31,955 nucleotides of DNA from an uncultured Gemmatimonadales bacterium. Lineage in GTDB: Bacteria > Gemmatimonadota > Gemmatimonadetes > Gemmatimonadales > GWC2-71-9. The notes below the pieces were generated by a model, which saw only the letters and a list, made by a program, of their open reading frames with translations, ran no database searches and had not been told where the DNA came from. Position numbers and translations under genes: made by a program. The stretch is taken from assembly GCA_963825055.1 (NCBI GenBank), contig CAWGSK010000024.1, positions 1 through 31,955 on the forward strand, given 5' to 3'. Shown here piece by piece: positions 1 to 31,955 of this stretch (positions within the stretch are counted from its first letter, which is position 1; the number at the start of each line of letters is the position of its first letter).

Positions 1-6
1 CAACAC

Positions 7-34
7 CCGTTCACCGTTTACCGTTTACCGTTCA
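7..34. repeat. Tandem heptamer repeat (CCGTTYA)x4
   Basis: Read directly: CCGTTCA CCGTTTA CCGTTTA CCGTTCA upstream of adk. Same family as the CGGTGAA units at 7891. Confidence 0.85.
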
Positions 35-51
35 CGCTGCTGGAGTGTTTC

Positions 52-618
52 GTGGATATTCTGCTGTTGGGCCCGCCGGGGGCGGGGAAAGGCACCCAGG
101 GCGCCATCCTGGGCGAACGGCTCGGCCTCCCCAGGTTCGCCACCGGAGACCTGCTGCGTGACGCGGTCCGCCGCGGCACCCCGGTGGGCCTCAAGGCGAA
201 GGCCATCATGGAAGCCGGCCACCTGGTGAGTGACGACGTCATCATGGGCGTGGTCCGGGACGAACTGGCGAAGCCCGGCGCGCGGGATGGCGTCATTTTC
301 GACGGTGTCGTCCGGACCATCCCGCAGGCGGAAGGCGTGGCGGCGCTGCTGGCCGAGCGGGGACGGACGATGGACCACGTGCTGTTCTTCGACGTGGCGG
401 ACGAGGAGATCCTGGGCCGGATCGCGAAACGGCGGGGCGTGGAGCAGCGGGCCGATGACGATCCCGACGCCGTCGCCGTCCGGCTCCGGGCCTACCGCGA
501 GCAGACGGCGCCGGTGCTCGCCTGGTACCGGGAGCGCGGCGGGGTGGACGTGGTCGACGCGCTCGGTACGGTGGACGAAGTGGCGGAACGGGTCCGCCGG
601 GTGATGGAGCCCGCGTGA
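52..618 (+). CDS. adk: Adenylate kinase (short-LID type)
   Basis: P-loop LLGPPGAGKGTQ, ATGDLLR, FDGVVRT and R-x-DD motifs. GTG start with GGAG upstream. Overlaps the map start (GTGA). Confidence 0.95.
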   Translation: MDILLLGPPGAGKGTQGAILGERLGLPRFATGDLLRDAVRRGTPVGLKAKAIMEAGHLVSDDVIMGVVRDELAKPGARDGVIFDGVVRTIPQAEGVAALLAERGRTMDHVLFFDVADEEILGRIAKRRGVEQRADDDPDAVAVRLRAYREQTAPVLAWYRERGGVDVVDALGTVDEVAERVRRVMEPA

Positions 619-1376
619 TCACGATCAAGTCCGCGCGCGAGCTTGAGGCGATGGCCCGGGCCGGGCAGATCGTGGGCGATACGCTCGCACTGATGCACCG
701 GTCGGTCGAGCCCGGCATGTCCACCGAAGACCTGGATAACATCGCCGAGGCCTTCATCCGGAGCCATGACGGCGCGCGCCCCTCCTTCAAGGGGCTCTAC
801 GGCTTTCCCAAAACCCTCTGCACCTCGATCAACGAGGAGATCGTCCATGGGATCCCGAGCCCGAAGCGCGTGCTCCGGGAAGGGAGCACGGTAAGCGTGG
901 ACGTGGGTGTCTGCATCGACGGCCTCCACGCTGATTCCGCCACGACCATTCCCGTGGGCGAAATCGCGCCAGAGCACGAGCGCCTGCTCCGGGTGACCCG
1001 CGCGTCGCTCGAGGCGGGCATTGCCCAGGCGAAGGTGGGGAACCACGTCGGCGACATCGGCCATGCGGTCCAGCAGGTGGCCGAAGCGGCCGGCTTCGGC
1101 GTCGTCCGGGAACTGGTGGGCCACGGGATCGGGACCGCGTTTCACGAGGAGCCCCAGGTCCCCAACTTCGGAAGCCCGCGCCGGGGCCCGCGCCTGCTGG
1201 AAGGGATGACCCTCGCCATCGAGCCGATGATCACCCTGGGCAGCCCGGCTACCCGCACCCTGTCCGACAAGTGGACCGTGGTGACGGCGGACGGCTCGCT
1301 TTCAGCCCATTTTGAGCACACCGTGGCCATCCTGGCGGATGGGCCCCGTATCCTGACCCTGCCCGGCGGAAACTGA
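615..1376 (+). CDS. map: Type I methionine aminopeptidase
   Basis: CTSINEEIVHGIP, DVGV...HADSA, GHGIG..FHEEP, LAIEPM and SAHFEHTV motifs. Canonical adk-map order. Confidence 0.97.
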   Translation: MITIKSARELEAMARAGQIVGDTLALMHRSVEPGMSTEDLDNIAEAFIRSHDGARPSFKGLYGFPKTLCTSINEEIVHGIPSPKRVLREGSTVSVDVGVCIDGLHADSATTIPVGEIAPEHERLLRVTRASLEAGIAQAKVGNHVGDIGHAVQQVAEAAGFGVVRELVGHGIGTAFHEEPQVPNFGSPRRGPRLLEGMTLAIEPMITLGSPATRTLSDKWTVVTADGSLSAHFEHTVAILADGPRILTLPGGN

Positions 1377-1435
1377 CGCGCTCCTCGCCCCTCCGGACGG
1401 GCCAGGGGCACCGCAGACCGTGGCGCTGGCCGGCC

Positions 1436-2221
1436 TTATCTCTCTGACAGCACGCCCAGCAACCATTCATGGATGGCGGGATTGCCCGCCACCACCGGGC
1501 CATGCTCCACGCCCAGGTCCCGGCCCTTCCAGTCCGTCACCCGTCCCCCCGCCTCGCTCACCAGCACGATACCTGCCGCGATATCCCATGCGGACAGCCG
1601 CTGTTCCCAGAACCCCTCGAACGCTCCCGAGGCGACCGACGCGAGATCCAGCGCGGCGGCGCCCGCGCGACGGACCCCGGTCGTTCCCCTGATGACCCGC
1701 CCGAGCTGGTCCAGATACGCGTCGAGGCTGTCAAGATTGGTGAAAGGAAAGCCGGTGCCGACGAGGGCGTCCGCGGGCGACCGGATGGCCGAGACGTGGA
1801 TGCGCTGGTCGTCGGCCCAGGCCCCGCCGCCCCGGCTGGCCCGGTAGAGCGTCCCCGCCTCCACATCCACGATGACCCCTGCCTCGAGCCGGCCGTCCAG
1901 TGCCGCCGCGATGGAAACAGCGTACGCCGGAAATCCGTGGAGGTAGTTGGTGGTGCCGTCCAGCGGATCCACCACCCACACCAGGCCCCTGGCGTCGATA
2001 TCACTGGACAGTTCCTCCCCGATGACTCGGGAGCGGGGAACCTCCAGGAGGAGGCGCTCGGTGATGAGCTCCTCGCACTCCCGGTCCACCCGGGTCACGA
2101 AATCGTTCGGACCCTTACGGTCCCACTGGCCCGGATCCGGCCGCGTAACCTGCCGGAGCCAGGCGGCCGCCTCGGTAGCCGCGACCGTGGCGACGCGCAG
2201 TAAGTCTAAGCTGGACGCCAT
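1436..2221 (-). CDS. suhB: Inositol monophosphatase family protein (SuhB-like)
   Basis: DFVTRVD, GEE, WVVDPLDGTTNY and WDIAAG signatures. Confidence 0.9.
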   Translation of the reverse strand: MASSLDLLRVATVAATEAAAWLRQVTRPDPGQWDRKGPNDFVTRVDRECEELITERLLLEVPRSRVIGEELSSDIDARGLVWVVDPLDGTTNYLHGFPAYAVSIAAALDGRLEAGVIVDVEAGTLYRASRGGGAWADDQRIHVSAIRSPADALVGTGFPFTNLDSLDAYLDQLGRVIRGTTGVRRAGAAALDLASVASGAFEGFWEQRLSAWDIAAGIVLVSEAGGRVTDWKGRDLGVEHGPVVAGNPAIHEWLLGVLSER

Positions 2222-2222
2222 C

Positions 2223-2251
2223 TTGCGGCTCCCTTCCGGGGTGGGTAGCTT
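2223..2251 (+). promoter_or_regulatory. Putative sigma70 promoter of trpS, likely giving a leaderless mRNA
   Basis: TTGCGG-N17-TAGCTT ending 6 nt before the ATG at 2258. No Shine-Dalgarno in between. Confidence 0.55.
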
Positions 2252-2257
2252 GGGCGC

Positions 2258-3262
2258 ATGTCACGTGTCTTTTCAGGAATTCAGCCGTCAGGCGAACTCC
2301 ACATCGGCAACTGGCTCGGGGCCGTCCAGAACTGGGTCCAGCTCCAGCACACGCACGACTGCCTCGTGTGCATTGTGGACCTGCACGCCGTCACGCAGGA
2401 GTACGACCACGCGACGCTCGCCGGGCGCACCCGCGACATGGCGATCGGCCTGCTCGCCTGCGGGCTCGATCCCGAGCTCCTGACGCTCTTTGTTCAGTCA
2501 CACGTCCCCGAGCACTCGGAGCTCCAGTGGCTCCTCAACGCCGTGACGCCGCTGGGCGAGCTGGAACGGATGACGCAGTTCAAAGATAAGTCACAGCGCT
2601 ACGAGAGCATTCCGGCGGGGCTGCTCAATTACCCGGTCCTGATGGCCGCGGACATCCTGCTCTACCGGGCCGATCGCGTGCCGGTGGGCGAGGACCAGAT
2701 TCAGCACCTCGAGCTCGCCCGCGAGGTAGCCCGGAAGTGGAACCAGGAGTTTGCCGGGGGCGAGCCGTTCTTCCCCGAGCCGCAGCCGCTGCTCACGACG
2801 GCCCGCCGCATCATGGGGCTGGACGGCCAGGCGAAGATGTCGAAGAGCCTGGGCAATACGATCGGCCTGCTGGACACCCCTGAGGAGATCTGGGCAAAGC
2901 TGCGGCCCGCCAGGACGGATCCGAAGCGGGTGAGGCGCACCGACCCCGGGACTCCCGAAGACTGTAACATCTACGCACTGCACCGGTACTTCTCTCCGCC
3001 GCAGACCGTGGAACATGTCGCGACGCAGTGCCGCACGGCCGGCTGGGGATGCCTCGACTGCAAGCGCGTGCTGGCGGACAACATGATTGCGGCACTGGCG
3101 CCGATCCGTGAGCGGGCCCTGGAGCTGCAGGCCCACCCCGGGCGCGTTCGGGATATCCTGGCCGCCGGCGCGGAACGCGCCCGCCACGTGGCCGGCGAAA
3201 CGATGCGCGCGGTCCGAGAGCGCATGGGATTCCTTGCCCAGACGGTGCGGGCCGGCTCCTGA
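2258..3262 (+). CDS. trpS: Tryptophan--tRNA ligase
   Basis: FSGIQPSG-LHIGN (HIGH motif), YPVLMAADILLY, VPVGEDQ and KMSKS. Confidence 0.97.
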   Translation: MSRVFSGIQPSGELHIGNWLGAVQNWVQLQHTHDCLVCIVDLHAVTQEYDHATLAGRTRDMAIGLLACGLDPELLTLFVQSHVPEHSELQWLLNAVTPLGELERMTQFKDKSQRYESIPAGLLNYPVLMAADILLYRADRVPVGEDQIQHLELAREVARKWNQEFAGGEPFFPEPQPLLTTARRIMGLDGQAKMSKSLGNTIGLLDTPEEIWAKLRPARTDPKRVRRTDPGTPEDCNIYALHRYFSPPQTVEHVATQCRTAGWGCLDCKRVLADNMIAALAPIRERALELQAHPGRVRDILAAGAERARHVAGETMRAVRERMGFLAQTVRAGS

Positions 3263-3298
3263 TCCGTATCGCCTGCTTCCCCTGACCGGAACAACCGA

Positions 3299-4387
3299 AT
3301 GGCAACAGCGACGGTGGAACGGATTATCAAGGCTGCGGTGGCGCGCGGCGCCTCCGACCTGCTCATCAAGGCAGGGGATGTGTTCCGGGCCCGCATCAAC
3401 GGCGTCCTCGAGCCCCTCACGAAGCAGCGGCTGACTCCCGACCAGACCCGGGCTATTGCCATGAAACTGGTCGGCTCCGATACCGACCGCGCCCGCCTGG
3501 ACCGCACCCAGGATTTCGACTGCAGCTGGGGGCTGCCGGGAGTGGGCCGGTTCCGGGTGAACGTGAGCCGGCAGCGTTCCAGTTTCATGATCGTCATGCG
3601 GGTGATCCCGTTCGACGTGCCCACGCTCGAAGGGTTGCACCTTCCCGCGGCCCTCGCGTCCATCGCGGAGGCGGAACGGGGGCTCGTCATCGTGAGTGGC
3701 GCCTCGGGTGGCGGCAAGACCTCGACCGTGGCCGCGATGCTGAACCATGTGAATCGCAATTTCCAGCGCCACATCGTCACGATCGAGGATCCCATCGAGT
3801 TCCTGCATCGTGATGTGAAGTCATCGGTGACCCAGCGCGAGGTGGGCGTGGATACCGCGTCCTACCTGGTCGGTCTCGGGGCGGCGCTTCGCCAGGACCC
3901 CGACGTGATCGTCCTGGGCGAGCTGGTCGACAGCGAGACAATGGACCGGGCGATAAAGGCGGCGGAGATGGGCCACCTGGTCCTGGCGGCGATGACCACA
4001 TACGACGTGACGCAGACCGTCGCACGGCTCCTGGCACTCTACCGTCGCGATGAGCGCCACGTCGGACGTCTCCGCCTCGCGAGTGTGCTTCGCGCGGTCA
4101 TCAGCCAGCGCCTGGTACCGCGGGGTGACGACGGGGGCCGCGTGCCTGCGGTCGAGATTCTCATGTCGAGCCCGGAAATCCGGGCGCGGATCGAGGAGCC
4201 GAACCGGCTGGGCGAGCTGCGCGAGGTGATGGAATCCGGGGGCGAAGCCGGGATGCAGACGCTGGAGCAGCACCTCTCCGCGCTCACGGCAGAGGGCACG
4301 ATCTCCGCTGAGACGGCCCGGGCGGTGGCGGCCGATCCCGAAGCCCTCGACCTCCCCCGGGCAAAGGGTCGAAGGGCGAAGTCATGA
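3299..4387 (+). CDS. pilT: PilT/PilU-family type IV pilus retraction ATPase (divergent paralog)
   Basis: GASD, GRFRVN, Walker A GASGGGKT, TIEDPIEF, QREVG, LRQDPDVIVLGE, VISQRL and GMQTLEQ. The His box is degenerate. Confidence 0.85.
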   Translation: MATATVERIIKAAVARGASDLLIKAGDVFRARINGVLEPLTKQRLTPDQTRAIAMKLVGSDTDRARLDRTQDFDCSWGLPGVGRFRVNVSRQRSSFMIVMRVIPFDVPTLEGLHLPAALASIAEAERGLVIVSGASGGGKTSTVAAMLNHVNRNFQRHIVTIEDPIEFLHRDVKSSVTQREVGVDTASYLVGLGAALRQDPDVIVLGELVDSETMDRAIKAAEMGHLVLAAMTTYDVTQTVARLLALYRRDERHVGRLRLASVLRAVISQRLVPRGDDGGRVPAVEILMSSPEIRARIEEPNRLGELREVMESGGEAGMQTLEQHLSALTAEGTISAETARAVAADPEALDLPRAKGRRAKS

Positions 4388-5496
4388 AGGCCGCCCGCCC
4401 GCCGGAAGCCCGCGGGCTGGTGGAGAGTCTCCTGCGGTCCCCCAGGGAGGCCGGAACCGAGGGCGCAGACGCCGCCCGGGAGCGGGTGGCCGCCTTTCTC
4501 CGCGCCCATGGCTGGCAGGTGGAGGAACAGCGCTTCAGCTTTTCCGGGGGCGCACTGCTTGCCTTTCCGCTCTTCGGTGCGGGACTCGGCTGGCTCACCC
4601 TGATCGCGATCCCGCTCCTGCTCCTGCCCGCCGTGCCCCGCTGGGCTGCCCTGGTGGCCTGGCTCATCGGGCTGGCCGCGCTCGCCGTCCTCACGGCGGG
4701 ACTGGGACTGGGCTGGTCGCGGTGGGGGGACGACCGCGAGGACGCCAACCTGGTGGCGACCCGTCCCGGCGGTATGGTGCGGGGCTGGTTCGTGGCCCAC
4801 CTGGACACCAAGGCCCAGGGCCACTCGATGGCCGGACGGCTGGTGGCGGTCTGGGCCTGCGTCGCCGTGGTGCCCCTGTTCCTGGCCCTCTGCCTCTGGC
4901 GCCTGGTGGGGCCGCTCTCCCCAATGGTCGTGGCTGCCGGGGCCGGGGCAGCGCTGGCGGCCGGTGTCCTGGCCGGCCGGGGCCGCCTTCGCGGGGAGTC
5001 CCCGGGGGCACGGGACAACGGAACGGGCCTCTGCGCGCTTCTGGAGCTGGCGACCACTCTCCGGGACCCGGGAGCGGGCCTCCTGGTGACGGGTGCCGAG
5101 GAATTCGGGCTGGTCGGCGCCCGGATCATGGGCCGGGTGTCCCCCGAACGGGTACGCGGCACGACGGTGATCAACTTCGACACGATCGACGAGACCGGAC
5201 CGCTCCGGATCGTGGCGCACGACGGGCCGGGCCGCGCCCTGGCGGAGCGCCTCCGCCCGGTCCTGGGGAACGCGCGGACGCCGGTCCGCCTGCATCGCCT
5301 GCCCGCCGGCATCTTCGTCGACAGCCTCCCCATGGCCCGGACCGGCGCACGGGCGGTCACCATCGCCCGGCTCGACTGGTCCACGCTCCGGAAAATCCAC
5401 ACCCCCCGGGATACGCTCGATGCCCTCTCACTGGAGACACCGAGGCGTCTCGCAGGGGTGCTGGCAGGGTTTGACCTTTCCGGGGCCGACGGCTAG
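4384..5496 (+). CDS. M28-family Zn metallopeptidase with inserted transmembrane hairpins
   Basis: AHLD, GARDNGTG, GAEEFGLVG, INFD and IHTPRD match the M28 metal-ligand motifs. Two hydrophobic hairpins. ATGA overlap with the pilT-like gene. Confidence 0.8.
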   Translation: MKAARPPEARGLVESLLRSPREAGTEGADAARERVAAFLRAHGWQVEEQRFSFSGGALLAFPLFGAGLGWLTLIAIPLLLLPAVPRWAALVAWLIGLAALAVLTAGLGLGWSRWGDDREDANLVATRPGGMVRGWFVAHLDTKAQGHSMAGRLVAVWACVAVVPLFLALCLWRLVGPLSPMVVAAGAGAALAAGVLAGRGRLRGESPGARDNGTGLCALLELATTLRDPGAGLLVTGAEEFGLVGARIMGRVSPERVRGTTVINFDTIDETGPLRIVAHDGPGRALAERLRPVLGNARTPVRLHRLPAGIFVDSLPMARTGARAVTIARLDWSTLRKIHTPRDTLDALSLETPRRLAGVLAGFDLSGADG

Positions 5497-5499
5497 GAT
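5471..5499 (+). promoter_or_regulatory. Putative sigma70 promoter upstream of purA
   Basis: TTGACC-N17-TAGGAT overlapping the M28 stop codon. Confidence 0.55.
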
Positions 5500-5515
5500 T
5501 GCTGGAGGATTCAGG

Positions 5516-5536
5516 AGCCCCGCCACGGGGCTTTTT
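5516..5536 (+). terminator. Intrinsic terminator-like hairpin
   Basis: AGCCCCG-CCA-CGGGGCT followed by TTTTCGTT. Confidence 0.65.
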
Positions 5537-5587
5537 CGTTGCCGGTACCCCGCGGTACCACACCGACGTTCCGTCCGGAGCCTGCTG

Positions 5588-6868
5588 ATGTTCGATCCAA
5601 AGACCTACTGTGTCGTCGTGGTGGGCGCGCAGTGGGGGGATGAGGGGAAGGGAAAGCTGGTCGACGTCCTGGCCGAACGGGCCGACCTCGTGGTGCGCTA
5701 CCAGGGCGGGGCGAACGCGGGGCACACGGTCGTCACGGGCGACAGCCAGTTTGTCCTGCACCAGATCCCCTCGGGGATCCTGCACCAGGGGGCTACCTGC
5801 GTGGTCGGGAACGGTGTCGTGCTCGACCCGGATACTTTCTTCACGGAACTGGACGAGCTGACCGCGCGCGGGATCGACACGGCCGGGCGGCTCTTCGTGA
5901 GCGACCGGGCGCACCTGGTCCTGCCGCTCCACAAGCTGCTCGACAGCGCCAGCGAGAAGAGCCAGAAGATCGGGACGACGGGACGCGGTATCGGGCCGAC
6001 CTATGAGGACAAGTATGGTCGGCGCGGCATCCGCGTGGCGGATCTCCGGAACCTCCCCGCCGCACTGGAACTGGTGCGCGAGCGGGTCGAGCGGGCGAAC
6101 CTGCTGCTGGAGTTGATGGGCTCCGCCGGGCGGGCCGACCTGGCGGCGCACGAGGCGCTGCTCACGCGGCTGGCGCCGCGCATCCTCCCGCTTGCCGCGG
6201 ACAGCGGCCACCTGGTGGACCTCGCGCTGCGGCAGGGCCGGCGCGTGCTGCTGGAGGGTGCGCAGGGCGCCCTCCTCGATGTGGACCACGGCACCTACCC
6301 TTTCGTCACCTCCTCCAACACGACCGCCGGCGGTGCGGCCACCGGCGCCGGCATCGGGCCGACCGCGATCGACGGCGTGCTCGGCGTGGTCAAGGCCTAT
6401 ACCACGCGAGTAGGCAACGGTCCCCTTCCGACCGAAGTTGAAGGGGAACTGGGTGACAGGCTCCGTGAGGCGGGGGCCGAGTTCGGGGCGACCACCGGCC
6501 GCCCGCGGCGGTGCGGATGGTTCGATGCCAACGTGGTGCGTTACGCGGTCCGCGTGAACGGCCTGACCGGGCTGGCGGTTACGAAACTCGATGTCCTGGA
6601 CGGGATGGAGGAGCTCCCGGTCGGGACCGGCTATCGCCTGGACGGCGAGGTCTGCGAGGAGATTCCGGCGGACGTGGATCGGCTGTCCCGCGTGGAACCG
6701 GTGTATGAGGTGCTGCCCGGCTGGAACCGCCCCACCGGGGCGGCGCGGCGTCTGGCCGACCTTCCGCCTGCGGCGCGTGCCTACCTGGACCGGCTGGAGG
6801 ATCTGGCCGGGGCGCCCATCCGCTACGTCAGTGTCGGGACCCGCCGGGACCAGATCATCGAGGTGTAG
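5588..6868 (+). CDS. purA: Adenylosuccinate synthetase
   Basis: GAQWGDEGKGK, GGANAGHT, GTTGRGIGP, EGAQG, GTYPFVTSS, GATTGRPRRCGWFD and TKLDVL. Start moved to the ATG at 5588. Confidence 0.97.
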   Translation: MFDPKTYCVVVVGAQWGDEGKGKLVDVLAERADLVVRYQGGANAGHTVVTGDSQFVLHQIPSGILHQGATCVVGNGVVLDPDTFFTELDELTARGIDTAGRLFVSDRAHLVLPLHKLLDSASEKSQKIGTTGRGIGPTYEDKYGRRGIRVADLRNLPAALELVRERVERANLLLELMGSAGRADLAAHEALLTRLAPRILPLAADSGHLVDLALRQGRRVLLEGAQGALLDVDHGTYPFVTSSNTTAGGAATGAGIGPTAIDGVLGVVKAYTTRVGNGPLPTEVEGELGDRLREAGAEFGATTGRPRRCGWFDANVVRYAVRVNGLTGLAVTKLDVLDGMEELPVGTGYRLDGEVCEEIPADVDRLSRVEPVYEVLPGWNRPTGAARRLADLPPAARAYLDRLEDLAGAPIRYVSVGTRRDQIIEV

Positions 6869-6870
6869 GC

Positions 6871-7890
6871 GTGGCCGACCCGACTGAACCCGTCATGCGT
6901 GAGGAGTTCCGCTCCGAGATCACGAGCCTGCTCGTGGTCGGCGCGGGGCCGGCGGGGCTGGCGGTGGGCATCGAGGCCGAGCGCCATGCGGTGCCCTGCA
7001 TCCTGGTGGACCGCGGGACTGTCGTCAGCACCATCGAGCGGTATCCCCTCGGCATGACCTTCTTTTCCACCCCGGAGCGGCTCGAGATCGGCGACGTGCC
7101 CTTCATCGCGAGCCACGAGAAACCGACGCGCCGCGACGGCCTGCTGTATTACCGGCGGGTGGCGGAGCATTTCGAGCTGGATGTGCGCCCCGGGGAGAAC
7201 GCCGTGGCCGTTGCGCGCGATTCCCATTCCCACTACCGGGTTACGGTGGAGCGGCGGGACGGCCGGCAGGTGTACCTGGCCGAGGCCGTGGTCTTCGCGA
7301 CGGGGTACTACGACTGGCCCAACCTCCTTGGGGTGCCCGGCGAGGACCTTCCGCACGTCCACCACTACTTCCGGGAGGGGCATGCGTACTGGAAGCAGAA
7401 CGTGGTCGTGGTCGGGGCGGGGAACAGCAGCGTGGATGCGGCGCTCGAGTGCTACCGGGCCGGCGCGCAGGTAACCATCGTGCATTTCGGGCACGAGTTT
7501 GACCGGACGGTAAAGGCCTGGGTCATGCCCGACATCATTAACCGGGTGAGGGAGGAGAGCATCGCCGTCCGCTGGGGCGCCCGGCTCTCCCTCATCACGC
7601 CCACCGAAGTGGAGATCGTCCTGGCGGATGGCGGGACCGAACGGTTCCCCTGTGACGCCGTCCTGGCCATGACGGGCTATCACGCCGACACCACCCTGCT
7701 TCGTGAGCTGGGTGTCCCGGTGGAGCCGGACACCGGCGTTCCGGCGCACGACCCCGGGACCATGGCCACGCCGGTGCGCGGCATCTACGTCGCGGGCGTC
7801 CTGGCGGCGGGGAATGACGCCAACCGGCTGTTCATCGAGAACACACGCCATCACGGGGAGGCGATTGTGGGAGATTTTCTCGGTCGCTGA
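6871..7890 (+). CDS. ypdA: YpdA-family FAD/NADPH disulfide reductase (putative bacillithiol disulfide reductase)
   Basis: GAGPAG, YPLGMTFFSTPERLEIG, KPTR, ATGYYD, GAGNSSVDAALE and FIEN. No TrxR CxxC. An alternative ATG at 6895 is possible. Confidence 0.88.
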   Translation: MADPTEPVMREEFRSEITSLLVVGAGPAGLAVGIEAERHAVPCILVDRGTVVSTIERYPLGMTFFSTPERLEIGDVPFIASHEKPTRRDGLLYYRRVAEHFELDVRPGENAVAVARDSHSHYRVTVERRDGRQVYLAEAVVFATGYYDWPNLLGVPGEDLPHVHHYFREGHAYWKQNVVVVGAGNSSVDAALECYRAGAQVTIVHFGHEFDRTVKAWVMPDIINRVREESIAVRWGARLSLITPTEVEIVLADGGTERFPCDAVLAMTGYHADTTLLRELGVPVEPDTGVPAHDPGTMATPVRGIYVAGVLAAGNDANRLFIENTRHHGEAIVGDFLGR

Positions 7891-7985
7891 CGGTGAATGG
7901 TGAAGAGTGAAAGGAAAAGAGAAGGGTCGCGGGGATGACTTCCCGTGACCCTTTCACTGTTTACCCCTCACCTCTCACCGCTGTC
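7891..7985. repeat. Inverted heptamer arrays (NNGTGAA... / ...YTYAC) flanking a hairpin
   Basis: CGGTGAA TGGTGAA GAGTGAA on the left; CTTTCAC TGTTTAC CCCTCAC CTCTCAC on the right. Confidence 0.7.
7922..7953. terminator. Likely bidirectional terminator hairpin between convergent ypdA and the pilX-like gene
   Basis: AAGGGTCGCGGGGA-TGAC-TTCCCGTGACCCTT forms a 14-bp stem with two G-U pairs on the plus strand. A-rich left flank, T-rich right flank. Confidence 0.7.
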
Positions 7986-9884
7986 TCACGGCTGGTTCTG
8001 CTGGAACCAGGTTGCCACGTCGAACCCGACCGGGTCGATCTCGTAATACCGGTTCTTGGTGAACCGTCCAGTCGTCGGATAGTACGGCGGCGGCTGGTCC
8101 ACGCCGCAGTGGTCGTAGGTGTCCTGCTCGGCCCACCCGGAGGAGCCGGAGTAGGTGGCGGCGATGCCCTGCTGGATCGAGCCACCGATCATCTTCTTGC
8201 AGCCGCGGGTCGTGCCGCCGCAGTTCTCCGGCGATACCACCGATTCGCCGCTGGCGCCGATGTTCTCGCCGGTGAAGGCGCCCAGGGTCAGCATGAACCC
8301 GTGGATGAGTTCGTCGGGCGTGTCGTCGAACTGCACCGTCCAGCTGCTGTTCACCTTGAAAGGCGTATTGACACTGTTGTCGGCCACGGTGGCATCGTCC
8401 GGGGTCAGCAGGCCCAGGATGTCGGCGCACGTCGTGTTCGGCGGCGTGACGTAGGTGATGTCGTCATCGATCATGACCTGACCGGTGGAGACCAGGGTAA
8501 CCCGGCCGCGTATAGTCCCGCTGACGCCGACGGAGCCCGAGACATAGATGACGCCCTTGAAGTTGGGGTTCATCGCCCGGCTCAGCGGGATCATGGTGAG
8601 CGCCACCGCGCCGGCGTTCGCGACGTTGGTGACCCCCTGGGTCACGAGCGCTGCGGAGATGGTCGCGTTGGGCGTGCCGCCCCAGCCCGCCCAGGTCTGC
8701 CAGGCGCCGTAGGCATTGGCGACCCGCGCGAGTGAATCCGGTTCCAGGAACCGGTCACCCCCCAGGTAGCAGCGGCGGCTCGCGCTGGCGAGCGCCGTCC
8801 GCACGGCATTCCGGGCGTTGGTGGTGCCCTGGCCGTAGAAGGCGACGATCGAGTCCGCGGTGTACCAGTCGGTGACGCCGCCCAGCGTCACCGTGCCGCC
8901 GCAGTTGGCGGAGTTGAAGTTGGGGTCGGTCGAGCTGCTGGTGCCGCCGGGCCAGCTGTAGCCGCCCGGATAGGCCCATTTCCGGCCATTGGCATAGGCA
9001 CGGTTCCGCTGCTTGACGTAGCCGCTCCCGGTCTGGTCCGCCTTGAAGATCCGGAAGAAGCCTTCGTTGGCGTCGGTGACGTCCCCGTCGTTGTTGAGAT
9101 CCAGCGGGACAAACTCGATCCGGGTATCCGGATCGAATGCGCCGAGGGTCCCGTCCCCGGTGAAGTCAGTGTTACCCGCCTGGGCATAGATCTGCATCGC
9201 CGTCAGGGTCGCTGTGGTCGGGAACGTGATGGGCGGCGCACTCGTGGTGATGCCGCCGTTCCAGTTCCCCTGGTTCTGGTTACTGACACTGGCTGCCACG
9301 ACGGATACAGGCCCCCAGAAGGTGGCGCCGGGCTGGCCACCCCGGCTTTGCACGGCCATGCCCTGGTTGGAGTGCAGGGGCCCGAAGATGACTTCCTGGT
9401 TGCCCCACATGCAGCAGGACCAGGTATTGAAAAACCGGGCAAATCGGCTGAACGGATCCTGCTTGAGCTGGATCCGGCGGACCACCACGGCGCCACGGGC
9501 GTTGCTGATGACCGAGATGGCACTGGCGAAAATGCCGAACTGCCCCGTGCTGTCCCCGGAGCGGCCTGCGTAGACAGAACGGGTGAAGCCCGGAATCACG
9601 TTGCCGTAGGCGTCACGCACGACGGCGTTGAGCTGGAGCGTGTCGAACGCGCCCGGTCCGTTGGGCAGCAGGGCCGGCGTGCCGTTCAGGGTATCACGCG
9701 CCCACTCGAGGCCGCCATCGGCGGCACCTTCCATCATCGCCTCGGTCGCATGGAACTTGGTGATGAGGTTGGTGTTGCTGGACATGATAATGACGCCCAC
9801 GGCCATACCGGTGACCATGAGGGCCAGCAGCACAGTGAGGATGAGGGCGACGCCACGCTCGTTCAGCTTCGGATACTTGCGCAT
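7986..9884 (-). CDS. Large PilX/GspK-like minor pilin with extended C-terminal domain
   Basis: Class III signal ERG|VALILTVLLALMV lacking Glu5 (a PilX hallmark), then EGAADGGLEWA. 632 aa with a Gly/Thr/Asn/Cys-rich C-terminal part. Last gene of the pilin cluster. Confidence 0.8.
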   Translation of the reverse strand: MRKYPKLNERGVALILTVLLALMVTGMAVGVIIMSSNTNLITKFHATEAMMEGAADGGLEWARDTLNGTPALLPNGPGAFDTLQLNAVVRDAYGNVIPGFTRSVYAGRSGDSTGQFGIFASAISVISNARGAVVVRRIQLKQDPFSRFARFFNTWSCCMWGNQEVIFGPLHSNQGMAVQSRGGQPGATFWGPVSVVAASVSNQNQGNWNGGITTSAPPITFPTTATLTAMQIYAQAGNTDFTGDGTLGAFDPDTRIEFVPLDLNNDGDVTDANEGFFRIFKADQTGSGYVKQRNRAYANGRKWAYPGGYSWPGGTSSSTDPNFNSANCGGTVTLGGVTDWYTADSIVAFYGQGTTNARNAVRTALASASRRCYLGGDRFLEPDSLARVANAYGAWQTWAGWGGTPNATISAALVTQGVTNVANAGAVALTMIPLSRAMNPNFKGVIYVSGSVGVSGTIRGRVTLVSTGQVMIDDDITYVTPPNTTCADILGLLTPDDATVADNSVNTPFKVNSSWTVQFDDTPDELIHGFMLTLGAFTGENIGASGESVVSPENCGGTTRGCKKMIGGSIQQGIAATYSGSSGWAEQDTYDHCGVDQPPPYYPTTGRFTKNRYYEIDPVGFDVATWFQQNQP

Positions 9885-9915
9885 GATCCTGCTCCTGGTC
9901 CGTGGTCCTGCACGC

Positions 9916-11088
9916 CTACGGGTTCACGAGGGTCGGGGCGCTGATGGACAGGCTGGATTCCGTCGGGGAACAGTCCTGTGCCGCCACGCCGTATTCATAG
10001 ATCTGGCCGACCACGAGCCCCTGGCCGACCGTGATGTCGTAACTGGGCTGTCCGGCCGCCACGGACTGGAACGGGAGCCAGGTCGGCGAGCCGACGAGCC
10101 GGTAGTACACGTTGTACTGGGACACGTCCGTCTCGCCCGAGGTCTCGTCGACCGACGGGTTCCACTGGAGCCGCACCGTCGGGGGCGTGGTCGGCGCATT
10201 GGGGGTGGCGATCACCGCCGACGTGAAGATGGGCTGGTCGCCGCAGGTCTTGAGCTGGACCAGGCCGTTGTTCGGCGTCCCGATCATGGTGGAGACGAGG
10301 CGGGCCGTGGAGTCCGTCCCGTCCGCGTTGGTCACCATGAAATTCACCCGCACGACCCGGATGCTGTCCGCGAGCGCCGAGGCCGCGGTGTCCGCCGGGC
10401 TGCCGTGCCAGCCGGCCGTATGGCGGAATGGCACTCGAGCGGCGGCGAGCTGCGTGGACACCACCGTGCCGGCCGCGGTCGAGCTGTCGTACCAGAACTC
10501 GAAGAATGGACGCCCGGGGTATGGATAGATGTTCCGGGCGACCTGTTCCGGCGGCATGACATTCACCTGCTGCAGCAGCAGGAAGTCGTTCGGGTCCGGC
10601 GTGGTCGAGTCAGGACGGAAGTAGAACATCATCGTCTCCGCCTGGCTCGGCGTGCCCGCGCCCCAGAAATAGTTGGAGTCCGGATATTGGGTCGCGGTCC
10701 CGGGGATGGTCAGCTTGGCGTTGTTCCGCATGCTGGATACTGCCCCGGCCGGAACATCAGGGTTGATGTAGAGCGCCGTTCCGTCGGGAACCACGGCCGC
10801 ATAGTTCGTGTTGAACAGGATCGTGGTGTTCGACCCGTACACGAACATCGGCTGGTTGGCCGCGACCCCTGCACCGGTGGTCCGGAGCACCCGGTCGATC
10901 GTGCTCACGGCATAACGCATGTTCTGCATCATCTCCATGCGGGTGCCTCCCCGCCTGAAGTTGATGCTCTGCGAGCGCATCATCGTCAGGGCGCTGCCCA
11001 TCACGATCCCCATGACCACCAGGGCCACCAGCAGCTCGACCAGAGTGAAGCCGGTCCGTTCGTCGTGTGCGCGCAGGATCGTCGTCAT
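9916..11088 (-). CDS. PilW-like minor pilin with C-terminal fibronectin type III-like domain
   Basis: TG|FTLVELLVAL prepilin motif. C-terminal VRLQWNPS...SQYNVYYR...GLVVGQIYEYGVAAQD is an FN3 pattern. Confidence 0.85.
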   Translation of the reverse strand: MTTILRAHDERTGFTLVELLVALVVMGIVMGSALTMMRSQSINFRRGGTRMEMMQNMRYAVSTIDRVLRTTGAGVAANQPMFVYGSNTTILFNTNYAAVVPDGTALYINPDVPAGAVSSMRNNAKLTIPGTATQYPDSNYFWGAGTPSQAETMMFYFRPDSTTPDPNDFLLLQQVNVMPPEQVARNIYPYPGRPFFEFWYDSSTAAGTVVSTQLAAARVPFRHTAGWHGSPADTAASALADSIRVVRVNFMVTNADGTDSTARLVSTMIGTPNNGLVQLKTCGDQPIFTSAVIATPNAPTTPPTVRLQWNPSVDETSGETDVSQYNVYYRLVGSPTWLPFQSVAAGQPSYDITVGQGLVVGQIYEYGVAAQDCSPTESSLSISAPTLVNP

Positions 11089-11468
11089 GGGGCCGCCACT
11101 ACGATGGTGATATTGACCGGCGGGCCCATCGTGGGCTCCGACACCGTCACGGTGATCGTCGTATAGTCGCGCCGGGGGTTGTTGCCCGTCGTGCGGAGCA
11201 CCCGGGTGGTCCGGGTCATGTTCGGATAGCCGGAGAAGCCGGTCACCGTGTTGTTGTTGTACGTCGCGACCAGCGTCGTGTAGCTGGTGTTGGCGCGGAT
11301 GATCTCGGCCTGTTCCTGCGCCACGGCGGTCGCGACCGTCTTGGCGTTCGATGTCCCGACGGTATGGAGGAAGGAGCCCACGAACCGGCCCAGCCCCAGC
11401 GCCACCACGGACAGAATGACGATGGCGACGAGCACTTCCACCAGGGTGAACCCGCGCTGCGTGCGCAT
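11085..11468 (-). CDS. PilV-like minor pilin
   Basis: RG|FTLVEVLVAIVIL, A..VAQEQAE and a C-terminal ITVTVS strand. 127 aa, translationally coupled to both neighbours. Confidence 0.88.
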   Translation of the reverse strand: MRTQRGFTLVEVLVAIVILSVVALGLGRFVGSFLHTVGTSNAKTVATAVAQEQAEIIRANTSYTTLVATYNNNTVTGFSGYPNMTRTTRVLRTTGNNPRRDYTTITVTVSEPTMGPPVNITIVVAAP

Positions 11469-12079
11469 CAGTTGCCTCGCTTCCAGGTGCTCGACGCGTA
11501 GGTGTACCAGACGACCCGACCGCTGGAGCGGATGATCTCGCCCGCGCGGACGCCGTTGGTGGACCCGGCGGCGAGGCCCTTCACGGTGTTCAGATAGAAG
11601 CCGCCCGCCTCGCTGGCGGAACCGTCCCGACGGAACGCGACTACGGGGAGCCCCGCCTGCGTCTGGGTGAAGTTGACCGTGGCCAGTCCCTGGGTGCCGT
11701 TGGTGTAGGTAACCGGGGGGGCGGCGCCGATGCCGAACGTCACGCCCTCTTCCAGGTTGGTGTAGGTCACGCGCTCGCCGGCCTCGATCACGCCGTTGTT
11801 GTTCCGGTCCTCGTGTACCCGGAGCCGGCGGTTGGGCTGGTCGACCGCCACCCGGATGTCATGCTGGAGGGTGACCGCGAGCCGCTGGGAATAGCTCAGG
11901 GTCGCGGTGATCCCCCGGACGGCGGAGTTCACCCGATACCCTTCCAGGTTGAGACGGGGAATGGCGATCGCGCTGACCAGGCCGATGACGGCCACGACGG
12001 TCAGGAGCTCGATGAGCGTGAACCCCGCGCGGCGTGCGGCGCGGCCGGTGCACCGTATTGCGTATGTGGTGTGGATCAT
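11468..12079 (-). CDS. FimT/FimU/GspH-like minor pilin
   Basis: AG|FTLIELLTVVAVIGLVSAIAIP, DRNNNGVIEAGE, FRRDGS and SSGRV. ATG at 12079 with GGGAG 5 nt upstream. Confidence 0.88.
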   Translation of the reverse strand: MIHTTYAIRCTGRAARRAGFTLIELLTVVAVIGLVSAIAIPRLNLEGYRVNSAVRGITATLSYSQRLAVTLQHDIRVAVDQPNRRLRVHEDRNNNGVIEAGERVTYTNLEEGVTFGIGAAPPVTYTNGTQGLATVNFTQTQAGLPVVAFRRDGSASEAGGFYLNTVKGLAAGSTNGVRAGEIIRSSGRVVWYTYASSTWKRGN

Positions 12080-12086
12080 GTCTGCT

Positions 12087-12162
12087 CCCAGGCAGCCGGG
12101 CAATCTCGGGGAGACCCCTGGCTTTGCGCCCCGCCGTCGCCGGCGGTTAGCTCTTTTCTGGA
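12087..12162 (-). ncRNA. GEMM-I cyclic-dinucleotide riboswitch (c-di-GMP-I family), A20 variant, candidate 3',3'-cGAMP sensor
   Basis: Minus strand reads UCCAG AAAAGA GCUAA CCGCCG GCGA CGGCGG GGCGC AAAGCC AGGGGUCUC CCC GAGAUUGCCC GGCU GC CUGGG. P1, the GNRA-capped P2, GCAAAGCC, P3 and the A47/C92 equivalents are all present. Confidence 0.88.
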
Positions 12163-12246
12163 CGCCCGTTCCGTTCCTAGGGTGAACGACCGGGCAAGGG
12201 CCGCCCTGGCCGGGGCCGGGTGCGGGCGCGATAGACCTGACTGATT

Positions 12247-12263
12247 TGCAAGTTCCAAGCCCG
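12247..12263 (-). promoter_or_regulatory. Putative sigma54 (-24/-12) promoter of the minor-pilin operon
   Basis: Minus strand CGGGC-TTGGAAC-TTGCA has GG-N10-GC spacing and lies just upstream of the riboswitch. Confidence 0.5.
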
Positions 12264-12381
12264 ACCCTGGACAGCGGAACAAGCCCAATGAGGCCAGGGG
12301 GTTGGCAGTGACTCGGGACGGGCCCGGGCGTTCGTTGCGATCGCACCTTGCTGGAGAGGTGGCGGCCCGCTATGCCGTTCC

Positions 12382-12410
12382 TTGCAGTGGTATTGACCCC
12401 CCTCTATGTT
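12382..12410 (+). promoter_or_regulatory. Putative sigma70 promoter of glyQS
   Basis: TTGCAG-N17-TATGTT, 44 nt before the ATG at 12455. Confidence 0.4.
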
Positions 12411-12454
12411 CCGCCCCGAGCCACTTCCGACCCTTACCGGGACACCGGCACGGC

Positions 12455-13789
12455 ATGACCGATACCAAGCGCATGGAGAAACTCGTGTCGCTCGCAAAGC
12501 GACGCGGATTCGTCTTCCAGTCCTCCGAGATCTACGGCGGGCTCGGCTCGGTCTGGGACTATGGCCCTCTCGGCGTCGAACTCAAGCGGAACGTGAAGGA
12601 GCGCTGGTGGCAGGCGATGGTCCATGCCCGTGATGACATCGAAGGCCTCGATGCCGCCATACTGATGCACCCGAAGGTCTGGGAGGCCTCCGGGCACGTC
12701 TCCGGCTTCACCGACCCTCTGGTGGACTGCCGCCAGTGCAAGAACCGTTTCCGTGCGGACGACCCCCGGATCAAGGGCACCCCGGGCGAGCCCGATGCGC
12801 AGTGCCCCGTCTGCGGCAGCCGGGGCACGCTGACCGCGCCCCGGCTCTTCAACCTCATGTTCAAGACCTTCATGGGGCCGGTGGAGGAGGACGCCGCGGT
12901 GGTGTACCTGCGGCCGGAGACGGCGCAGGGCATCTACGTGAATTACCTGAACGTGCTGCAGGCGAGCCGCCAGCGCGTCCCGTTCGGGATCGCGCAGATC
13001 GGGAAGGCGTTCCGCAACGAGATCACGCCCGGGAACTTCATCTTCCGCACCCGCGAATTCGAGCAGATGGAGATGCAGTTCTTCGTCAAGCCCGGCGAGG
13101 ACATGGCGTGGTTCGAGCGCTGGCGGGAATGGCGCATGGCGTGGCACCACGGACTCGGCCTGTCGCCCGAACGCCTCCGCTGGCACGAGCACGGCCCCGA
13201 CGAACTCGCCCACTACGCCCGCGCGGCTTACGATATCGAGTATGAGTTTCCCTTCGGCTGGAACGAGATCGAAGGCATCCACAACCGGGGGGATTTCGAC
13301 CTCTCCCGCCACCAGGAGCACTCCGGGAAGAAGCTGGAGTACTTCGACCAGGCGGCCAACGAGCGGTATCTCCCGTTCGTTGTGGAGACGTCGGCGGGCG
13401 CGGATCGGGTCACCCTCACCGTGCTGGTGGATGCATATCGCGAGGAGGAAGTGGCGGGCGAGACCCGGGTGGTCATGGGGTTCCATCCCGTCCTCGCCCC
13501 CATCAAGGCCGGCGTCTTCCCCCTGGTAAAAAAGGACGGCATGCCTGAGCGTGCCGACCGGGTCTACCAGGCCCTCCGCCGGCGGATGCCCGTATTCTAC
13601 GACGACAGCGGGGCCATCGGCCGCCGATACCGGCGGATGGACGAGGCCGGCACTCCGTTCTGCATCACTATCGACGGTGACACCCTCGCCGGCGGCGAGG
13701 TCACCGTGCGCGAGCGCGACTCGATGGCCCAGGTCCGGGTCAGCGAGGACACGCTGGCGGCCTACCTGCAGGAGCGGCTCGCCGACTGA
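12455..13789 (+). CDS. glyQS: Glycine--tRNA ligase, alpha2 homodimeric type
   Basis: [52 protein letters not shown] and [14 protein letters not shown]. Confidence 0.96.
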
Positions 13790-13824
13790 CACCACCGGCG
13801 GGCGCCCTGCGTCCGGGACACCAC

Positions 13825-15123
13825 ATGTCACGCCAGAAACCCAAGAGTACGCGCATCGGCCGACGGGAGCTCCACCCCGAAAGCCTGATGATGAGCTACG
13901 GCTTCGATCCACGGCTTTCCGAAGGCGCCCTCAAGTGCCCCATCTTCCAGACCTCCACGTTCGTCTTCGAGTCGGCTGAAGCCGGAAAGGCATTCTTCGA
14001 GGTCGCCTATGGCCTGCGCGACGCCGCACCCGACGAGCAGCCGGGCCTCATCTACAGCCGGCTCAACAACCCGGACCTGGAGGTGCTGGAGGACCGGCTC
14101 TCCCTCTGGGACCGCGCGGAGGGCTGCGCGGTGTTCGAGAGCGGGATGGCGGCCATCACGACCAGCCTCCTTTCCTTCATCCGGCCCGGCGATGTCGTGC
14201 TCCACAGCGAGCCGGTATACGGCGGGAGCGACCACTTCATCAATCATGTCCTGCCGCGCTTCGGGGTGACACCGGTGGGCTTCCAGGCGGGCCAGCCCAT
14301 CGCGGACCTGGAACCGGACCTTCTCGCCGCGATCGACCGGCGCCCCGTCGCCGCCATCCTGGTGGAGACACCGGCCAACCCGACCAACGACCTGGTCGAC
14401 ATCGCCGCCGTGGCGGCGTTCCGGGACCGGCTCGCTATCGGCGACCGCGTCCCGGTGCTGATGGTGGACAACACGTTCCTCGGCCCGCTCTGGCAGAGCC
14501 CGCTCGCCCACGGCGCCGACCTGGTGATCTACTCCGCCACCAAGTTCATCGGGGGCCACAGCGACGTGATCGCCGGTGCCGTCCTCGGCCGGCACGAAGT
14601 GCTCCAGCCGGTGCGGGTGATGCGCACCTTCATGGGCACCATGGCCGGGCCCTGGACCGGCTGGCTCCTGCTCCGGAGCCTCGAGACGCTGAAGATGCGG
14701 ATGACCGCGGCCATGAAGAACGCGCGCTACGTTGCCGACTTCCTGGGCGACCACCCGATGGTCGAGCGCGTGCACTACCTGGGCGACCTCACGGAGGAGC
14801 ATCCGATGTACGAGGTCTACCGCCGCCAGTGCCGGGCACCCGGGTCACTGATCTCGTTCGAGGTCCGGGGCGGCCAGCCCGCCGCCTTCCGGCTGCTGAA
14901 CGCCCTCCAGCTGGTGAAGCTGGCCGTGAGCCTCGGGGGGACCGAGTCCCTCGCGGAACACCCGGCCTCGATGACCCACGCGGACGTTCCCCCGGAGGAC
15001 CAGGCGCGGATGGGGATTTCCGCCGGCATGGTGCGCCTCTCGGTGGGCGTCGAGCATTTTGATGACATCATCGTCGACCTGGCCCAGGCCCTCGATGCGG
15101 CCGGGGGCACGGGCACCGGCTGA
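13825..15123 (+). CDS. Cys/Met-metabolism PLP-dependent enzyme (cystathionine gamma-synthase / methionine gamma-lyase family)
   Basis: PIFQTSTF, YSRLNNP, FESGMAAI, ETPANPT, VDNTF, SATKFIGGHSD (PLP lysine) and AVSLGGTESL. Confidence 0.92.
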   Translation: MSRQKPKSTRIGRRELHPESLMMSYGFDPRLSEGALKCPIFQTSTFVFESAEAGKAFFEVAYGLRDAAPDEQPGLIYSRLNNPDLEVLEDRLSLWDRAEGCAVFESGMAAITTSLLSFIRPGDVVLHSEPVYGGSDHFINHVLPRFGVTPVGFQAGQPIADLEPDLLAAIDRRPVAAILVETPANPTNDLVDIAAVAAFRDRLAIGDRVPVLMVDNTFLGPLWQSPLAHGADLVIYSATKFIGGHSDVIAGAVLGRHEVLQPVRVMRTFMGTMAGPWTGWLLLRSLETLKMRMTAAMKNARYVADFLGDHPMVERVHYLGDLTEEHPMYEVYRRQCRAPGSLISFEVRGGQPAAFRLLNALQLVKLAVSLGGTESLAEHPASMTHADVPPEDQARMGISAGMVRLSVGVEHFDDIIVDLAQALDAAGGTGTG

Positions 15124-15131
15124 GCCGCCCC

Positions 15132-15842
15132 ATGCGCCTCCGCGACTTCGACCGGATGGTCCAGACGATGGTCCGGGAGATTCCCGGCGAGTTCCTGAGG
15201 GACGTCACCGAGGTAACGGTGTCGCGGGCAGCCCGACCGCATCCATCCCGGGAAGGCGTCTTCACGCTGGGAGAATGCGAGACCATCGCGGTGGGCAATG
15301 TCGCCGTGGAGGGTGCCGGCGGGGAGGTGCCCGCCCGCATCATTCTTTACCACGGCAGCTTCGAGGCGCTGGCGCGCGGCCGTGGCAACTTCGACTGGGA
15401 AGCGGAAGCGTGGGAAACACTGACCCACGAGATCCGGCACCATCTCGAATGGAATGCGGGTGAGGCCAGGCTCGAGGAATTCGACATGGCCGCGGAGGAG
15501 AACTTTGCGCGCCATGACGGCGAGGGAAGGGATCCCGCCTTCTTCCTGGGTGGCGAGCCGGTCGGCGAGGGCGCATGGCGCATCGACGACGACGTCTTCC
15601 TCGACCACGTGGTGCGCCGGGTTCCGCGGTCGGCCAGGTTTCACTGGGCTGGCGCTACGTGGACGATGCCCCTTCCGGAGGGGACGAGGCTGCCTGCCTG
15701 GGTATCGGTCCAGGGTGTGGATGATCCCCCGCCGGGCGAACTGGTGCTGGTCTTCCGGCGGCGTCCCGGGTGGCGCGATCTGCTTTTTCCCCCCTCGATC
15801 ACGCGGCTGACAGGCAAGGCCCGCCGGGTTAGAGGTCCGTAA
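15132..15842 (+). CDS. Zincin-like metallopeptidase domain protein
   Basis: LGE...IILYHGSF...TLTHEIRHH (HExxH) is typical of minimal zincins, followed by an uncharacterised C-terminal extension. Confidence 0.7.
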   Translation: MRLRDFDRMVQTMVREIPGEFLRDVTEVTVSRAARPHPSREGVFTLGECETIAVGNVAVEGAGGEVPARIILYHGSFEALARGRGNFDWEAEAWETLTHEIRHHLEWNAGEARLEEFDMAAEENFARHDGEGRDPAFFLGGEPVGEGAWRIDDDVFLDHVVRRVPRSARFHWAGATWTMPLPEGTRLPAWVSVQGVDDPPPGELVLVFRRRPGWRDLLFPPSITRLTGKARRVRGP

Positions 15843-15922
15843 GAGACTGGGGCTGGCAGTCGCGGTATATTTCGTCGCAACCCCGGCCCTGTATGACCGG
15901 GTTCCCGTTGAGGAGAGAGTTC

Positions 15923-16195
15923 ATGAAGGTCCAGGAATGCCGCACCACCATGTCCGGGGATGAGGTCCTGTCCCGCGTCAAGTCCTTCTTCGCCGAACGG
16001 GTCCCGCATATGGCGGCCTTCCCCGAGCGCGAGGGGCCGACGTGGCTCACCCTCCGCGGACAGGGAGGGGAAGAGGTCGCCCTGTCGGTCCATCCGGGGG
16101 AGGGCGAGACGGTGGTCCGAGCCAGTTCGCTGCTGTTCGGCCAGCAGATCTCGCGGTTCTTTTCTACCCTGCCGTCGCCTGCGGGGGTCGCATGA
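15923..16195 (+). CDS. Small hypothetical protein (90 aa)
   Basis: Strong RBS (AGGAGAG) before the ATG at 15923. ATGA overlap with the next gene. Confidence 0.7.
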   Translation: MKVQECRTTMSGDEVLSRVKSFFAERVPHMAAFPEREGPTWLTLRGQGGEEVALSVHPGEGETVVRASSLLFGQQISRFFSTLPSPAGVA

Positions 16196-16452
16196 GCGGC
16201 ACGCTTCCCCTTCGCGTCATGGTGCAGGATGCCTGGGAAGAGGTCGACCTCGAGGTGCCGGATACCACCACGGTGCAGGACTTGAAGCGGCAGGCCCTCG
16301 CCGGAGTCCGGATCCTGCGCGATCCCTCGCAGTACGTGGTCAAATACCGCGGGGCCCAGCTGATCGAGGAGGATCGCACTCTTGCCCAGCACCAGCTGGT
16401 GCCGAACGCGAATCTCATCGTGCTGGGGCGCTGGCGCCGTCCCGTTCGCTAG
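16192..16452 (+). CDS. Ubiquitin-like (beta-grasp, EsaB/YukD-like) protein, 86 aa
   Basis: LEVPDTTTVQDLK, YRGAQLIEEDRTLAQHQL and NANLIVLGR align by eye with ubiquitin LEVEPSDTIENVK, FAGKQLEDGRTLSDYNI and ESTLHLVLR. Confidence 0.75.
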   Translation: MSGTLPLRVMVQDAWEEVDLEVPDTTTVQDLKRQALAGVRILRDPSQYVVKYRGAQLIEEDRTLAQHQLVPNANLIVLGRWRRPVR

Positions 16453-16457
16453 AACCT

Positions 16458-16718
16458 GTGGCCGCGCCCTCCACCTTCAGCCGGGCGTTCACCGCCGTAG
16501 CTGCCGCCTTCCTCGCGCTCGACGGCCTGCTGCTGCTCGCCGCCGGAATCTGGACCGGACGGCCGTGGCTCCTGGTCTGGGGCGGCCTCTGCCTGCTGGC
16601 CGTCGGAGGGGTGGCTCTGGGCTGGCGCCGCTACCGGCGCATGCTCGATGAACTCGACGCCCACCGCGCGGCCCTGCACCGGGATATCAAGGATCTCCGC
16701 AATTCCCTCCGGCAGTGA
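16458..16718 (+). CDS. Small membrane protein (2 TM helices plus coiled-coil tail)
   Basis: GTG start, two hydrophobic segments and a charged helical C-terminus. GTGA overlap with the HDAC gene. Confidence 0.65.
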   Translation: MAAPSTFSRAFTAVAAAFLALDGLLLLAAGIWTGRPWLLVWGGLCLLAVGGVALGWRRYRRMLDELDAHRAALHRDIKDLRNSLRQ

Positions 16719-17602
16719 CCGCCGTCTACACTCACCCCGCCTGTCTCCGGCACGACCCCGGCCCGTTGGAAGTCCCCGAGCGTCTCGCGGTGCTCCTGTC
16801 CCGGCTCCGCGACCATCCCCGACACACGGTAAGACACGCCGCCCCCGCGCCGCTGGCGATGCTGGCGGAGGTGCATACCGCCGGGCATCTCGATCTGCTG
16901 CGGGACACCGCGACCGCCGGCGGTGGCGCGGTCGGTCCGGAGGCGGTGCTTTCCCCGGAGAGCTGGGAGGCGGTGCTCGGCGCCGCGGGTTCCATGGCCT
17001 CGGCCATCGACCACGCCCTCGCAGGACGTGGTCACGCATTCGCCGCCGTTCGCCCCCCGGGGCATCACGCCCTCCGCGATCGTGCGATGGGGTTCTGCCT
17101 CGTCAACAACGCGGTAGCCGGCGCCCTGCACGCCCGCCGGCGCGGGGCGGCACGGACGCTCATTGTCGACTGGGATGTGCACCACGGAAACGGCACCCAG
17201 GCCCTGGTGGAGCGGGACCCCTCCGTGCGTTTTGTTTCCATGCACCAGTATCCGTGGTATCCCGGAACGGGCGCGGCGGGAGAGCACGGGGTGGGTAACG
17301 TTTTCAACGTCCCGGCGCCACCGTCGCTTCCTCCTGAACGCTACGTGGCCATGCTCGAGGCGGCATTCAGGCGTGCGATGGATGGCTGGCGCCCCGATCT
17401 CATACTCGTCTCCGCCGGTTACGACTGCCTCCGCGGCGATCCGCTCGGCGGCTTCACGCTCGAGCCGGTACACCTGGGGGGCTGGATCACCTTCTTCAGG
17501 GAGCAATTGCCCGACGTCCCCATCGCGGCTGTCCTGGAGGGAGGCTACATACCGTCCCGGCTCGCCGATGGCGTGCTGGCGACGCTCGACGCACTGGACT
17601 GA
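16715..17602 (+). CDS. Histone deacetylase family Zn-dependent deacylase/amidohydrolase
   Basis: RPPGHHA, GFCLVNN, DWDVHHGNGTQ, SAGYD and LEGGY. Confidence 0.93.
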   Translation: MTAVYTHPACLRHDPGPLEVPERLAVLLSRLRDHPRHTVRHAAPAPLAMLAEVHTAGHLDLLRDTATAGGGAVGPEAVLSPESWEAVLGAAGSMASAIDHALAGRGHAFAAVRPPGHHALRDRAMGFCLVNNAVAGALHARRRGAARTLIVDWDVHHGNGTQALVERDPSVRFVSMHQYPWYPGTGAAGEHGVGNVFNVPAPPSLPPERYVAMLEAAFRRAMDGWRPDLILVSAGYDCLRGDPLGGFTLEPVHLGGWITFFREQLPDVPIAAVLEGGYIPSRLADGVLATLDALD

Positions 17603-17657
17603 CGCCTCCTGCCCGTTCCGCTAGATTTCCCCTTCACCATCCCCGAGGAGACCGTCC

Positions 17658-18683
17658 GTGGCCGCACCCCTGCACCTCTCCGCCGAGGTCCTGTCCCTTA
17701 CCACGCGCCATCCGTTCATCATTGCGCGCGGGGGGCGCAGCGAGTTTCAGACCGTTCGCGTCACACTGACCGACGCCGACGGCGTGGAGGGGTGGGGGGA
17801 GGCCGCGCCACAGAAATACTATGGCGAGACGGTGGAAACCGTGCTGGCGTCCCTGGACGTCTACGCCACCGTCATGCCGGAGGAGCCCTTCGCCATCGAA
17901 GCAGCCGAGCGCCGATGGGATCTCGCCCTGCGCGGCAACGCCTCGGCGCGGGTCGCGCTGTCCGCCGCCCTCCATGACCTCTGCGGAAAGAAGCTCGGTG
18001 TCCCGGTTTACCGGCTGTGGGGGCTGGACCCGGCGGATGCGCCGCTCTCGACGTTCACCATCGGGATCGACACGGCGGAGCGGATCCGGGCCAAGGTCGC
18101 GGAAGCCTCCGAGTATCCGGTCCTCAAGATCAAGCTCGGGACCGACCGCGATATCGAGATCCTGGAAACCATACGTGACGCAACCAGCCAGGAGCTCCGG
18201 GTGGACGCCAACGCCGGCTGGACCGTGCGGCAGGCGATCCGGATGCTTCCCGTCCTGGAGGAGTACGGCGTCACCGTGCTGGAGCAGCCCCTTCCCGCCA
18301 GCGATATCGGCGGGCTCGCCGAGATCCGGCGTCATGCGCGCATTCCGCTCATCGCGGACGAGAGCTGCCGCACGCTCGCGGACATCCCGCCGCTGGTGGG
18401 CGCCGTGGACGGGATCAACATCAAGCTGGCCAAGTGCGGCAGCCTGCGCGAGGCGCTGCGGATGATCGCCACCGCGCGCGCCCATCACATGACGGTGATG
18501 GTCGGCTGCATGATCGAGAGTTCCATCGGCATCACTGCTGCCGCCCACCTCACCCCCCTGGTCGATATCGTGGACCTCGACGGCGCGGCACTGCTCGCGA
18601 CGGACCCGTACGAAGGCGCCACCATCGCGGGCGGGCAGGTCCGGCTCCCGGACGGTCCTGGCCTGGGCGTTACGGCGCGATGA
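17658..18683 (+). CDS. Dipeptide (L-Ala-D/L-Glu) epimerase, enolase superfamily
   Basis: PFIIARG, GWGEA, KIKLG, RVDANAGW, EQP, ADES, NIKLAKCG, GCMIES and DLDG. RBS GAGGAG. Confidence 0.92.
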   Translation: MAAPLHLSAEVLSLTTRHPFIIARGGRSEFQTVRVTLTDADGVEGWGEAAPQKYYGETVETVLASLDVYATVMPEEPFAIEAAERRWDLALRGNASARVALSAALHDLCGKKLGVPVYRLWGLDPADAPLSTFTIGIDTAERIRAKVAEASEYPVLKIKLGTDRDIEILETIRDATSQELRVDANAGWTVRQAIRMLPVLEEYGVTVLEQPLPASDIGGLAEIRRHARIPLIADESCRTLADIPPLVGAVDGINIKLAKCGSLREALRMIATARAHHMTVMVGCMIESSIGITAAAHLTPLVDIVDLDGAALLATDPYEGATIAGGQVRLPDGPGLGVTAR

Positions 18684-21097
18684 GCGCCGGTTTCGGCCGG
18701 GTGGCACTGCCGCTGCCCCTGGCCGAGCCCTATACCTACCGGGTCCCGCCCGGGCTCGCCGATCGCATTGTCCCTGGTGCGCGCGTGATTGTCCCGGTCC
18801 GCCGCCAGGAGATGGTCGGCATCGTGGTCGGCCTCGATCCCGGGGCCCCCGACCGCGAAGTCCGTGACATTCTCGCTGCCCCCGACCCCGAGCCCGCGCT
18901 TCCCCCTGCGCTCCTGGAGACCGCCGAATGGATGGCGGGCTACTACGGGGCTCCGCTCGGCCTGGCACTCCGTGCCATGCTCCCCGCCGCCCTCTGGGGG
19001 CGATCCCACGTGCGGGTGTATCTGGAACGTCCGGGCGCGGCGCCCGGCGGATTCTCGGCTGAGATTGTCCGGTGGCTCGAGCGGAAGGGCGGGGAGGCCA
19101 CCTCGACTGCCATCGCCCGGGCGCTCCGGAAACCGGTCTGGGACGCCTTGGCGCGACTCGACCGCGTGGGGGCGGTCCGTCTCGAGGTCACGGGGGTGGA
19201 CGCCGGGGCGCCCGGCGTGACCGAGCGCGTGCTGGCGCTGGTCGAACCGCGACCGTCCCTGGCCGAGCGGGAAGAACTGTTCCGGCGCACGCGATCGCAG
19301 CGGCGCCTGTTCGAGACCCTGGAGGATCTCGGGGGCGGTGCACCCGTTCGCCACCTCCGTGACCAGCTCGGCTTTTCTGACCATCCTGTCCGGGCGCTCG
19401 TCGGCCGGGGGCTGGCCCGTCTCGAGGATGTCGAGCGCATTCGGGATCCTTTTGCGGACCTGCCCGGGAGCCCTCCCCCCGGCGCTCCCTCGCCCGCGCA
19501 ACAGGAGGCGCTCACTTCGCTCGCGGCGGTGCCGCCGGGCGAGGCTGCGCTCCTGTTCGGCGTGACGGGGAGCGGCAAGACGTTTGTCTATCTGGAGGCG
19601 ATCCGGGCCGCGCTCGCCCGGGGTCGTGGCGCCATCCTGCTGGTGCCGGAGATCAGCCTCACGCCACAGATCGTCGCCCGGGTTCGCGGCGCCTTCGGGG
19701 ACGAGGTGGCGGTACTGCACAGCGGCCTGTCGGATGGCGAGCGCGCCGATGCGTGGCGCGTGCTGCGGCGGGGCGAGCGACGGGTCGCGGTTGGAGCGCG
19801 TTCCGCGATCTTCGCCCCCGTCCAGGACCTCGGCGTCATCGTGATCGACGAGGAGCACGAGGCCGGATACAAGAACGGGGAGACGCCGCGCTATCATGCG
19901 CGGGAGGTGGCCGGTGTGCGCGCCAGCCTGGAAAACGCTTCCCTGATCCTGGGGAGCGCCACCCCATCGGCGGAAACGATGGCGCGAGTGGATACCGGGG
20001 TGCCGGCCATTCGCCTCCCGGACCGGATCGGCGCCCGCCCGATGCCGGAAGTGGAGCTGGTGGACCTCCGTCACGCCGAACGGGTGGAGGGGACCCGCGC
20101 CGTGCCCTGGACTCGATCCCTGGACGAGGCCGTGACCACAACGCTCGCGCGCGGGGAGCAGGCACTCCTCCTGCTCAACCGGCGCGGCTTCGCGACCTAC
20201 CTCCAGTGCGAGGCTTGTGGTGAGGTCCGGGAATGTCCGCACTGCAGTATCTCGCTCACGGTGCATGACAGCCCTGCACTCCTGCGTTGCCACTACTGCG
20301 GGTACACCGAGCGGATCCCGGATGCCTGCCTGGCGTGCGGCCATGCCGTGCAGCGGCACCGTGGCGTCGGCACACAGCAACTCGAGCGGGTGCTTGCCGA
20401 GCGATTCCCGTTGGCCCGACTCGCGCGGATGGACCTGGACACGACCAGCACGCGATGGTCGCACCACCGGATCCTGTCAGCGGTGGAACGGGGTGAGGTC
20501 GACCTGCTGCTCGGAACGCAGATGATTGCCAAGGGGCTCGATTTTCCGAACGTGACACTCGTGGGGGTCGTGGACGCCGATACGGGGCTTCACCTGCCCG
20601 ATTTCCGGAGCGCGGAGCGTACCTTCCAGCTGCTGGCGCAGGTTGCCGGGCGCACCGGGCGCGGACCGAAGGGCGGACGGGTGCTGATCCAGACCCGTAC
20701 GCCGGGGCACCATGCCCTCCGCTGGGCGGCGCAGCATGATGTCGAGCGGTTCCTCGAGGACGAACTGGCCAGCCGGCGGGAGCCGCCATATCCGCCGTAT
20801 CTCTCGCTCGTCAACGTCCTTGTGTCGGGCGTGGATGAGGGCGATGTCGGACGGGAGGCCGCGGAGGTCGCCGACTGGTTCCACGCCCTGGTGGCGGCGC
20901 GGGAGCTGCCGGTGCGGGTTCTCGGTCCGGCCCCGTGCCCGATTGCCCGGATCAAGACCCGCTGGCGCTGGCACGTCCTGCTCAAGGGGCCATCCGAGGA
21001 GCTGGGCCGCGTCGTGCGGTACGCGGCATCACGAATCACGAAAGCGGGCCGGGACGTGCGGGTCGTTCTCGACCGCGACCCGGTCTCGCTTCTCTAG
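18680..21097 (+). CDS. priA: Primosomal protein N' (replication restart helicase)
   Basis: GVTGSGKT, LVPEISLTPQ, DEEHE, SATPS, NRRGF, four CxxC Zn motifs, GTQMIAKGLDFP and QVAGRTGR. Confidence 0.97.
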   Translation: MSAGFGRVALPLPLAEPYTYRVPPGLADRIVPGARVIVPVRRQEMVGIVVGLDPGAPDREVRDILAAPDPEPALPPALLETAEWMAGYYGAPLGLALRAMLPAALWGRSHVRVYLERPGAAPGGFSAEIVRWLERKGGEATSTAIARALRKPVWDALARLDRVGAVRLEVTGVDAGAPGVTERVLALVEPRPSLAEREELFRRTRSQRRLFETLEDLGGGAPVRHLRDQLGFSDHPVRALVGRGLARLEDVERIRDPFADLPGSPPPGAPSPAQQEALTSLAAVPPGEAALLFGVTGSGKTFVYLEAIRAALARGRGAILLVPEISLTPQIVARVRGAFGDEVAVLHSGLSDGERADAWRVLRRGERRVAVGARSAIFAPVQDLGVIVIDEEHEAGYKNGETPRYHAREVAGVRASLENASLILGSATPSAETMARVDTGVPAIRLPDRIGARPMPEVELVDLRHAERVEGTRAVPWTRSLDEAVTTTLARGEQALLLLNRRGFATYLQCEACGEVRECPHCSISLTVHDSPALLRCHYCGYTERIPDACLACGHAVQRHRGVGTQQLERVLAERFPLARLARMDLDTTSTRWSHHRILSAVERGEVDLLLGTQMIAKGLDFPNVTLVGVVDADTGLHLPDFRSAERTFQLLAQVAGRTGRGPKGGRVLIQTRTPGHHALRWAAQHDVERFLEDELASRREPPYPPYLSLVNVLVSGVDEGDVGREAAEVADWFHALVAARELPVRVLGPAPCPIARIKTRWRWHVLLKGPSEELGRVVRYAASRITKAGRDVRVVLDRDPVSLL

Positions 21098-21108
21098 CGG
21101 AAGGCGTC

Positions 21109-22086
21109 ATGGCGACTGGCAGGGACGAGCTCCTGGAGCAGGCGCACGCGGCGCGGCAGCGCAGCTCGGACCGCTTGCGGCATACCCCGCTCGAAGCGAG
21201 CCCGGGGCTCAGCGAACACTGCGGCGTCCCGGTCTATCTCAAGCTGGAGAACCTGCAGGTGACCGGGGCGTTCAAGGCCAGGGGCCCCCTCAACCTCCTG
21301 CTGCGCCTGCCGCCTGGGGAGCGCGGGCGGGGAGTCGTAGCTCCCACCGCAGGCAACCATGGACTCGGCCTGGCGTGGGCCGCCGCGCAGGTGGGAACGA
21401 CGGCGCACATCTTCCTGCCGCGGAACGCGGATCCCGACAAGGTGCGCCGCCTGGGCGAGCTCGGGGCCCGGCTCACCTTCTGTGACGACTACGAAGCCGC
21501 GCACCATGCTGCCGTCGAGGCCGCCGCTTCCACGGGCGCCCGGTACGTATCCCCCTACAACGATCCCGACGTGATTGCCGCGGACGGCGTGGTCGGGCTG
21601 GAGATCCATGACGACCTGCCGGAAGTTCGCTGCGTCGTTTCCTGCCTGGGGGGTGGCGGCCTCGTCGCCGGCATCGCCGCCGTCCTCAAGGCGCTGCATC
21701 CGGCCATCGTGGTGAAGGCCGTGGAAGCGGCGGCGAGTCCCACGTTTTCGACGTGGCGCCGGGTGGGAACGCCGTGCCACCTGGTTACCGGTCCGACCAT
21801 TGCGGAAGGGCTCGGGGGATACGTGGAGCCCGACAGCCTGACATGGCCTCTCATCGCGCGGGATGTGGATGAGGTCCTGTCCGTCTCCGACGGGGAACTC
21901 ATCTCCGCCATGCGCTGGCTCGCGGAGCAGCATCGGCTGATTGTCGAGCCCTCCGGCGCCGCCGCGGTGGCGGCCCTCCTCCGGGCTCCGTCACTGGCCG
22001 CCGGCCCCACCGTCGCCACCGTCACTGGTGGCAATCTGGGCTGGCCCCGGTTCCTGGGTCTGGTCGCCCCGGACGGGGTATCGTAG
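21109..22086 (+). CDS. Threonine/serine dehydratase-like PLP enzyme (no regulatory domain)
   Basis: KLENLQVTGAFKARG, AGNHG, GGGGL, TIAEG, VEPSGA and TGGN. Confidence 0.88.
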   Translation: MATGRDELLEQAHAARQRSSDRLRHTPLEASPGLSEHCGVPVYLKLENLQVTGAFKARGPLNLLLRLPPGERGRGVVAPTAGNHGLGLAWAAAQVGTTAHIFLPRNADPDKVRRLGELGARLTFCDDYEAAHHAAVEAAASTGARYVSPYNDPDVIAADGVVGLEIHDDLPEVRCVVSCLGGGGLVAGIAAVLKALHPAIVVKAVEAAASPTFSTWRRVGTPCHLVTGPTIAEGLGGYVEPDSLTWPLIARDVDEVLSVSDGELISAMRWLAEQHRLIVEPSGAAAVAALLRAPSLAAGPTVATVTGGNLGWPRFLGLVAPDGVS

Positions 22087-22255
22087 ATCGCCATCCGGAC
22101 CCGCAAACCGCGATTCATGAGGCCTTTACGTATCGGCCCCACCAGCCGGCAATGACATCCCGGTAGCAACGGTTCGATCCAGCCTGTAACACCACGATAC
22201 AGCGTCCGGGGGGGTAGTCGGGCGTTCTTCATGGGGGAGAGGAGCCAGATGGCCT

Positions 22256-22272
22256 CTGGCCTCGGGTTTGCA
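22256..22272 (+). promoter_or_regulatory. Putative sigma54 (-24/-12) promoter of the multiheme cytochrome operon
   Basis: CTGGC-CTCGGGT-TTGCA matches TGGC-N7-TTGCW, 54 nt upstream of the first ATG. Confidence 0.6.
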
Positions 22273-22325
22273 ACTTTCCGGAGCGGATATCCGCGCCTCA
22301 ACCGCAAATCTCCCCTGGAGCCTCC

Positions 22326-23279
22326 ATGGCCTCAACCATCTCCGGCACCGCGGAGGCACGCGCATTTGTCTTTCAGGGCCGCCCACAGGCGGAGCGCATT
22401 GCCTTCGAGGCCCCGGCCGGATGGGGTGAACGGCTCTTCCGGGCCCTCCTGCTGCTCGTCTGGCTCGGCATCGCCTCCACCTGCCTGCTCTACGGTCTGG
22501 ACTACTACCGTCTGCCCCTCGCGGCGCGGGCGGCAGCTCCGCTGCACGACCTGCTCAAGCCCTCGGGCCTGATCGGGCAGGGGTACGGCATCGTCGGCAC
22601 CCTGTTCATCATCGCCGGCGTCGGCAGCTACTCGATTCGCAAACGCATCCCCTGGCTCCGCAACCTCGGGACGCTGCACCACTGGCTCCAGGTGCACGTG
22701 TTCCTGTGCACGATCGGTCCGTTCCTGGTCCTGCTCCACACGACCTTCCGTTTCGGCGGGATCGTGTCCATCGCGTTCTGGAGCATGACGGCGGTCGCCA
22801 TCAGCGGCCTGTTCGGCCGCTTCGTGTACGCGCACATCCCCCGCACGATCCACGGCCAGTCCGTCACACTGGATGCCGTCCGGGCGGCGCAGGAAGACCT
22901 TCAACACCGCATACGCGAGGCCTGGTCTGGCGAGGCTGAGGTGCTCGCATTGCTCAAGCGCCCTCGCCGGGTGCCGCCGCGGAACGTGCTCGTGGCCCTG
23001 GTGCTGGCCATGCGCTATGACGTGTCCCGCCGCTTCACGTTGCGGCGCCTGCGGCGCCAGCTCGACCGGAGCCGCCTGCCGGCCAACATGCAGAGCGAGC
23101 TCCTGGCAGCCGTGCGGGCGGAACTCGCAGTGGAGCAACAGATGCTGCTCCTGCAGCCGTTCCAGCGCCTGTTCCACTGGTGGCACGTGTTCCACCTCCC
23201 GCTGACCGGGGTGATGTTCGTCGTCCTCACCGTGCATGTCGCGGTGGCCATCATGTTCGGGTATACCTGGATCTTCTAG
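22326..23279 (+). CDS. Polytopic inner-membrane protein with His-rich helices (putative heme b / ferric-reductase-like membrane subunit)
   Basis: About 5 TM helices, with His in or near them: WLQVHVFL, LLHTTF, WHVFHLPL, LTVHVAV. RBS GGAG. Confidence 0.7.
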   Translation: MASTISGTAEARAFVFQGRPQAERIAFEAPAGWGERLFRALLLLVWLGIASTCLLYGLDYYRLPLAARAAAPLHDLLKPSGLIGQGYGIVGTLFIIAGVGSYSIRKRIPWLRNLGTLHHWLQVHVFLCTIGPFLVLLHTTFRFGGIVSIAFWSMTAVAISGLFGRFVYAHIPRTIHGQSVTLDAVRAAQEDLQHRIREAWSGEAEVLALLKRPRRVPPRNVLVALVLAMRYDVSRRFTLRRLRRQLDRSRLPANMQSELLAAVRAELAVEQQMLLLQPFQRLFHWWHVFHLPLTGVMFVVLTVHVAVAIMFGYTWIF

Positions 23280-24776
23280 GTGAACCTTCCGCCGCGCGGT
23301 CCCGGCATCGTCCGGCTCCTGCTCGTCTTCCTCTGCTTCGTGGCGCTTCTGCCGGGCAGTGCGGCGGCACAGATCATCTCGCCCGGCAAGCTTGCGCAGG
23401 ACCATGCGGAGCTGGAGGGGATCCGGAACTGCACGCAGTGTCACCAGCTCCGGCAGCGGGGGATCGACAATGCGAAGTGCCTCGAGTGCCACGCTCCGCT
23501 GAAGCGACGGATCGACGAGCGGAAGGGGCTGCACGCGAGGTCGAGCGAGCGGAACTGTGCCGACTGCCACCGCGACCACTTCGGTCGCGAGTTCGCCCTG
23601 GTCGCCTTCGACACGGCCAGGTTCGACCACGCCGATGCGGGATACGACCTGGAAGGAGCGCACCATGACCTCGGCTGCCGCGACTGCCACGAACCGGTCC
23701 TGGTGCGTGCGCCCGACGTCCGGGCATTTGCCTCTCGCCACGGCGGGCTCGACCGCACCTTCCTCGGCCTCGGGACGACCTGCCGGAGCTGTCACGAGTC
23801 GGATGACCCGCACGGCGAGCAGTTCGGCGACCGTGCCTGTACGGCCTGCCATACCCAGCAGGACTGGACTCCCGCATCAGGCTTCGACCACGACCGCGCG
23901 AAGTACCGCCTCACCGGCGCCCACCGGCAAGTGGACTGCGCCGGCTGCCACCGCGACCAGAGCCGTGATCCCAGGCATCCGCGCGTGCGCTACACCGGCC
24001 TCGCCTCTGGTGCCTGCAGTGACTGCCACACCGACCCGCATGGCGGCGCGATGAACGGCGCATGCGCCACCTGTCACGCCACCACCGGCTGGCGACAGCT
24101 CGATCGCTCGGGCTTCGAGGGCCGCTTTGACCACAGCAGGACCGGCTTCATCCTGCGGGGCGCCCATGCGGGGGCCGACTGCCGGGCGTGCCACACTCCC
24201 GCACGGGCGCCCCGGGCGGGTGTGCGGATCCGCTTCGTGGCCGGGGGTGGCTCGTCAACGTACCCGAAGCCGGTGGCGCGGGACTGCCTGAGCTGCCACG
24301 TGGACCGCCACCAGGGTGCCTTCAAGGAGGTGGAGGGCGGCCCGGTGTGCACCAACTGCCACGGCGAGCGAGCCTGGCTGCCGTCATCCTTCGATCTCGA
24401 GCGCCACAACCGGCCCGGTGGCTATGCCCTCACGGGCGCGCATCGCGCGGTCGCCTGCCAGGACTGCCACGTCCGGTCCGCGGACTCCACGGCCTGGACA
24501 TGGCACATCACCGGGCAGTCCTGCGAAGACTGTCACGGCGCCCGTGAGCCGCATGCCGGCCAGTTCGCCGGACGGGCGTGCGCCGACTGCCACACGATTG
24601 CCACGTTCGCCCTCGCCGGCTTCGACCACTCGAAGACCCGATACCCGCTCGACGGCGCGCACGTGAAGCTCCCCTGCGCCGACTGCCACCGCCAGGAGAC
24701 GACGGCGGATGGGAAGACCTTCCGTCGCTACACGCCCCTCGGCACGGCCTGCCGGGACTGTCATGGAGGGACCTGA
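23280..24776 (+). CDS. Multiheme c-type cytochrome, 17 CxxCH motifs
   Basis: Sec signal peptide (…GSAAA|Q). 17 CxxCH counted by hand. Repeating FDH…L-x-GAH…CxxCH units. Confidence 0.93.
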   Translation: MNLPPRGPGIVRLLLVFLCFVALLPGSAAAQIISPGKLAQDHAELEGIRNCTQCHQLRQRGIDNAKCLECHAPLKRRIDERKGLHARSSERNCADCHRDHFGREFALVAFDTARFDHADAGYDLEGAHHDLGCRDCHEPVLVRAPDVRAFASRHGGLDRTFLGLGTTCRSCHESDDPHGEQFGDRACTACHTQQDWTPASGFDHDRAKYRLTGAHRQVDCAGCHRDQSRDPRHPRVRYTGLASGACSDCHTDPHGGAMNGACATCHATTGWRQLDRSGFEGRFDHSRTGFILRGAHAGADCRACHTPARAPRAGVRIRFVAGGGSSTYPKPVARDCLSCHVDRHQGAFKEVEGGPVCTNCHGERAWLPSSFDLERHNRPGGYALTGAHRAVACQDCHVRSADSTAWTWHITGQSCEDCHGAREPHAGQFAGRACADCHTIATFALAGFDHSKTRYPLDGAHVKLPCADCHRQETTADGKTFRRYTPLGTACRDCHGGT

Positions 24777-24777
24777 G

Positions 24778-26304
24778 ATGCGTCGAGCCCTGCTGTCGGT
24801 CCTCCTCGCGCTGCCGCTCGCGGCCGGCGCCCTCATGGCTCAGGCCGGCACGCCGAGCCCGCACGGCGACATGCGCGTCAACATCGACTGCAGTGCCTGT
24901 CACACACCCCTGGTGTGGAAGCCGGTCAAGGCGGCCATGGAGTTCGACCATGCGCGCCAGGCTCAGTTCCCGTTGACCGGCCGGCATGCGGCGGTTCCCT
25001 GTGCCCGATGCCACCTGGACGCGCGTTTCGACGAGCCGAAGATCGCCCCGGACCAGTGCCGGGACTGTCACCTGGACGTACATCGCGGCCGCCTGCCCGA
25101 CTGCGCCTCCTGCCACACCACCACGACCTTCCAGAGCGTGCCTGCCATCCAGGTGCACGCGCGCACGAGTTTTCCCCTCACCGGGGCACATCTCCAGGTG
25201 CCGTGCGAAAGCTGCCACACGGACGAACGGCATGGCGCGTTCGCCCCGGTGGACGGCGATTGCGTCAGCTGCCACCTGCCCGACTACCAGGGCGCGCAGA
25301 CGGTCGACCACGTTGCCGCCGGCTTCCCGACCACCTGCCGCCGGTGCCACTCGACCGTGGCCTGGACCGGCGGGGTGCCGTTTGACCACGTGTCCGTTTC
25401 GGGCGGATTCGTCCTGGCGGGCGCCCACGTCCAGCTCCGCTGTGCGAGTTGTCACGTTCCGCCGTCAGGCATGCTCAAGTTCGTGCCGCCGCCATCCAGT
25501 GCGAATGACTGCGTCGCCTGTCACCAGCAGGACTACAACCGCCAGCACGGCAACAGCGGATTCCCGACCACGTGCACCGATTGTCATAACGTGAACACGT
25601 GGGATGATGCGCATTTCGACCACACCGCGGCCAGCGGCGGCTTCGCGCTGCTCGGCGCCCACCAGCACACCAGCTGCGATGGCTGTCACATCCCGCCGTC
25701 GAACCAGCTCCGCTTCACGCCTTCGGGACAGAACGACTGCATTGCGTGCCACCAGCAGGAGTTCACCGCCCAGCACGGAACGGGCGGGATCCCGAACACC
25801 TGCCTCGACTGCCACACCGTGGACACGTGGTCCGGGGCGACGTTTGATCACGCGGCCATTGCCAACGGCTTCGCCCTGGTCGGGGCCCACCAGCAAAGCC
25901 CCTGCGCGGCCTGCCACATTCCGCCGGACAACCAGCTCCGGTGGACCCCCAGCGGGCAGAACGACTGTGCGGCCTGCCACCAGGCCGATTACGACGCCCA
26001 GCACACCGGCAGCGGCTTCCCGCTGACCTGCCTGACCTGTCATACGGTGGACAGCTGGACGGGCGGTTCGTTCACCAACCACGATGCCCAGTTCTTCCCG
26101 ATCTACTCCGGGAAGCACAACGGCAGGTGGAACAACGACTGCTCGACCTGCCACAATGTGGCCGGGAACTACACCGCCTTCACGTGCTTCGCATGTCACG
26201 AGCACAACCAGACGGAGACCGACGGACACCACCGCGGGATCTCCGGGTACGCCTATACCAGCACGGCCTGCTACTCCTGCCACGCCAACGGGAGGTCCGA
26301 TTGA
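24778..26304 (+). CDS. Multiheme c-type cytochrome, 19 CxxCH motifs
   Basis: ATG at 24778 with GGAGG RBS. Signal peptide MRRALLSVLLALPLAAGALMA|Q. 19 CxxCH counted by hand. Confidence 0.93.
   Translation: MRRALLSVLLALPLAAGALMAQAGTPSPHGDMRVNIDCSACHTPLVWKPVKAAMEFDHARQAQFPLTGRHAAVPCARCHLDARFDEPKIAPDQCRDCHLDVHRGRLPDCASCHTTTTFQSVPAIQVHARTSFPLTGAHLQVPCESCHTDERHGAFAPVDGDCVSCHLPDYQGAQTVDHVAAGFPTTCRRCHSTVAWTGGVPFDHVSVSGGFVLAGAHVQLRCASCHVPPSGMLKFVPPPSSANDCVACHQQDYNRQHGNSGFPTTCTDCHNVNTWDDAHFDHTAASGGFALLGAHQHTSCDGCHIPPSNQLRFTPSGQNDCIACHQQEFTAQHGTGGIPNTCLDCHTVDTWSGATFDHAAIANGFALVGAHQQSPCAACHIPPDNQLRWTPSGQNDCAACHQADYDAQHTGSGFPLTCLTCHTVDSWTGGSFTNHDAQFFPIYSGKHNGRWNNDCSTCHNVAGNYTAFTCFACHEHNQTETDGHHRGISGYAYTSTACYSCHANGRSD
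25381..26070 (+). repeat. Three tandem intragenic triheme repeat units (234/228/228 bp)
   Basis: Units begin FDH at 25381, 25615 and 25843. Each reads GF-x-L-x-GAH..CxxCH-x-PP..NDCxACHQ..QH..G-x-P-x-TCxxCH-x-V-x-x-W. Confidence 0.85.
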
Positions 26305-27854
26305 GGACACCCGCCGCAGTGGCGATGTTGCTCGCGCTCCTTCCGGCCTATGCCGGTGCGCAGGACAGCACCGTGACGGCGACCGTCACGCAGATTGCCG
26401 GACAGGACGTCTACATCAACGCGGGAAGCGATGCCGGCCTGCACGCGACTGACACCGTGACCGTGCGTCGCGCGGCCGCCGGCCCTGTCCTGGGGCGGAT
26501 GACCGTCTCCGCCGCAACCGGCAGCAGGGCGCTCCTCGGCTTTCTCGACGCACCGTTCCCGCTCACCCGTGGCGATGAGCTGTTCCTCGGGATGCACGGG
26601 GGGGCGGCCCCGGAGGCCGTGCCGGCGCCGGCACCTCCGCGGGTCGCGGCCACGTCACGCCCGCGGACAGAGGCTCCGGGCGGGACCGTGGTGCACGGCC
26701 GCCTGCTGCTGGACGTCGATGGGAACCGCTCGACCACGCGCGGGTTCGGGTCGGACCCCGAGACCACGAGCCGGGACTATGCAACCCCCTCGGCCGGGCT
26801 CCGGCTCCAGGCCACCCGGCTGCCGGGTAACATGGAGTTCAGCACGGACGTCCGGGCCCGCTACCGCTACACCAGCAACGACATCATCTCACCCGCCACT
26901 GCCGTCCGGGTGTACGAGGCCAGCCTGACCCGGCGGCTCCCCGGGTCGGGATTCCTCGTGCGTGCTGGCCGGTTCTATGACCCGTACGAGTATTTCAGCG
27001 GCTACTGGGACGGCCTGATGGTGCACGCCGGCGATGAGGGGTTCGGCGTCGCCGCGCTGGCGGGCTTCGAGCCCGACCGCGGCAACCAGGGGTTCAGCAC
27101 CGACTACGCGAAGGCCAGCCTGGTCGCCCATGCGAGCCGGATCCGCGGGCGCTCCGGGATCCGGACAGATGTGTCGGTGCACCGGGTCATGCCGCGGGAT
27201 TCCTCTCCCGACCATACGTTCGCCGGCTGGTCGCAGGTCGCATGGACCGGCCGGCTTTCCTTCAGCCACAATCTGCAGGTGGACCGGAACCCGGCGAGCG
27301 GGAACTGGAATGTCACCCGCCTGCTGACCCGCCTGACCCTTCCGGTGGGTTCCTCGCTCACGCTGCACGGCGGCTATTCCATCCAGCAGCCCTACCGGCT
27401 GGGCACGACGTTCGGCGCCATCCCCTTCCGCCGGGACCGCGCCACCGCCGGCTTCGACGTCCGCCTCCCGGGAGCGAGCATCGGGGCGGACGTGAGCAAG
27501 GGCCACCAGGAGGGACTGGACGATACCTGGAGCTACTCTGGATCAGTGTACCGGTCGCCGCGGGGCCAGCACGGCGTCGGGATCGGACTCACCGGCACCC
27601 GCTGGACGGAAACGGGAAGCAACGGCGTGCTGCTTGCACCGTCCCTGGACCGGCAGTTTGGCCACTTCACGGTCCGGGGAGGGTACCAGTATTCCCGCAC
27701 CGAGTTCGGCTCCCTCGTCCTCACCACCCATGCCGCCGACCTGGGCGGCACGGTTCCCCTGGGGGGGCGAACCGGGCTGACCCTCCGGGCCCGGTGGCAG
27801 AGCGGACAGCTCTCGAGCACCGGACTGTACGCCGGCTTCTGGTACGGGTTCTGA
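26301..27854 (+). CDS. Putative outer-membrane beta-barrel (porin) with small N-terminal domain
   Basis: TTG start after GGGAGG, signal peptide (…AYAGA|Q), Pro/Ala linker, alternating amphipathic strands and a C-terminal beta-signal GLYAGFWYGF. Confidence 0.78.
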   Translation: MRTPAAVAMLLALLPAYAGAQDSTVTATVTQIAGQDVYINAGSDAGLHATDTVTVRRAAAGPVLGRMTVSAATGSRALLGFLDAPFPLTRGDELFLGMHGGAAPEAVPAPAPPRVAATSRPRTEAPGGTVVHGRLLLDVDGNRSTTRGFGSDPETTSRDYATPSAGLRLQATRLPGNMEFSTDVRARYRYTSNDIISPATAVRVYEASLTRRLPGSGFLVRAGRFYDPYEYFSGYWDGLMVHAGDEGFGVAALAGFEPDRGNQGFSTDYAKASLVAHASRIRGRSGIRTDVSVHRVMPRDSSPDHTFAGWSQVAWTGRLSFSHNLQVDRNPASGNWNVTRLLTRLTLPVGSSLTLHGGYSIQQPYRLGTTFGAIPFRRDRATAGFDVRLPGASIGADVSKGHQEGLDDTWSYSGSVYRSPRGQHGVGIGLTGTRWTETGSNGVLLAPSLDRQFGHFTVRGGYQYSRTEFGSLVLTTHAADLGGTVPLGGRTGLTLRARWQSGQLSSTGLYAGFWYGF

Positions 27855-29167
27855 TGGACCAGGATACCCTGATTATCGGCGGTACGGCCGCGGGCCTCGT
27901 GCTCGTGGCCATCGCGCCGTTCTACCTCCGTACCCGGCGGCTCGAGCGTCGGGCGACACGCGCGGCCGTGGAGGCCGAACGTTACGGCCTGCACGAACCG
28001 GTGAGCCTGCATCCCGTGGTGCATGCCGGCGCGTGTATCGGTACCGGCGCCTGCATCGATGTCTGCCCGGAAGGGGATGTCCTTGGACTGGTGCACGGGC
28101 AGGCGCGTCCCATTGCGCCGGCACGCTGCGTGGGACACGGTCTCTGCGAACGGGCCTGTCCCGTCGAGGCAATCCAGCTCGTGTTCGGGACCGCCACGCG
28201 CGGCGTCGAACTGCCGCGGGTGCGGGCCGATTTCCAGACCAACGTGCCGGGTCTCTATGTGATCGGTGAGCTGGGGGGCATGGGCCTCATCCGCAACGCC
28301 TTCGAACAGGGGCGGCAGTGCGTTGACGGCATCGCGCGCGCGCCAAGGCCCGGCGGGGAGGACCTTGAAGTCCTGATCGTGGGAGCGGGTCCCGCCGGAC
28401 TCTCCGCCTCCCTCGCGTGTCGGGAACGGGGGCTGCGCTTTGCCACCATCGAGCGGGAGGATATCGGCGGGACCGTGCGCTCCTATCCCCGAAAGAAGGT
28501 CGTCATGACCCGGCCCTTCGACATCCCGGGCTGGGGGAAGATCCCCGCCTCCGAGGTGCCCAAGGAGCGCCTGATGGAGATCTGGAGCGAGGTGGTGGAG
28601 CGCACGGGCCTCAGCGTTACGACAGGGACGACCGTTCAGTCAGTGACCCGCCAGGATGACGGGCGGTTCACGGTGGAGACCTCGGGCGGCACCTGGCGGG
28701 CGCACCGGGTGGTGCTGGCGATCGGCCGGCGCGGCATTCCGCGCAAGCTCGGCGTACCCGGCGAGGAGCTGCCGAAGGTTTCCTACTCCCTCCTGGAGCC
28801 CGAAGCGTGGCAGGGCGACCGCATTGTCGTGGTCGGGGGCGGTGATTCCGCGGTGGAGGCGGCCCTGGCCCTGGCGGACCAGCCGGGGAACCAGGTGACG
28901 GTCTCCTACCGGCGCGACCGCTTCAACCGGCTCAAGCCGGGCAACCTCGACCGCGTGGAGCACGCCATCAGCGATGGCACGGTCACGGTGCTCTGGGAAA
29001 GCCGGCTCGAGGCCATCGCCGCGGACCGGGTGACGTGGCAGGACAAGGCCGGTGCCCGGCACGAACTCCCGAACGACCGCGTGTTCATATTTGCCGGCGG
29101 CGAACTCCCCAGCGGGTTCCTGAAGGACTGCGGTATCATCGTGGATACGAAGTTCGGGGAGGCGTGA
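27854..29167 (+). CDS. Membrane-anchored 2x[Fe-S] ferredoxin + TrxR/YpdA-like NAD(P)/FAD oxidoreductase
   Basis: N-terminal TM helix. CIGTGACIDVCP and CVGHGLCERACP. GAGPAG (FAD), AIGRRG, and GGGDSAVEAA plus SYRR (NADPH). Confidence 0.88.
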   Translation: MDQDTLIIGGTAAGLVLVAIAPFYLRTRRLERRATRAAVEAERYGLHEPVSLHPVVHAGACIGTGACIDVCPEGDVLGLVHGQARPIAPARCVGHGLCERACPVEAIQLVFGTATRGVELPRVRADFQTNVPGLYVIGELGGMGLIRNAFEQGRQCVDGIARAPRPGGEDLEVLIVGAGPAGLSASLACRERGLRFATIEREDIGGTVRSYPRKKVVMTRPFDIPGWGKIPASEVPKERLMEIWSEVVERTGLSVTTGTTVQSVTRQDDGRFTVETSGGTWRAHRVVLAIGRRGIPRKLGVPGEELPKVSYSLLEPEAWQGDRIVVVGGGDSAVEAALALADQPGNQVTVSYRRDRFNRLKPGNLDRVEHAISDGTVTVLWESRLEAIAADRVTWQDKAGARHELPNDRVFIFAGGELPSGFLKDCGIIVDTKFGEA

Positions 29168-29173
29168 AGGCAG

Positions 29174-29222
29174 TCACTAGCCACCAGCCACTAGTCACTA
29201 GTCACTAATCACTAGTCACTAA
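29174..29222. repeat. Tandem heptamer repeat (YCACYAR)x7 between convergent genes
   Basis: TCACTAG CCACCAG CCACTAG TCACTAG TCACTAA TCACTAG TCACTAA. Confidence 0.9.
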
Positions 29223-31293
29223 TCCCGTACCCCACCTCCACCCCCACCCACACCGTCCGCCCCGGCCCGGGCTCGAACACCCGGCCGCCAAAACCGTTTG
29301 GCGCGATCGAGGCGACGTAGTCCCGGTCAAAGAGGTTGTGCACTCCGGCAAAGGGCATCACCCGGGCTCCGCGCGAGTCGAGGCGCCAGGACATGCGGAC
29401 GCCCGTGATGCCGGCGCCCCACCCATCGGAGGCAAGTGTGTTGTCGTCGTCGGCCGCCAGGCCGGACTGCATGGCGTGCGTGACGCCCAGCTCGAGGCGC
29501 TCGAGCGGCCGCACGGTGAGGTCGAGCGTCAGGGCGTGCGTCGGCACACCCGGCAGGGTATTCCCGTCCAGCGTGTCGACCACACCGCCGATGTCCAGGC
29601 GATAGCGGGCGAACCGCGCCCGGTTCCAGCTGTAGGAGGCCCGCGCCTCCCAGCGCGGCCGCGCCGCGACCATCCCCAGTTCCACTCCGTCGGCATGCAG
29701 CGATCCGGCGTTGGTGAAGTACGCCCGTCCACCGGATTCCTCGAACGGCACCAGCGCGTCCCTGGTCCGGCCGAGGTAGCCGGTCGCCTCGTAGCTGAGC
29801 CAGCGCAGGGGGCGCCCCCGGACGCCGGCCTCCCACGTGACCGAGCGCTCGGGGCCCAGCTCCCCATTGAATCCGCCCGCGCCGCCCGGCTGGTTGGCAA
29901 GTTCCGTGGTGGTGGGCGTCTCGAAGGCGGTACCTCCCCGGACCCACGGCACCAGGGCGCGCGCAAGGTCCAGGCTCGCCCCGAGGCTCGCGCTCAGCGC
30001 GCCAAGGGTTCGGTGACCGCCGTCGTCGCCGTCGTCCAGGAAATGGTCCGTCACGCCGAAGGCGGTGCGGTCGTATCGGAGCACGGCGTCCACCCTCCAG
30101 CCCGTCCACGGGTGAAGGTCCAGGGTGGTGAAGATGCCGAGGGCGGAGGTGGTCTCCCGCTGGTCGACCAGGAGACTGTCGGTGGGCACGCCGCCGGTGC
30201 TCGCGTGATTGGTACGGTCGTCCCGCTGTCGCTGCCAGTCCACGCCGCCACCGAGGACGGTTCCCGCGCCGAGGACGCGGTGGCCGGCCACCCGCACGCC
30301 GCCCACGAGTCGCGAAATCCCGACCAGCACATTGATGGGCAGCGGGTTGGCCAGGTCGCGGTGGAGGCCGAACACGGTGACGTCCGCCACGGCCTGATGC
30401 CGGTCGTTCCAGGACAGGGTGAATGCCGCCTGCTGCTGCGTCACGTCCTTGCCGGCATTGGTCGCGATGTTGCGCGCGGCCGCGGAATCACGGTTGAGGG
30501 CGAGTTCCCCGGTGGTGAGCGCCCCCGGGTTGTCGCCGCGCGGAGCGTCCACTACAGCCACCAGCGCGCGCAGACTTACCCGCGGCGACGCCTGCCACGC
30601 CGCGGAGGCCTGGAGCCTGGTCGCCTCCGACCTGCTGTGCTGCCGGAAGCCCCGGCTCGTAGCGCGTGATACGCCCAGTGCCACCTCCCCCTGCGCTCCC
30701 CTCGCGCCGACGAACAGTTGTGATCGCCAGAGGTCACCCGACCCGTACTGGCTGCGGAGCGAGGCCTCCTCGGGCGCCGCCGGCCTCCTGGTGGAGAGAT
30801 TGATCACGCCGCCCGCCGCGTTGCCATAGAGGCCGCCGGTCCCGCCGCGGAGTACCTCGACGTTGCCGAGGAGGCCCCAGTCGATGTTGTTGAGCTGGCT
30901 CTGGCCATCGGGAAGGGTCTGGGGGACGCCGTCGAGCAGGATGGTCACGCCGCGAACGCCGAAGGTGGCCCGGGCACCCGCGCCGCGAATCACTATGCGC
31001 TGGTCCAGGGAGGGGTTGAAGCGGTTGGAGACGATGATGCCGGGCAGCAGGGGCAGGACTTCGTCCGGACCCAGGCCGGGCCGGGACCGCATCGCCGCGG
31101 CGGCATCGAGCGTGGAGGCGGCCTGTGGGACGCGAAGCAGCGGGGCGGGCGTTCGGGTGATGGCGATGGAGTCCAGCATGATCGCCATGCTGTCACCCGG
31201 GACCTGGGCGACGGTCGCCGGGGGCCGGCCCGCGATGAGTGCCACCAGGAGGCAGGCAGGTCGCCAGGAGCGCAATGCCCGTATGGGATTCAT
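29212..31293 (-). CDS. TonB-dependent outer-membrane receptor, YncD/PqqU-like
   Basis: Plug motif IRGAGARATFGVRGVTILLDGVPQTLPDGQSQ, VEVLRG…LYGNAAGGVIN, AFETPT..EL and NLFDRDY…FEPGPGR. Start placed at the ATG at 31293 (signal peptide). Confidence 0.9.
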   Translation of the reverse strand: MNPIRALRSWRPACLLVALIAGRPPATVAQVPGDSMAIMLDSIAITRTPAPLLRVPQAASTLDAAAAMRSRPGLGPDEVLPLLPGIIVSNRFNPSLDQRIVIRGAGARATFGVRGVTILLDGVPQTLPDGQSQLNNIDWGLLGNVEVLRGGTGGLYGNAAGGVINLSTRRPAAPEEASLRSQYGSGDLWRSQLFVGARGAQGEVALGVSRATSRGFRQHSRSEATRLQASAAWQASPRVSLRALVAVVDAPRGDNPGALTTGELALNRDSAAARNIATNAGKDVTQQQAAFTLSWNDRHQAVADVTVFGLHRDLANPLPINVLVGISRLVGGVRVAGHRVLGAGTVLGGGVDWQRQRDDRTNHASTGGVPTDSLLVDQRETTSALGIFTTLDLHPWTGWRVDAVLRYDRTAFGVTDHFLDDGDDGGHRTLGALSASLGASLDLARALVPWVRGGTAFETPTTTELANQPGGAGGFNGELGPERSVTWEAGVRGRPLRWLSYEATGYLGRTRDALVPFEESGGRAYFTNAGSLHADGVELGMVAARPRWEARASYSWNRARFARYRLDIGGVVDTLDGNTLPGVPTHALTLDLTVRPLERLELGVTHAMQSGLAADDDNTLASDGWGAGITGVRMSWRLDSRGARVMPFAGVHNLFDRDYVASIAPNGFGGRVFEPGPGRTVWVGVEVGYGISD

Positions 31294-31330
31294 GGTGCCG
31301 TAAGGTAGTATGACGCTGCCCGGTTCCAGC

Positions 31331-31359
31331 TTGAACCACCTCTGGCACCCGGGTACCTT
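31331..31359 (+). promoter_or_regulatory. Putative sigma70 promoter with a very short leader
   Basis: TTGAAC-N17-TACCTT ending 10 nt before the ATG at 31370. No Shine-Dalgarno. Confidence 0.45.
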
Positions 31360-31369
31360 TCGCCCCGCC

Positions 31370-31955
31370 ATGACCCCTGCTTCACGCTACGCCGCTCCCG
31401 ACTTCACCGCGCCGCCGTTCGGCGGCGCGCCCGAGGCCCGGTTCGAGCCCGCCCCCGCCGACGGGGTGATGCCCGAGGGCTTCTTCTCCACCTCCAATCT
31501 TCCGACCTACGCGCAGGTGGACGGGGCGTGGGTCATGCCGGGTCGGCCCCGGATGGACTGCGTGCTGGTGCGGCGTCCCGCCGGTCTGGAGACGGTCGAA
31601 CCGCGCCGGGTGCGAGCCGGCGAGCCGGTCGCCATGGGACTCGCCGAGGATGGCTCGGAGGGGATCTTCGTCCATGCGGCGGCGTTCCTGGCCGGCGCGA
31701 AGGGCCATGCAGAGTTCCAGTTCATGTCCACGGAGGTGAGCCGCGAGCGGCCCGTGAACTACGAGGAACTCGCCCGGCGCCTCGTGGAGGAGCGCGATGC
31801 CGGCGGCAATCTCGTGTGGGTCATCGGGCCGGCCCTGGTGCACAGCCGGGCCCGGCGGGACATGGAGTGGTTCATCGCCAATGGCTTCGTGCAGGCCGTG
31901 CTCGCGGGCAATGCCGTCGCCGTGCACGACATCGAAGCGGCCATCTTCGGCACGA
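31370..31955 (+). CDS. Partial CDS (runs off the window): TIGR00300 / LOR-SDH conserved-region family, ornithine cyclodeaminase-like
   Basis: Translated by hand, since it is absent from the ORF track: MTPASRYAAPDF…PAPADGVMPEGFFSTSNLPT…RMDC…FQFMSTEVSRERP…GPALVHS…LAGNAVAVHDIE. These motifs are characteristic of the family. Confidence 0.8.
   Translation, partial: MTPASRYAAPDFTAPPFGGAPEARFEPAPADGVMPEGFFSTSNLPTYAQVDGAWVMPGRPRMDCVLVRRPAGLETVEPRRVRAGEPVAMGLAEDGSEGIFVHAAAFLAGAKGHAEFQFMSTEVSRERPVNYEELARRLVEERDAGGNLVWVIGPALVHSRARRDMEWFIANGFVQAVLAGNAVAVHDIEAAIFGT

Follow-up and report, generated by a model that had tools for sequence, protein, structure and literature searches.

A GEMM-I riboswitch aptamer with adenine at position 20 stands before a type IV minor-pilin operon in a member of the Gemmatimonadales, which raises the question of whether pilus-tip assembly is controlled there by 3′,3′-cGAMP, by c-di-GMP, or by both. 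The aptamer lies on the minus strand of the 31,955-nucleotide stretch of DNA analyzed here (the window). A reading made from the letters alone (the sequence-only reading) had described a complete GEMM-I fold and proposed that this lineage may use cGAMP signaling to control the pilus tip, with the caveat that some A20 aptamers are promiscuous.

A cmscan search of the whole window against Rfam returned a single match, to the c-di-GMP-I model RF01051, at 12162-12088 on the minus strand. The match scored 53.5 bits (E 6e-8) against a gathering score of 35 and spanned the full model, columns 1–87, so that the fold and all of its named elements were borne out by the covariance-model search that the sequence-only reading had suggested as a check. 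In the Rfam alignment, the aptamer (12087..12162, minus strand) consists of P1, formed by UCCAG (12162-12158) and CUGGG (12091-12087); J1/2, AAAAGA; P2, CCGCCG-GCGA-CGGCGG, with G-C/C-G at its base; the segment GGCGCAAAGCC; and P3, GGUCUC...GAGAUUG. Model column 11, the G immediately 5′ of P2, is occupied by A at 12152, and the 27 nt from there to the A at 12125 match the distance between positions 20 and 47. We numbered the window aptamer by this column and this distance; the number 47 and the mapping of Vc2 numbering onto the Rfam columns are our assumption. A47 (12125) is the intercalating base, and A20 (12152), a G in most orthologues, recognizes the ligand's alpha nucleotide. Position 23 is U (12149) where the model has A, and position 92 is C (12092), so all four bases lie where the sequence-only reading had placed them. 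The Vc2 numbers 20 and 92 follow PMC6140456, which describes C92 as pairing with G-beta of the ligand. U23 also occurs with G20 in the aptamers of two relatives (G097 and G132), and hence it is tolerated and unlinked to A20.

Across nine related aptamers, 92.7% of cells are paired and 7 of 26 pairs show two-sided change; none of 500 shuffles scored as high, a result that counts as support rather than proof, since related sequences can exceed shuffles without structure. The C44-G83 tertiary pair is kept in all nine. The folding energy of the window aptamer by itself is ordinary (z −0.99). Contigs from two runs of one soil study, X1 (12075-12427; possibly the source sample) and X2 (11571-12414), show no differences from the window across the aptamer, which excludes assembly error as the origin of A20 and U23. 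With its three-helix junction of conserved, covarying pairs, A47, and C92, the window aptamer is a GEMM-I member; it has A at 12152 in place of the G20 of c-di-GMP selectivity, and it thereby carries the GEMM-Ib base, A20 with A47 and C92 being the signature of that subclass. It resembles Vc2 and RF01051 in the full-length model match, the P1-P2-P3 junction, A47, C92, the P2-base G-C/C-G, and C44-G83, and differs from them in A20, U23, a short P3, its Gemmatimonadales host, and a P1 that overlaps the Shine-Dalgarno sequence of a minor-pilin gene. The GCGA loop and the short GUCUC/GAGA P3, which the sequence-only reading had counted as resembling cGAMP-sensing RNAs, do not serve as cGAMP marks, because G20 relatives carry both.

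The operon behind the aptamer, all on the minus strand, begins with a FimU/GspH-like minor pilin of 203 aa (11468..12079), which has an N_methyl motif and whose orthologues match GspH (PF12019). It continues with a PilV-like minor pilin of 127 aa (11085..11468), also with an N_methyl motif and named from its size and gene order, and a PilW-like minor pilin of 390 aa (9916..11088), with an N_methyl motif and an inferred name. The last gene encodes a 632-aa protein (7986..9884), again named by inference as PilX-like, with a pilin-like N-terminus that lacks Glu5; this protein has no Pfam match and is kept at 34–48% in orthologous operons. The glycyl-tRNA synthetase gene glyS (12455..13789, plus strand), which served here for taxonomy and synteny, is divergent from the operon, and the four-gene arrangement recurs in relatives, mostly divergent from glyS. 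The nearest relatives of this synthetase are from Gemmatimonadales, at 82–84% identity, which provides the taxonomic placement that the sequence-only reading had called for and agrees with its claim that an A20 aptamer heads a minor-pilin operon outside Geobacter.

The host genome (G000) is 87% complete, and 14 of its contigs (349 kb) duplicate others wholly or partly. The assembly holds two strain haplotypes of the window. The second, at C12:105938-135279, is missing pilW and most of pilX, and its aptamer is shortened by a 17-nt deletion that runs across P1, J1/2, and A20; this deletion is known from the C12 assembly alone and is not among the differences listed for the run contigs, although a contig of run X1 carries the C12-type differences in fimU-pilV. 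In five close relatives (L045, L047, L050, L058, and G097), glyS adjoins an FAD oxidoreductase gene without the operon, and in three others (L055-L057) the operon is present without an Rfam match. At L277 (G097) and L050, a G20 aptamer still adjoins glyS, with no pilin operon found there.

Sigma-54 promoters share a −24/−12 consensus, and a motif of this type (GG-N8-TTGC, with the −24 GG and the −12 TTGC) lies upstream of the aptamer at 12248..12261 on the minus strand. Shuffles would give 0.69 occurrences of the motif among 12 related upstream regions, of which 10 contain it, and it is retained in the sister haplotype despite an otherwise diverged promoter region; a gene with the RpoN box is present in the host genome. 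We infer that transcription starts near 12236. No sigma-70 promoter was found for the aptamer leader, and no intrinsic terminator was found 3′ of the aptamer on the minus strand. By comparison of related loci and with the 16S tail (located at C12:386318), the Shine-Dalgarno sequence is GGGAG at 12085..12089 (minus strand), which overlaps the 3′ strand of P1 and forms the expression platform. The ATG start codon of the first pilin gene, at 12079, follows 8 nt past the end of the model, so the leader combines an upstream promoter motif, a Shine-Dalgarno sequence within P1, and a nearby start. All 11 related loci have GGAG on or adjoining the P1 3′ strand, with the start codon 8–16 nt past C93.

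When the bound fold was enforced in folding calculations, the first three Shine-Dalgarno bases were fully paired, and an alternative that opens the Shine-Dalgarno sequence cost 4.8–5.8 kcal/mol. The free ensemble also keeps these bases mostly paired (unpaired probability 0.02–0.34), and folding by itself is thus no demonstration of switching. The position of the Shine-Dalgarno sequence on the P1 3′ strand, together with the absence of a terminator, instead points to regulation of translation, most likely by an OFF switch whose direction is predicted from this architecture; the sequence-only reading had not remarked on this mode of control. Reporters built on Geobacter GEMM-Ib RNAs are described in PMC6456294 as ON switches, whereas the window architecture is predicted to act in the opposite sense.

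Is A20 a trait of the lineage at this locus? Ten operons have a first gene 42–100% identical to that of the window; eight carry G20 and two, those of G000 and G018, carry A20. Searching 201 family genomes with a pattern for this aptamer subtype produced 68 matches, three of which came from unpublished genomes and were left out. In the 196 usable genomes, 62 of the 65 remaining aptamers have G20; the aptamers counted do not all precede pilin genes. The three A20 copies are in G000, G018, and G143, none of which has the Ser-type Hypr cyclase pattern described below, while 37 G20 copies reside in genomes that do have it. In a FimU tree, the branches of the two A20 alleles do not separate one origin from two. 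A20 is therefore not conserved among orthologues of the locus as it would be in a GEMM-Ib lineage (2 of 10 operons; 3 of 65 subtype matches). It is a sporadic allele, and G20, the c-di-GMP type, is the family state of the pilin-operon switch. Little beyond base 20 distinguishes the window aptamer from its G20 relatives. Elsewhere, PilX-like genes have GEMM-I aptamers of their own (L276 in G143, L022 in G008, and L039 in G022), two of these aptamers having A20 and the other two G20; G143 has one of each kind, 2.2 kb apart.

Published aptamers illustrate what A20 can do to ligand choice. The G20A variant of Vc2 is reported as bispecific, with 53 nM for c-di-GMP and 120 nM for cGAMP, and the natural A20 aptamer Cbe 1-2 of Clostridium beijerinckii prefers c-di-GMP 15-fold (30 nM versus 463 nM for cGAMP; both PMC6140456). 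Gs1761 prefers cGAMP by 3-fold to more than 1000-fold depending on the method (PMC6140456) and is strongly cGAMP-selective by in-line probing (0.53 versus 660 nM, cited in PMC6140456); Gmet_0970 is another strongly cGAMP-selective A20 aptamer (PMC6456294). In Desulfobacca, a natural variant with A, whose paralogues have G, is described as having gained cGAMP affinity and perhaps slightly lost c-di-GMP affinity (PMC9481103). Hence, as the sequence-only reading had cautioned, A20 alone does not fix selectivity (PMC6140456). The window RNA comes close to being a point variant of G20 aptamers, and bispecificity is thus the best guess: by analogy, it probably binds both c-di-GMP and 3′,3′-cGAMP. 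Cbe 1-2 and the Desulfobacca acetoxidans cluster-3 aptamer are similar, bispecific cases, with A20 in an otherwise c-di-GMP-type lineage or set of paralogues; they differ in phylum and target, and the binding figures are theirs, the window aptamer being known by its sequence. With the Geobacter GEMM-Ib aptamers (Gs1761 of pgcA and Gmet_0970), it shares A20, a link to pilus genes, and a genome rich in multiheme cytochromes. Those aptamers have a proven Hypr cyclase of the Ser type, GacA, as their partner, whereas the window allele is sporadic and its assembly contains no synthase.

The host is well supplied with c-di-GMP components. At the selectivity site of its 12 GGDEF domains, found by a Pfam search and a profile of our own in all six frames, Asp occurs in eight and the site is degenerate in four; none has Ser, Thr, or Asn, and tblastn searches that used the Ser- and Asn-type proteins of relatives as queries recovered generic GGDEF domains only. 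There is also a tandem MshEN motif in its PilB (C30:2333-4117); for V. cholerae, MshEN is reported to bind c-di-GMP with a KD of 0.5 µM, compared with 330 µM for cGAMP, a difference of about 600-fold (PMC5013675). The search for a Hypr cyclase that the sequence-only reading had proposed thus yielded none among the 12 GGDEF domains, which is weak evidence of absence because of the 87% completeness of the assembly and the absence from it of the block containing the family's Asn-type GGDEF gene; its companion search, for other A20 aptamers in the genome, did succeed (at contig C30, below). Two of the seven HD-GYP proteins found in the host, at C4:57238-58335 (RPYQ) and C13:225699-227333 (RSYQ), have the RxxQ motif that 10.1101/600031 ties to cGAMP-selective hydrolysis, so that a cGAMP-type phosphodiesterase, in the likeness of PmxA-type RxxQ/N HD-GYP enzymes, is present as a sequence signature. 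The RPYQ pattern, which was tuned to G000, occurs in 30 of 36 family genomes and in none of 24 genomes from two other families.

A CdnE-like nucleotidyltransferase, the only CD-NTase of the host, is encoded beside a patatin gene at C5:2-1819 and is cut by the contig end. It keeps Asn at the position aligned to RmCdnE 166, where Asn denotes pyrimidine preference. We read this pair as an anti-phage CBASS and set it aside as a housekeeping source of cGAMP.

Hypr cyclases are characterized by Ser348, GGDE[F/Y], and mostly a residue other than Arg at 304 (PMC6456294, PMC8835794). An initial Ser pattern gave 23 matches, 8 of them non-GGDEF, and a stricter pattern was used for all later counts. The stricter Ser-type pattern is found in 57 of the 196 family genomes, with unpublished genomes left out. 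Among 15 loci that were read, the 13 of the MASE1-GGDEF type have Tyr304. The MASE1-GGDEF proteins L125-L143 combine Ser348, GGDEF, and Tyr304, in the likeness of the Hypr cyclases GacA, GacB, and Bd0367. In a neighboring family, such proteins were found in 6 of 12 genomes and RF01051 in only 1 of 12. The Asn-type pattern is more widespread and near-core in the family (153 of 196 genomes). The copies checked are Fe-S hydrogenase-like GGDEF proteins; of 17 read, all have GGDEF and 16 have Tyr or Phe at 304, and that of G020 has Ser instead of Asn at 348. We regard the Fe-S hydrogenase-like GGDEF as a candidate new Hypr type, and found no experimentally tested Asn-type variant in the literature searched. 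Both groups, known from sequence, differ from established Hypr enzymes in their sensor domains (MASE1 and Fe-S hydrogenase-like); in the near-core group Asn takes the place of Ser, and neither group is in the host assembly. In relatives, the Fe-S GGDEF gene lies in a block with gcvT, mogA, and ornithine carbamoyltransferase. The whole block has no orthologue in G000 while gcvP is present, and so the host's Fe-S GGDEF gene probably falls within a gap of the assembly. A MASE9-HD-GYP gene and a sigma-54 activator also belong to the block (L231, L232, L144, and L301-L306).

Possible readers of a second dinucleotide extend beyond the pilin operon. Among 106 RF01051 matches in the host and its relatives, 59 have A20 and 45 have G20; 2 were unread. 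The host has an A20 aptamer before a STAS gene (C30:47495-47572) and a G20 aptamer before a lipoprotein-like gene without a Pfam match (C17:28279-28355). In all 20 aptamers that precede a STAS-like gene of about 100 aa, including that at C30, position 20 is A; the STAS identity was confirmed by Pfam for each of five genes tested. A distinct GEMM-I class, marked by CUCAG-A20, G48, and a GAAA loop (for example L030, L035, L158, and L172), has 103 matches, every one with A20, and, where the gene was read, mostly precedes Ig-repeat/fn3 lipoproteins; it is absent from G000. The Ser-type pattern occurs in 33 of 51 genomes with this class and in 24 of 145 without it, in counts where kin are not independent, and in 11 of 16 versus 11 of 60 when one genome is taken per genus. 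Four tandem leaders (L279 in G123, L280 in G182, L281 in G132, and G185:C2:1094994-1095367) place an A20/G48 aptamer 180–196 nt before a G20 aptamer, and their genomes carry the Ser-type pattern; these are candidate two-input gates.

How, then, is the window allele best explained? In the reading we favor, which we hold to have an even chance of being right, a sigma-54 promoter would transcribe the leader containing the aptamer, and ligand binding would close P1 over the Shine-Dalgarno sequence of the first minor-pilin gene and turn translation of the pilus-tip operon off. The family state would be G20, responding to c-di-GMP, and the window strain would carry a sporadic G20A allele, most likely bispecific, so that either c-di-GMP or 3′,3′-cGAMP could silence the operon. 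Asp-type GGDEF domains and the MshEN motif in PilB indicate that c-di-GMP is available and wired to pili, and the two RxxQ HD-GYP proteins together with the near-core, Hypr-like GGDEF of the family make cGAMP plausible in the cell. A true ligand switch, in which a cGAMP-selective A20 allele has moved pilus-tip translation from the c-di-GMP to the cGAMP regulon, would draw on the A20/A47/C92 signature, the RxxQ proteins of the host, the second A20 orthologue in G018, and the family Fe-S GGDEF with Asn348 and an aromatic residue 304, whose block is missing although gcvP is present. We consider it unlikely nonetheless, as most orthologues (8 of 10) have G20, the A20 copies sit in genomes without the Ser-type pattern, the literature searched offers no tested Asn-type cyclase, and hardly more than base 20 separates the window aptamer from its G20 relatives, the very setting in which G20A was bispecific; cGAMP is, moreover, described as having no major role in regulating type IV pilus motility in Myxococcus (10.1101/600031).

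The lineage-wide cGAMP control of the pilus tip put forward in the sequence-only reading is not supported, given G20 in eight of the ten orthologous operons and in 62 of 65 subtype aptamers, the c-di-GMP motif kept in PilB, and the Ser-type pattern found alongside 37 G20 copies and none of the three A20 copies; what stands is its suggestion of cGAMP signaling in the lineage, for which there are independent signs at the family level. The RNA might instead be effectively a c-di-GMP switch in which A20 is tolerated, a protonated A20 reading guanine as in Cbe 1-2, and cGAMP has no cellular part. The 15-fold c-di-GMP preference of Cbe 1-2 (PMC6140456), Asp at all eight readable GGDEF sites, MshEN in PilB, and a sole CD-NTase of the CdnE type beside patatin, with Asn at the RmCdnE 166 position, would all suit such a switch. 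It is nevertheless rather improbable in our view: writer-, eraser-, and reader-like variants recur in the family and are hard to explain without a second dinucleotide, and the missing synthase probably falls in the assembly gap. Drift under relaxed selection, with A20 and U23 as marks of a decaying RNA that responds weakly or not at all, is very unlikely. The C12 haplotype with its truncated aptamer and operon, the relatives without the operon, and those with the operon and no Rfam match (L055-L057) would be in keeping with decay, but the window haplotype has all four genes intact and keeps every helix and C44-G83, U23 also occurs in G20 aptamers, and the aptamer deletion is a feature of the C12 assembly alone.

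For these reasons, we do not file the window aptamer as a proven cGAMP riboswitch: its diagnostic base is unconserved at the locus, and its selectivity is a prediction. The candidate network across the family may be the more interesting part. We propose tentatively, at somewhat short of even confidence, that this Gemmatimonadales family runs a 3′,3′-cGAMP pathway beside c-di-GMP, with the Asn348/aromatic-304 Fe-S GGDEF as a new Hypr cyclase, the clade-restricted MASE1-GGDEF proteins with all three Hypr marks, the RxxQ phosphodiesterase, and readers comprising fixed A20 aptamers and tandem A20/G48-G20 gates about 180 nt apart. The window allele would then be a single-base, strain-level rewiring that places pilus-tip translation under redox-linked cGAMP. 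We found no report of a riboswitch or of cGAMP signaling in Gemmatimonadota in the titles and abstracts searched, and the family supplies sequence signatures of a cGAMP writer, eraser, and readers for this phylum, as well as an inexpensive way to learn whether a Hypr cyclase can work with Asn in place of Ser. If bispecific, the window aptamer would be a natural one-base widening of a riboswitch's input, with its G20 orthologues as ready controls, and it serves as a warning that A20 alone is insufficient for calling cGAMP control.

Elsewhere in the window, 23280-29167 holds a pair of multiheme cytochrome c genes and, after them, a gene for a ferredoxin-flavin oxidoreductase, and a type II/IV secretion ATPase, possibly PilT-like, is encoded at 3299-4387.

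Follow-up and report, generated by a model that had tools for sequence, protein, structure and literature searches.

A PCC3-type porin-cytochrome cluster joined by a membrane-anchored flavoprotein in Gemmatimonadota: a candidate electron route linking NAD(P)H with the cell surface

Five adjoining genes in a 31,955-nucleotide stretch of DNA from an uncultured Gemmatimonadales bacterium (the window) can be read as a PCC3-type cluster extended by a membrane-anchored flavoprotein, likely forming a single electron path that begins at cytoplasmic NAD(P)H and ends at the cell surface, a reading to which we give roughly an even chance. PCC3 is a predicted porin-cytochrome cluster described by He et al. 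2017 (PMC5566968) and surveyed in the Gallionellaceae (PMC9900912); in the portions of this literature available to us, it appears as four genes from Proteobacteria with a quinone link and a predicted function. Judged by motif and homology, the first four genes of the window's cluster are a divergent branch of PCC3, so the conduit itself is already known. The new part would be the fifth gene, a quinone-independent cytoplasmic input to PCC3. Direct coupling to NAD(P)H is suggested by gene linkage, gene fusions and topology.

The locus and its gene products

The five open reading frames, designated A to E, all lie on the + strand at 22326-29167, with intergenic gaps of 0, 1, -4 and -1 nt in gene order. 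A first-pass annotation of this DNA had reported five abutting or overlapping genes with 36 CxxCH motifs, a description that was borne out when the frames were re-located and the motifs counted (17 plus 19). Scanning the locus for sigma-70 promoters and terminators gave chance-level results only. A second, intact copy is found on another contig of the assembly (C12), with 95.6% nucleotide identity over 21 kb. Assembly contamination is 6.1%, and this copy is most likely a strain variant within the assembly; a true duplication was dropped in favour of strain redundancy.

Gene A (22326..23279, +; 317 aa) encodes an inner-membrane protein homologous to that of PCC3, with five transmembrane helices by hydropathy and an Arg-rich cytoplasmic helical insert of ~110 residues. 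The membrane-protein motif defined in PMC5566968, SGxxG plus two WX3HX13H, is seen as W120-H124-H138 on helix 3, W286-H290-H304 on helix 5 and SGxxG at 160-164. These residues, including H124/H138 and H290/H304, are invariant in 57 homologues, and the motif is present in 97/101 and 61/62 relatives in two sets. HHalign matches A at 99.94% to the membrane proteins of PCC3-type loci, which are metagenome records assigned by architecture and not the named ES-1 sequences. A is a predicted di-heme cytochrome b. Fold searches with its structure model (pLDDT 82) gave nothing above noise, with E. coli CybB (Z 7.8) and cytochrome b6 (Z 7.3) in the range of helical-bundle noise. Only one of 67 relatives matches the Pfam family Ferric_reduct (PF01794, E 6e-4), and eight match cytochrome b561 weakly. 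A sequence search of solved structures returned no relative of A and none of C.

Genes B (23280..24776, +; 498 aa) and C (24778..26304, +; 508 aa) encode c-type cytochromes with 17 and 19 CxxCH motifs, respectively; composition-matched shuffles of the two reached a maximum of 2 and 3 (2000 shuffles). Each has a cleavable signal peptide, neither has a lipobox, and both are made of triheme repeats of 68-92 residues. In B, with ~28 residues per heme, the N-terminal domain aligns with a 21-heme PCC3-type cytochrome (HHalign 99.94%, E 1e-36, 108 columns) and less strongly with the second cytochrome (97.1%). Heme numbers among the relatives of B range from 17 to 26 overall and are 17, 20, 23 or 26 in 81 of the 86 complete ones. 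B is likely a periplasm-spanning wire homologous to the PCC3 periplasmic cytochrome. For C, the match to the PCC3-type second cytochrome is 99.2%, hardly above the 98.8-98.9% that the two kinds of cytochrome score against each other. C agrees with that second cytochrome, which is described as rich in small residues, in position, repeats, variable length and composition: its heme number is highly variable (9-46 in 72 complete relatives, and 52 in one further locus, L036), and its Lys+Arg content is 4.9%, against 12.9% in B. It occupies the gene position of the PCC3 'extracellular' cytochrome, which the PCC3 papers place outside the cell, and from these features is likely an outward-facing wire, its location being predicted. 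The earlier statement that no surface lipoprotein is encoded here is right as to the missing lipobox. That the cluster has no surface component at all is doubtful, given the published placement of the second cytochrome outside the cell and the 9-46 hemes of C against 17-26 in B.

Gene D (26301..27854, +; 517 aa; TTG start behind GGAGG) encodes an outer-membrane protein for which a barrel is predicted. The model (pLDDT 91, 130 sequences) shows a small beta domain at the N terminus, joined by a flexible linker to an unplugged barrel of 22 strands, and the protein ends in Phe. Its closest folds are those of TonB-dependent/SusC barrels (Z 18, rmsd 4.0, 364 aligned), while the match to MtrB is poorer (Z 12.8, rmsd 6.4, 328 aligned). 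No Pfam or NCBIfam family match was found, nor a match to the MtrB family, and 1233 representatives match D at E<=0.001. Against seven PCC3-type porins, HHalign gave 37% (E 3.5e-4, 236 columns); two single-sequence control barrels gave <=4%. The first-pass call of an outer-membrane barrel is backed by a model with enough strands, and the porin-cytochrome conduit proposed there is upheld. The triheme repeats noted at that stage were also found. The first pass missed that the four-gene core matches PCC3, so the architecture had already been recognised. The conduit is not novel because the first four genes match PCC3 in their order, in the membrane-protein motif and in the homology of A and B; a new conduit type was ruled out on the motif and the HHalign scores of A and B.

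Gene E (27854..29167, +; 437 aa; Pfam Fer4 and Pyr_redox_3) encodes an Fe-S/FAD flavoprotein of NAD(P)H type. An N-terminal transmembrane helix (residues 5-23) is followed by arginines, which indicates that E is membrane-anchored and not soluble. Its ferredoxin domain carries two Fe-S motifs, Cys61-Thr64-Cys67-Cys71 and Cys92-His95-Cys98-Cys102, and the His of the second is kept in 110/113 relatives. E also has a circularly permuted FAD/NAD(P)H domain of the thioredoxin-reductase fold that lacks a redox CxxC, with residues 123-162 matching lipoamide dehydrogenase at its C-terminal FAD motif (E 3e-4). A redox CxxC beyond residue 230 is absent in all 113 relatives. The nearest solved relatives are Bdr/YpdA and ferredoxin-NADP reductases of thioredoxin-reductase type; against the Bdr family TIGR04018, E scores 158.7 bits, below the cut-off of 339.9. 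With this partner beside the histidine spacing of A (H124/H138, H290/H304), the likeness to a NOX or ferric-reductase module suggested at first pass is retained as a di-heme spacing plus an NAD(P)H flavo-Fe-S protein.

Conservation and linkage across genomes

A and E are found together almost without exception. Among 301 Gemmatimonadota genomes, E occurs in 64/64 that have A, A in 64/67 that have E, and D in 62/64 that have A. In a Bacteroidota sample of 301 genomes, E is present in 31/32 with a strong match to A, and A in 31/31 with E. The cassette occurs in about a fifth of the sampled Gemmatimonadota and a tenth of the sampled Bacteroidota, though these counts overstate the association because related genomes are not independent. 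Counting only loci with >=7.5 kb downstream, all five parts occur together in 44/48; the four incomplete loci comprise one without E (L020), one with A alone (L021), one with A and E only (L073) and one with a fragmented cytochrome (L048). Co-conservation of the five genes is strong, in agreement with the first-pass reading. D lies immediately 3' of C in most loci. E varies in place, with five arrangements: after the barrel in 23 loci, after A in 36, divergent in 7, before A in one and rearranged in one. Two proteins, P0278 and P0280, are A-E fusions. In PCC3-type metagenome loci with >=3.5 kb upstream, a divergent E is present in 28/28. The trees of A and E correlate (r 0.77, 103 pairs), a figure not counted as co-evolution because shared ancestry can produce it.

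Carriers include heterotrophic Bacteroidota and Gemmatimonadota. The cultured and harmless Emticicia oligotrophica DSM 17448 has the whole cassette on plasmid pEMTOL02, along with a ccsA of its own. Isolates of Labilibaculum reduce Fe(III) when they ferment, and the paper on them names only NrfHA and a ferric reductase; the locus itself is seen in a MAG of the genus (L077). Shorter versions without a recognised barrel are listed in Table S6 of PMC5566968, and one is found on a Bradyrhizobium plasmid. In the accessible passages of the Melioribacter roseus paper (PMC5492636), the words 'multiheme' and 'porin' were not found. A six-gene-cytochrome cluster of Bacteroidetes (PMC8258643) was considered as the same system and set aside, as its gene content differs.

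PCC3 in Sideroxydans ES-1

PCC3 occurs in iron oxidisers and is commonly counted among the candidate iron oxidases. Sideroxydans ES-1 has two copies, Slit_0867-0870 and Slit_1446-1449. Slit_0866 (430 aa) adjoins the first, and each of the five peptides listed for it can be aligned with E by eye, one being identical over 11 residues; on this alignment, Slit_0866 is an orthologue of E. The more highly expressed copy, Slit_1446-1449, has a phosphohydrolase and an aldolase as its neighbours and no E beside it. This organism may have a second E in Slit_0525 (431 aa). Both ES-1 clusters are down-regulated on Fe(II) (PMC8788666). In late cultures, the level of Slit_0866 on magnetite exceeds that on Fe(II)-citrate (log2 2.35 and 2.55, from few peptides), and in CL21 the PCC3 membrane gene rose while cells oxidised iron. 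The magnetite and CL21 rises fit electron uptake as well.

A proposed electron path and its alternatives

In the proposed path, the FAD of E would accept a hydride from NAD(P)H, probably NADPH, and E would pass single electrons on through its two Fe-S clusters; the domains are seen, and the activity is predicted from them. Two b hemes in A, one close to either face, would then take the electrons over the inner membrane, in the manner of NOX and MsrQ. For this step the His spacing and topology of A are seen, and heme binding and contact with E are presumed. The periplasm would be bridged by B, with C reaching outward either through the predicted barrel D or from it; both the threading and the location of C are conjectural. 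The direction is likely outward, with Fe(III), Mn(IV), humic quinones or a partner cell as acceptor. An outward route would build no proton-motive force itself and would therefore likely serve as a redox sink or in reductive metal mobilisation, not in respiration. Support for the path consists throughout of linkage, motif and prediction. MsrQ, which is fed by a cytosolic NADH oxidoreductase (PMC12525009), is a precedent for the step from E to A, and the fall of both ES-1 clusters on Fe(II) speaks for the path; the ES-1 copy that lacks E, the four incomplete loci and the absence of a clear structural match for A speak against it.

Unlikely, in our view, is a conduit in which A trades electrons with the quinone pool and E, an adjacent dehydrogenase or accessory, perhaps reaches A only via quinone. 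He et al. 2017 proposed the role of a quinone-active cytochrome b for the PCC3 membrane protein (PMC5566968), one ES-1 copy has no adjacent E, and MsrQ, a membrane cytochrome fed by a cytosolic NADH oxidoreductase, also binds ubiquinone (PMC12525009), which leaves room for a quinone role of A. However, a link through quinone alone would need no dedicated partner, and A and E are present nearly one-to-one, in five gene orders and in fusions. E resembles Bdr and ferredoxin-NADP reductases and not a type II NADH dehydrogenase. In Alteromonas macleodii, moreover, a distant homologue of A (HHalign 98.6%) adjoins an unrelated FNR-type FAD/NAD/2Fe-2S protein, so that a distant A is paired with an NAD(P)H flavoprotein of a different fold.

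Slightly less likely still is the same five-part path run inward, from a low-potential donor outside the cell (Fe(0), reduced humics, a cathode or a partner cell) to NAD(P)+, with E as a ferredoxin:NADP+ reductase. Reductases of this kind with the thioredoxin-reductase fold are among the nearest solved relatives of E, PCC3 is found in iron oxidisers, and Slit_0866 is higher on magnetite. Nonetheless, transfer from Fe(II) to NAD(P)+ is uphill in potential and runs against the membrane potential, both ES-1 clusters fell on Fe(II), and heterotrophs are among the carriers. Least probable is that no electron crosses the outer membrane; the cytochromes, fed by NAD(P)H, would then store electrons or supply reductant in the periplasm, and D would serve as a pore for secretion or uptake. 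The missing lipoboxes, the fold matches of D to transporter and usher barrels instead of MtrB, and the barrel-less versions (Bradyrhizobium plasmid; Table S6 of PMC5566968) all fit such a store. Yet D co-occurs in 62/64 genomes and directly follows C in most loci, and C reaches 46-73 hemes, far more length than a periplasm would call for.

Implications

The porin-cytochrome conduits of the papers cited here have the quinone pool as their starting point. With a conserved NAD(P)H flavoprotein on the cytoplasmic side, electrons are predicted to enter elsewhere and to flow the opposite way. We tentatively extend the outward NAD(P)H path to PCC3 at large, with somewhat under an even chance: PCC3 may be a five-subunit, quinone-independent electron exporter in which a split NOX-like module, made of a permuted thioredoxin-reductase-fold Fe-S flavoprotein and a di-heme b protein, is wired to the surface via 30-90 c hemes. 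If this is true, PCC3 in iron oxidisers would be an electron outlet and not an iron oxidase, and heterotrophs and fermenters could pass electrons from NAD(P)H directly to acceptors outside the cell. The way that PCC3 genes are read in genome surveys would change, and extracellular electron transfer would extend to Gemmatimonadota and Bacteroidota.

Comparison with known systems

PCC3 is the closest known system. Shared features include the order membrane protein, periplasmic cytochrome, second cytochrome and porin, which equals the labels of Slit_1446-1449 in PMC11429942; a ~300-aa, five-helix inner membrane protein with SGxxG and two WX3HX13H; repeat-built cytochromes with 26-28 residues per heme (published range 22-39); and a predicted 22-strand barrel, as for Leptothrix cholodnii. 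In contrast to published PCC3, the first cytochrome here has 17-26 hemes (3n+2; 17 in the window) versus 21-27, the barrel protein measures ~520 aa and has a small beta domain versus 700-950 aa with TPRs (a weak similarity, HHalign 37%), the flavoprotein is within the same putative operon, and the host is one of the Gemmatimonadota, relatives being found in Bacteroidota, Ignavibacteria and Rhodothermales, versus Proteobacteria. PCC4 and the porin-less clusters of cytochrome, membrane protein and redox protein (He et al. 2017) share the membrane-protein motif. PCC4 has three small periplasmic cytochromes (4, 5 and 10 hemes) versus the two here (17 and 19), and the 'other redox proteins' mentioned for these clusters include none named as an NAD(P)H input in the available text.

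MtrCAB, MtoAB and PioAB likewise combine a multiheme cytochrome with a large outer-membrane barrel. Unlike them, the present putative operon has no decaheme MtrA (TIGR03508, 49.6 bits against a cut-off of 192) and no CymA-type quinol dehydrogenase, and D, with 22 predicted strands, has no MtrB family match. The Geobacter Pcc system (OmbB-OmaB-OmcB), with an octaheme and a lipoprotein dodecaheme, is set apart by its description from the 17 and 19 hemes without lipobox seen here. Identity with the ExtN/ExtO, HmcA, NrfH or DmsE families was rejected on scores far under the cut-offs. E is distinguished from thioredoxin reductase by its lack of a redox CxxC and from Bdr (YpdA) by its sub-cut-off score. 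With MsrQ, NOX and ferric reductases, A shares the His-X13-His pairs on helices 3 and 5, although it has no clear sequence or fold match to those proteins. Common to MsrQ and NOX as well are a proposed donor in the form of a cytosolic NAD(P)H flavoprotein, and transfer toward the periplasm. The donor here, however, is an Fe-S flavoprotein of the thioredoxin-reductase fold and not the FNR-fold domain of NOX and ferric reductases, a partner seen only with the distant homologue of A, and the acceptor would be a multiheme wire rather than MsrP or oxygen.

The five-gene locus and its genomic setting

The first-pass annotation described five consecutive genes at 22326..29167, a reading that was borne out by re-examination: the five ORFs, all on the + strand, encode a membrane protein (A), a 17-heme (B) and a 19-heme (C) cytochrome, a predicted barrel (D) and a flavoprotein (E), are separated by gaps of 0, 1, -4 and -1 nt, and carry 17 + 19 CxxCH motifs, where shuffled sequences give at most 3 by chance. 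The source genome also contains heme maturation motifs of CcmC and CcmF type. Named close relatives belong to Gemmatimonadales and other Gemmatimonadota. A second intact copy of the five genes (95.6% nucleotide identity) lies on another contig, C12, where window 1-31955 recurs at C12:105938-135279 with 95.6-99.4% identity except for about 8100-11000, a pilin-like region that differs between the two. Together with many other redundant contigs of this genome, the C12 copy points to a mixture of strains. At 9916-12346 (-), a number of ORFs bear N-methylation motifs like those of type IV pilins.

A TonB-dependent receptor at 29212-31371 (-) converges on E; its closest model is PqqU, at a score below the cut-off, and it was not seen as a conserved neighbour of the module. 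At 6871-7890 (+) is a YpdA/Bdr-like Pyr_redox_3 flavoprotein without an Fe-S domain, which shares 29% identity with E over the flavin domain. Outside the window, C12:22195-28719 (-) holds another porin-cytochrome cluster, unrelated to the first. Its products are a cytochrome of 7-8 hemes, whose gene appears to be frameshifted, an 18-heme protein that has membrane helices at its N-terminus, a barrel and a 16-heme cytochrome; clusters like it adjoin the five-gene module in three loci (L101, L103 and L110).

Predicted components

A has five hydrophobic helices; the loops that follow helices 2 and 4 are basic, which puts them on the cytoplasmic side. Across 57 homologues there is no variation at W120-H124-H138, at SG 160-161 and G164, or at W286-H290-H304, an arrangement that would set one b heme by each membrane face. 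The structure model is fair (pLDDT 82), and a fold search with it gave no clear match.

E is a membrane-anchored protein with two Fe-S motifs and an FAD-NAD(P) domain of the Bdr/TrxR type. The TrxR-family C-terminal FAD motif sits at residues 123-162 (E-value 3e-4, modest), ahead of the Rossmann fold, so that the domain appears to be circularly permuted. A redox CxxC was found in none of 113 relatives, and the second Fe-S motif has His in place of one Cys in 110 of them. The nucleotide site bears a Tyr/His-Arg motif, which we take to suggest NADPH.

B and C are cytochromes of triheme repeats, each with a cleavable signal peptide. Heme number is 17, 20, 23 or 26 in 81/86 complete relatives of B and ranges from 9 to 46 among 72 complete relatives of C; the fixed-length B wire would suit the periplasm and the variable-length C wire the outside. 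A third cytochrome is present in L042, L044 and L061, and the cytochrome-barrel pair is duplicated in L105. The barrel claimed at 26301-27854 was upheld in the model of D (pLDDT 91), in which a small beta domain leads through a linker into a predicted barrel of 22 strands that has no plug. Its best superpositions are on 22-strand TonB-dependent barrels (Z 18), with a poorer fit to MtrB (Z 12.8).

Conservation of the gene set

A scan with the A alignment confirmed at least 582 relatives, of which 80 loci were kept, from Gemmatimonadota, Rhodothermales, Ignavibacteria and Bacteroidales. The five genes proved to be co-conserved: both cytochromes, D and E are present in 44 of the 48 kept loci with at least 7.5 kb downstream, a count that leaves out 32 shorter loci and uses a barrel profile partly built from the same loci, although an independently built profile recovered the same barrels. 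Of 301 Gemmatimonadota genomes, 64 contain A, 67 contain E and 66 contain D; E accompanies A in 64/64, and D accompanies A in 62/64. In 20 of these 64 A-carrying genomes, picked for long contigs, E lies within the fetched stretch in 20/20 and D in 19/20, the exception being a locus cut by a contig end. Among 301 genomes of Bacteroidota, the phylum to which a Labilibaculum MAG belongs, A matches in 40 (strongly in 32), E is present in 31 of the 32, and no genome carries E without A.

E stays linked to the module across five gene orders, and E-type and A-type domains are fused in two proteins. Emticicia oligotrophica DSM 17448 has ccsA-A-E-B(23)-C(40)-D on a plasmid. In one fusion (P0280, 980 aa), the permuted flavin domain and the membrane domain of A type are combined with several Fe-S motifs and with an N-terminus that looks, by eye, like a cyclic-nucleotide-binding one. 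In about 20 related loci A is followed by a gap, whose insert the window lacks; the two gap ORFs scanned (L011:10840-11484 and L031:10869-11474) encode membrane-anchored TPR proteins of about 200 aa, possibly a cytochrome assembly helper, and one weakly matches the CcmH/CycH TPR.

Relation to PCC3

According to PMC5566968, the porin-cytochrome cluster PCC3 comprises a porin, extracellular and periplasmic cytochromes and a membrane protein of about 300 aa with five helices, SGxxG and two WX3HX13H motifs, a motif set that A matches exactly. Homology was assessed on 80 metagenome loci related to a distant A homologue, which were assigned to PCC3 by their gene plan rather than by named proteins such as those of Sideroxydans ES-1. 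These loci encode the membrane protein, a first cytochrome that is 21-heme in 30/34 complete cases, a second with 9-73 hemes, and a TPR-bearing barrel. In profile comparison with the five-gene family, A and the N-terminus of B each scored 99.94%, C scored 99.2%, which is unspecific, and D 37%. The PCC3-type loci form a separate clade in the tree of A and in that of E. Motif, gene plan, profile matches and clade together place the locus within PCC3 as a divergent branch, and the link is weakest for the barrel. Novel porin-cytochrome clusters described without names from Bacteroidetes MAGs in PMC6344600 may include this branch.

A homologue of E, at a median identity of 49%, also stands divergent from the membrane protein in 53/80 PCC3-type loci, the remaining 27 being too short to show it, and in 28/28 of those whose upstream flank is 3.5 kb or longer; all 80 derive from one query and so sample one subgroup. 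Slit_0866 of ES-1, as listed in the proteome tables of PMC12016527, is a 430-aa FAD-dependent oxidoreductase adjoining the named PCC3 porin Slit_0867. By eye, its five peptides align with residues 109-116, 216-229, 286-292, 298-308 and 426-433 of E, with 298-308 identical; the second PCC3 copy in ES-1 has unrelated genes on its flanks. On an Alteromonas macleodii plasmid (NZ_OX335041.1, L095:5974-10693), a distant A homologue stands with a 7-heme cytochrome and an FNR-type FAD/NAD/2Fe-2S protein, so the NAD(P)H flavoproteins that neighbour the A family have two different folds. This set immediately precedes a [NiFe]-hydrogenase operon and is possibly its NAD(P)H link.

Proposed path and alternatives

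The most likely reading, in which we place middling confidence, is that A-E form one path from NAD(P)H out to the cell surface. E would take electrons from NAD(P)H at its FAD and hand them to its Fe-S clusters; from there they would cross the inner membrane via A, be conducted onward by B and exit via D and C. Transfer from NAD(P)H to Fe(III)-type acceptors is thermodynamically favoured outward and would spend membrane potential rather than build it, which fits a redox sink. MsrQ offers a precedent for the first half of the path (PMC12525009). Expression data are mixed: both ES-1 clusters are lower on Fe(II) in PMC8788666, Slit_0866 is reported higher on magnetite in late growth from few peptides, and the CL21 preprint has its PCC3 membrane gene up with iron oxidation.

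A quinone link, as proposed for the PCC3 membrane protein in PMC5566968, would make the locus a quinone-linked conduit; beside the close tie between A and E we consider this unlikely. Inward flow from a low-potential donor is slightly less probable again, and a purely periplasmic role is the least probable of the three.

Comparison with known systems

Among the matches listed, in which subscription papers are thinly covered, no paper connects PCC3 with a flavoprotein of NAD(P)H type; Figure 6 and Supplementary Figure 4 of PMC5566968 may show the flavoprotein. The accessible main text of the CL21 preprint lacks 'oxidoreductase', 'ferredoxin' and 'flavo', and that of PMC5566968 mentions 'other redox proteins' for PCC4 and porin-less clusters. 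The locus is real and well conserved, and its conduit is PCC3-like, that is, a known system whose function is predicted only. New relative to PCC3 are the dedicated cytoplasmic NAD(P)H module, as predicted here, and the broad range across Gemmatimonadota and Bacteroidota.
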